From NCBI RefSeq assembly GCF_963921235.1, contig NC_086108.1, positions 68,264,001 to 68,328,000 of the forward strand: 64,000 nucleotides of DNA, in the 5' to 3' direction. The DNA comes from Mobula hypostoma (Eukaryota). Within the stretch, counting starts at the first letter, position 1. Each line of letters opens with the position of its first letter. A program made the translations under genes and the position numbers. Shown here piece after piece: positions 1 through 64,000 of the stretch. A model generated the notes under the pieces. The model was not told the origin of the DNA and did not search any database. It saw only the letters and a list, made by a program, of their open reading frames with translations.

Positions 1-869
1 GCATAAATCTCAATTACTTATTTGAGAAAGTCAGAATTTCTGATGGAAGTGATACACACTGGGTTTCACCTTTGGGATAAGATCTGTCAGTCTCAGAACA
101 TGCTAATGAAACATTTGCCTTCCTAACAGAAATCATCTGTGATTTCCAGAATTAGGATCACATGACATCAATTCTAAACTCAACCCCTTTCTCCTTGCCA
201 GTTGTCCTTGAAAATATGATTCATTCAAATCTCCATTCATTTAAATGAAAACCACTTTCCTCAACTGAGAATACTTGTGCAAGATTTTGAAATTTAGGAT
301 TCATAGTAAATTTAAGATCAAGGGTGTTGGCAGTGGTTGGGTAGTGAAATCATCACTACATTTTTGAGACCTCTATAAAATATTGCATAACATTTTAAAA
401 TACTGTTTCTCGTAAGATAATTAAGGAGTTTGGATGAGGGTTGCATTATAGTCTTCCCAAGTAGAATTTCAAGACACATAGTATAAATGCTTGAGAAAGT
501 AAAGGAATAGCAGAAAAATGGAAGCAATTCTAGACTTATCAGACAGCACGAGAAGCTATCCTGGTACTACCCACTCAGTATCAACTTATTCACCATAAGG
601 AACTTTTTAAAGACTGGATGAAATTGAAAATTTCAAGACTAAGAATGATAGATTTTTGCTGGTGATATTAAAAAGATATAGTTCAAAGGCATGTAAATGG
701 AGGATATAAATGCCAAGAAAATTAGTTTTTTTGCAGCAGCATACAAGTTATCATTTTATGGTCATAAATGCATTAAGAAGAGTGGGGAAGTAAACAAAGC
801 TTAAGTTGGAAGGGATGATAAGCAAGTAAAGGGTTTGCAATTTCTTGCTAATACTTAAATAATGTAGAT

Positions 870-1555
870 TTTAAAATGAGAGTATTGATCTTATAGAAAA
901 TAATTTGGGGAATTAAAGATGTAAAGTAATGAGATGGGACACAAATTAAACAGATATTGGCCTTCGCTGTAGAGGACAGAAGTAACATCCTAGGTAAAAC
1001 TACAAACTGGGAATTATAAGCAGGAAAAATACCGAAGAAATGGCGCTGAGTCAACTGTTGGAACTGCGTGCTGACAAGACTCCTGATACTGATGGACTTC
1101 ACCTTGGAACCTTAAAAGAAGAGGTTGGTGAGATAGGTGATTTATTGGATTTAATTTTCCAAAATCCACTAGATCTGAGGAAGACTGAAAATGACAAAAC
1201 CAACTCCTTTGTTTCAAAAGGGTGATAGAAATCAGTTAGCATAGCATAAGTAATAGGTTAAAATGTTAAAAGCTATCACTAAAGACATTACAATAGGGCA
1301 ATCAGAAAAATTCAGGGTCTTCAGTCAAAGTCAACATTCTTTAATGGAAAGATAATCGTGTTTGATCAACATATTAGAGTTCTGTGAATAAAAACGGACC
1401 TGATGGATGACCTTTAGATTTCCAGAATATGTTTGATAAGGTGTTGTTGCAAAGTTAATTGCAGAAAATAAAAGTTCATGAGTCAGTGGGGCTTTTTTTG
1501 GTTGACCCACTGATTAACAAGATGTAAGGAATGATGTAGGAATCTCTACTATCTA
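870..1555 (+). mobile_element. Old CR1-type LINE ORF2 fragment
   Basis: Translates to DKTPDTDGLHLGTLKE, a decayed version of the KSPGPDGLHPRVLKE motif seen in the other CR1 copies. Followed by ttagatttccagaatatgtttgataaggtg (decayed LDFQKAFDKV). Confidence 0.65.
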
Positions 1556-1564
1556 TAATTATAA

Positions 1565-2510
1565 AGACAAAATATTCTACAGATGCTGGAAATCCAGAGC
1601 AACACATACAAAATGTTGGAGGAATTCAACAGGTTAGGCAGCATCTGTAGAAATGAATATTTTGGGCTGAGACACTTCATCAGGACTGGAAAGGAAGGGG
1701 GCAAGATACCAAACTTACAAGGTGGTGGGAGGGGAAGTAGAATATGATAGGTGAAGCCAGGTGGGCTGGGAGGAGGAATGAAGTTAGAAGTTGGGAGGTG
1801 AGAGAAGGAATCTGATAGAAGAGGAGAGTGGCCCATGGGAGAAATAAAAAGAAGAGGAGGACCATGGGGGGAGATGATAATCAGGAGAGGAGAAGTAGTA
1901 ATTGGGGGGGGGTCACAGTAGCAAATTGAAGAAGAGGGAAGAGGAGGGGGGGAATTAAGAAATCGATAATCATGTCATCAGGTAGCTAGATGGAATAAAC
2001 AATGTTGCTCCTCCAACCTGAGTACCCTCATCATGGTAGAAGAGGATACCATAGCATGACATGTTGGAATTAAAATCGTTGACCACCAGGAAATCCAGCT
2101 TTTTGTGGATGGAGCAAAGGTCCATTCGACATCAAGTCTCACCGACATACAGGAGGCCAAGAGCACCAGATACGGTGGATGACCCAACAGATTAACAGGT
2201 GAAGTGTTACCTCACTGGGAAGGATAGTTTGAGGTCCTTAATGGAGGTGAGGAAGGAGGTAAAAGGATAGGTGTAGCACAACTTCCACTTGCAGGGATAA
2301 GTGCTGGGGCCAGATTAGTGGGAAAGTGGGCAAGGGAATCACAGAGGGAGTGATCCCTTCAGAAAGTGGAGTGTATGATGAGGTAAAGATGTGTTTGATG
2401 GTAGGTTCCCATTGAAGATGGGAAAAATTGCAAAGAATAAGGTGTTGGATGTGGAGGCTCATGGGTGCTAGTTGAAGACAAGAGGAATTCTACCTCTGTT
2501 AAAGCAGCAT
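1565..2510 (-). mobile_element. Old Penelope-like element (GIY-YIG 3' part plus terminal repeat)
   Basis: Reverse complement aligns by eye to the 46057-47091 PLE (LRLEEQHCLFHLAT; agatgctggaaatccagagcaacac end). Decayed hammerhead at ~1655-1688. Confidence 0.75.
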
Positions 2511-2514
2511 TTAC

Positions 2515-2720
2515 ATTCGAAGTTCAAAGCATATTTATGTCACCACTTCCAGCCCCGAAATTCATTTTCTTGTGGGCATACTCAATAATTCAAAATAGAT
2601 TAATAACCATAATGGATAAACTTGGGCATTGAACTAGTATACAAAAGATGACAAAATGTGCAAATACAGAAAGAAATATTAATAATAAATAAATAAGCAA
2701 TAAATATTGAGAATGTAGAA
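2515..2720 (-). mobile_element. Rex1/Babar-like LINE 3' UTR fragment
   Basis: Matches the ttcaaag...attcattttcttgtgggcatactcaa block found at 18615, 27150 and 58795. Confidence 0.6.
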
Positions 2721-3056
2721 ACCATGCATCTCTTCACTATTTGCTTTGTATTCTATGATGTGGAGTTTATTATGTTGATTATGGTAACTAGTAACATGAG
2801 TGGTGGTGTGATGAAAGCAAAGGAAACAAGTTACATGTTCTTACTAATTTTATGGCAGTTTGTAGCTTGGGACAGGTGGAGATCGAAAACCTTTGTTGAC
2901 AGAAATGTAGCAGAAAAACTAATCCAAAATCAAACCAAAACAATTGCCACTTGCCTACAACCGTATGGACTGTTATACTTGTGTATAACTCAATTAAATC
3001 AGCTCCAATCTAATGCATACCGATTTGGTGGTAGGAACTTCAATCTGCTTAATTGC

Positions 3057-3371
3057 GAGGACTGCAAGTGGTCAAGTGGTTAAGGCGTTCGACTAGCGAT
3101 CTGAAGGTCGTGAGTTCAAGCCCCAGCCAAGGCAGCGTGTTGTGTCCTTGAGCAAGGCACTTAATCACACAGTGCTCTGTGACAACACTGGTGCCAAGCT
3201 ATATGGGTCCTAATGCCCTTCCCTTGGACAACATGGGTGTCATGGAGAGGGGAGACTTGCAGCATGGGCAACTGCCAGTCTTTCATACAACCTTGCCCAG
3301 GCTTGCGCCCCTGGAGAGTGAAGACTTTCCAGGCACAGATCCATGGTCTTGCAAGACTAACGGATGCCTTA
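3057..3371 (+). mobile_element. tRNA-derived SINE with CORE-like central domain
   Basis: Pol III A box TGGTCAAGTGG (3069) and B box GAGTTCAAGCC (3112), then TGTGTCCTTGAGCAAGGCACTTAA resembling the MIR/CORE motif, then ~200 bp of non-tRNA body. Confidence 0.8.
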
Positions 3372-3413
3372 AAATTAAACGGAGTACAGAAAGAGTTTGG
3401 ACAGTCCCATATA

Positions 3414-4135
3414 CAGCCTATAAAAAGTATTCAACACCCTTGGAAGTTTTATTGTTTTACAACATTGAATCACAGTGGATTTAATTTGGCTTTTTTGACA
3501 CTGATCAACTGGAAAGACTCATTCAGGTCAAAGTGAAAACAACTTACAACAAATTGGTCTAAATTTATAACAGTTATTAAACACAATATAATTGATTGCA
3601 TAATTACGCACCCTCTTCAAGCCAGTATTTAGTAGCTGCACCTTTGGCAGCAATTACAGCCTTGAGTCTGTGTGGATTGGTCTCTATCAGCTTTGCACAT
3701 CTGGACAATGCAATTTTTCCCTATTCTTCTTTACAAAACTGCTCAAGCTCTGTCAGATTGCACGGGGATTGTGAGTGAACAGCCCTTTTCAATTCCAGTC
3801 ACAAACTCTCAATTGGATTGAGGTCTGGACTCTGATTTGGCCACTCCAGGACCTTAACTTTGTTGTTTTTCAGCCATTCCTGTGTAGCTTTGGCTTTATG
3901 TTTGGGGTTTTTGTCTTGCTGAAAAACAAATCTTCTCCCAAGTCACAGTTCTCTTGCAGACTGCATCAGGTTTTCCTCCAGAATTTCCCTTTATTTTGCT
4001 GTATTCATTTTACTCTCTACCTTCACAAGCCTTCCAGGTCCTGCTGCAGTGAAGCATTCCCACAGCATGATGCAGCCACCACCAGGCTTCATTGAAGGGG
4101 TGGTGTGTTTTCGATGATTTGTGGTGTTTAGATTT
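3414..4135 (-). mobile_element. Tc1-family DNA transposon, one end with transposase C-terminal remnant
   Basis: TA|CAGCCTATAAAAAGTATTCA terminal repeat like 33201. Minus strand encodes decayed QQDKNPKH and SPDLNPIE motifs. Confidence 0.9.
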
Positions 4136-4473
4136 GTATGCAGGCATGGTTGAACATAGAAACCTTGAAGTTAATCTCTATGGTTCAGCCCTATTGCACC
4201 ATTTTTCAGTCTCTTCCATTACGATCAAGAGAAATCAGTTGGGTTGCCCAAAATCCAGTTGAATTGGCCAACTGCAAAATCTCCTGAACATCTTAAGCTT
4301 TACTAACCCATAATTAATTACTAGTGATCTCTTTAGCTTGATAAAAACTTTTAAATGGACTTGGATTATAATTTCCTCACATTAACTATTGGGAAATGCA
4401 GTAAATTTATTTTAAGTTCAGCCTTAATATATACAGTATATATTGCACTCTTAATAAGGTATAACTAAAATTA

Positions 4474-4580
4474 TCCTGTGTAGCTTTGGTTTTATGTTTG
4501 GGGTTTTTGTTTTGCTGAAAAACAAGTCTTCTCCCAAGTCACAGTTCTTTACAAAACTGTTCAAGCTCTGTCAGATTGCA
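4474..4580. repeat. Two-segment local duplication of the adjacent Tc1 copy
   Basis: 4474-4548 copies 3878-3952, and 4545-4580 copies 3727-3762. The segments join through TTCT microhomology. Confidence 0.85.
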
Positions 4581-5084
4581 TTTTACTTCCTGGTATTCCA
4601 TCTTTGAGAACTCATGAACAGGTTTACTGTGTCAACTCGATGATATACCCATTGCTGGACACCAGGAATCCTAAAAGCTGAAGCCTGTCAACAGATGACA
4701 TCAAAAAAGTTAAGTAAAAGCCTTGGGTTCAACATATCTTTGTGGTTTTTCTGAGAACAGTAGCAAACATTATTGCTTTGACGGCAATTATACAATCTAC
4801 CGTGGATGATCTTTAAGTTGCATGACCGAATAACTGTCATATCAAAAAGTTATAATATGCATAATAAAATAGATATCTAAAATCTAATTGGAGACTCACG
4901 GAAGTTATATAAGAACCAGTGAGTAGAAACCTGGAATATTACATACAGATCTGGTTTCCTACTACATGAGGGAAATGCTGTAAGAAAGGGTGTACAGGAA
5001 AGGTTCCCTATATCGCTTCCTGGCATGAGGGTTTGTCATGTGAGGAAACATTAAACAAACTTGGCCTGATTTCACTTACTGAAT

Positions 5085-5290
5085 AGCAGCCCCTGCTTCA
5101 CCCCTCCCTCTCACCACTTTATACTGGCTATCTCCCCTTTACCATCCTTAGTCACGAGAGAGGGTCTCGACCTAAAAATGTCAACTATCCCTTTGCCTTC
5201 ACAGATTCTGCTTGACCTGCTGAGTTCTTCCAGCAGCTTGCTGTTTTTCTCTAAAATATAGCATCTCCAGCCTCGTTTCTCTACTTTTTC
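5085..5290 (+). mobile_element. PLE terminal-repeat fragment with decayed hammerhead
   Basis: agtcacgagagagggtctcgacctaaaaatgtcaact...agattctgcttgacctgctgagttc resembles 46960-47090. Confidence 0.65.
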
Positions 5291-5379
5291 AGTTTAGCTG
5301 TATGGTAAGTGACATGGATAATAAAGGCCATAATTAAAATAAAACCAATCGGGGCATCCTTAAGCAGCGAATCTACTAC

Positions 5380-5537
5380 CTGGACCAAACTGGTGAAACT
5401 TTGCTGTATTCAGAATTAAACTAGGTTCTACATTCATTGTGTTCTGTTTAATTTTGAACATCTTTACATGCTGACTTTTCTCATTGGTTATAAAGCAGGA
5501 AGAGAAAGAAGAAAGGAATGAAAAGAAAAATCCTTTT
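5380..5537 (-). CDS. Candidate exon of an unidentified host gene or pseudogene
   Basis: cacttttcag acceptor, open frame RKGFFFSFLSS...FHQFGP, weak GTAGTA donor. Phase-compatible with the 30713-30750 candidate. Not recognised as any protein. Confidence 0.2.
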
Positions 5538-6574
5538 CTGAAAAGTGAATCGGAAAACAAATCATCAGATTTTGTTATCAATAAACACAATACCCACTCC
5601 CTATTTAAAAATATTTTATCTTACCTTCCCTTTGTTGCTAACCATTACTGAGCAGAATACTGTCATAAAAAAGCACACCAAATTAATATTACATGCTATA
5701 GTTAAGTATCAAGTTATGACAAATGACAAAAGAAAAGAATTTTTCACTACATTCTCATGGGGTCTGTCATCTATCATAGCATTGCTCTGTAATATTTGCC
5801 CAGTTTGTTGAATTTCAGTGGAAAAGACTGCAACTGACTTCTCAAGATGACTGAATATGTCCAGGCAGAGAAATCCTGGTTTTAATTTGTATCATCTCAC
5901 CACTGGTAATTGTTATGAGCTAGCTGGAAGACAGGCAACAGAACTGGCAGTAGTAAAATCACAAATGCTGTCATCCTGAGAGGGAAAAACAAATGTGTAT
6001 TCCATGGGACTACTGCACTTTCCCAGGGTGACATTTCAATGATCCTACCAATCTGACAACCCACAAGCCCCTTTGAATGTCGGTATTCATAGCCACAATG
6101 GTTGCAACATGAGATTACAAGGCAGCAGGATGAGCTTGTGTGCCTTTCCAGTGCAGCAATCAGATTTTGGGGGCTTCTGTTTGTGCTACAGTGCAAGTTG
6201 AGACATTGACCATTAGGCACGTTAGGATGGTTGGGTCTTCACATGTTGAAATAAAGCTAGCCACTACTTTAAAGATAAGCAAGAAGGGAAGAATTGGATC
6301 AGCCATGATGAAATCGTGGATTAGACATGATTGGCCAAATGGCCTAATTCTGCTCCTACATCTTATGGCTCAACACTTGATCTAAAGCCCTATGAAAAGC
6401 CCCTAGCCCTGGCACATCTGCTTTATTTCTGTCACATCTGTTAAAGGATCATTAAAAATAATCATCATGTGAAGGTAAACAACAGGAATTCTGCAGATGC
6501 TGGAAATTCAAGCAACACACATCAAAGTTGCTGGTGAATGCAGCAGGCCAGGCAGCATCTCTAGGAAGAGGTGC

Positions 6575-6610
6575 AGTCAACGTTTCAGGCCGAGACCCTT
6601 CGTCAGGACT
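6575..6610 (-). ncRNA. Minimal type I hammerhead ribozyme motif (PLE-associated)
   Basis: Minus strand AGTC-CTGACGA-AGGGTCTCGGCCT-GAAAC-GTT-GACT. Intact core, stem I AGTC/GACT, GUU triplet. Confidence 0.8.
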
Positions 6611-7474
6611 AACTGAAGGAAGAGTGAGTAAGGGATTTGAAAGTTGGAGGGGGATGGGGAGATCCAAAATGATAGGAGAAGACAGGAGGGGGAGGGATGG
6701 AGCTAAGAGCTGGACAGGTGATTAGCAAAGGGGATATGAGAGGATCATGGGACTGGAGGTCCGGGGAGAAAGACAAGGGGGGGAACCCAGAGGATGGGCA
6801 AGGGGTATATTCAGAGGGACAGAGGGAGAAAAAGGAGAGTGAGAGAAAGAATGTGTGTATAAAAATAAGTAACAGATGGGGTACGAGGGGGAGGTGGGGC
6901 ATTAGCGGAAGTTAGAGAAGTCGATGCTCATGCCATCAGGTTGGAGGCCACCCAGACAGAATATAAGGTGGTGTTCCTCCAACCTGAGTGTGGCTTCATC
7001 TTTACAGTAGAGGAGGCCGTGGATAGACATGTCAGAATGGGAATGGGATGTGAAAATGTGGCCACACATTTTAATTCCACATCCCATTCCCATTCTGACA
7101 TGTCTATCCACGGCCTCCTCTACTGGAAAGATGAAGCCACACTCAGGTTGGAGGAACAACACCTTTTATTCCGCCTGGGTAGCCTCCAACCTGATGGCAT
7201 GAACATCAACTTCTCTGGCTTCCGCTAATGCCCCAACTCCCCCTCGTACCCCATCTGTTACTTATACACACATTCTTTCTCTCACTCTCCTTTTTCTCCC
7301 TCTGTCCCTCTAATATACCCCTTGCCCATCTTCTGGGTCCCCCCCCCCCGTCTTTCTTCCCAGACCTCCTGTCCCATGATCCTCTCGTATCCCTTTTGCC
7401 TATCACCTGTCCAGCTCTTGGCTCCATCCCTCCCCCTCCAACTTTCAAATCCCTTACTCACTCTTTCTTTTGTT

Positions 7475-7510
7475 AGTCCTGACGAAGGGTCTCGGCCTGG
7501 AACGTCGACT
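7475..7510 (+). ncRNA. Minimal hammerhead motif with core mutation
   Basis: AGTC-CTGACGA-AGGGTCTCGGCCT-GGAAC-GTC-GACT. GAAA is changed to GGAA at 7500. Confidence 0.7.
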
Positions 7511-8244
7511 TCACCTCTTCCTAGAGATGCTGCCTGGCCTGCTGCGTTCACCAGCAACTTTTATCATGTGAAGGTAGATTGGATGTGAGACTGTGGATCA
7601 GGTACTCACATCTAGTCATTTTCAATGTCCTCAGCTCTATCAATGGCCACAGAATCATTCATGGCCACTCCAATTCTGGGACAAAGCACTGCAAAACATT
7701 AACATTAACCAATAGGTTGCTACCTGCATAGGTTTTACACTATTCCCCACTGCAAGAGAGGCAAATGTCTAAGTGAATTGTGTGCAATGTCTTTGGTTGA
7801 TGTCACCACTATTGCGTTCTGGGTGTGAAAGTTATAAAATGTAAATACAAGGCTTAGAATAGTGTGCAAAGTGTGTGATATATAAATGATCATGAGTTAA
7901 GTTCCAGTATTGACTGAGAGAGTTTTGTCGACAAGAGGCAAGTAACAGGATGCAACACATTAAGCAACTTGGGACTATTGGTGCATCTAGTGGAGTATGG
8001 CTATTGAAAATCTACTTGTTGACCTTGAGAATATTTGTGAGGATACTCAGTGTTACACCATTGAATCCAGACTATTAGGGTTGCATTCATGCATAGCTGT
8101 CTCTTCTCACTTTTGTTTTCCTGTGCACCTGGAGGGATGCCAAATCTACTGGATGATATTTGTACGATGTTTCAATTTAACATATTGAAAGTAGGGAAAT
8201 TCATCCTCAGCCATGGTGCTCCTATACTTCTCCCCATAACCTTT

Positions 8245-8790
8245 GGCCTCCAGCATTTTGTGTGTGTTGCTTCGGGTACTGTTAGCTGTTCTGGGCTCCT
8301 TATCTAAGAAAGGATATGCTGGCATTGGAGAAGGTCCAGAGAGGTTCACAGGAATGATTCTAGGAATGAAAGGGCTATCATATGAGGAGCGTTTGATAGC
8401 ATTGGGCTTATATTCACTGACATTGAGAAGAATGAGGAGGGAATCTCTTTGAAACCTATTGAATATTGAAAAACCTAAATAAAGTGGATGTGGAGAGATG
8501 TCAACTATAGTAGAAGACTCTAGAACCAGAGGGCACAGCCTCAGAATAGAAAGATGTTTCTTTAGAACAGAGATGAGGAAGGATTCCTTTAGTGAATCTG
8601 TGGAACTCATTGCCACTGGTGGCTGTAGAGGCCAAGTCATTAGGTATACTTTAAGTGGAGATAGATAAGTTCTAGATTAAGAAGGACATCAAAAGCAGGA
8701 GAATGGGGCTGAAAGGGATAATAAATCAGCCAGGATGGAATGGCACAGCAGACTAGTGGCCTAATTCTGCTCCTGTGGTCTTATAGCTTA
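8245..8790 (+). mobile_element. CR1 LINE 3' fragment
   Basis: RFTGMILGMKGLSYEERLIALGLYSL C-terminal motif and ggcctaattctgctcct tail. Confidence 0.9.
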
Positions 8791-11149
8791 CGGGAATGTG
8801 GGGAAAATAGAATTGGGTTATGGTAAGTGAGTACTTAATAGTCAGTAAGGACTTACTGGACCATAAGATTACACATTTGCAAAATGTAGTGACTGGTAAC
8901 AGTACACCACTACAGGTTCAACATGCATAAAATATTACAAGTTTGCAGATTATACTGAACTAATGAGATATTTGCATAATATCTGCTATTCTTTCTTTTG
9001 GCCCTTCAAAGAGGTGCTCAGCTCATTAACATTTTGTCCATATAGATAATATTCTGAATACCTGGCTCTTAAGTCACATAAAACAGAAAAACTATAAGTC
9101 CCAAAAAGACTTATTTGTCGTTTTGTAGCAAAGTCTGGTATTCTATGACAACACATAATTCATACTTTCCCAATGTTCTCCTGACACAACAGCTTTTGTA
9201 TAATGTTTCCCCTTGAATGTAAACAAGCTTCCTTGTATAAATTCCTCTCTATGATGCCTGGGCAAAATAATATCTATGCAAACAATACCCAAGAGGTCAG
9301 TCTAAGAAAGAGATGTTTTCTGTACATCTGCTGACAACTTAATCCTGTTCTGCTGATGCAGATTACCATTCTTTGCCATGTAAAACAAATTGTGCATGGC
9401 AATATGTTACTGGGCATGTGGAATAGCAACAATATGTGTGAAGGCATTAATCAATATTTGAGTTGTAATCACCTTGCAAGCCCTACAGTATTTTATCACA
9501 ATCATTAAGATATCAGCAGCAATATAGTCATGGCTGTTTGTTGGTGAAATTGGAAATCTGTATCTATGGTGACAAGCTCAACAGAACACAAGGTCCAAAG
9601 GTATATCATCAGATGAAGGGCTACCTGCTATTAGTATACCTTAGATAACTGGCAAAGTCAGTGACAGTATCAGTTGTTCATACCAGCAGCTTCAATTTCA
9701 TATAGATTGTTATATGCTCATAGAAATACCTGCATTTTAGCTTCTTCATTGGTTGATTCAGGCTGCATATCAATGCATATGAAAATGTAACCGTTTCTAC
9801 AATGAACAGGCAATCTACTGTGCGAGATTACCCATACAGGTGATGGAGATGAAATTTACCTCAGTGCTTTTTTTTCTCAATTATACTATTAATTACTTGC
9901 TCCATCGGCATGTGAAAACAATGATTCTGGATTTTGAACCTCCCAACTATTCTCACTGTTACATGTTATTAGCATTTACTGTTCTGGAGGTATTAAATCA
10001 TTGGCTCTAATTTCCATCAGTATTTGAAATCAGATCCAATAAGTTTTATTTGAATATGGCATACTACTTCACTAACTTTCTGCTTTGTTTTTGAGAATTT
10101 AAAATTCAAAATTGAAACATTATATAATTGTGAGAGATTAATTGTTCATCTGACAGCAATGGCATTTTCATATTATGGTCCTCTTCTGTATCCCTAAAAT
10201 TTCTTGACATATGTCAAAACAATTTTGTCTTATAAGAATGTTATTTGAAAAACAACATTAAACCTTCTGTCACCAAACAAAAGAGCAGAAATGAACTGCA
10301 CAGCCTGAGGCTGAGTTGAGCTTGTGTTACCATAGCTACTGTAAAGGTGTGCCATTGCTATGCAAGCATTCATGAGATTAAAAGATGACAACAGAGGCAC
10401 CTAAATAAAAGCCACATGGCTCTTAAGGATAATTCTGTTGGAATACCATCAACACTTATAATTACCATCAAAACAATGAAACAATGTGTATTATCATTCA
10501 CTAGTTTTTATATCTGCTTGCCCTTGTCAATTAACTTTATGCAGTATTGTAACACAGCTTGGATTTCAGAAAAACAAAGTGAAACACACAATATTCTGTT
10601 TTGCAGTAAAGTTTGTGTCTGCTTGCCACATTTCTCTTCATAACTTTCCACAGATCTAAATTGTTGATGACATGTCTCTGCATTTGAAAATTCATTTTTC
10701 TAATGTCAGCTCTAAGTACAAAGTGCAAATATCCACATTTCTAACTGAATGATAAACATAAAAGGTATAATAAGGGAGGACTAACAAGAGATACAGAGCA
10801 ACAACAATGGCTAAAAAGATCAATTGGTGCCTTCCAGTACTGATTCCAATGAAGTTTCTGGAATCATTGGGGAATTACTAAATTAGTGCAAACCTGCCAA
10901 TGGGGTCATAACATTCTGCCTAACACACATCATTACCACTTCCCCCTCCCAGTAGGCCATTTGATCAATATCTGTGGTATTGACTTTTATTTGCCCTGTA
11001 CAATTTACCAGACTGTGCATAACTCCAAAACATTTAAGCAGCTCAGCATTACCCAAAACAAGCAGCCTGCTTGATTATCATCTTGCTGACAACTCTAATA
11101 TTAAGTTCCTCCACCAATTATAACTAAGGTGCCAGAAATATCAAAAGAA

Positions 11150-12660
11150 GTCACTGGGTCTGGATGAGATATACCCCAGGTTACTGTGGGAAGCAAGGGA
11201 GTTGATTACTGAGCCTCTGGCAATGATCTTTACATCATCAGTAGGGACAGAAAAAGTACCAGAGGATTAGTACCCTTGTCCAAGAAAGGGAGTAGAGATA
11301 ACCCTGAAAATTATAGACCAGTGAGTCGTACTTCAATGGTTGGCAAGTTGTTGGAGAAGATCCTGAGAGGCATGATTTATGAGCATTCGGTGAGACATTA
11401 TCTGATTAGGGATAGTCAGCATGGCTTTGTCCAGGCAGCTCATGCCTTGCGAGCCTGGTTGAATTCTTTCAGGATGTAACAAACACATTGATGAAGTTAG
11501 AGCAGTGGATGAAGTGTATATGGATTTCAGTAAGGCATTTGATAAGGCTCATTCAGAAAGTAGGAGCCATGGGATCCAAGGAGACCTTGCTGTCTAGATC
11601 CAGTATTGACTTGCCCACAGAAGGCAAAGGGTGGTTATAGATGGTTCATATTATGCATGGAGGTCGGTGACCAGTGGTGTTCCACGGAGATCTGTTCTGA
11701 GACCCCTTCTCTTTGTATTTTTATAAATGACCTGGATGAAATAGTAGGAGGGTGGGTTAGTAAGTTTGCTGATGACACAAAGGTTGAGGATGTTGTGGAT
11801 AGTGTGGAGGGCCATCAGAGGTTACAGCAGACATTTATAGGATGAAGAACTGGGCTGAGAAGTTGCAGATGGAGTTCAACCCAGATAAGTGTGAATTGGT
11901 TCATTTTGGTAGGTCAAGTTTGAAGACAGAATATAATATTAACGGCAGTGTGGAGGATCAGAGGGATCTTGGGGTCCATGTCCATAGGACACTCTAAGCT
12001 GCTAAGCAGGTTGCAAGTGTTGTTAAGAAGGCATATGGTATGTTGGCCTTCATCAGCTATGGGATTGAGTTCAACAGTCATGAGGTAATGTTACAGCTAT
12101 ACAAGACCTTAGTTAGACCCCACTTGGAGTACTGTGTTCAGTTCTAATCAGCTCACTACAGGAAGGATGTGGATACTATAGAGAGAGTGCAGAGGACATT
12201 TACAAGGATGTTGCCTGGATTGGAGTGCATGCCTTATGAGAATAAGTTGAGTGAATTCGGCCTTTTCTCCTTGGAGTGACAGAGGATGACAGATGACCTG
12301 ATAGAGCTGTATAAGATAATGAGAGGCATTAATTATGTGGACAGTCAGAGGCTTTTTTCCCAGGGCTGAAATGGCTAACACGAAGGAGCATACTTTTAAG
12401 GTGCTTGGAAGTAGGTGCAAGGGGGATGTCAGAGGCGAGTTTTTCACAGAGTGGTGGGTGCGTGGAATGCACTGCCAGCAACAGTGGTAGAGGTGGATAC
12501 AATAGGAACTTTTAAAAGACTCTTAGGTAGATACATGGAGCTTAGGAAAATAGAGTGGAATGAGGTAGGGAATTTCTAGGCTGTTTCTAGGGTAGTTTAC
12601 ATGGGCAGTGCAATATTGTGGGCTGAATGGCCTGTAACATGCTGTAGATTTCTATGTTCT
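11150..12660 (+). mobile_element. CR1 LINE ORF2 (RT) 5'-truncated copy
   Basis: ENYRPVS.TS, SQHGF, FINDL, KFADDTK motifs and (TTCTATG)n tail. Many stops and frameshifts. Confidence 0.92.
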
Positions 12661-12797
12661 AGAACACATGCCAGCAACTTGTTATAGTTTCTTCCAAAGC
12701 ATCTCCTGAACCCTTGGAGAGAAACTATTCCTAAACTCCTTGTTCTGGACCTTTTCATCAGCAGGAACAGTTTCTCCCCCACTCGTTCTACATAATA

Positions 12798-13430
12798 GAA
12801 ATCAGAATCAAGTTTGTTATCACTGACACATCATGAAGTTTGTTGTTTTGTGGCAGCAGTGTGGTGTAATACTTAAGAATTACTATGTTACACTAAAAAT
12901 ATGTAAAAATGAAGAAATAGTGCAAAAAGAGAGCAAAATAATTGAGCTGTGGTCATGGACCATTCAGAAATCTGATGATGGAAATGTAAAAGCTGTTCCT
13001 AAAACATTGAGTGTGCATCCACAGGCTCCTGTACCTCATCCCTCGTGGTAGTAATGAGAAGAGTGCATTCCTGGATGGTGAGGGGCCTTAATGATGGATG
13101 CAACCTTTTTGAGATATCACCTTTTGTAAACATCCTAGAGGGTGAGGAGGCTAGTGCCCATGATGGCGCTGGTTTGAGTTTAAAACACTTTGTTTTTTCT
13201 AATCCTGTTTATTGGAACCTCCAAACAAGGTGGTGATGCAACCAGTCAGAATGCTCTCTATGTACATCTGTAGAAATTTGCTAGTCTTTGGTGACATACC
13301 AAATCCCCTCAAACTCCTAATGAAATATAACAACAGGTGTATCTTTATAATTGCATCATTATGTTGGACACAGGTTAGATCTTCAGAGGAACTAGAAGCT
13401 GCTCATCCTTTCCACTCCTGACCCCTCCAC
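12798..13430 (-). mobile_element. Rex1/Babar-like LINE 3' fragment
   Basis: Begins with (AATCAG)n, the complement of the (GATTCT)n tail at 45835-45849. Body resembles 59107-59570. Confidence 0.75.
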
Positions 13431-14344
13431 TTACTGTGTAAGAAAAAAAACTATCTCTGATATCACCTTATATTTTCCTCCAATCACCTTAAATTATGTT
13501 CTCTTGTATTAACTATTTCCATCCTGAGAAAAAAGATGCTCGCTGCCCACTCTATCAATGACTCTTATCTTGTACACCTTCATCAAACCATCTCTCATCC
13601 TCCTTTGCTCCAAAAAGAAAAGCCCTGATTTTGAACCTCATTTTCAACAACTATCTCTCAGAAGTGGAGCTAATCTTTTGAACAACTGTTAAACACCAGT
13701 ACTCTAATTCACTCAGAACTTTGATGCCACACTAGTGAATTTTCTGGACAATTGAATGATAGTCTTGTTAATAGCACAACACATATTTAACTTCACTTTC
13801 TTCACTGTATTATAATAAATGTTTCTATTTAAACCCAGTTAAGTTTAAAAAGAGCCTAGGAACCAAAATCAGGGTCCTGGTGAATAGAACTTGGAAATCA
13901 TGATTTTAAATAATCACATAATTGGCAATTTACTGTAAAGGGAAACTATGTCATCTGGAGTGTCTTATGTAACTTCAGAAGCACAATTTACAATGATCTA
14001 GAACAATTTCCAAAAATCTGTCCAGTTATGCCTCATCACCCAAAATCAGAGGACCCTGCCACAGGACAGAAAGGACTCCAATGCGACCCTTCTAGTATAT
14101 GATTTTAATAAAGGTCGTTGTCCTTCCTCATGTTTCTCAATGGAGTATCATATCTTGTCCTGGGCACTTTATTTTTAAAAAGATGTGAATAACTTGAAGA
14201 GTATGAATGAGAAATTTACTAAAATAAAAACAGAAAATAATGGAAACACAGTTGCTCTTTTGAAGAATGATGTCTGACCTGTGGAATGATGTTATCTTTT
14301 TATTTGAAACTGCAGTTTATTTGATTTTCCACATGGTATTCCTA

Positions 14345-14850
14345 ATCATAGAGACAGAGAGAGGCAGTGCAGAAATAGGCCCTTTGGCCTTCTGAGTCAA
14401 TACTGACCATCAATCACCAATTAATACTAATCCTACAATAATGGTTTTTATTAAAGTCACAGTTATAGACCTATATAGCACAGAAAAAGACTCTTTAGCC
14501 CAACATCTATGTGGAAGTTTCCTGACTGAGCTAGTCCCATTGACATACATTTGATCCAAATCCCTCCAAATCTTTCCTGTTCATGTAACTGTCCTAATGC
14601 CTTTTAAATGCCATTGTTATCCACCTCTACCACTTTTTCTGTCAGCATCTTCTATTTACTCACCATCCTGTGTCAAAAAGTTGCCTCTCAAGTAATTTTT
14701 AAATTTTCCCCTCCCAACTTTAAACCTATATGCCCTCGAGTTTTGAACTTCCCTGGGGAAAGGACTTTACTTTATCTTTCCCCCTCATTAGTTTATAAAA
14801 CTCTACACTCCAGGGATAAAAGTCCTAGCCTTTCCAGCTTCTCCTAATAA
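14345..14850 (-). mobile_element. Decayed CR1 3' ends
   Basis: catagag...aggccctttggcc tails and agtcctagcct motif, complementary to CR1 3' ends elsewhere. Confidence 0.6.
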
Positions 14851-15865
14851 CCCAAGCTGTAAATTCATTAGGCTTGTCAGTTAAAAGGCTTTAGTGAAGT
14901 AAATAATGGTGTTGGTGCTGCTCCCTACTTTTTTCTTGTGTTGCTGCATAGTTAAGATTTTGTCAACCGTGCCTTCTAAAAGGATGGAATACACACTATA
15001 ATTCATGGACACTCTTTAGCGTGTCAGAGAAGGTAACTGAGAAGAACTTTGGTAACTACTTTTCCAGTGATGGACAACAGGTAGACCCTACTACAGTAAC
15101 CACAATCTAATTTGTGTCTTTAAGACAGCATCTCTGGAGGTCCCTGGTCATTCTTTTCATAATTATGGATGTTGACATTGTGGAATCATGGCTGAAAATC
15201 TTGACCACCAATTTTTTAAGTTTCAGTAGATACATTGCTGCACCTATGGCCTTATCTTTTTGTAAATGAGATAGAGTGTGACTGACTTTTTATTGTTTTT
15301 GATACAAAAGGTAGGTGAACATGTTGAAAAGGTATAAATACACTAGTTCAGATACCACTAACAATTTCTGTATTGCTAATTCAACTAACAGATGTGAACT
15401 AGTTGCAGAATGATAGAGCCACAGGGTCTGATAACGAGGATTAACAATCAAGACTGAAAAGAATAATCGTGAGAGGTTAGTTATTGAGGTTAGGGTGGTA
15501 TGATTGGGAAAGGGCTGTCAACAATATAGAAGGATGATTGAGTGAGATTAGGTGATAGCAAGCAAAATGAAAGTAACCAATAAAAGGGAAAGTGAGGAAA
15601 TGAAAAGGCGAGTGTAGATAGTGAACAGCAGCAAATTATAGATACAAGAGATTCAGCAGGTGCAGGAAATCCAGAATCCAAAATGTTGGAGGAACTCAGC
15701 AGGTCAGGCAGTAGCTATGGAAAAGAATAAGAAGTTGACATGTTCAGCTGAATCCTTTCATTGGGAACCATAGTTTTAGTTTAGAGCATGAAGGAACAAT
15801 GGATTTGTTCCTCCATATTCAGTCATTTCAGAGCAGAAATGAAACAAGAGCAATTACAATTAGAT

Positions 15866-16164
15866 TAGGAGAGATAAATACGAGAGGACATGGCTTTAGG
15901 GTGAAAGGGGAAAGGTTTAAGGGGAACATTAGGGGGAACTTCTTCACTCAGAGAGTGGTGGGAGTGTGGAACGAGCTGCCATCTGACGTGGTCAATGCAG
16001 GCTCACTCTTAAGTTTTAAGAATAAATTGGATAGGTATATGGATGGGAGAGATCTGGAGGGTTATGGACTAGATGCAGGTCAATGGGACTAGCGGAATAA
16101 TGTTTCGGCACAGACTAGAAGGGCCAAATGGCCTATTTTCTGTGCTGTAGTGTTCTATGGTTCT
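15866..16164 (+). mobile_element. Short CR1 3' end with 8-bp TSD
   Basis: TRGH...FFTQRVVGVWNELP motif and (GTTCTATG)n tail. AATTAGAT flanks at 15858-15865 and 16165-16172. Confidence 0.88.
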
Positions 16165-17314
16165 AATTAGATAGCCAGCCAAGTTTTCCATTTACTAACT
16201 GTGAGTGTGGAGCACATTAATGGCACAGCCAATTTGCAATTATTTCATTAAGCAAAGACTAGATCAAGTTATTGGCAGTCAGCTCAGTTGCTAAATACAT
16301 TTAACTTGGTAGGAAACAGGCAAAGGTAGACATATTAACATTCACATACTCCTCTAAAAATTATTTTGTAAGAATTGCAACAACCCAATAGTCACATTTT
16401 GTTTTGTTAAAATCTAGTTTTATCTTCCAGATGCCTTAGATGCTGCAACAACTCCACTCAGCTCTTCTGTGTAATCAGCTAGCTTTGTACAGTTTTGTCA
16501 CTTGAAGCCCCTCCTCAGCTTCAGATATTAGTTGGCCAGCTTAGATCAACAACTCCCCAGGACCCATGTCAGCCACAGAGTGCCATGACTTATGGCATTA
16601 ACAAAGACCACGTAACATGTCCAAACCACAGTGGCCCTAAAGCAGTATTAGGAAAGTATATCCATTCACTGCATCTGAAATTAATGTGAAAGCAAATATA
16701 TGGGGAAATTATTACCAACCTGGTACAAATATGATATGTGATATAAATATTTCAGCAGTCATTTAAGTTCATACTTGTGCAAATGATTAAAATCTGTTTT
16801 ATGCATTAACACATGTTGGATATGAATAGTATATAACACTTCTGAGACACTTGTAAGTCCATTTTGCAAAGCATCTTTTCTTTTTAAAAAAACACTACAT
16901 AGAAAATAACATTTAGGAATGTAATTATTTCTGGATGGGTATGAATTCAGTTTCAGCAAAATAAAAGCTCAGATACAAGTGCATCTAAAATATTCAATAC
17001 AGATTCTATTGAACTGAAATGTCTAAATGCTTCAAATTTGATCATAAAGTTTGAACAGATAATGAATCTAAATGGTGCCATTTAAAAATTAAGTTATTTT
17101 GTAGATAGCACTTACTTTGTAATTCATTGAATTAAAAACTGTTTGCATAATGCTTTTAATGTATAGTCCAAAAGTGTTGAGGTAGATTTTTATATAGTAT
17201 GGAATCATCTTTCAAAAACAAATATGATTCATCTCACAATCACTTTTATATTCCTAATAAGGTAATGAAGGCCAGTATTTTATTCAATTGTTGAATATAA
17301 ATGAAGTCCCTTGA

Positions 17315-17540
17315 CACAACACACACAAAATGCTGAAGGAACTCAGCAGGCAAGGCAGCATCTATGGAAAAGAGTAAACAATTGACGTTTCGGGCCAAGA
17401 CCCTTCATCAGGATGAAGGTCTCAGCCTGAAACAATGACTCTTTACTCTTTTCCATAGATGCTGTCTGGCCTACTGAACTCCTTCAACATTTTGAACGTG
17501 TGCTTGGAATTCCAGCATCTGCAGAGTTTCTTGTGTTTGA
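17315..17540. mobile_element. Fold-back pair of PLE terminal fragments fused at the hammerhead core
   Basis: Arms are mutual reverse complements around CCTTCATC-AG-GATGAAGG (17402-17419). Minus arm reads CTGATGA-AGGGTCTTGGCCC-GAAAC-GTC. Confidence 0.85.
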
Positions 17541-18159
17541 AAATCCTTTTAAGAATTCCCTGTCTTAAATATAAACAAACCCTCGAAGCACTACTGTAAA
17601 AGTACTTGTATGTTATTTGAATGCAAAATTATCATAGTCTTACTCATATGCTCAGCACATTTGCTGGTGTTTACATAGATAGTGATAATTGACTACAAGA
17701 TCAAATTGGTATATATTCTTTTGCAAAAAATCAATTCTATTATGGAATTATTAATGCTACTTTTAAAATATATTTATTTAACTTTAGTGCATAGGGTTAA
17801 TTCACATTAAATTACATAAACCATGTAAGATATCAAGAGCTTATTTCAAAAGACACTCCATAAAATCTTCTGAAGTTCAACAGGTTGTATTTAAGAAATT
17901 TTAAATTTTAATGTCAACATTTGAACACTGTGTGAATTCAAAGCAGAGTGGAAAGGAACTTTGCTGTACATCTCCATAGTATTTTAATAATACTTAGTGC
18001 TTACTTCATTGAGAGTTCTTTTAGAAAAAAAAAACTCACAGCAGAATAAAACGAGAATAAATGATAAAGACCATATCCATTCCCAAACAAAGTTAAAAAC
18101 TAAACCAAATCATGAAAGGAAACCTCAATAAGTTGAATATATTAATCAATCTTTGATAG

Positions 18160-19925
18160 GAATAAAGTGAAATTATAGGCAGGTGAGTCTGATATCAGTA
18201 GTGCGCAAGTTATTGGAACGTATTCTAAGGGACTAGATATACAAGTATTTGGATAGATAAGGACTCATTAAGGATAGTCAACATGGTTTTATTCATTGTA
18301 GGCCATGTCTAACCAATCTTAGTGTTTTTTCATTCCACGACGTTACCAGAGAAATTGATAGGAAGGCAGTGGATGTTGTCTCATTGACTTTAGCAAAGCC
18401 TTTGACAAAATTCTGCATGGTTGGTTGGTCAAGAAGGTTCAGCTGCTTGGCATTCAACACAAGTTAGTAAATTAAATTAGATATAGGCTTCATGGGAGAA
18501 GCCAGAAAGTGGTAGTAGATAGTTGCCTCTCTAACTGGAATCCTGTGACTAGTGGTATACCGCAGGGATGGTCGCTAGGTCATCTATATCAACGATCTGG
18601 GTAATAATGTGGTTCAAGATTCAAAGTAAATTTATTATCAAAGTACATACACATCTTCATATACAACACTCAGATTCATTTTTTATGGGCATACTCAACA
18701 AATCATTAGACTAATAGCAATAACAGAATGAATTAATGAAGACCACCTAACGAGAGCATTCAACTAGAATGCAAAAGACAACAAACTGTGCAAATACAAA
18801 AAGAAACAATAATAAAATGAATAAATAAATAATATCAAGAACACGAGTTGAAAAGTTCTGAAAATGAATCCATTGGTTGTGGGAATATTTTAATGATAGG
18901 GCAAATGAAGTTATCCTCTTTGGTTCAAGATGGTTGAGGGACAGTAAATGTTCCTAAACCTGGTGGTGTGAGTCCAGAGGTCCTTGTATCCTCTTTCTGA
19001 TGGTAGCGGCAAGAAGGGAGCATGTCCTGGGTGGTCAGTGTCCTTGATGATGAACTGGATCAGCAAATTTGTAGATGACACCAATTATGGGGGTGCAGTG
19101 GACAGCAAGAAAGACAATGAATACTTGCAGTGGGATCTGGACCAGCTGGAAAAATGGGCTGAAAAAGATAGCGGATGGAATTTAATGCAGACAAGTGTGA
19201 GGTGTTGCACTTTGGGAGGACAAACCTGGGTGGATCTTACACGTGAAGCACCGTAGGGCACTGAGGAGAGCAGTAGAAGAGAGGCATCTGGGAATACAGA
19301 TCCATAATTACTTGAAAATAGAGTCACAGATAGATAAGGCTATAAAGAAAGCTTTTGGCATATTGGCCTTCAGGAATCGAAGGTACTGAGTACCCGAATT
19401 GGGATGTTATATTGAAGTTGTAAAAGAGGTTGTTGAGGGTTACTTTAGAGTATTGTGTGCCGTTTTGGTCACTGCAATAGGGAAAGTTACAGTTATAGGG
19501 AAAAGTTTAATAGGTTAGGACTTTATTCCCTAGAGCATCGAAGAGTGAAGGTTGATTCGATAGAGGTATACAGAATTATGAGGGGTATTGATAGGGTAAA
19601 TGCAAGCCGGCTTTTTCCACAAAGTCTGGGAGATACTAGAACTAGAGTTCATAGATTAAGGTGAAAAGAGAAATGTTTACAGGGGACATGAAGGGGAATT
19701 TTTTCACTCCAAGGATGGCAAGAGTGGGGAATGAGCTGCCAGTGGAAGTGAGGTGTGTGGGTTTGATTTCAACATTTAAGAGAAATTTGTATAGGAACAT
19801 GGATGGGAGCAGTATGGAGGGCTATGATCCAGGTGCAGTCAATGAAACTAGGGAAATAAATAGTTCAATACAGACTAGATTGGCCAAAAAGCCTGTTTCT
19901 GTGTAGTGTTCTATGACTTTATAAC
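18160..19925 (+). mobile_element. CR1 ORF2 copy interrupted by an antisense Rex1-like fragment (~18615-19050)
   Basis: CR1 RT reads ...YINDL.NNVV| and resumes |NWISKFVDDT after a block matching 58795-59240. Confidence 0.85.
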
Positions 19926-20098
19926 TCTGTGCTGGAAGAACAGTTGAAGAGTCAAGAGTCGTAGAGTAATAGAGCATGCAAACCTTCAACCAATTCATCC
20001 ATGCCAACCATAGTGCCCACCTAAGCTAGTCACATCTGTCTGCATTTAGCACATATCCTTCTAAATCTCTCCTGTGCAAGTATTTATCCAAATATCTT

Positions 20099-20656
20099 GT
20101 CTGGGGTGTCAGGGAGGGGTAGCACCCCTGGTGGGGGAACATGTCACGTCCTTTTCAGGGTGGTTAGTCCACCTTTGGTCCCCACCTGGCACTCAGCTCT
20201 CACCTGTGGCTCCCCGTAGCTGTTTGCATGCGACAGCGGCCACACCCCGGGCAACGGCTTCGACAAGCCAGCTAAACCAGGTGAGGGTAGCTGACGGGTC
20301 TCAAACCCTCAGTGTGATAGGGGGTTGTCTATCCCAGCATGTGAAGACAGACTCCGGCGGATTGAGCGGACGAGACCTATGGAAGGTCCAACAGTCAAGA
20401 AGGCGGTCTCTGCTAGCATCGTGGAACGTGTAGAGCAGGACAAGACACAGAAGACGTCCTGGTCATCCACTGCACCTAGTCCCATCTCCAGCCATCTAGA
20501 CTCTGTCTTGCCACTGGATCTAGATGGGAATTGGGAAGAGAGAGTGAGGCTGATGCTGCGCAACTCTCCCTCACTTAAATCCAAATCACGCGCTAGTCTC
20601 GACACCATCATAATGGTGTCGAAGTCCTCATCGACGTCAATGATGGACGAACAACC
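20099..20656 (+). mobile_element. Short non-autonomous retroposon (RTE-like, inferred) nested in a minus-strand CR1 3' end
   Basis: GC-rich structured body, no Pol III boxes seen, (CAA/AAC)n-type tail, ATCTT on both sides. The host CR1 tail (19950-20870) continues across it. Related copy at 29427. Confidence 0.7.
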
Positions 20657-21219
20657 AATCTTTTAAAATAATGTTATTGTACCTGCCTCAACTAGTTTTG
20701 TTGGCAGTTCATTCCATATATGCATCACCCTCTGTATTGAAGAAGTTTCCCCTTAGGTCCCTTTTAAATCTTTCATCTCTCATCTTAAGCACATGCCTAC
20801 TAACCTTTAGTTACCCTTTCCTAGGAAAAAGATAATGCATGTTCACACTACTTATACTCCTCATGCTGAGGATCCTGGAGCACATAGTAACTTGCGGACT
20901 CCACTAAAATCAGCACTAAACACATTAAATTAGCGTGTGTATCTTGAGGAATATTGGCTCAAAAACTGAGGACCTAGTAAGTTTGATCCAGGACATAATG
21001 GCCTGGATTTGGGCAGTGATCAAGGAACCAGAATGGAGGGAAGAAGGAAACTTGACTTTCAATCTTGCAACAAGTCCAACATTTCTTTATGTCTAGAGAT
21101 GTAAACAAAGACTGTGGAAATGATGGACTATCTAACTATTGTACTAAAAAGAGAGCAAGAAGAAATAAGCTGCATTCAAGTTGTCTTTTTTTTTGGTGTC
21201 ATGGAATATTGGGCTTTCA

Positions 21220-21820
21220 GATATTCACAACTTGTATTTATGACATAGCAGTAAAGAGAGATTTTAGCCTGAGTTTGTTGATGATGCAAAGTCAAGTGAG
21301 TTTCAAGAAAGTATAGAGCCTGTAATAGGATGTAGACATGCGAGTGATCAAATAAGATGGTAGATGGGGTACAATATGGAAACATTTTAGCTTACAAACT
21401 AAATTAGGAAAAATAAATAAGAAATAACTTCCAAATCTTGAAAAGCAAAGAAATGTTGGTCTGTGGAAAGATCACGATTTGTGATTTATTGATGTATGAA
21501 GTGAAAATGCAGGTACAGCAAGCAATTGGGAATTCTTGTTATGATGGCTTTTACTGCAATGAGTTTAAAGCATACAACTAGAGAGGTCTTGCTGAGATTG
21601 TGATGACATGTCAATGGCTCAGTTTAATGTCAGAGAATGTGCACAGTTTACAACTTGAAATCCTTAACTCTTTACAGACATCCATGAAACTGAAAAAAGC
21701 CCCAAAGAATGAATGACAGAAAAAATATTAGAACCCCAAAGCCCCCCCATAAGCAGCAGCAAAGCATCAACCCTTCCCCTCAGTTGTCAATTGGAATACT
21801 GTATGCAGCTTTGGAAAGAA
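21220..21820 (+). mobile_element. Highly decayed CR1 RT fragment
   Basis: tttgttgatgatgcaaag (FADDTK-like) and ttggaatactgtatgcagctttgg (LEYCVQFW-like). Confidence 0.55.
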
Positions 21821-22971
21821 CTAAGAATAATTTAGGAATTAATTATGTTTTACTTACTTAGGTACATATGATAATTATGGAGAGTGACATGAGAACAGTA
21901 GTGAGAACTTGATGGCTTAGTTTATAGACTCATTGACATCAATAATTCTGTTAGACAATCAAACAATAAAGGGATCTTGTAACCAAAATTATGCTAATAA
22001 TGAGGCTATTTTAATTTTATAAACTGGATGAATTCAATAAGTAAAGGTCAAGTTGAAAGGATGGGTATGTGGAATGCACGTCAAATAATTTACTATTACA
22101 AAATATAGTGAATGCAGCCACTCAATAGCCATTTATAGGGCTGGTCATGGATAATAAGATTAGACTAATTAATAATATGGTAAAGGATTCTTTTGGGAAG
22201 AATGAACATAAATCATAACATTGCTCATTCAATTTGAAAATGACAAATGCAAGGCTAAGACCAGAGGCATAAATTTAAATAAAGACAATTACATTGGTAT
22301 GATGGGTAAGGTAACCAATGGGGATTGGGAAATTAAAGATATGCTATTAGGTAAGTAGTGGGGAATATTTTAAACTTAATTAAAAAGATATACATAATTA
22401 AGAGACAGTCAATGGGAAACAGACTCCATCCATGGCTAATAAAATGTTTAACAATAAGATTTTTTTTTAATCTAGTAACTAGAGAAATATAAATTTACAC
22501 AAAAAGTTTCCACATGTATGAGAAAAGGAATAGAAAAGCCAATGCGAATGCTTAAAGCTGAGAGTACAATCTAACAGTGAGGAACAATGACCCTATCCCC
22601 ATTATATGCATCTTCAGACAATGCGTTTTCACAGTTGTGCGTCGAACCTATTTCTACCAACTTCTCCTTAAATGTGTCCAAAACTCACAGTTATGCATGT
22701 GTGTGTGGTGGAGTCTGGGAGGCTGTTGGCCGACCAGTATTGTGTGGGATTGGACGCACCACTTTCCCACCAAAACAAGCCAAGCATGTACGCCTCACAG
22801 TCTCACATTGGTAGTGGCAGTGTGTAGATGTGCGAAATTGCGCTCTTAACCTTTTTGCTGTTATTACCTACGGTGCAGTGATTTTGTGCTTGAAATATTT
22901 AACCATAGCTCCTAAGCGTCCTATACATCTCCCTTCATTGTGCATAACAGTAAAAGTACACCAAGCACAAA

Positions 22972-23781
22972 TGTGACAAAATACCAAGTTATCAGAGATT
23001 GAGGCCGATAAGAAAGACAATGGGAGGAACATTCAGAAATGTTAATGGGAGACGAGAGAGATTTACGAAGGGAGACACAGTTCCGAGTATTGTCAGAGGG
23101 GTTGCTTTGAACCTGAACTGTTTGAAGTTTGATGGACAGGCGATACCCCAGCAGGGGGATAAAAGGAACAGGTTCGCTAAGGCAACAGACACGCCATGAG
23201 ATAACGAGACCCTGGAAGTGCGGTGCGCCCCCACAAGTTGGTGAGAGTTTTGGAGGTCTGGTCGTGGGACCAACCATAGACGCACAGGGTGGAAAGGTAC
23301 GATCGGTGGGAACCTGGTGTGTGTGTCCGCCCTTGCCCGAGTGCCGGGTTCACCGCAGAAGAACGATCGTATCTGGAACGGAGGGGTCACAGTCAGTGAC
23401 CTCAGAAGACATTACAAAGGGCTCGCCCAAAAGCTAACTGCGAGGAACATCAAGGTCTGTTTGAATCGAGAATTTGCATATTCATTCTCTCTCCCCAACA
23501 GCACAACAGTAATTACTGCGAACTGAACTAAACTGAACTCTGTGTCACTTGAGACTGATCATTTTACCCCTAGATTGCGATAGAGCTTGATTGATTCCTA
23601 TTATCCTAGTGTTGTATACACGTGTGTTTTATCATTGCTAACCCATTGCATTTATATCCTTACGTTTAGAGTACTGTGTTACTTGTTTCTTTAATAAAAC
23701 TTTCTTAGTTCCAGTAATCCAGACCTCATCTAAGTGGTCCATTTCTGCTGGTTTGGCAACCCTGTTACAGGGTACGTAACA
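22972..23781 (+). mobile_element. Solo LTR (810 bp), Gypsy- or ERV1-type
   Basis: TGTGAC...GTAACA termini, 4-bp TSD CAAA (22968-22971 and 23782-23785), TATA-like GGATAAAA at ~23157, AATAAA at ~23693. Confidence 0.9.
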
Positions 23782-24289
23782 CAAATTATTAAAATGAGGG
23801 CAAAAATGAAGCTATGAGACAGGAAGGGGCCTAAATCGATTATCACTAAAGATAAGGTGCTAGGTACAAGCACTAGAACAAAAGAGTAACAAATCCTAAG
23901 ACCAACTTGTCTATATCTATAGAGATGCTGAATCCATCAGTTATAGCACTCAGAACCTCTTAGTTCTAGAAAAGCATGAGGCGATTGGAAAATAGTATTC
24001 AAAATGTTAGGAGAAATCAGGTAACAAAAGGACCATTCACTTGATCTGTTAAAATGCTAGAGTCCATTTTTATGGAAAGGGAAGCAACCATCCACAAATC
24101 TCCAATACAGTTAGTCAATTAAAAACAAAAAATTGTGTTTGACAAATTAGAGCCCTTGAAAGGTTAACCAACAGAATGAATACAAAGAAAGCCATTGATG
24201 ACACGGATTTGAATTTGCAGAAGATATTTGTTCAGTTAAAGCGTCATATGTTTAGCCTAGTAGGGGATCAGCTATACTGGATTGGGTGT

Positions 24290-26575
24290 TATTTAATGAA
24301 ACAGAGGTAATTAGGGAGCACAAGGTAAAAGAACCAGTGATCACAATATATTTGAGGTCAACTTGAAATTTGATAGGGAGAAAGTAAAGTCTGATGTAGC
24401 GGTATTTCAGCGGAGTAAAGGAGTAAAGGAAATTCCAGTGGTATGAGAGGAGTTGGCCAGAGTAAATTGGAAGGAGATGCTAGCAGGGATGACAGCTGAG
24501 CAGCAATGGCGTGAGATTCTGGGGGGAAAAAAAATGAGGAAGATGCAGGACAAATGTATTCCAAAACTGAAGTAGTACTCAAATGGCAAAATAGTACAAC
24601 TGTGGCTGACAAGTCAAAGCTAACGTAAAAACAAAAGACAGGGCATACAACAAAGCAAAAATTAGTGGGAAGAGAGAGGATTGGGAAGTTTTTAAAAACC
24701 TACAGAGAGCAACTAGAAGAATAATTAAAAGGGAAAAGATAAAATATGAAAGCAAGCTAGCAAACAAAATCAAAGTCTTTTCAAGTAAAAGAAAATAAAA
24801 GAGATGAGAGTGGATATAGGACCGCTAGAAAATGAAGCTGGAGAAATAATAAAGGGAACAAGGGGATGGCAGGTTAACTAAATGAGTATTTTGCATCCGT
24901 ATTTACTGTGGAAGACACTAACAGTGTGCTGGATGTTGTAGTGTGTGAGTGTAGTTACTATTAAAAGGGAGAAGGTGCTCAAAAAGCTGAAAGACCAAAG
25001 CATACAGAAGTCACCCGGACCAGGTGAACTGCACCTCAGGGTTCTGAAAGAGGTAATGTTAGAGATTGTGGAGACATTAGCAATGATCTTTCGAAAAGAA
25101 TCATTGGACTCTGGCATGGTGCCAGAGGACTACAAAACTACAAATGTCACTCCACTCTTTAAGAAAGGAGGAAGGCAGCAGAAAGGAAATTATAGACCAG
25201 TTAGACTGACCTCAGTGGTTGGGAAGATGTTGGAATCAATTGTTAAGGATAAGGTTATGGAGTACTTGGTGACATAGGACAAGATAGAACAAAGTCAGCA
25301 TGAATTCCTTAAGGGAGAATCTTGCCTGACAAACCTGTTTGAATTCTTTGAGATTACTAGTAGGATAGATAAAGGGAATGCAGTGAAAGTTGTATATTTG
25401 GACTTTCAAAAGGCCTTTGACAAGGTGCCATGCGAGGCTGCTTACAAGGTTAAGAGCCCATGGTATTACAGGAGAGTTACTGACATGGTTAGAGCATTGG
25501 CTGATTGGTAGAAGGCAGTGAGTGGGAATAAAAGGATCCTTGTCTGGTTGTCAGCCAGTGACTAGTGGTGTTCCGCAGGGGTCGGTGTTGGGACCACTTC
25601 TTTTTATGCTGTATATCAATGATTTAGATGATGAAATAGATGGTTTTGTTACCAAGTTTGCAGATGATACAAAGATTGTTGGAGGGGCAGGTAGTGCTGA
25701 GGAAACAGGTAGGCTGCAGAAGGAATTAGACAGATTAGGAGAATGAACAAGAAAGTGACAAATTAAATACAATGTTAGAAAATGCATGGTCATGCTCTTT
25801 TGTAGTAGAAACAAATGTGCAGACTATTTTCTAACCAGAGAGAAATCCAAAATCTGAAACGCAAAGGAACTTGGGAGTCCTTGGCCAAAAAAAATGCCAA
25901 AGGTTAACTTGCAGGTTGAGTCAGTGGTGAGGAAGGCAAATACCATGTTAGCGTTCATTTCAAGAGGTCTAGAATACAAGAGCAGGGATGTGATGCTCAG
26001 GCTTTTTAAGGCACTGGTGAGGCCTCACCTTGAGTATTGTGGATGGTTTTGGGTTCCTCACCAAGGAAAAGATGTGCTGGCATTGGAGAGAGTTCAGAGG
26101 AGGTTCACGAGGATTGTTTCCAGGAATGAAAGGGTTATCATACGAGGAACATTTGATGGTTCTGGGTCTGTGCTCAGTGTACTTTAGAAGGATGAAGGGG
26201 GGGGGGTCGCATTGAAACCCTTCAAATGTTGAAAGACCTCCAACAGAGAGGATGTGAAAAGGTTGTTTTCCATGGTCTAGGGCAAGAGCGTAAAGCCTCA
26301 GGATAGAGGGACATCCAGTTAAAACAGAGATGTGGAGAAATTTCTTTAGCCAGGTAGTGAATTTGTGGAATTTGATACCCTAGGCAACTGTGGAGGCCAA
26401 GTTGTTGGGTGTATTTACAGTAGAGGTTGATAGGTTCTTGATTGGACGGAGTATCAAAGGTTGCAGGGAGAAGGCCGGTGAAAGGAGTTGAGGAGGGAAA
26501 AAGAGGATCAGCCATGATTGAATGGCAGGCAGACTTGATGGGCCAAATGGCCTAATTCTGCTCCTATGTCTTACA
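24290..26575 (+). mobile_element. CR1 LINE ORF2, 5'-truncated
   Basis: [57 protein letters not shown] motifs and CR1 tail. Confidence 0.93.
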
Positions 26576-26854
26576 TTTTAGGTTACTGTACAAGATAAGG
26601 GCTGAAGATATTGGTGGTAATATATTAGCATTAGTTAACTGATAGAAAATAAAGTAACTTGTGAAGAGCCTGCAAAACAACATAGGCATGCCACATGAAT
26701 AGGGGAAATGAAAGAAAAATGAATAGAAAAAAAAATCAGGTTATCCACTTTGGTTGGGAGAATAAGAGAATTAAAACATTACTTAAATGATTTAGACTAT
26801 TGAATACTGATGTTCAGAGAAGTCCTTAGTACTTATAATTTTAACAAAGACAAA

Positions 26855-27110
26855 GGGTCGTGCTCCAGTTAAGAGCTGGAACTCGACTGGAAACAAGGTG
26901 GGAGAGCAGAAACCGGATTGGTTCATCCTCATCCAATCAGAAGGGAAGGACTATGGGGGTATAAATACCACTTGACTAGGCATGCCCAGGCATCATCCCT
27001 GAAGATGGCAGAATTTGTCATCAAAATGCCAGTTGTAATTGAAAAACTGTTCCCAATGGAAGCCAGAGTAGAGTTTATTCATCATATCACAGTGAAAGCA
27101 CTAGAACTTT
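26855..27110 (+). mobile_element. Terminal repeat of a second PLE family with decayed hammerhead
   Basis: GGGTATAAATACC TATA-like box, then CCTGAAGATGGCAG...TGTCATC-AAAATGCC, a decayed CUGANGA-stem-GAAAC-GUC layout. Confidence 0.5.
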
Positions 27111-27149
27111 TTTCGATTATATGGAGCTTTGTAAGATCACTCCTATTTA

Positions 27150-27640
27150 AAATTCAAAGTAAATTTATTATCAAAGTACATATATGCCACCATATACTAC
27201 ACTGCAATTCATTTTCTTGCAGGAATGCGGAGTAGAACAAAGAAATACAATAGAATCAATAAAAAAACTACACACAGAATGACAAGCAACCAATGTGCAA
27301 AGGAAGACAAACTGTGCAAATAATAATAAATACTGAGAATATGAGTTGTGGAGTCCTTGAAAGTGAGTACATAGGTTGTATTCAGTGATCAGTTTAGAGT
27401 TGAGGTGAGTTACGTTAAAACACAGATTCAGAAGCCGGACAGTTGAAGAGTAATAACTGTTCCTGAACCTGGTGGTATGGGACGCAGGGATCCTGATATC
27501 TCCTTCCCAACAGCAGCAGCAAGACAGGGACATGGCCTGGAAGGTGGAATTCTTAATGATGGATCCTACTTTCTTGTGGCAGTGCTCCTTGTTGTGCTCA
27601 ATGGTGGGGACGGATTTTTCTGTGATTGAGCAAGCTTTTT
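27150..27640 (-). mobile_element. Rex1/Babar-like LINE 3' fragment
   Basis: HTTRFRNSYYSSTVRLLN C-terminal motif. Same 3' UTR as 58795. Confidence 0.8.
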
Positions 27641-28219
27641 CCCACCAATTTTCAGAACTGCAATCCCTTTATTAATGGAAAGCAATATCTGCAATGGAGA
27701 CAGTGCACAGATTGATTCCTGGGATGAAGGGTTAAGATATCAGGACAGGCTCAGTCGATTGGACTTGGAGTGCATTGTCTCATGATAAACAATTACTCAT
27801 TTGAGACTACGATGATGAGTAATTTCTTCTGCGGATGAGAGTCTTCATAATTCCCTACTGCAGAGAGCTGTGAATAATAATTTGTTAAGTACTTAAATGT
27901 CAAGAGATCTTTGTTCAGTAAGGCAAATCCAGGGTTCCAGTGTTCAAGCAGAAAAGAGTTCAATAATTCAATCAATAAGGATATTATTTAGTGGCAAAGA
28001 CTTAAGAGCTGTGTTCTAATCCTGTATATTTACTATGTTCTCTATCACTTGCCCAGATAATCTACTTTGTGCCATCTAATTGGGCTTCTTCACTCCTATC
28101 CCCATTTTATCCCCTACTCCCATCCTTGGTCATCGGTGATCAATTTTTAAAATCAATTTTGAGTCTTGATCAATGATATCTCAAAATACAGTAATTTACC
28201 ATTTATTTATATTCCTTGA

Positions 28220-28800
28220 GTCATAGAGAACAGAAATACATCCTTTGGCCCATCATGCCAAACTGGCTATCAAGCACCTATCAATATTAATCCCAGTTTT
28301 CAACACACTTCACATTGCCATCCATGGTTCACAAGCTCAGTAAGATGTTTCATAGATGTGGCTGCCTCTTGTCACTCCTATCGGTACTGCATTCCCAATT
28401 TCAATCATCCTCTGATTGGAAAAAGCTTCTTCAAATCATCCCTTAATTCAAATTTATATCCCCTAGTGAAAAACAGCAGCTAAGCGGAAATATCTCTCAA
28501 TTTTACTTACTCATTCAGGTGCCACCTGCCCTCATTCACCAGCCCCCACGCTCTCTTTCAGACTGTTCAGCTGAGGAAGACAAATTCAGTTAAACCAGTC
28601 TCTCTTCATAACTGAAAAACTTTATTCAAGACAAATCCTGGTGTATCTTCTCTGCACCCTTTCCAGTGCAATTACATTCTTACTATTGTGTAGCAGTGCA
28701 CACATGACTCCAGTTGTGCCTTAACTTAAACTTCACAGAGTGTACCATCATCTCCTTGTCCTTGTATTCCTCTGCATCCTTTCCAGTGCATTATATACTT
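28220..28800 (-). mobile_element. Decayed CR1 3' portion
   Basis: ctggtgtatcttctctgcaccctttccag is the complement of the LERVQRRFTR motif. Confidence 0.6.
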
Positions 28801-29426
28801 AGACACACAGCAAATTTGTCAAAAGCTTGATTCACAATACTTTAAAGATAACGTGGATTCTGGTTAATTGGGTCATCAGTTAATCGGGGCATTTGCTTAT
28901 TTGGGACAATTCTTAAAGGCAAAAATGAGTGGAGAAAATAGCCAAGAAATGCTTTGTTTATTTGGAACACTATGCCACTCACCTGGGGTAGAAGACTTTT
29001 GCTGAACAGTTTCTAATTAGTTTTAGGCGTGTGAACTTTGTGGCCATCAAATGCTGTGCTTGGAGCAAACCGTTTTTACATAACGTCAGTTGCATGTGCT
29101 TCTGTTTAGAAAAGCAATGATTTTTGTCACTGATAGTTGGCAAGAAATATGCAGCAAGACAAATCAGCACTGTTTTGCTCTCTGCAGTTTCAAGCATTCA
29201 GGCTTGGAGATGCCAGAAACAGGCAGGAGTGAAAATGAATTGATTCCTTTACTTCAACAAGTTTAACAAAGAATTTGAAGGTATCAACAATCATCATGAA
29301 TGTTACAGTGTAAGTGAAGATTTGGAGGATGCAACCTTTGAAAATTGTATGAAGGTAGCCCATTATCTACACTAATTGTCTGCAAGGACTTTGTTCCTTT
29401 ACAGTTAATCAAAAGAACATGTCAGT

Positions 29427-29860
29427 GCACTCTCAGATCTCACCTGTGGCTCCTAGGAGCCATTTGCATGCAACGGTGGGCACACCCCAGTACAACGCTT
29501 CGACAGGTGTGCTAAACCAGATGAGGGTAGCCTGCTTGCCTTATAAATCAGTGAGATAGGGACACACCTGTCCTAGCAGGCGAAGCCAGCTCTAGTGGAC
29601 TGAGCAGATGAGATCTACAGTGAGATCCAGCCACCAGGAAGGCAGTTCTCAATGCTCTGTGGAGAGCAAAGGCAGCACAGAAATCATGGTCAACCACTGC
29701 AGCTAAGGAAGAGCCCAGTTGTCACAACCTTGGTACCACTGGATCTGGACTTCCAAGGTCAAGAGAGTGGAACTGCTCCAGTGCAACGCCATTTCCATTT
29801 TAAAAGCTCTCCCACACAGGTCTTTTGACATCATTGGATACGACGGACAACCACCAAACC
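29427..29860 (+). mobile_element. Diverged relative of the 20099-20656 short retroposon
   Basis: Shared blocks CTCACCTGTGGCTCC, CACACCCC, GCTTCGACA, GCTAAACCAG.TGAGGGTAGC, CCACTGGATCT and a similar tail. Confidence 0.75.
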
Positions 29861-29969
29861 AACTACTAGGAACTAATACCCTATTTTATAGTACTGTAGT
29901 AATGTTGATAGTATTCTAATTTGTTCCAAATTTCATTTAAATACATAATTTGTTACTCATTTAAACAGT

Positions 29970-30072
29970 AGTCCTGAAGAAGGGTCTTGGCCAGAAATGT
30001 CGACTGTTTATTCATTTCCATAGATGCTGCCTGCTCTGCTAAGTTCTTTCAACAGTTTGTCCGTGTTGCTTG
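29970..30072 (+). mobile_element. ~100-bp PLE terminal fragment starting at a hammerhead motif
   Basis: AGTC-CTGAAGA-AGGGTCTTGGCCA-GAAAT-GTC-GACT at 29970-30005. Imperfect direct repeats TAAACAGTAGT / TAAACGGTCGT flank it. Confidence 0.75.
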
Positions 30073-30712
30073 TAAACGGTCGTTTGTCTATCCTACACCT
30101 TTTCAGCTATTTCCATGAAACTTTGGCTAATTGGGGCAGCCACTCAACTGGGCCAAAATGTACTGGTCCTGGTATGTAATAACCAGAATCCACTGTATTT
30201 GATAAGATCAAGTACACAACCTACTATATCATTTAGGTTAAAGTGACAATCTGTCAGTCTGAGAGTTTTATTTCTACCCAGCTCTCACATAATTCATAGT
30301 AATGGATGGTTATCTGTTCTTCCTTGCATTCTATCAGCTGCTTGCTTCTATACCTCCAATCATTCATTAAACAAAAGGCAACTTTAAAACAAAATGCTGT
30401 GTTTAATTCACCACATAAAAAGCACATAATTTGTATCGTTTAAGAATTGTTTGAACTGAATACAGGGTAATGCGGAAAATAAAATGTTAAAATAATGATC
30501 GTATAGTGCTTGCAATCATCAGACAAAATACATTAACATAATTAACCTTATCCAAAATTCATATTAAAGTCAAATATTAAGAACTCTGAAATAAACACAA
30601 TCAGAAGCTCAACATCTACTGTTTTAAGAATAAGTGTGGAAAGCCGAGATACTTTTCATATAAAGATAATTAAGGGAACAGGTGTACAATATTTCAATCC
30701 ACAATAAATTAC

Positions 30713-30750
30713 CTTTTTGATTTAGCCATCAATTGATTGCTAGTAGAAAT
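30713..30750 (-). CDS. Candidate 38-bp exon of an unidentified gene
   Basis: tgtttgtctccag|ATT...AAAAAG|gtaatt with good splice sites and one open frame, ISTSNQLMAKSK. Confidence 0.35.
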
Positions 30751-33103
30751 CTGGAGACAAACAGGTTCATACAATTATAGCCAAATAGAAAAGAACAATA
30801 CTTTTTTTGATGTTGGCAAAATCCTTATCTATCAGGTTAAAAAAATGAATTCAGACAAACATTATTTTTAGAGTGCTTGATTTTTCTGTATGGCACACTG
30901 CAGATAGAACTAACAGGGTCAATCTTTTTGTCCAGCAGATTTAACACTGGTCACAGTGGAGAGTTTAGTATCATTACCACTCTTCCGATAAACCTCTGAG
31001 AATATTCTTAACCACACTAGGAATCTAGCTTTTGAAAAATGGATTAAACATATCTGGCATGAAAGTCTGAAACCTGAAGCAGCTGCCTTTGGGAAAGATA
31101 ATGACAGGATACCTTTAAAACCAAGATCTACTTCTGCTGTCAGAAAAAGGAAATCAATTACCCTGAATTTAATATTGATCTTGTGAAAAGAGTTACACTT
31201 TTTTTTTTAAAACCTCCTGTCACATTCACTTTGCTGGATGCCAGTAATATGCGAATATTACTTTCATCTAGTGTAGTGGTAATAAAGGAAAACATGGTTT
31301 TATGAACATATCTTCTATTTTGAATATAGCTACATACAAATTTTAATTAGCAACATTGTCTTCCTTTAATCATTATAAAAACTTGGTCTCGTTCCTTTTG
31401 ATCATTTTCTGACATGCTCAATAGATCAGAATTTTAATTTTAACTTACAAATCACAGTTCAATCTATTGAAAAATAATTTCCAAGAATCATATAGGCCCT
31501 CGGGTGTATGACCTGGAATACTAATGTAAAATGAACTCTTGACATGGCTAACTTTTTCTATACATGGTACACATGGTCTAGTGCAAAGCAGAAATTTTGT
31601 TTCTTGCAGTAATGATTCAAAACCACAAATATTCACATTTATCATTCATTAGCAACGTTGCCAGCAATGGAAAGTGTTTGCTTTGTAATTTATCAAAATC
31701 TGATGAGTTTTGTACAGATGTGATTTAACAGCAAAATTAGTTACAACAAATATCATATGAAAACTGAAACACTCAGATCAGGTAACATCTGTGACAATTG
31801 AAACACCATTGGTTCAGATCAAAGATCCTTTGTTACAGCTAGATGTACATATAGATTATGTGTAGAAGAAAATATACAATATTTAAAACAGAATAAATTC
31901 AATGCCTATTTAGGAAATTTACTTTTCTGTTGTTTAGTCATTCACTCATATCAAAGGGCAATTTAGTAATAGTAATACTGTATATTTTCAAGGTAATGTG
32001 TGGCATTCCCATGCACTGTAGAACCTATCGTTCTAGCTTATGTCCATTGCTGTGTATACATTGAAAGTATGTCTATTTCATTATCCTTATGTGTTCATTT
32101 CTTTGCCAATATTGCTGTCCAATTTATCTTCCCAAATTCTATTGTTTCTCAAAACCAAATTTTGCCCAATTTACCAACATATCTTATGAGATATTTATTA
32201 ATCTATACTTACCGGCTTAAATCATATTATAGGGTTACTACTAACTAGATGTTTTCCTACTTTTTCTACTTCTTTAAAAGTTTTAGATGAATTAAAATAG
32301 TAAGAAAGCAAAAATAAGTGTATAATGTATTTATACAGTGCTTCTAAGGCACCCCAAAATGTTTTACAGCCACAAAATTACTTAAGATTTATCATTGTTG
32401 TGATAGTCAACTGGCAGTCATGTATAGGATATACACTTACTGTACAAATAGCTAAATGATATCCATGGATATTCAATTAATTGTTCACAAGAATTTAAAT
32501 ATTACCTAGAACAATTGGTATAATCAAGCAGCCCTTATAATTTTATATACCCTAATCGTGTTCCCTCTTAACTTCCTCCATTCAAAGGGAAAAGACCTAC
32601 TCTCTCTCCTCACGTTTCTCCTCATAACTGAACTGTTCCATCCCAAGTAACAAGCTGGTGAATATCCTGTGATCACAGACCTCCAGCCAGAATAACACCT
32701 CCCCACAGTTACTCAGTCTTATGCTATGTGTTGAGAATAGCAATGCTGTGGAATTTGGCAAACAGATCAGACACAAATTCATTTAGTCTCACTCTATCAG
32801 AGATATCCTCCTTGTTCTATCCATCAGTCCCCTAACTTTTCTAATACAAAAAATTAACTTGCTTTCTCTCTTTTCTAGTTCTAGTGAGTGGTTGCAGAAC
32901 AGAAAAAATAACCGTTCTCTTTCTCGCTCATATAGCCTAACCTGTTGAGTATTTTCAGCATTATCTATTTTTACTTAAGATTTCCAGTGTTTTTCAAATT
33001 TTAATTAATTCACTTGTCTGTCACCCCTTGCCCCCAAATTAGCAAATATGTAATATATAAAAATGAAACAAAATCAGACTACATTTTTAAATGTAATGCT
33101 CAC

Positions 33104-33171
33104 CGTTTGTAACTTACTTTCCAAGTGTTGCCAGTATTTGGTTCTTTTTAAACTTCATTTTCATTATTCAT
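33104..33171 (-). pseudogene. Candidate exon with an apparent 1-bp frameshift
   Basis: ttactttag|ATG...ACG|gtgagc, 68 bp. Reads MNNENE/SLKRTKYWQHLESKLQT only if one base is restored. Confidence 0.25.
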
Positions 33172-33444
33172 CTAAAGTAATATTAACAAAAATGGGGATA
33201 CAGTGCCTATAAAAAGTATTCACTGCCCCCCCCAGAAATTTTCATGTTTTATAACATTGAATCGCAGTGGATTTAATTTGGCTTTTTTGACACTGAACAA
33301 CAGAAAAGATTCTTTCGTGTCAAAGTGAAAAAAATTTCTACAAATTGGCCTAAAGTTATTACCATTATTAAACAGAAAATAATTGATTGCATTATTACTC
33401 ACTCCCTTCAAGTCGATATTTAGTAGATACAGCTTTGGCAGCAA

Positions 33445-34385
33445 TTACAACTCGAGTCTGTGTGGATAGGTCTCTATCAGCTTTGCACATCTGGACACTG
33501 ATTCTCCCCATTTTTCTTTACAAAACTGCTGAAGTTCTGTCAGATTGCATGGAGATCGTGAGTGAACAGCCCTTTTCAAGTCCAGCCACAAATTCTCAAT
33601 TGGTTTGAGGTCTGGACTTTGACTTGGCCACTCCAGGACCTTAACTTTGTTGTTTTTAAGCCATTCCTGTGTAGCTTTGGTTTTATGTTTGGGATCATTG
33701 TCTTGCTGGCAAACAAATCTCCCTTGTTGCAGTTCTCTTGCAGACTGCATCAGGTTTTCCTCCAGGATTTCCCAGTATTTTGCTGCACTCATTTTACCCT
33801 CCAGCTTCACAAACCTTCCAAGGCCTTCTGCAGTGAAGCATCCCCACAGCATGACGCAGCCACCACCATGCTTCACGGTAGGGATGGTATGTTTTTAATG
33901 ATCTGCGGTGTTTGGCATTTGCCAAACATAGCATTTAGTCAGATAGCCAAAAAGCTCAAACAATAGAACCTTCTTCCATCTGACTTCAGTCTCCCACATG
34001 CCTTCTGGCAAAAGCTAGCCGAGATTTTATGTGAGTTTTTTTTTCCCCCCCAAAAGTGTCTGTCTCTTTGCCACTCTCCCATGAAGATGTGACTGGTGAA
34101 GCACCCAGGCAACAGTTTTTGCATGTGCAGTCTCTCCCATCTCAGCCACTGAAACTTGTAATTCTGCCAGAGTTGTCATAGGTCTCTTGGTAGCCTCTCT
34201 CACTAGTCCCCTTCTTGCACGGTCACTCAGTTTTTGAGGACTGCCTGCTCTAGGCAGATTTACAGTTGTGTCATATTCTTTCCATTTCTTGATGATTGAC
34301 TTAACTGTACTCCAAGGGATATTCAGTGACTTGTATTTTTCAATAACCTTTTCTTGCAGTTGCTTGTAATGTTCTTTTGTCTTAT
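33445..34385 (-). pseudogene. Tc1 transposase, disrupted
   Basis: KHGGGCVMLWGCF, QQDNDPKH, WPSQSPDLKPIENLW. N-terminal part is frameshifted and the start appears mutated to ATA. Confidence 0.9.
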
Positions 34386-34551
34386 GGTATAGTTTTTGCC
34401 AGGATACTGACTCACCAGCATTTGGATCTTCTTCTTCTTCTTCTTCTATTTCCAGCTGTTTAGACGCATCTAGGCGTATTACAGCCCTCTGCAGGATGTA
34501 TAATTAATTATAGAACTTCAAGGAACTCAAATTCTTGAATACAACCTAGTC

Positions 34552-37500
34552 TCAGGTATAAACTGAATAATAAGACTCTTCAATAAGATGTTGATTCTCT
34601 TGATGGCCAAACAAAGATTTAATAGAAAACCAAAATAAATTTAAGCTGGATAGCCTCTTGAACAACATGCTTCTTTCAATTTTGTATCGATTACAGCAAA
34701 ACATGCTGGACTGTGTCTGGACTACCACAGTCACATAATCCAGTAGGATGTTTTCCTATTATCTTTAAATAATAATTTAGCCCACAATGCCCCAACCCAA
34801 GTCTTGTAAATTTCACCATATCTCTACGACTTAAAAGGTAACAGTCTGAGACCTTTTTAAACTAGTGGGTGACTAGAAAAATAATGCCTGCCCCTTAATT
34901 CATTTTTCTAATCCTCCTGCCACTTCTTCTCTATACCTTTTTTAAATCCTACTTTTCAATTCTGCTCTGCCTAGGGAAACTCTAATTTCTACTTGCCTGC
35001 TCTGTAAGGAAGACTTAGCAGTGCCATCCACAATTTCATTTCCTTCCACCCCAGTATGCCCAGGTATCCATGAAAATCTAACTGCACAACCCATCTTCCC
35101 TACTCTAAACAACACTAAGAGAATCTCAATAACTATGTCAGGACAAGCTTTTGATTTACTCCCTTTTACAAACTCTAAGGCAGCAGTAGAATCTGAACAG
35201 ATGATAACCGTACGTGGTCGAGAGTCTTCTACCCACCATAAGGCCCAGACGATTGCTAATAATTGTTGCAAAGACAGAAACACCCGGTGGCCAATGTTAG
35301 CTCCAAGTTGAGACACATACATCCCAAATCCTGCCCTACTGCTCTCTGGGTCCACTGAGCCATCAGTAAAAATCTTCAGATAAGATCCCCATTTATTATT
35401 TAAATATTCATTTGTGATCAACGCTGATGAAATTGCACTACTTCCTTGAAGCTGAAAAAGGAGGAATAGGTCTACTTCTGGTTCTGGAAAGAGCCAAAAA
35501 GGGACGGGTGGCAAGCAAATTTGGTCAACTATGTCTTCCTCAGTCAGTTTCAATTTCACAGCCTAGTTATTAACAAATCTAAAAGTGGGTATCTTTTAAT
35601 TTTACTTTGGCCTCTGACTTCCCCTGCAAAAGACACTTTGATGGACAGCTGTGATTGAATCCATTTAGTTTTACCCAATACTGCAGGCCCAACTGAATTT
35701 ATCTTAAATGTAGAGGCACTTCTCCCATCTCCACACAATGTTGTTCTAAAAGCTCCACAGAGTAAGTGCTTTGGACTGCACAGTGTCTAGTTTTCCAAGC
35801 ACTGCCATAGCAGCGGAATCATAAGCAATACAACCATAATCTATAACTGATCTAATCATAGCTAGATATATTAAGTACATAGTTTCCCACCCTGCTCCCC
35901 AGTCACATCCAGCAATACTTCTCATAACATTTAAAACTTTCTCACACTTTCCAATTGTTTTATCTATATGAACCCTCCAAGTAAGTCTTTCATCAAACCA
36001 GACACATTAAAAACTTGAATACCTTGACTCTTTCTAGTGGAGAATGATATAGACACAATTCACAATCAGGAATCTTCCTTCTAAAGCCAAAAATCATGTA
36101 CAATGATTTGCCAAATCCTGTCCCTACCTGATCAAAGATATCATTTATCATGACATTAAAAAGAACTGGACTAATGATACTTCCTTGAGGGGTACCATTA
36201 CCTATTTTAACTGACTTGGAGTTTGTTCCGCCTATTCTTACTTGAATTGTCCTTTCCTTAAGGAAATCTTTGATCCAATTAAACATTCTATCTCTAATTC
36301 CCGCATCATAGAGTTTAATTAATAAGCCATCTTTCCATAGTGAGTCATATGCGCTTTCAATATCTAGAAATACACTTACCATTACTTCTCTATTTTGAAA
36401 TGCTTTTTTAATATCATGATCTAAAAGGGCAACAGATTCCATTGTTGATCTTCCAGTTCTAAAACCATTTTGATGGGCAGCAAAATGTCCCTTATTCTCC
36501 AAAAACTAAACAAGTCTGTTGGTGACCATTCATTCCATAGTTTTACAAAGCACTGACGTTAAAGCTATAGGCCGATATGAACTAGGACTGGACGCGTCCT
36601 TACCTGGCTTTAAAACTGGAACTACCACCACATGCTTCCATTCCACTGGTAATTTTCCTTCTTTCCATACTGAATTAAACAATGCTAGAATTTCTATTAA
36701 TACAGAGTCATCTAAATGCTTAAGCAATTCATAACACAGTCCATCCCTACCAGAAGTGTTTGAACCTGATTGGACAGCTTCCTGCAATTCCTGAAGGGAG
36801 AAAAAAAAATTTATGGAGCTATTATCATCCAAACTCCTGTCCAATTTCCAACTTCCCTTTAACACAATTTCCTTTCTCAAATCACCCAACTCTCCAGAGC
36901 TGTGTAACGCTTGGAACACCTCTACAAACATATCAGCCTTTTCCTTATTGGTTACAGCTTCAATATCTCCTTCCAGCAAAACTGGGGTAGATGGTTTCCT
37001 AAATATCCCTGACATTCTGTGAATAATCATCCATAGCTGCTTTATAGGTGTCTCAGTGCCCAGGGCTCCACAAAATCTTCTCCAACTATCCCTCTTTACA
37101 TTTTTAATTACTCTCCTTGCTACTGCTCTTTCCTTTTTATACTCCATAACATTATCTAACACTGGGGTACTTTCTTAATTTCCTGTAAGCTCTATTTCTG
37201 TTTCTTACTGCTATATCACAACTTTTATTCCACCACGGAACTAATGCTCGAGCCTTAGGTACATTCAATAGCAGAATAGTCAGCTGAGCAACTTTATGAA
37301 TTATAGAACAGAGGGATTCATTCCAATCATCTATGGAGCCCTTGCTATTAATCTCTTCTATTATATCCACAGCTTTCTCCTGGTACTCATCTCAATAGGC
37401 CAAAGAAAAATTATACCCAGCAGACCTCTCCTCAACTTCTACTATCAAATTTCTACCAAATCTACATAATATAGGATAGTGATCACTTCCTAGTGTGTAA

Positions 37501-38102
37501 CTGTCCATAACATCCCATTCCCCAACCCTAGCTAAGTTTGAGGAAGTCATAGATAAGTCTAAGTGACTACAAGTATTCTTTACAATATTAAATCTTGTCG
37601 GCCTTCCGTCATTTAGCAGTACCATGTTGTATTTATCTAGAAACTCCTCTATTACCACTCCATTATTATCTTTACTTTCACTACCCCATATAGGATTACG
37701 GGCATTGAAATCTCCAACCCAGATTACTGGGGATCTTACCTTATTCATAATTTCAACCAAATCTGATAACATCATATTACCTGCATTATAAAAGTTAATC
37801 AAGGTTATTTGACCACAAGAGCTCCAAACCTCCACAGCCACAATTTCAAGGTTAGATTTAAAATCAAGTCTTCTAAACTGGAGTCCTCCTTTTATGAAAG
37901 TTGCACACTCTCCACCAGATTTACCTGTTCTGTCAGCTCTCAAACTATCATATCCAGGGATCACAAAATCTAAATGAGGCTTTAACCATGTCTCCTGCAT
38001 ACAGATCAAATCAGGCTTGTCTTTAAAAGTTCCAACAAATCTTTTTAATTCTTGACCATTTGCAGATAAACTTCTTGCATTCCATTGTAATATTAAAAAC
38101 AT
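34552..38102 (-). pseudogene. LINE B ORF2 (APE, reverse transcriptase, RNase H)
   Basis: Consecutive ORF-track fragments 37392-38135, 37152-37370, 36530-37162, 35993-36502 and 34942-35559 fall in domain order. Confidence 0.92.
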
Positions 38103-39386
38103 CCAAATACCAATTATCGGCCTCTTCATCCACATAAAGCACTTCTGAACTCTCTGATCCCAACAACTGGGAAGTATTCAGTGATTGTTTGTCTGTCATA
38201 TACTCATGTAATTTTTCCAGTGAAATCTGTTTTATGTCAAGGAATCTCTCTGCAGCTCCAACAACTACTTTTATCATATCCGACCTCTTGACTGTAGTTT
38301 TATCCCCGACCAGTACATCAACAACAAACGCCAAAAAACTCTTTAGTCATCAACAACATGCCTGAAGGAACCATAGTTGGAGAACTCAGAATGTGCTGAC
38401 TCCCCATCCTTCCCATCTTTTCTTTACTTATCCTTTGCTCTTTATCAACTTTCTTTACTGCCTCAGCATATGATATTTTTTGTTGGATACTAACATCCTG
38501 AATCTGCTTTGCCTTACTAAAATACTCACATCCTCGGAATGCCACTCTATGGTCCCCTCCACAGTTACTGCATTTAGGCACCGCTGCCTTACATGCTTTA
38601 TTATCATGATCCTCTCCACATTTCATACATCTTCTTTTACCTCGAACATGAACCAGCAACATGTCCAAATCTCTGGCAATCATAACAGCGTAAGGGAGGC
38701 CTAATGTATTCTCTAACTTGATAAGACATGCACCCAAGATAGACTCTAGTTGGAAGAACATCACCTGCAAAAACCAGAAGAACAGGGGAATCCCAATTAC
38801 CACTTTCTCTCGATTTTAATCGTTTAACTTCAATCACTCAACCTTTAATAGTGTCCAAAATTTCCTTTTCAGTTATGCCAGGCCAAATACCATACACTAC
38901 CCCCTTAACTCCCTTCCTTTCTTTCAGCATAATACTCTCCACTTTCACAACCAATTTTCCCACCATTTTAGCACTGTTATATTGGTCAATATCTTTGCAA
39001 GAAATTTTCAGCAATCCATTAGACAAAATCTTGGCCTGGAATCCTTTACCTATTTGATTCTCTAATGCTGCTGCCACTTTCAAAGGAAAAAGGGTTCTAA
39101 ATCCTCCTTCTCCTTCCTTCTGACCTTTAATTTTATACAGAACTATAAATTCCTCCAATTCACCCATTTTCCTCAATTTGTTGTCCCCCATTACTTCAGA
39201 TCTTTCACTTGATGCACCCCTTTTTTTGGCTACCCTTACTTCTGGAGTATTCCACAGTCTCCCGTCCTCCCCCTTCAATCTCAACCCCACCTCTCCCCTT
39301 TGCAGCCATAGGCTACAAACTAACCCTTTCCAAACTCCTTGGTTCCTCCATACCAAAGTCTCCACCCACTCAATCAACAGCCCCAA
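38023..39386 (-). pseudogene. LINE B ORF1, gag-like nucleic-acid-binding protein
   Basis: PLRCYDCQRFGHVAGSC, RCMKCGEDH...C, KCSNCGGDH...C, then SYAEAVK. Split by a stop and frameshifts. Confidence 0.9.
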
Positions 39387-39426
39387 CTGCCAGTCTCAGC
39401 TCAGCCCAGCCCCAGCATTTGGGTCT

Positions 39427-41409
39427 GTCTGTCTGTATCTTGTTTTACAGCAGTTGGCATCCAGCTTAATGGTGCATTACCGCCACCCTCTGCTCCAGAA
39501 TGTGCACTAGACATACATTCTAAATCCCTTCACCCAATCTCACACACACACCTACACTTCACCCTCCCATCTTTGACCATCCTAGTATCCTATTCCTGTT
39601 TATTCGTCATATTCTATAAAAAACCCCTGTACCCCTTAAAAACACTAAAAATACCTGGACTTGTGCTCTCCCACCCATGCCCAGCAACCCTTTTAATGTG
39701 AATTCCTGCATCTCCAACTCGCTTAATTTATTTCTCATCATCTCTCTCTGTATCCCATACTTCCTGCAACACAAAACTACATGTTCTACTGACTCCTCTT
39801 CCTGACATTCCTCACACAATCCTGTCTGGTGTTTCCCTATCATTTTCAATGTTTTGTTTAATGCACAATGCCCCAGCCTTAACCTAGTCCACACAATTTC
39901 CTCTCTTCTGTTTCCATTACCTACCCTAGTAACTGCAACACTCTTTTGTATTTGATATAAATGCCTCCCTTTCCCCTCCCTGGCCCATCTTTCTTGCCAC
40001 ATTTGGTTGACTTTTTCCCAGATTACACACTTAACCTCTGCTTTACTGACACTAATGTGCATTTCCACATTTTCTTTCTTTAACGCCCTCTTTGCCAACT
40101 CATCCACCCTCTCATTCCCCTTCACCCCTACATGTGCTGGAACCCATAGAAATTTTACCTGACCTCCCTGATTTGCAATTCTTGTAACTAACTGAAGGAC
40201 TTCATAAAGTACATCTTGCTGACTGTTTGTGTGAAAAGACCTTAAACTTGCTAGAACTGAGGATGAATCTGAACATATCAATGCTTTGGCTTGTCTGGCT
40301 TTCTGCACCCATTGCAATGCAACCAACACTGCCAGCATCTCCACTGTAAACACCCCTAACTTATTAGATGTTCTTCTGCTGATTCCAATTTCTTTTGCTG
40401 GTATTACCACCCCAAACCCTGTCACTCCTGTTTCAGGTTCCTTCGCACCATCTGTATAAATGTGAGTATAATCACTATACTTTTCCATCACATGACAGTT
40501 AAATGCATTTACCAAATCTGTTTTATATCTTTGTTTCCTTTTTACCTCTAACAAATGCCAGTCTATGTCAGGCCATACAAGCTTCCATGGAGCTACAACT
40601 GGATAAACTACTGAAGGACTTATCCTCAGATCAAATACTCCACATTCTTTCGCGATATCATTTCCTACCCGACTAAAGGTATCCCTCTGAAACCTCCCAT
40701 TTTCCTAGCACTCCTGCAACACTCCTTTAGTAGGGTGAGAATCATTGTGCCCCTGCAAGTTAGCCCAGTAGTTTGCCATCAGTTGCATCCTTCTTTGTTC
40801 CAAAGGCATTATTCCCATTTCTACCTGTAGGGCTGACACTGATGACGTTTTAAAAGCCCCACTGCACACTCTCAAGGCCTGAGCCTGAATCACATCCAGT
40901 TTCCTTATAAGAGACCTAGCTGCTGATCCATATACTATATTTCCATAATCCAATACAGATCTTACTAAAGCCACATACATTCTCTTCAAAGCTGAACAAC
41001 TTGCTCCCCATTCCCTACCAGTCAAACATCTCATCACATTTATTACTTTTTTACATTTCTCCTCAACTTTCCTGATATGGTCTACCCATGTTAATCGTGA
41101 ATCAAATATAACTCCCAGAAATTTAAATGATGCAACCCTTTCTAAGTCAACCCCATACATCCTTAACTTCTTCCCTACCTCAACCCTTTTCCTGGTAAAA
41201 AATACAGTTTGAGTTTTGTCTACTGAAAATCTACATCCCCAATCATAACCCCACTCCACCACTTCATCAATTGCTTCTTGTAGTTTCCTAATTACATGGT
41301 CCATGTTCCTGCCTCTTTTCCACAAGGCCCCATCATCCACAAAGAGTGACCTACCTATATCCACTGGTACCTTTGTGAAGACATCATTGATCATAATAAT
41401 GAAAAGTAA
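39427..41409 (-). mobile_element. 5'-truncated I/Nimb-like LINE 'A' (RT C-half, RNase H, zinc motif), a different and younger family
   Basis: SLFVDDGALW, KFLGV, YTDGAK...SDS...WVPAHVGVKGNERVD, RLRLGH...CEEC...H....C. One in-frame stop (40705) in ~600 codons. 3' UTR GGTGGCGGTAATGCACC, (CAGA)n tail, perfect 14-bp TSD. Confidence 0.93.
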
Positions 41410-42274
41410 CAGCATTTGGGTCTTCCAGCTACAGGTGTATTTTTACTACAATCAATTGAAACACCTTGACTGCACATAGGTGATCTCCATTTAACTAATT
41501 ATGTGACTTCTAAAACCAGTGATGATTTGGTGTGTCATATGAAAGGGGGTAAATAATTAAGCAATCAATTATTTTGTGTTTTATATTTGTAATTAATTTA
41601 GATCACTTGGTAAAATTTTTTTCTCATTTTGACATGGAAGAGTCTTTTCTGTTGATCAGTGTCAAAAAAGCCAAATTAAATCCACTGTGATTCAATGTTG
41701 TGAATCAATAAAACAGGAAAACTTCCAAGGAGGAGGGGTTAAATACTAAGAGCATTGCATATTACTTCACTGCTATATGCATATTTCCTTGCATTTATAA
41801 TGTTTTCCAGTAGATGAGGAACTTGCATTAAATTAATTAATATTTTTCATGTTTCTTTACAGAATGTCAGCAAAGTCACATTTCTTGCACATAAATTATA
41901 TCTATAAATGTTTATCAGTAAATATATACAGTGCAGTGATGTACATATTTTTGAGTCTCCAGGTCGGACAGGCAATGAATTACTTACCTACATGAAACTT
42001 TATACACTCATTAACTACAATTCATTTCACATTCAGAAAGTAAAATGTTTTACTGTGGAGTAAGTAGGCAGCTACATAAATCTAAAAGAACTGAGCATGT
42101 TCCCACATTTATAAGAGTAAAAACAAAACTTCAGCTGTTGTAAATATAACACAAAAACTGAAAATGAAATAAAAATTTAACACTTCTGTGGAAGAGTAAC
42201 TGAGTTAATATTGCTGAGTAATTTTTTGCTAGAACCGGGAAATGTTTAAAAATGCATAGTTTTATCTTCCAGTT

Positions 42275-42975
42275 TATGATGGTGCTACCAAACGCGTGCG
42301 ACAGCTCGCTGACAGTTCAAAGGGCAAGAAATATCACTGATAACACCTTTTCTGAAGTAAATTGTAGTAAAGTATCACTGCAAACAATGAAGAGGTGAGC
42401 AAAGGCAAAACGAATTTGAGGGACGAACAATCCTGGTACTTTGCAGATTTGATACAGGAGTGAACCATTCGAGGAGAAGTCGAGGAAGAGAAGTTCCAAT
42501 GTCTGTACCGCTGGCCCAGGTGTGAGATTGAATTGCTCTGGGCACTGAGCTGATTTGGAAAAATTGAGAGCGGCTTCGGGCTGGCTGGTGAAATCTGGGC
42601 CTGGAGCAAAACACCGAGCAGCATGTTCTAGGCCTAGAGCCTTTCAATGCGGTAGTGCCTGGGCCCTAGTGTGAGATATGATATGTTGTTTGGACAATTT
42701 AAACATCAGCCCACGTATACTGGAAAGACAGGGTGCTGGGATTGGAGGCGAGAGCAAATTTTGCTCACTCTTCTGCAACATTCACTCAGAATGTTATTGC
42801 TTCCTTCTGTTGTTTGCATGATTTGATTTTTTTCCCCTTTCTCTGTGTATTGGGTGTTGGTCTTTTTTACTCAGTTCTTTTGAGATTCTTGTTCTGTGGC
42901 TGCCCGTAAGCAAATAAATCTCAAGGTTGTATAATTTATACATTCTTTGATCATAAATGTACTTTAAACTTTGAA
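42275..42975 (+). mobile_element. Non-coding retroposon with Rex1-like tail
   Basis: 3' end (aatctcaaggttgtata...aaatgtactttaaactttga) matches the Rex1-like 3' UTRs in this window. No ORF recognised. Confidence 0.55.
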
Positions 42976-43299
42976 GGAATGGAGACAAAAGCATAAGATG
43001 GAGTGGAACTCAAGAGTGAATGAATGGCACAGACTGATGTAGACTGAAAGTCAGCAAAGAACATCTATTAATTTAAAAAGCTATTCTACCTTGAGGTGTG
43101 AAAAGCAGACAAAAACTAATTAAAATTTGAAATAAAAGAGAATACTGCAAGAGCCCAACAGCAGCTTTTGTGAAGAGATGAAACTGAGTTACATCAGAAC
43201 TGGCAAGCAATGAAACAACAAAACTGGATGAATATTCTGAAACAAAACCAGAAAACACTAGTAACAGTAAGAAGGCCAAGAAGTAGAAGTGAAGACATT

Positions 43300-45849
43300 T
43301 TTGCAAGTGGCGTCTCTTTGCGTGCAGCTCCAATGGGAATAATTAAATATTCCTGTTTTGGACCACTACCGCAGCAATCCACAGTCACAAACTTGGTAAT
43401 TCAGTAAGCAACATCTTTTTAAGGCATTTGAAAAAATATATAAATCTTCACAATCAGCAGACCCTGGACAGTAGACATGGGTCACAAGTGCAGATTCTCT
43501 TTAAGAAAATGGAAGTGTGGAATGCAGGCTGGTCTGCAGATATGGTTGAAAGGCAGAGACAAACTCCTACTCTCGACTATCCTGCTGATACACCTAGTCA
43601 TGCAAAATAAAACTGAAGACCTCAGAGCAAGATTGCAGTACCAAAGGGACATCAGGGACAGCTGTATACTTTGCTTTATGGAAACATGGCTCAACCCGCA
43701 ATTTCAGATCCATCTCCTGAAAGGACAGGTCAGCTTTTCAGACTTCTAAAGGTAAGGAAACATTGTGGTGCTCAGATGTGGCAGTTCTGTCTCAATCCTG
43801 CTCACCCATTCTGGAACATTTCACAGTCAAATGTCATCTGCTGTAGGAGTTTTCTGCCGTCATCCTGGTAGCAGTGTACATTCCAACTCTGGCCAATGTC
43901 AGCAGGCACTGGAGGAGCTGAGCACTGTGATCAACAGTTATAAAACAGCTCACCCTGATGCCTTCCTTGTTATTGTGAGGGATTTCAACCAGGCCAGCTT
44001 GAAGAAGTCTCTGAATAACTACCACCAGCATATCGCCTGTGGAACCAGAGGATCCTACACATTTGACCACTGTCATACCACCATCAAGAATGATTACCAT
44101 ACCATTCCACATCCAGACTTTGGAAATTCCAATTAGCTAGCTGTACTTCTACTCCCAGCATACAGACAGAGACTAAAAGCCACAGCACCAGTGGTGAGGA
44201 CCAAGAAGGAATGGTCAAAGAAGGCAGAGGAGCATTTACAGGACTGCTTTGAGTTGGTGGAATGGACAATATTCACAAATTCATCTTTAAATCTGAATGA
44301 ATATGCCACAGTATTCACCAACTTCATCGAGACCTGTGTGGATGAGTGTGTGCCTTTGAGAACATACCAAACATATCCAAATCAAAAGTCATGGATGAAC
44401 CAGGAGATGCTTAGCCTTCTGAGGGCTAGATCTGTGGGCATTCAAGAATGGCGATCCAGAACTATACAAGTGGTCTGGGTATAACCAATGCAAGGCTACT
44501 TTAAGAGCAAAAAAACAATTCTGACTGAAGTCAGAGACAGAATAATATGCTCATCAGCTTTGGCAAGGTTTTCAGGCAATTACTTCCTACAAGGCAAATC
44601 CTAGCATCATGAATGGCTGTGATGCTTCACTCTCTAATTAGCTCATTGAATTTATACATACTTTGAAAGGGGTAATAGAAACTACACCCGTGAGAATCCT
44701 TCCAGCATCTGGCAACTCCATGATCTCTGTCTCAGAGGCCAACATCAGAACATCTTTCAAGAGGGTGAACCCTTGCAAGGCGTCAGGCCCTGATGGTATA
44801 CCTGGTAGGGCACTGAAAAGCTGTGTCAACAAACTGGTGGGAGTGTTCAAGGACATCTTTATCCTCTCATTGCTGCAGTCAGAGGTTCCCACCTGCTTCA
44901 AAAGGACAACAATCAATACCAATGCCCAAGAAAAGCAGGGTGAGCTGCGTCAACAGCTATCGCCCAGTTGCACTTGCATCTACTGTGATGAAGTGCTTTG
45001 AAAAGCTGGTCATGGCCAGAATCAACTCCTGCCTAAGCAAGGACCTGGAGGCACGATAATTTACCTATCACCACAATATGTCTACAGTGGATGCAATCTC
45101 ATTGGCTTTCTGCTCAGTGTTGCATCATATGGACAATACCAGTACCCACATCAGGCTGCTGTTTATTGATTACAGCTCAGTGTTCAACACAATCATACCC
45201 TGAGATCTCATCAAGAAGCTCAAAAACCTGGGGCTCTGTATCTCTCTCTGTAACTGGAACCTTGACTTCCTCATCAGGAAACCACAGTCATTATGGAGTG
45301 GAGGTAACATTTCCTCCTCATCAACAATCAACAGCAGAGCACCTCAAGGATGCGTGCTTAGCCCACTGCTTTACTCTCTCTACACTCGCAACTATGTAGC
45401 TAGGCACAGTTCAAAAGGCCATCAATAAATTTGCAGAATTTCAAATGGTGACAAGGTGTGAGACAGATCAGTTGGTTGAGTGGTGTCGCAACAACAACTT
45501 TACAACTTTGCATTCATCGTCAGAAGGGCTAAGGAATAAATTGTGGACTTCAGATAGGGAAAGTCGAGGGAATATGCACCAGTCCACATCGAGGGATCAA
45601 CTGTGGAAAGGCTGAGTAGTTTCAAGTTCCTGAATGTCAACATCTCTGAAGATCTGCGCTGGGCCCATCATATTGATGCAATTACAAAGAAGGCATGACA
45701 GCGGCTATATTTCACTAAGAGTTTGAGGATATATATATCTTGTTGTAATTCAGTTTCTTTTATTATTATGTATTGCAATGTACTGCTTCGGCAAAACAAC
45801 TAATTTCATGAAATATACCAGTGATATTAAACCAGATACAGATTCTGAC
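43300..45849 (+). mobile_element. Rex1/Babar-like LINE (APE + RT), decayed
   Basis: ILCFMETWL, VRDFNQASL, KASGPDGIPG, YRPVALASTVMKCFE, APQGCVL motifs and (GATTCT)n tail. Confidence 0.85.
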
Positions 45850-46159
45850 AAAAGCAGAGCCAATCTCCCAGATCAATGATAATCTCCTCAAAATGAAAGT
45901 AAACCCTGTGGTGTAAAGATACAAGCTAATTCATCAAACAACCCTAGCATCTCCTGCTCCAACACTGTCAAATTCTGAAAGGACTGGTTATCTGAAATTG
46001 CTGAACTTAATGCTGAGCTCTCAAATGGATGTTGTTCCTCAAGATTACATTGGGCTCACCTGGTCCTCACCTACCACCCCACCAGCCTCCGGGTCCAACA
46101 TATTATTCTCCGTAACTTCCGCCACCTCCAACGGGATCCCACCACTAAGCACATCTTTC

Positions 46160-46666
46160 CCTCCCCCCCCCGCATTCCGCAGGGATCGCTCCCTACGCAA
46201 CTCCCTTGTCCATTCGTCCCCCCCATCCCTCCCCACTGATCTCCCTCCTGGCACTTATCCGTGTAAGCGGAACAAGTGCTACACATGCCCTTACACTTCC
46301 TCCCTTACCACCATTCAGGGCACCAAACAGTCCTTCCAGGTGAGGCAACACTTCACCTGTGAGTCAACTGGGGTGATATACTGCGTCCGGTGCTCCCGAT
46401 GTGGCCTTTTATATATTGGCGAGACCCAACGCAAACTGGGAGACCGCTTTGCTGAACATCTACGCTCTGTCCGCCAGAGAAAGCAGGATCTCCCAGTGGC
46501 CACACGTTTTAATTCCACATCCCATTCCCATTCTGACATGTCTATCCACGGCCTCCTCTACCGTAAAGATGAAGCCACACTCAGGTTGGAGGAACAACAC
46601 CTTATATTCCGTCTGGGTAGCCTCCAACCTGATGGCATGAACATCGACTTCTCTAACTTCCGCTAG
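46160..46666 (+). CDS. PLE linker and GIY-YIG endonuclease domain (partial, open)
   Basis: AFRRDRSLRNSLV, CKRNKCYTC, VIYCVRCSRCGLLYIGET...RFAEH...LEEQHLI...GMN. The RT part is absent. Confidence 0.9.
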   Translation, partial: PPPPAFRRDRSLRNSLVHSSPPSLPTDLPPGTYPCKRNKCYTCPYTSSLTTIQGTKQSFQVRQHFTCESTGVIYCVRCSRCGLLYIGETQRKLGDRFAEHLRSVRQRKQDLPVATRFNSTSHSHSDMSIHGLLYRKDEATLRLEEQHLIFRLGSLQPDGMNIDFSNFR

Positions 46667-46959
46667 GCCCCACCTCCCCCTCGTACCCCATCTGTTACTT
46701 ATTTATATGCACACATTCTTTCTCTCACTCTCCTTTTTCTCCCTCTGTCCCTCTGAATATACCTCTTGCCCATCCTCTGGGTCCCCCCCCCCTTGTCTTT
46801 CTTCCTGGACCTCCTGTCCCATGATCCTTTCATATCCCCTTTTGCCTATCACCTGTCCAGCTCTTGGCTCTATCCCTCCCGCTCCTGTCTTCTCCTATCA
46901 TTTTGGATCTCCCCCTCCCCCTCCAACTTTCAAATCCCTTACTCACTCTTCCTTCAGTT

Positions 46960-46995
46960 AGTCCTGACGAAGGGTCTCGGCCTGAAACGTCGACT
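46960..46995 (+). ncRNA. Minimal type I hammerhead ribozyme motif, fully canonical
   Basis: AGTC-CTGACGA-AGGGTCTCGGCCT-GAAAC-GTC-GACT. Palindromic ACGT in place of stem III; predicted cleavage after C46991. Confidence 0.85.
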
Positions 46996-48429
46996 GCACC
47001 TCTTCCTACAGATGCTGCCTGGCCTGCTGCGTTCACCAGCAATTTTGATGTGTGTTGCTTGAATTTCCAGTATCTGCAGAATTCCTGTTGTTTACATTGG
47101 GCTTTGTTAAAATGGTATAGGAATTCGAAGAAAGATGGATAGAAGGGGTATGGCGCATGAAAGCACCAGGCAGCTGAAAGTTCAGTTAATCCTGTGGAAT
47201 GAACTGAACTGTTCTGGAAAGCAGTCCTCAGTTTGCATTTGGTTTCACCAATGAAAGGCGATTACATCATCAGCAACAGATACAATATACTAAATAAGAA
47301 AGAGTGTAAATGAATTGCTGCTCTGATTATGAAGAGGATCTATGATGGGAGTTGGTAAAAGAGCAAGTGTTGCACCTCCTGCAATTGAATGGGAAGTGTC
47401 CTGAGAAGGAGGGAAGATACAGTTGAAGATGGAAATGTGAACCAAGGAGGCATAGAGAGGAAGATCCCTCTAGAATGCTTGAAGGAGTGGAGTAGCTGCA
47501 TCTCAGAGTGGCATTTTACTGAAGGTGACAGAAAGATCTTTTTGAAGGTTGTGAAGACCGTTGGGGTATGAAATGAAAAACCCATCTTACCCTGGACGGG
47601 AGAAAAGTGAAGTGAAAGCAGAAGTACAGGAAGTGAAACACACATATACATAACACAATGAAATGAGTCACTGACTGAATACCCAAATAAGACTGAGAAT
47701 TACAAAGATAAAAATTTCTCTCTCTTTCTCTTTTTAAGTAGTCAGTTCATTTTGTAGACTCTCCTCCAGCCTAGGAACCAATATCACGTCAACTACAGTA
47801 TCTGTCAGGCTATTTCATTGTCATGATTTGAATTTGATGACTTCTTAATCTCTAAATTCCAAAGAATAAGCTACTTCATTTCTCTTTATGTTATAGTTTT
47901 CTGATCAGAAAAATACTCCACAAGGTAACATTCTTCAAACTGTATCCCATATCAGGACTTTCAAAAACCCCATTGAATTGCAGTTGGACTTTATTCACAT
48001 GCTCCAACACTCTTAAAATTTAAAGGAGCTTCATTAGCACTTGCTATATCTGCATGCTAAATTCAGTGATTTGCATACATGAACACCCAAATCCCTATTA
48101 TCATCATAATTTATATTTGCAGAATAAGGACTGGTGCAGCCTCAAAAGCTATTTGTTAATTTTCTGAAATGATTGTCTTCTAAGATAATTTAATCAAGTA
48201 ATAACAAAGTACTTTAGAGAAGGGAGAGGGGTCTGCAATCTTGAGAATAAATTAGAAATCCATTTGCTGAGAAATGGCAAAACCGCAAGATTTAAAGCTG
48301 CAACTTGTGATCAACCCACAGGCTTGGAATCATCCAATCAACGTGTATGGAAGTAAAATAGTCTCACAGTGCAACCTAGGTTGAAATTGCAAGTAGAGAT
48401 GCAAAATAATGCACTGCAATTAGTGAAAG

Positions 48430-48725
48430 GTAGTGAGCAGAGTAACTATCTTAACACTTTACAGCTCCAGTGAACCGAATTCAATTCCACTGTTATCTGT
48501 AAGGAGATTGCACATTTTTTCCATTAACTGTGGGTTTCCTTCAGGTGCTCCAGTTTCCTCCCATATTCTAAAGACATACAAGTTAGTAAGGGTTAACAAG
48601 TTGTGTGCATCTCAGAAGCATTTGCAGGTTGCCACCAGCTCATCCTCAGACTGTGTTGGTCATTGACGCAAACAAGTCATTTATTTGTATGCTTCAATGT
48701 ACATATGACAAATAAAGCTAATCTT
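48430..48725 (+). mobile_element. V-domain tRNA SINE (HE1-like), decayed
   Basis: GGGTTTCCTTCAGGTGCTCCAGTTTCCTCCCATATTCTAAAGAC matches the V-SINE central domain. Decayed B box AATTCAATTCC. Confidence 0.75.
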
Positions 48726-48830
48726 CAAAGAAAGTCAAGCGTATGAAAGAAAATTCAAATAATGCAAAAAAAAATTAAATTAAAATCTTGTGACCAAATG
48801 CATTCCAACTGAAAGTAGTCCAAAATGGCC

Positions 48831-49149
48831 AACACTCTGTGGCTACTTTAGTAGGTTCACCTGTGGAACTGCTCGTTAATGCAGATATCTAATCAGCCAA
48901 TTGTGTGGCAGCAACTCAATGCATAAAAGCATGCAGTTGTGATCAAGGGGTTCAATAATTGTTTAGACCAAACAACAGAATAGGGAAAGAAATGTGATCT
49001 AAATTACTTTGACCATGAAAAGATCGTTGGTGGAAGATGGGGTTGTTTGAGTATCTCAGAAGCTTTTGACCTCCTGGGATTTTTACACACAACAGTCTCT
49101 AGAGTTTACAGAGAATGGTGAGCAAAAAAAACATCCAAAGACTGGCAGT
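48831..49149 (+). mobile_element. 5' part of a second Tc1 family
   Basis: CACTCTGTGGCTACTTTAGTAGG terminus and decayed HTH (..IVGGRWGCLSISEAFDLLGFLHTTVSRVYREW). Confidence 0.75.
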
Positions 49150-51587
49150 AAAAGACTCTTCTGTGTCAAAGTGAAAAAAGATCTATACAAAATGAACTAA
49201 ATTAATTAATTATAAATATAAAATACAAAATAATGGATAAGTATTCACCCCCTTTAATATGACACATCAAACCATGACTCGTGCAGCCAATCGGTTTTAG
49301 AAGTCACATAATTAGTTAAATGGAGATCACCTGTGTGCAGTCAAGGTGTTTCAATTGATTGTAGTAAAACTACACCCGCATCTGGGAGGTCCAACTGCTA
49401 GTGAGTCAGTATTCTGGCAAAATCTACAACAGGAGACAAATGAATGCTCCAAGTAACACTCAAAAAAAATTATTGAAAAGCACAAGTCAGGAAATGGATA
49501 CAAGAAAATTTCCAAGTCACTAAATATCCCTTGGAGCACAGTTAAGTCAATTATCAAGAAATGGAAAGAATATGGCATAGCTGTAAATCTGCCTAGAGCA
49601 GGCCATCCTCGAAAACTGTGTGACTGTACAAGAAGGGGACTCGAGAGGGAGGCCACTAAGGCTATGTCTACACTAGACCAGATAATTTTGAAAACGCCAG
49701 TTTTGAGTAAAACGACAGGTGTCCACACTAGACGGTTTTCAAAATATCTCTGTCCACCTTAAAATGGCTATTTTGGCGAATCTACTCCTACTGGGCATGT
49801 GCAGACACATCTACAGAAAACAAGCGAAGAGGAAACGGTATACTACTTACATTTCCACGGCAGCGTTGTGCTATTTCCATTGGTCAAAAACTAGAGTACC
49901 AACAACAGCGAAAAAAAAGTTTTCAACAATGTCTTTGAGGAATACAAAGAAAACCTCCGCTGGAAAAAGCAGACCAGACTTCTTCATTTAGACAGGCAAT
50001 GAAGTTGAGCTGTTTCTGCGAGTTACAAACGACTACAAAGTCAGCAGAGCAGTGGAAAACGTGGAGATGTTTAACTCCAAACAAGCTATTAACATAGACA
50101 ATAAAGTAAACAACACACGCATGAAGCCGTCCTCTACCCAAGATCAACAAGAGAGTGGAATCTTCCGCCGCCAGACCTGCACAATATTTCTGACATTAAT
50201 ATTTTTAAAGATAGACTCAATCAAATCAATTTAGGGGATCTAGTCAAAAAAGCTGACTTTACAATTTAACTCTCACGCCGTTCACACTGACTGCACGTTA
50301 TAACAGCCATCCGGCAGTGCTTGCACAGTACCAAGCAGAAGCAGAAAAAGAATTGTTGTTGTGGTGTTGTCATGACAGCATTTTTAAATATCTCTGTTTA
50401 CCCCTTCCACACTACAATGCGCAACAATCGTTTTCGAATTTACACACTGGAGAGTGTTTTAGAAAAGCTCCATTTTTGGGGGATGAAAATGCCGTTTCAA
50501 TGTGGACGGAGGGTCAAAACGAAGAGAAAAAGCTTCATTTTCAAAATTATCCAGCATAGTGTGGACATAGCCTAAGAGACCTATGACAACTCTGGTAGAG
50601 TTACAAGCTTCAATGGCTGAGATGGGAGAGACTCCACATACAACAACTGTCGTTTGGGTGCTTTACTATTTGCATCTTTATAGAAAAGTGACAAAGAGAA
50701 AGCCACTGATGGGGAAAAAAAAACTCTCATGAAATCTCAACTAGAATTTGCTAGAAAGCATATGGGAAACTCTGAAGTCAGCTGGAAGAAGGTTCTATGG
50801 TCTGATGAAACCCAAATTCACCCTTTTGGCCATCATACTAAACACTGTTTGGCATAAACCAAACATTGCACATCATCAAAAACACACCATCCCTACCGTG
50901 AAGCATGGTGACAGCTGCATCATGCTGTGGGGATGCTTCACTGCAGAAGGCCCTAGAAGGCTTGTGAATGTAGAGGGTAAAATGAATGCAGCAAAATACA
51001 GAGAAATCTTGGATGACAATCTGATACAGTCTGCAAGAGAACTGCAAATTGGGAGAAGATTTGTTTTCCAGCAAGACAATGATCCCAAGTATAAAGCCAA
51101 AGCTATATAGGAGTGGCTTACAATCAACAAAGTTAATGTCCTGGAGTGACCATGTCAGAGTCCAGGCCTCAATCCAATTGAGAATTTGTGGCTTGACTTG
51201 AAAAGGAGTATTCACTCACAATCCCCATGCAATCTGTCAGAGCTTGAGCGGTTTTGTAAAGAAGAATGGGGAAAATTTGCAGTGTTCAGATGTGCAAAGC
51301 TGATTGAGATCTACCCACACAGGCTCAAGGCTGTATTTGCTGCCAAAGGTGTACTTCAAAGGGGTGACTAATGGTGCGACTAATAGTGCAATAAATTATT
51401 TTGTGTTTAATAATTGTAATGAACTTAGACCAATATGTAGAAATGTGTTTTCACTTTGACATGAAAGAATCTATTCTATTGTTCGGTATCAAAAAAGCCA
51501 AATTAAATCCACTGTGACTTCAATGTTGTAAAACAATAGCACATGAAAACTTCCGAGGGGGGAGGTGAATACTTTTTATAGGCACTC
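49150..51587 (+). mobile_element. Tc1 (DD34E) copy of the 33201 family, left end truncated, interrupted by a Harbinger MITE
   Basis: WSDET (50798), FQQDNDPK, NPIENLW motifs. Right end GTGAATACTTTTTATAGGCACTC|TA. Confidence 0.93.
49660..50572 (+). mobile_element. PIF/Harbinger non-autonomous element (913 bp) with TAA TSD
   Basis: TAA|GGCTATGTCTACACTA...GATAATTTTGAAAA and TTTTCAAAATTATC...TAGTGTGGACATAGCC|TAA. The corresponding empty site is seen in the Tc1 copy at ~34181-34210. Confidence 0.92.
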
Positions 51588-51664
51588 TAAGAATATAAGA
51601 AATAGAATTAGTGTAGGCCATATGGCCTCTTATTCCTGCTCCAGCATTCAATTGGATCATCTAC

Positions 51665-52435
51665 CATGTACTTTGGTAGTAAAAATAACTGTGCAGACTA
51701 TTTTCTAAATAGGGAGAAAATCCAAAAATCTGAGATGCAAAGGGACTTGGGAGTACTTGTGCAGAACACCCTAAAGGTTAACTTGCAGGTAGAGTCAGTG
51801 GTGAAGAAGGAAAATGCAATGTTAACATTCATTTCAAGAGGTCTAGAATACAAGAGCAGGGATGTGATGCTGAGGCTTTATAAGGCACTGGTGAGGCCTC
51901 ACCTTGAGTATTGTGAACGGTTTTGGGCTCCTCATCTAAGAAAAAATGTGCTGGTATTGGAGAGGATTCAGAAGAGGTTCACAAGGATGATTCCAGGAAT
52001 GAAAGGGTTATCATACGAGAAACGTTTGACAGCTCTGGGTCTGTACTCGCTGGAATTTAGAACGGTGAAGGGGATCTCATTGAGACCTCTCAAATGCTGA
52101 AAGGCCTACCCAGAGTAGATGTGGAAAGGATGTTTCCCGTAGTGGGGGAGACTATGACAAGCAGGCACAGCCTCAGGATGGAGGGTGGTCCATTTAAAAC
52201 AGTGATGCAGTGAAATTTCTTTAGCCAGAGGGTGGTTAATTTCTGAAAATTACCACAGGCAGCTGTGGAGGCCAGGTCATTGGGTGTATTTAAGGCAGAG
52301 CTTGATAGGTTCTTGACTGGACACGGCATCTAAGGTTACAGGGAGTGAGGCTGAGAAGGGATCAGCCATGTTTGAATGGTGGACCAGACTTGATGGGTCA
52401 AATGGCCCAATTCTGCTCCTATGTCTTATGGTCTA
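51665..52435 (+). mobile_element. CR1 3' fragment
   Basis: RDLGV, LYKALVRPHLEYC, GLSYEKRL motifs and CR1 tail. Close to 25790-26575. Confidence 0.92.
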
Positions 52436-53739
52436 CCTCTGATCTTCTTCTTCAGTACCACTTTTGTGCACTAAACCTTCAAATCCATCAATCTCTATCT
52501 TAAGTTTTTTCAGTGATTGTGCCATCTTGGGGCAGAGAATTTAAATAATGCATCTCCTATGAATGAAGAAATTCCTTCTGATTGGCAACACTTTTCTGAG
52601 ATTGAGACGCAATTATCCTAGCCAGGGAAATCATGATCCGGACCTGCCCTCTTTCCTTTGCATTGCCATTCCTCAATTCACAATATTATATTTTCCCACT
52701 CCTATGTGATTAATAACCACCTAAGAAGCATTTTTATCAAAGAGCAAAGGCATCTAGATTCCTTTTACCTGTTCAAACTCAAACACCTTTAGTAAATTTA
52801 TCAAACCTGATTGGTTTCATAAACTTGGTCCAATCATCTTGTTGTTTTCTAAATGCCCTGTTACCACATATTCCAAAATTCCACATTCATTCCCTTCCTC
52901 CTTTCTTCTAGTCTACCTTCCAGCCTGTGGCAACAATTCCAGAATCTATGAAATGCTGGAAGATGATAACTAGAACATTCTCCATCTCCACAAAGCCTTG
53001 AGATGCAAAGTGAAGACCGAAAATATTTAATTATTTTTTTCTGCCAAATAATATTCCCTAATATAATTTCCCCTAATATTTGCCTTCATTGCATATCAAT
53101 AATAGCCTTCATATCTCTTGTATGTTGTTCAGAGATTACTCTAAAATTTTCCCTTCGATTCTACACTACGTGTCCCTACCAATGACAAATTCTGAAAATT
53201 TCCCAGGTTTTTTTTCATGCTTGCTGTTGCTTTAGTAAAATTTTTCCTGAGCGATTTCTGTGTCTTAAAGAGATTTTTATTTGTGGCAGGCAGCCTATTA
53301 ATTTTTTTAAATTGTAGCCACTGCTTGCTTATTGTTATTCTTTTTAATGTACTTTTGCATTCCACTATAGTAAACGAATACTTCTTACCTTCCAAGTTTT
53401 TGTATAGATTTAGATGTGCCTTCCAACTTTCATAGTTTGTATAATATTCAATAATATTGTGATCACTCCTAAAGGGCTGGTTATTAATCAATGCTTGACT
53501 ATCAGGTTATTAATCAACCATTTTTCATTATACAATTCTAGATCTTGTTTCTCACTTGATTCTTTAATATACTGATCCTAAAAAATCTTTCATATACACT
53601 CCTTGACTTTGTCCACCATATTATTACTGCTAAATTGTTTTAAACTGGCCTGTATGTAGGTTAAAGCCTCCATGATTATTATATTATCCTTGTTGCACTA
53701 CTAACTACCCAATTTATTGTGATCCCTAAATTATCATTA

Positions 53740-56700
53740 CTGTTTGATTGCTTCTCGACGACTCCCACCACTGCTGTCTATACTGTTTCCTAGGTCCCAA
53801 ACAGATTCTAATCCTTTATTTTCTGGTGGCAGACCAATCGAAATTAGTGGTGGACCAATCAATTCGAAAAGAGAGTGACCTTCGCAAAGGTCGGGGAGAA
53901 GTGCACAGACAGAGTAGCTCGTCATCATGCAAGGAAGCTAAGAAAGCTCCAAAGTAAAAGAGAAACATTGTCTAGCGGAGTGGTCGTCAAAGGAGAGGTT
54001 GTCGGAGTAGTGTAAGTCAGGCGGGTTTGGCTCATCAGGGCTTCGGCGAGGACGGGCCTAGGAGAGGTAGGTTACTTTTCTTCATCCCACTCTAACAAGA
54101 ATAGTGGGTGTGACTGCGAGGCCAATTTTCTGTTCTGGATGTCAGACGTGTGATGTCCAGGAGACTTCCAGCCTCCCCGATGGCCACATTTGCACCGGGT
54201 GTATCAAGCTGCAGCTCCTTAGAGACCGTGCCAGGGAGTTAGGGAGGGTGAGGAGTTGATAGACAGGAGCTTACAGGCAGGTAGTCACCCTGGGGCCACA
54301 GGAGACAGATAAGTGGGTGACTGTCAGGAAAGAGAAGGGAGGGTGTCAGGTAGTGGAGAGCACCCCTGTGGCTGTCCTCCTGAACAATAAGTACCCTATT
54401 TTGAGTGCTGCTGGGGGGACGACCTACCTGGCACTGTGTCTGGACCTGTGGCTCAGAAGGGTAGGGAACAGAAGAGGATGGCAGTGGTAATAGAGGATTC
54501 TATAGTTGGGGGGGTGGTCAGAGAGGCGATTCTGTGGGCGCAAAAAAGAAACAAGGATGGTAGGTTTGCCTCCCAGGTGCAGGGTTCATGATGTTTCTGA
54601 GCACGACCACAGTATCCTGAAATGGGAGGGTGAGCAGCCAGAGGTCGTGGTACATATTGGTACCCACATAGGTAGAAAAAGCATGGAGGTCCTGAAAGCA
54701 GAATACAGTGAGTTAGGAAAGAAGCTGAAAAGCAGGATCTCAAAGGTAGTAATCTCGGGATTGTTGCCTGTGCCACGTGACAGTGAGTATAGGAATAGAA
54801 TGAGGTGGAGGTTAAATGCGTTGCTGAAGGACTAGAGTAGGGGCAGGGATTCAGATTTTTGGATCATTGGGACTTCTTCTGGGGTAGGTGTGACCTGTAC
54901 AAAAAGGACGGGTTGCACTTGAATCCGAGGGGGACCAATATCCAGGTGAGGAGGTTTGCTAATACTATTGGGGAGAGTTTAAACTTGATTTGCAGGTGGT
55001 TGGGAACCAAATTGAAGAGGCAGAGGATGGGGAGGTTGGAGCACAAGTTGTAGGAAGTTTGTGTGGAAGGATAGGCAGATGTTAGAGCAAAGATTCACTC
55101 AGCCTGATGGTTTGAGATGTGTCTACTTTAATGTAAGGTGTATAATAAACAAGGCAGATGAACTTAGAGTGTATATCAATATGTGGAACTGTGACGTTGT
55201 GGCCATTACAGAGACTTGGATGTCTCAGGAGCAGGAATAGCTACTGAGTCAGTGTGTGTGGAAGTCAGAAACAGGAAAGGAGCAATAACTGGGTGTTTTT
55301 TTTATAGATCCCCCAATAGTAACAGGGATATCGAGGAGCAGATAGGGAGGCAGATTCTGGAACAGTGCAATAATAAAAGGGTTGTTGTGATAAGAGATTT
55401 TAACTTTCCTCATTATTGTGTTAGGTGTGTTCAGGAAGGTTTCCTGATACACTATGTAGATAAGCCAACTGGAGGAGAGGCTGTACTTGATCTAGTATTG
55501 GGAAATGAACCTGGTCAGGTGTTGGATCACGCGGTGGGAGAGCATTTTGGAAGAAGTGACCACAACTCTACCTTTGACTTTAAGAGCCGAGAGGTAATGT
55601 TGCAGCTAAATAGGACCCTGGTCACACCACACTTGGAGTACTGTGCTCAATTCCGGTCACCTCACTACAGGAAGGACGTGGAAACCATAGAAAGGGTGCA
55701 GAGGAGATTTACAAGGATGTTGCCTAGACTGGGGAGCATGCCTTATGCAAATAGGTTGAGTGAACTCGGCCTTTTCTCCTTGGAGCGACAGAGGTTGACA
55801 GGTGATCTGATAGAGGTGTTCAAGATAATGAGAGGCATTGATCGTGTGGATAGTCAGAGGCTTTTCCCCAGGGCTGAAATAGCTAGCACAAGAGGGCATC
55901 GTTTTAAAGTGCTTGGAAGTAGGTACAGAGGAGATGTCAGGGGTAAGTTTCTTTTTTTACACAGAGAGTGGCGAGTGCGTGGAATGGGCTGCCGGTGGCG
56001 GTGGTGGAGGCGGAAACGATAGGGTCTTTTAAGAGACTCCTGGATGGCTACATGGAGCTTAGGAAAATAGAGGGCTATGAGTAAAGCCTAGGTAGTTCTA
56101 AGGTAAGGACATGTTCGGCACAGCTTTGTGGGCCAAAGGGCCTGTATTATGCTGTAGGTTTTCTGTGTTTCTATGTTTCTTCACCATAGCACTGGAGAGC
56201 AACAGGAGCAGACAATTTGGGAAGACATTTAATTGGGGTAGGGGGAAATATGATGCTATTAGGCAGGAACTTGGGAGTAGATGTTCTCGGGCAAAAATGT
56301 GGCAAATGTTCGGGAACATTTACATTGGGTTCTGCACAGGTATGTTCCATTGTGGCAGTGAAAGGATGGTAGGGTTAAAGAACCATGGTGTACAAAGGAT
56401 GTAGAAAATCTAGTTAAGAAGAAAAGCCTATGAAAGGCTCAAGAAACTAGGTACTTTTAGAGCTCTAGAAAATTACAAGTTTGCTAGGAAGGAGCCTAAG
56501 AATGGAATTAGGAGAGCCAGAGGGGGCATGAGAAGGCCTTGGTGAGCAGGATTAGGAAAACCCCAAGGCATTCTACAAGTATGTGAAGAGCAACAGGATG
56601 AGCCATGTGAGAATAGGGCCAATCAGGTGCGATAGTGCAAATGTGTGCAGAGCCAGAGGAGGTAGTGGAGGTACTTAATGAATACTTTGCTTCATTATTC

Positions 56701-58365
56701 ATCAGGGAAAAATAACTTGGCAATTATGGGGATGACTTACAGCAGACTGAATCGCTTGAGCATATAGACATTAAGAAAGAGGATGTGCTGGAGCTTTTGA
56801 AAAGTATTAAGTTGGATAAGTCACCGGGACCGGATGAGATAAACACCAAACTACTGTGGGAAGCAAGGGAGGACTTTGCTGAGCCCCATGTGATGATCAT
56901 TAGGGATGGGAGAAGTACCAGAGGATTGGAGGGTTGCAAATATTGTTCCCTTGTTCAAGAAAGGGAGTAAAGATAATCCAGGAAATCATAGACCAGTGAG
57001 TCTGACTTCAATGGTGGGCAAGTTTTTGGAGAAGATCCCGAGTGGCAGGATTTATTAGCATTTGGAGAGATATAATCTGATTAGGGATAGTCAGCATGGC
57101 TTTGTCAAGGGCAGATTGTGCCTTATGAGCCTGATTGAATTCTTTGAGGATGTAACAAAACACATTGATGAAGGTAGAGCTGTGTATGATTTCTGTAAGG
57201 CATTTGATAAGGTTCCCCATGCAAGGCTCATTGAGAAAGTAAGGAGGCATGGGATCCAAGAAGGCCTTGCTTTCTAGATCCAGAATTGGTTTGCCCACAG
57301 AAGGCAAAGGATGGTTGTAGATGGTTTATATTCTGCATGGAGGTCGGTGACCAGTGGTATTCTGCAGGGATCTGTTCTGGGACCCCTCCTCTTTGTGATT
57401 TTTATAAATGACCTGGACGAAGAAGTAGAAGGGTGGGTTAGTAAGTTTGCTAGTGACACGAAGGTTGGGGGTGTTGTGGATAATCTGGAGGATTGTCAGA
57501 GATTACAGCGAGACATCGATAGAATTCAGAACTGGCTGAGAAGTGGCAGATAGAGTTCAACCCAGATAAGTGTGAAGTGGTTCATTTTGGTAGGTCCAAT
57601 TTGAAGACGGAATATAATATTAATGGTAACTCTTGGCAGTGTGGAGGATCTAAGAGATCTTGGGGTCCATGTCCATAGGACACTCAAAGCTGCTGCACAG
57701 GTTGACAGTGTTGTTAAGAAGACGTATGGTGGGTTGGCATTCATCAACCATGGGATTGAGTTCAAGAGCCATAATGTAATGTTACAGCAATATAAGACCC
57801 ACTTGGTCAGATCCCACTTGGAGTACGGTGTCCAGTTCTGGTAACCTCACTACAGGAAGGATGTGGATAGCATAGAGACAGTGCAGAGGAGATGTACAAG
57901 GACACTGCCTGGATTTGAGGGCATATCTTATGAGAATAGATTGAGTAAAGTTGGCCTTTTCTCCTTGGAGCAACAGAGGATTAGAGGTGACTTGATAGAG
58001 GTGTATAAGATGATGTGGGGCATTGATCATGTGGATAGCCAGAGGCTTTTTCCCAGGGTTCAAATGGCTAACACGACGGGGCATAGTTTTAAGGTGCTTG
58101 GAAATGGGTACCGAGGGGATGTCAGGGGTAAGTTTTTCCACACAGAGAGTGGTGGGTAGGTGGAATGCACTGCTGATGGCAGTGGTGGAAGCAGATACAA
58201 TAGGGTCTTTTAAGACCCTTTTAGATAAGTACATGGAGCTTAGAAAAATAGAGGGATATGCACTAGGGAAATTCTAGGCAGTTTCTAGAGTAGTTTACAT
58301 GATAGCACAATATTGTGGGCCTAAGGGCCTATAATGTACTGTAGATTTCTATGTTCTATGTATTC
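53740..58365 (+). mobile_element. Near full-length CR1 LINE (ORF1 zinc finger/esterase + ORF2), decayed
   Basis: ORF1: CSGC...CTGC plus leucine-rich segment, VIEDS, VVHIGT, DGLHLN (SGNH esterase blocks). ORF2: VAITETW, YRSPN, DFNFP, SDHN, KSPGPD, QGSVLGP, KFASDT. (TTCTATG)n tail. Confidence 0.92.
55571..56179 (+). mobile_element. CR1 3' fragment nested in the CR1 above
   Basis: APE motif RSDHNS jumps to C-terminal FKSREVML...PHLEYC and a (TTTCTATG)n tail, then the host resumes at TTCACCATAGC. Confidence 0.88.
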
Positions 58366-58794
58366 TAAGATTCTTTCTGTCTACCACCTTTGTCCCACTC
58401 ATTATAATCAAGGCTATCGAGCTTCATTTTTCCATTATGCCTACCTCTTCTAAAATTAAGAATCCTAGAATTTTTAATTACTAACCTTTGCCGCTTTACA
58501 ACCATTTCTGTTATGAATATGAGATTGTATCATTTATTTCCATTTGTGCCATCTATCTTATTACAAAACTGTGTGCAGTTAAATAAAATGTGCATAATTT
58601 TATCTAATGACCATTTTCCAATCTGACTCCAACTGATGGGATGATTGCTCAATCCCTTCACTCTGCTCATTTACCTCTCCCCTTCCCAATCGTTTTTACT
58701 TTCACAAATTATCTCGCTAGTTTATTTAAAATTTGATATGCAACCCTAATTATTTTATTTCTCTGGAATATTGGTCTCGGTTCATGTAAGTGAA

Positions 58795-59570
58795 GTTCAA
58801 AAGTAAATTTATTATCAAAGTACATACTGTATGTCACCATATACAATCCTGAGATTCATTGTCTTGCAAGTATAATCAGTAAATCCAATAGCCATAATAG
58901 AATCAATGAAAGACTGCACCCAACAGGGCAGACAGCAAGTGTGCAATAGACAAACTATGCAAGTACAAAAGGACAAAAAAGAAATAATAATAATAATAAT
59001 AATAAATAAACAATAAATATTGAGAACATGAAATGAAGAGTCCTTGAAAGTGAGTCCATAGGTTGAGTCCAATAGTTCAGTGATGGAGCAAGTGAAGTTA
59101 TCCCCTCTAGTTCAAGAACCTGATGATGAGGGGTAATAACCGTTCCTGAACCTGGTGGTATGCGTCCTGAGGCTCCTGTACCTTCTTCCCAATGGTGCAG
59201 TGAAAAGAGAGCATGACCTGGGTGGTGGTGGTCCCTGATGGTGGATACTGCTTTCCTGCAACAATGCTCAATGTAAGTGTGCTCAATGGTGGTGAGGGCT
59301 TTAGCTGTGATGGCGTGGCCCTATCCACTACTTTTTGTAGGATTTTCCATTCAAGGGCATCGGTGCTACCATACCAGGCTGTGGTGCAGCCAGTCAATAT
59401 ACTCTCCACCACACATCTACGGAAGTTTGTCCCAGTTTTAGACGTCATGCCAAATCTTCGCAAACTTCTAAGGAAGTAGAAGCGCTGCCGCACTTTCTTC
59501 ATAATTGTACTTGTATGCAGGATCCAGGACAGGTCCTCCGAAATGGTAACATCAAGGAAGTTAAAGTTGC
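58795..59570 (-). mobile_element. Rex1/Babar-like LINE 3' fragment
   Basis: FNFLDVTISEDLSW...RQRFYFLRSLRRFGM...VESILTGCTTAWYG. Confidence 0.9.
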
Positions 59571-59809
59571 CTATTCTAAGAGGACTGCTCCCACTTTCTC
59601 CAGTACTAATGCCAGCATTCCAGAAATTGGAAGCTATTCCTCCTTTCATCTTTTAGCCATATGTTCAATTCTTTGATCTTCACAGCTCAATGCCAATATG
59701 CAAGTGACTTATTTTTATCTGAAGCCAGGGTTTTGAGAATGATTTTGTCATTAAAAGGCAAAATAGCTCACTAAGCACCTTACATGAAATGAAAACATCA
59801 GTCATTTAA

Positions 59810-60955
59810 TCATAGAATCATACAGCACATGGACAGGCTCTTCAGCCCATTGAATCCATGCAACCAACTTACACTCATCCCATAGTCTCCCCTCCCCTAC
59901 ACACTTGGAACCAATTAACCGTCCAACCCATAAGACTTTGGAATGTGGGAGAAAACTGGAGTACTAAAAGGAACCCAGAGGACACCGGACAACCTATAAA
60001 CTTCACATGGATGGCACGGCAGCTCTATTACTTGTGCCACTTTGACACCCATATTGACACATGAACCTTCATGTTTTTGAGGTGCGAAAGAAAATCCATA
60101 TGGTTAGAGAAATATGCAAGTCCATAAAGATGGCTCCAGAGGTCAGAATTGAATCTGTATCAGAAGTCAGAGCTTAGGAGGGATAATGGTGCCAAATGGC
60201 AACTCCTCTGCTTGCATCTTCAGAAACAGCTCTATTTCAATCTTTAATATTTTTATTTTTCCCTTTCAGGGTTCTTTTGAACCTTGTTACACGCAGGCTT
60301 TGGTTCTTTACTGGAATGGGACCCATTCTCGGGGTTCAATGACTGGCCATTATTCGACAGGCCAAGGGTGTGGCCTGAGAGTCTCGATCATGTTCGGAAG
60401 CCTAAGATCACGGGGCTCTGGAGGCCGGCGGATCAAGGGTCGGTGTCACAGGAGACTCGTGGGTCATCAAGGAGGCCAGAAAATCTTTCACTGTGGGCCT
60501 GAAGACATCGTAAACCAGTGGGTTGTTATGTCTTCCGCTCGCTGTGAAAATGGGGGACACCTCCTTTTCCCTTGCCAGGGAGAGAGTGAACCTGAGGGTT
60601 GTCGAATGTCGGATGAAATGCGAAGCCTTTGGGGTAACTTTGGTCTGTGTCTTTGTTATCCCTTAGCTCACGCTTGTGCTCGGTATCAGGTGCGCTTTCT
60701 TTTGCCGGGGGGAAGGGGGGGATTGTTGCTTGCAGTCACTTACACACGGGAGGGGGGAGCTTGGGGGGGGACTTGGGGTTCTCACATTTAACTGTCGTTC
60801 ATTTTTTGGGGCACTTCTGTTTTTGTGGATGTTTGCAAAGAAAAAGCATTTCAGGATGTATATTGTATACATTTCTCTGACATTAAATTTGACCTTTGAA
60901 CCTTTGTATCACTGAAGCTATGAGGCAGAGCTCGACAAAGTGTGCCACTGTATCT
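59810..60955 (-). mobile_element. Decayed V-domain SINE pieces (HE1-like)
   Basis: ctttggaatgtgggagaaaactggagtac...ggaaccca is the complement of the V domain. The second piece is split by the 60163 insert. Confidence 0.65.
60163..60904 (+). mobile_element. Non-coding retroposon (742 bp) with 7-bp TSD and (CCTTTGA)n tail
   Basis: TGTATCA at 60156-60162 and 60905-60911. 3' end resembles Rex1-like 3' UTRs. Confidence 0.8.
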
Positions 60956-62054
60956 CCATTTAGTCTATCCTAATCATGCAAATAAAGACTAGGCTGAATG
61001 GCCCCTTCTGTGAGATTCTTTAATTCTCCTGGTAAATTCATAAAATACTGCCTGGAGAATTACCCACAATAAGCTAGCTAACTTCTTGGGATGCTGGAGC
61101 AGAATTGCTACTTCAATACCTGAAAAAGCAATTTAAAATTTCTGTAGCTACAAAAGCCTGCAAAAGGAACGATGGAACCTTCCTTCATATATTATGTCAT
61201 GTCTCTGCCTATGTTGAAGAGGCTTCACCAAACTCACTTCCTCCACTGGTATTTTGGTAAAATACAGCTTCAATAGATATATATAGTAAGAAATCTCTTG
61301 ATAAGCCATTCTCAGAACTGACCAGTGAGACAGTTGCTGCATTGGCTTTAATTATGTAAAATTCCCTGTGTCAATGAAAGTTCTATTAGAATGGAAAATG
61401 GCAAAAATAAATGGGAAGGAGATAGAATGCAGGTAACTGCAGGATATTTACCTTAACATGGGGAAATGATAGAAGTTGTTAATAAAAACCTTATGCCAGG
61501 GTATTTAGAAAAAACTCAAAATACAGATAAAATCTACATAGTTCTGTGGAAGAGAAATCATGTTTAAACAATTTAGTCTGAAGTTATGTTTAGAAATTGG
61601 AATCAGTAGTTCTACTACAATTTACAAAACTACCTATAAACTCACCAGCTTCAGTTTCTCCTACTCACTTTTAAAAATCGCTGGATTCAATTTCCCACAG
61701 TCACTTACATTCCTTTTACACACCCCAGTTTTTATGTCCCCCAACAATGGGACTCACTACTCTAAAGACTAGAAGCCTGCAAGAATCCAAATTACTTTAC
61801 CCAGAAGACAACTTTATGCTGCAGCTTTGAGACAGCTTGCTTCCTAGGGTAACTGCTTGGTCACAGTCTACCTACCTAATAGAAATACAGCCAAGTCCTA
61901 AAAATGTACCAGACCTCCCTATCAAAGAGCTTGCTGGTTCACCATCTGGATTTTATTCTGGTAGAAAATCCACTCCTGTAAAATATTAATAAGGAGTGGC
62001 TTACACTCAAAGGAACAGCCAGAGAAAAACTCAAACCCAAACCCAATTTCTGAC

Positions 62055-62835
62055 ATCGGATCTTACTCAGTATCGTTAAAGTGTACTTCGGCATCCATCC
62101 TGGTAATGATAGAATAGTTGTCTGTGTCTTTAAGGGAGACGGCGATGTCATTACGCATGGATGGGATAGTGAGGAGACCATTTTGCTTTCTGCTGAAGAC
62201 GTGGTAGGGTGTTGGAATCGGGTTCCTCCTAGAGTGTGCTGGGCATGATGAGAAAAGGTGAGCATTAATTGACGATATCCATGTGAATTCGTTTATGGTT
62301 GTTGGCAAATCGAGAATATCAGTAATTTGACATGTCTTACATGTGGATGCTTTAGATTTCCACGAGTAAAGGCATCGACGCTGGATCGCGTGGCTTATGC
62401 AAAGTTCCTCACCATCCAAGTAGGTCAGTCTTCCTGTAATTTAACTACCAGGCAGTACCTTGTAAAAGTTGTGCCAACGTGTACCTTTTGTCTAACTTCA
62501 TTGTATCGGGACTGATTGTGCATGTAACCGCGTAACGTGAATGTTTAGTCTCTGTTCGGAAGTTCAACACGTATGTACGTCTTAGATGAGAGGTATTCGC
62601 TTACATTTTCCGCTGTTATGTATAAGATGCAGGGTGGGTGGGATTCTAATGTTGTTTTTATTGTGTTCCTTCAGGATTGCCACTACCGTATTAGTACCAT
62701 ATTAGTTCTGGTATTTTTATACTGCATACGCAATTCTGTCCATACACAAGGGTGTGGATCGAAAGTTAAACTGAGATTGTAATGGCAAGAACTGGTTGTA
62801 AGTTCGTTCATTTTGTTTTGCGACCCTCTTCTGGC
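62055..62835 (-). pseudogene. CpG-rich decayed ORF of unknown, possibly viral, origin
   Basis: About 260 codons with three internal stops and one frameshift. Cys-rich, with sequons NLS, NVS, NQS, NYS, NDT. About 30 CpG by hand count. Confidence 0.4.
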
Positions 62836-63359
62836 ACTTAAACATCTAAAACAGATAAAGGAATTAATACCCGAAAAAGTATTTGTCCTGAGCATGTACT
62901 TTTCCCCAGGCTACAATTGTTACTCAGGTAAGTTGTGGAGACAAAAGCTTTGATATTTTGAAAATTAAATTGGATGTATTCACAAGAGGAAAAGCGATTA
63001 AAAGATAATAGAAATGGCACTGAAAATCTGAGATTGATTAAATTGGAGCAGATAGCAGGGCATTTGCCCTTTCTTGGAATGAATTCCCTATTTATGCATT
63101 CCACAGTGGAAAAAAGGTTTTTTTTTTATTACAACAGCTGGCATTAAAACTGGCAAACTCTCAACTACATCACAGAACTTAAAATTTACTTCTCAGACTA
63201 CTGATAAAGTGGAGCGTGTGCCAAATGTTCAAGATGTTGAAGTAATCTACCGGAAACGTCCCCTTTTTTTTAAAGTAGGCTGAAATAAGCTGTACAAGAG
63301 CATTTTGAAATACAGTACTCATTAAGTTTGGTTTTATAGTATAGTGTATCAATTATTGA

Positions 63360-64000
63360 TCTTAAAGTGAGCAGTGTCACAACTGCCTTGCATGACTCAC
63401 AGTGAGTGCATTTTTGTCCTTTATACTAAAGGGGTCCCACGTAAATATTTCAGTCTTACATTTACACATAGTATATAAAAAATTATAACGCCCAATATTT
63501 CTAAGAGATTTGTTGGTCAATTTTCCTTAGCAACAACGTTGTCATAACAAAATGTGTATTGATTCTTTTCAGACAATGAGTGATTTATAGCAATGGGCTC
63601 TTATATTCAATTAAAATTGTAATGTTATCTTCTCTTTTACATTCCACCACCAGCTCCCACATCACATCCAAAGAATCTACACCCTGGAATGTTCATTGCC
63701 AATCCTACATAGCATTCAACCACATTCCATGAGCTCTCTAAGTTCATAAGGCTTGTATAGATTAGTTTGCAATGATATCGATGTCCAGCACTGCATTCCT
63801 CCCATATGCCTCATCAGGTCAATGTATACTGAACGAAGTTGGTTTTCTTTCTATATCTGACTGTTTTTTCACTCACTACTGTATTACTATTCTGTGTCTC
63901 ATCTGGGATGTTGTCAAAAGCTTTATTTTGGTCTATATACCTCACCAACCTCATCAACACACTTATTTACTTCTTCAAAAACCTCAGTCAAATTACTCAA
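63360..64000 (-). mobile_element. Highly decayed CR1 RT fragment
   Basis: ttgtcaaaagcttta...tctatatac is the complement of a decayed YIDxxKAFD motif. Confidence 0.5.

Follow-up and report, generated by a model that had tools for sequence, protein, structure and literature searches.

Two LINE families stacked in a Tc1 leader of Mobula hypostoma and their shared insertion about 21 bases behind TATA-like words

The window, meaning the whole 64,000-nucleotide stretch of Mobula hypostoma DNA that was analysed, contains a Tc1-like transposon whose leader has received two different LINEs at one nucleotide. This raises the question of whether the elements seek the transposon itself, as an earlier note proposed by comparison with Xenopus Tx1 elements, or a feature that the leader has in common with other targets. 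Comparison of the insertion sites favours a common feature: both families insert about 21 bases behind TATA-like words, in one orientation, in roughly half of their copies.

Read 5' to 3' on the minus strand, the stack comprises the Tc1 leader, a target copy, LINE A, a second target copy, LINE B, and a third target copy (Table 1). The host transposase is on the same strand and matches the Pfam families HTH_Tnp_Tc3_2 and DDE_3. Its start codon at 34383-34385 is mutated to ATA and lies 30 bases beyond the end of the duplication, and the right terminal repeat ends at the TA at 33199-33200. The outline given in the earlier note holds in these respects: the three target copies are found at 34416-34431, 39413-39426, and 41410-41425, both LINEs are co-oriented with the transposase just upstream of its start, and B is decayed while A has one stop and identical flanking copies.

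Table 1. Features of the stack and of the second Tc1 copy in the window.
Feature	Position	Strand	Remark
Host Tc1-like transposon, 3' part	33201..34415	-	transposase remains and right terminal repeat
Downstream target copy AGATCCAAATGCTG	34416..34429	-	ancestral T retained
LINE B, full-length	34430..39412 (34432-39412 with tail/target ambiguity)	-	
Middle target copy AGACCCAAATGCTG	39413..39426	-	serves B as 5' duplication and A as 3' duplication
LINE A	39427..41409	-	5'-truncated inside RT
Upstream target copy AGACCCAAATGCTG	41410..41423 (41410-41425 in the earlier note)	-	same sequence as middle copy
Tc1 5' leader and left terminal repeat	41424..41733	-	outer end not found
TATA-like word TAAAAA	41440..41445	-	22 bases upstream of duplication start; proposed positioning signal
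Empty homologous site AGGTCCAACTGCTA in second Tc1 copy (49150-51589)	49387..49400	+	

LINE B consists of a short 5' tag, an ORF1 with CCHC knuckles, an ORF2 with APE, RT, and RNase H in pieces, a 3' UTR, and a (GAA)n tail. The window copy has many breaks, lacks about 120 bases within ORF2, and is 93-94% identical to another full-length copy. LINE A comprises the end of RT, RNase H, the single stop at 40705-40707, a 3' UTR, and a (CAGA)n tail. It corresponds to 3300-5294 of a full-length copy, with 97.2% identity.

At the LINE 5' junctions, the claim that both elements entered at one nucleotide holds exactly. The 3' junctions have a margin of about 2 bases, since tail and target agree there (AG, GAAG), and positions 34430-34431 are compatible with both the target and the LINE B tail. 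A T-to-C change is present in the upstream and middle target copies only, which places the insertion of B first and that of A second. The two elements also differ in age, in agreement with the earlier view of two events at different times. Three runs, all of a single sample from which the assembly may derive, contain a 74-base contig that bridges the junction of the B 5' end, target, and A tail with zero mismatches, at single-copy depth. Data of a second organism gave no coverage of this junction, a result that carries no weight either way. No contig across the entire stack was found among those of four runs, and these contigs provided no start sites either.

The second Tc1 copy, described earlier as uninterrupted, is in fact interrupted at 49660-50572 by an inverted-repeat element of 913 bases flanked by TAA. 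A homologous empty site is present in it, as claimed, but differs from the target given at the time at 5 of 16 bases and was missed by a search allowing 3 mismatches.

Judged by their coding content, A and B represent two distant families of the I group with APE, RT, and RNase H. ORF2 of both matches Pfam PF14529/PF03372, PF00078, and PF00075 (APE, RT, and a C-terminal RNase H), and RNase H is among the features given for I-group non-LTR retrotransposons (PMC4640811, partial text). ORF1 of A has a zf-CCHC match, the same motifs are readable across frameshifts in B, and the two ORF1 sequences are 41% identical. The I-group traits of 5' truncation, target-site duplication, and simple-repeat tails, (CAGA)n or (GAA)n, are present. 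Duplications of 9-19 bases, with a mode of 13, occur in 100 of 180 loci. Relatives are found in teleosts, a mollusc-associated assembly, and spiders, and those of medaka, carp, and wrasse have an intact ORF2. In a tree of unnamed or generically named homologues, A is nested among teleost elements and B forms a deeper branch. The metagenome loci examined for duplications (36/80 screened) gave zero clean usable sites.

The common signal of the insertion sites is ATWWAAR on the LINE's own strand, which begins 19-23 bases before the duplication and thus lies outside the duplicated target. In the discovery set, TATAAA with at most 1 mismatch begins 32-37 bases before the duplication end in 43/97 sites (37/97 with repeated targets collapsed), against a background of 3.5% and 2 cases on the other strand. 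The held-out set has it in the same interval in 22/39 sites, with a background of 4.3% and none on the other strand. Altogether, 65 of 136 clean sites contain the word, on the sense strand only, and 71 lack it in the tested interval. An unsupervised motif search over 97 distinct targets recovers ATWWAAR in about 62% of them, with a peak 21-22 bases before the duplication; AATAAA and TTTAAA are also seen at this position. CR1 controls, which are older copies anchored without duplications, have the word in 1 of 16 sites (P=0.001). The preference is common to both families. The duplicated sequence itself has no consensus other than a purine at its start, where it agrees with the tail, (CAGA)n or (GAA)n. 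A loose YGCY-RG motif noticed by eye at the duplication end disappeared once repeated targets were collapsed.

It is on balance probable that RNA polymerase II machinery on a core promoter sets the place of insertion, 19-23 bases past the TATA-like word and facing away from it. Transcription starts about 30 bases after the TATA box begins and melting begins 20-30 bases downstream (PMC4291466, partial text), with the upstream bubble edge determined by TATA (PMC5055313, partial text). The integration complex would be positioned by the assembled machinery, and the first nick would fall on the template strand where melting begins, at about TATA+21. The RNA tail would then pair with 2-4 exposed bases and prime reverse transcription, and the second nick would lie just beyond the expected start site, at about TATA+34. 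After insertion, the TATA would stand at the correct distance only for the upstream target copy, so that a later element would land upstream of an earlier one, as with B and then A. Transcription of a full-length copy would be driven by the captured promoter; this would account for 5' tags that are inherited and variable. Over 14-20 bases, the tag matches the Tc1 site in 3 copies and the LTR-like site in 5.

A broader reading is put forward as somewhat less likely than not: a vertebrate LINE clade would home on polymerase II pre-initiation complexes, nick at the point of melting, insert in sense at the start site, disable the owner (Tc1, CR1, LTR, or Penelope-like), and take its promoter. Its copies would form a fossil map, accurate to a few bases, of germ-line-active TATA promoters, and teleost relatives would have the same preference.

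Some reused sites belong to 5' leaders, ahead of the ORF starts, in three families of Tc1 and two of CR1; the others are in LTR-like or Penelope-like repeats. The CR1 ORF1, second Tc1, LTR/primer-binding-site, and Penelope labels are presumptive and follow typical features of such elements, and Pfam named 1 of 6 short ORFs downstream of the targets (L297, HTH_SB). No host gene promoter was identified among the targets, and the identified hosts are transposon leaders.

Several observations are counted against promoter anchoring. An initiator (YR) peak at TATA+30 was looked for at the sites and not found, the word is absent from the 71 sites mentioned above, and two sites (L250 and L333) follow AATAAA in an outward-facing Tc1 terminal repeat. 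The stack's own Tc1 leader now has its CCAAT stretch deleted and its upstream CACCTG mutated. Occupied and empty Tc1 leaders show no clear difference in intact TAAAA (28/29 vs 25/31, P=0.06) or in CCAAT (21/29 vs 19/31, P=0.26). The 5' tags reach as far as 4 bases upstream of the duplication, a point that a transcript from TATA+30 would miss by about 10-14 bases. The Tc1 copies may have been silent, since they are old (14-15% apart) and their word is the imperfect TAAAAA.

The main rival, rather unlikely, holds that recognition lies with ORF2p itself, through an AT-rich word some two helical turns upstream of the nick and through local DNA shape; TATA boxes would happen to fit that word, and open chromatin would add to the effect. 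Spacing and orientation fit it equally well, the presence of AATAAA and TTTAAA at the signal position and the missing initiator signal agree with it, and the trypanosome elements L1Tc/NARTc of the Ingi clade have a conserved upstream pattern (PMC5814959, partial text). It does not account easily for the choice among words within the same Tc1, where one of 25 conserved TATA-like words receives 12 of 18 insertions, while a perfect, well-conserved TATAAA in the terminal repeat is unused (0 A tails at 5,441 copies of the 12-mer after it). Insertions at the Tc1 site are about 650 times more frequent than at an average TATA-like word. Usage is also unequal among Tc1 subtypes, which are distinct from one another about 50 bases upstream of the nick: 27/29 occupied and 15/29 empty leaders are of the short subtype, and CACCTG about 50 bases upstream is kept in 16/29 occupied versus 2/29 empty ones, both comparisons being post hoc with the first 29 copies of one contig as the empty set. 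The enrichment of CCAAT/ATTGG upstream of the sites (14/37, versus 10/74 downstream windows; P=0.004) likewise speaks against it.

The Tc1 position is a strong hot spot. Counted as tails within 30 bases of a Tc1 13-mer with 3,326 occurrences, and with the window copy included, 20 of the 1,315 tails of family A and 8 of the 207 tails of family B are at the site, compared with uniform expectations of 0.02 and 0.003, respectively, or an enrichment of about 1,000-fold. A-like tails there number 59, with at least 6 3'-end variants judged by eye; the leader of the second Tc1 family gave 1 exact match for A tails, a count without a denominator. The copies at the Tc1 site are independent insertions, as their truncation points differ among the 20 A junctions and the duplications carry the private changes of each Tc1 copy on both sides. 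A preference common to both families and a strong concentration at this position, both proposed earlier, are upheld.

It is very unlikely that insertion is random and that copies at transposon promoters were merely kept. Only fixed or assembled copies were studied, and the knockout of a transposon promoter could be neutral or favourable, but the 1,000-fold excess, the precision of 3-5 bases, and the strict orientation would need a near-total loss of other insertions from a 3.5-Gb repeat-rich genome. Other Tc1 positions would be no less harmless yet are rarely used, and CR1 lacks such a signal.

Slighter still is the chance that the families target Tc1 in the manner of Xenopus Tx1, with an endonuclease that recognises the Tc1 sequence around the nick. 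The enrichment at a single Tc1 nucleotide and the many 3'-end types there would suit this, and some master copies probably sat at the Tc1 site. However, only 12 of 244 sampled copies are at that site and 232 are elsewhere, which contradicts an exclusive preference and indicates that A and B are not Tc1-targeting elements; the others reuse sites in unrelated repeats. The LTR-like cluster is larger than the Tc1 cluster (15/136 vs 8/136), and the duplications have no common consensus. Tx1L and Tx2L are transposon-targeting elements, and the Tx1 type has an L1-group ORF2 without RNase H; A and B differ from it in RNase H and in ORF1 type. The Tc1 leader is best read as one abundant site of the proposed promoter kind, with at least 3,326 copies, and not as a dedicated host. 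The double insertion in the window is likely one among several reused hot spots.

Least probable of all is an amplified composite Tc1::LINE unit, or a stack made by a single template switch or an assembly error, which the Tc1 flank common to several full-length A copies and the want of a read or contig across the whole stack would allow, against the differing truncations, the copy-specific duplications, the unequal ages of A and B, the target change between the two events, and the single-copy depth at the A/B junction.

The proposed anchoring resembles that of the dictyostelid elements TRE5-A, TRE3, and NLTR-A/B, which are APE-type non-LTR elements at a fixed promoter distance; ORF1 of TRE5-A binds TBP, Brf1, and Bdp1, and NLTR-A/B have RNase H (PMC5911963, partial text). 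These are L1-clade elements of compact genomes at polymerase III (tRNA) genes, with TRE5 in the opposite orientation 44-54 bp upstream (same source), whereas A and B belong to the I group and are found behind polymerase II-type TATA-like words, in the same orientation, in a large vertebrate genome, with a putative tether. Ty3 of budding yeast likewise integrates at a start site set by a TBP-containing complex (PMC5911963, partial text; see also PMC6673722). In contrast to A and B, for which we infer such positioning, Ty3 is an LTR element with an integrase, is directed to polymerase III genes, and had its positioning shown in vitro. At the 65 sites with the word, insertion keeps one distance from the putative core promoter element and one orientation to it, as is the case for Ty3 and TRE5-A; polymerase III genes are not the targets, as an Rfam search of 20 loci with TATA-positive sites gave zero RNA-gene matches.

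Simple-repeat tails are present in Nimb/I-clade LINEs of fish, and the ingi/RIME elements of trypanosomes presumably have an upstream pattern comparable to that of L1Tc/NARTc. The fish LINEs also have the domain order and RNase H of A and B (PMC9004415, partial text). L1Tc/NARTc, which belong to the I group too and likewise encode APE, RT, and RNase H, show a conserved pattern upstream of their insertion sites; this pattern runs to the nick and is not described as a TATA box or promoter (PMC5814959), while A and B have one AT-rich word 19-23 bases away and no nick consensus. Target-specific LINEs of the Tx1 and R1 clades, some of which target transposons, have APE, multicopy targets, and tandem stacking in common with A and B (PMC4640811, partial text). 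They recognise one target sequence, whereas about 5% of A and B copies are at the Tc1 site, many unrelated repeats are used, and RNase H is present. A literature search, with most subscription journals, Repbase reports, and supplements outside its scope, found no such target preference for Nimb/I-clade LINEs and no report of this targeting.

If promoter anchoring is true, it would explain LINE stacks in transposon leaders, make these LINEs parasites of the promoters of other elements, and provide a natural RT-endonuclease with promoter-directed insertion. Even if ORF2p reads the motif, the constant spacing of 21 bases gives a precise rule, open to experiment, for the ORF2p of a little-studied clade. 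The intact-ORF2 relatives in medaka, carp, and wrasse make the claim testable in species with start-site maps. For polymerase III genes of yeast and amoebae, integration at a given position beside a basal transcription complex is well documented (PMC5911963, partial text), and APE LINEs with specific targets are known chiefly from the Tx1 and R1 clades (PMC4640811, partial text). A third mode of LINE targeting would be represented by a vertebrate LINE of the I group that aims at polymerase II promoters of the TATA type.

Insertion of the LINE families A and B in this genome follows a TATA-anchored, oriented rule. The discovery set comprises 180 loci in genome order (90 A and 90 B), of which 100 have a clean target duplication of 9–19 bases (mode 13); removal of three stacked cases leaves 97 sites. 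In these, TATAAA with at most one mismatch is sharply peaked on the LINE's strand, 33–35 bases before the duplication end and 19–23 bases before its start. With the test window fixed at 32–37 bases before the duplication end, the word is present at 43/97 discovery sites compared to 3.5% in shifted windows. In the held-out set, for some loci of which 40 bases of 5′ flank had been inspected beforehand, it is present at 22/39 sites compared to 4.3% in shifted windows, and never on the other strand. These 39 remain from 98 loci after the loss of one that had no anchor, 26 whose 5′ end lay outside, 25 lacking a clean duplication, five duplicates, and two stacks. The word occurs in both A (38/81) and B (27/55), and in 37/97 when repeated targets are counted once. 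An unsupervised search recovers the motif ATWWAAR, present in about 62% of the distinct targets; this motif matches TATAWAWR, as given in a section of PMC4291466, minus its first base. The CR1 control, with 16 usable loci of 30 taken, has the word at 1/16 5′ junctions (P = 0.001). The duplications start with AG, AA, GA, or CA, compatible with the LINE tails.

A and B are distant families by sequence, with identities of 53% in RT, 44% in APE, 41% in ORF1, and 32% in the RNase H region. In a tree of homologues with generic names or none, A is nested among teleost elements and B branches deeper. LINE A ORF2 (L227:1125-4394, minus strand) has short branches among the teleost elements, its best matches being 63–76% identical, which may reflect transfer between fish lineages. 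In a distant relative on a metagenome contig, a second copy of the element's 3′ end directly precedes the 5′ end, and would represent a tandem array or an assembly circle.

Parts of the LINE stack in the Tc1 leader, in minus-strand order
Feature	Coordinates	Strand	Remark
Tc1 left repeat and leader	41733-41424	minus	outermost upstream part of stack
LINE A	41409-39427	minus	target copy on either side
LINE B	39412-34430	minus	target copy on either side
Remainder of Tc1	34415-33201	minus	downstream of last target copy

Pfam identifies the host transposase as Tc1-type, the LINE ORF2s as APE-RT-RNase H, and ORF1 as CCHC. The window LINE A is cut inside RT and has 97.2% identity to a full-length copy, and LINE B is full-length with 93–94% identity to another. 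The window's TATA-like word is TAAAAA (41440–41445), 22 bases ahead of the duplication. Nearly all of 60 Tc1 leaders compared have T as base 4 of the site. Because C is found only in the upstream and middle copies in the window, and the downstream copy still has T, the sequence indicates that B inserted first, that the upstream copy then mutated, and that A duplicated the mutated copy. The ages agree with this order, as Tc1 copies are 14–15% apart, B copies a median 92.7% alike, and A copies 95.5%. The A/B junction is bridged by a 74-base contig with no mismatches in three runs of one sample; none of the sequencing contigs checked spans the whole stack.

The second Tc1 copy in the window, described in the earlier note as uninterrupted and carrying the same target, differs at 5/16 site bases. 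Its transposase is interrupted by 913 bases (49660–50572) that have inverted ends, are flanked by TAA, and presumably represent a PIF/Harbinger-like MITE. Directly ahead of this Tc1 copy (48840–49150) is a leader piece of a second Tc1 family, whose leader is a LINE hot spot at L142, L288, and L291. Further fragments of the host Tc1 family, including a 75-base near-duplicate, lie at 3411–4136 and 4474–4581. A young repeat in inverted orientation (6521–7564 and 46496–47098, 84–94% alike) has a GIY-YIG-like reading frame and is probably Penelope-like.

By exact patterns across the 3.48 Gb genome, 20 among 1,315 A tails and 8 among 207 B tails, window included, adjoin the Tc1 13-mer. Uniform insertion predicts 0.02 and 0.003, and the enrichment of both families at this position is supported. 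The 13-mer has 3,326 copies, 29/30 of those sampled being host Tc1. The insertions measure between about 30 bases and full length, and their duplications have each Tc1 copy's private changes on both sides, which indicates independent events. A looser pattern gives 59 A-like tails here, among which six or more 3′-end types can be told apart by eye. Since about 2% of sites are occupied, we estimate that one or two double insertions would be expected genome-wide.

Among 244 distinct copies (127 A and 117 B) picked regardless of flank, 18 end inside host Tc1 and 12 at the site itself. As unrelated repeats are also reused, the earlier reading is half right: two events and a hot spot for A and B stand, and Tc1-specific targeting does not. 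The 136 clean sites include reused-site clusters of 15, 5, 5, 4, 3, 3, 2, and 2. Judged from the flanks, the reused targets are presumably an LTR-like repeat (sites about 150–180 bases past its TG start), further LTR-like repeats, one with a primer-binding-like site following, the leaders of the second Tc1 family and of a CR1 (5′ leader), and a Penelope-like repeat that has CCAAT, GC, and TATA boxes. One singleton site lies ahead of the transposase start of a third Tc1 (Pfam HTH_SB), and another ahead of what we take to be another CR1 ORF1. Four targets (L013, L187, L190, and L185) are CpG-rich, contain TATA-like words, and appear to be low-copy; they may be host gene promoters.

Besides the window, 13/257 loci have one LINE tail directly ahead of another LINE body, and one of these stacks is three deep. 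At L351 (G000:C1:153504365-153511483), one target holds a stack of three LINE tails that belong to two or three families. The target stretch is common to both tails at L238, L259, L274, L337, and L351, and present at both with mismatches at L270, L294, and L316. An A or related tail is upstream of B in six stacks, B precedes an A-like piece of greater divergence in one, and six are same-family. This order fits an upstream signal, because the upstream target copy alone would retain it and a later element would land upstream. Full-length copies have 2–110 additional 5′ bases. Five of these tags have in common 14 bases that match the LTR-like hot spot, and three resemble the Tc1 site over 18–20 bases, so that source copies were probably located in those promoters. 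The tags extend beyond the upstream limit that a start at TATA+30 would set, and repeated template jumps may contribute.

Placement of the insertion by promoter tethering is the best explanation, and one we moderately favor. The duplicated stretch, TATA+21 to +34, would coincide with melting onset and transcription starts, and a section of PMC6446368 describes promoter activity and TATA-like words at Tc1/mariner 5′ ends. The main rival, in which ORF2p reads the motif directly, is considered rather unlikely. Arguments against tethering are the lack of an initiator peak at target sites, the absence of a clear difference in TATA and CCAAT integrity between occupied and empty Tc1 leaders, a window leader that today has neither CCAAT nor CACCTG, the absence of the word from 71/136 sites, and an outward AATAAA in a terminal repeat preceding two sites. 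In favor of tethering, CCAAT/ATTGG is found upstream in 14/37 targets compared to 10/74 downstream windows, and a single one of 25 conserved TATA-like words in host Tc1 receives 12/18 insertions, the site being used about 650 times more than the average word. No A tail occurs at 5,441 copies of a 12-mer downstream of TATAAA in terminal repeats; roughly half of these copies have the spacing under test, and P remains 1e-5. Occupancy also differs post hoc with the short leader subtype (27/29 occupied, 15/29 empty leaders) and with a CACCTG kept about 50 bases upstream (16/29 and 2/29), which argues for tethering. Leaders of the host Tc1 family (L149–L178) fall into two or more subtypes, which differ by an 11-base insert and the CACCTG word, and are of similar age with different LINE occupancy.

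The literature searched, including parts of PMC9341512 and PMC9004415, does not describe TATA-anchored insertion for LINEs of this kind. Tx1-type specificity, as outlined in an extract of PMC4640811, is rejected for A and B, with 12/244 copies at the Tc1 site. The upstream pattern of L1Tc is a precedent for direct motif reading (PMC5814959, in part). The working of TRE5-A and Ty3, which a section of PMC5911963 describes as placed at polymerase III genes by TBP-containing TFIIIB, is most alike to A and B, whose tether is hypothetical. Unlike TRE5-A and Ty3, A and B belong to a different clade and have polymerase II-type targets.
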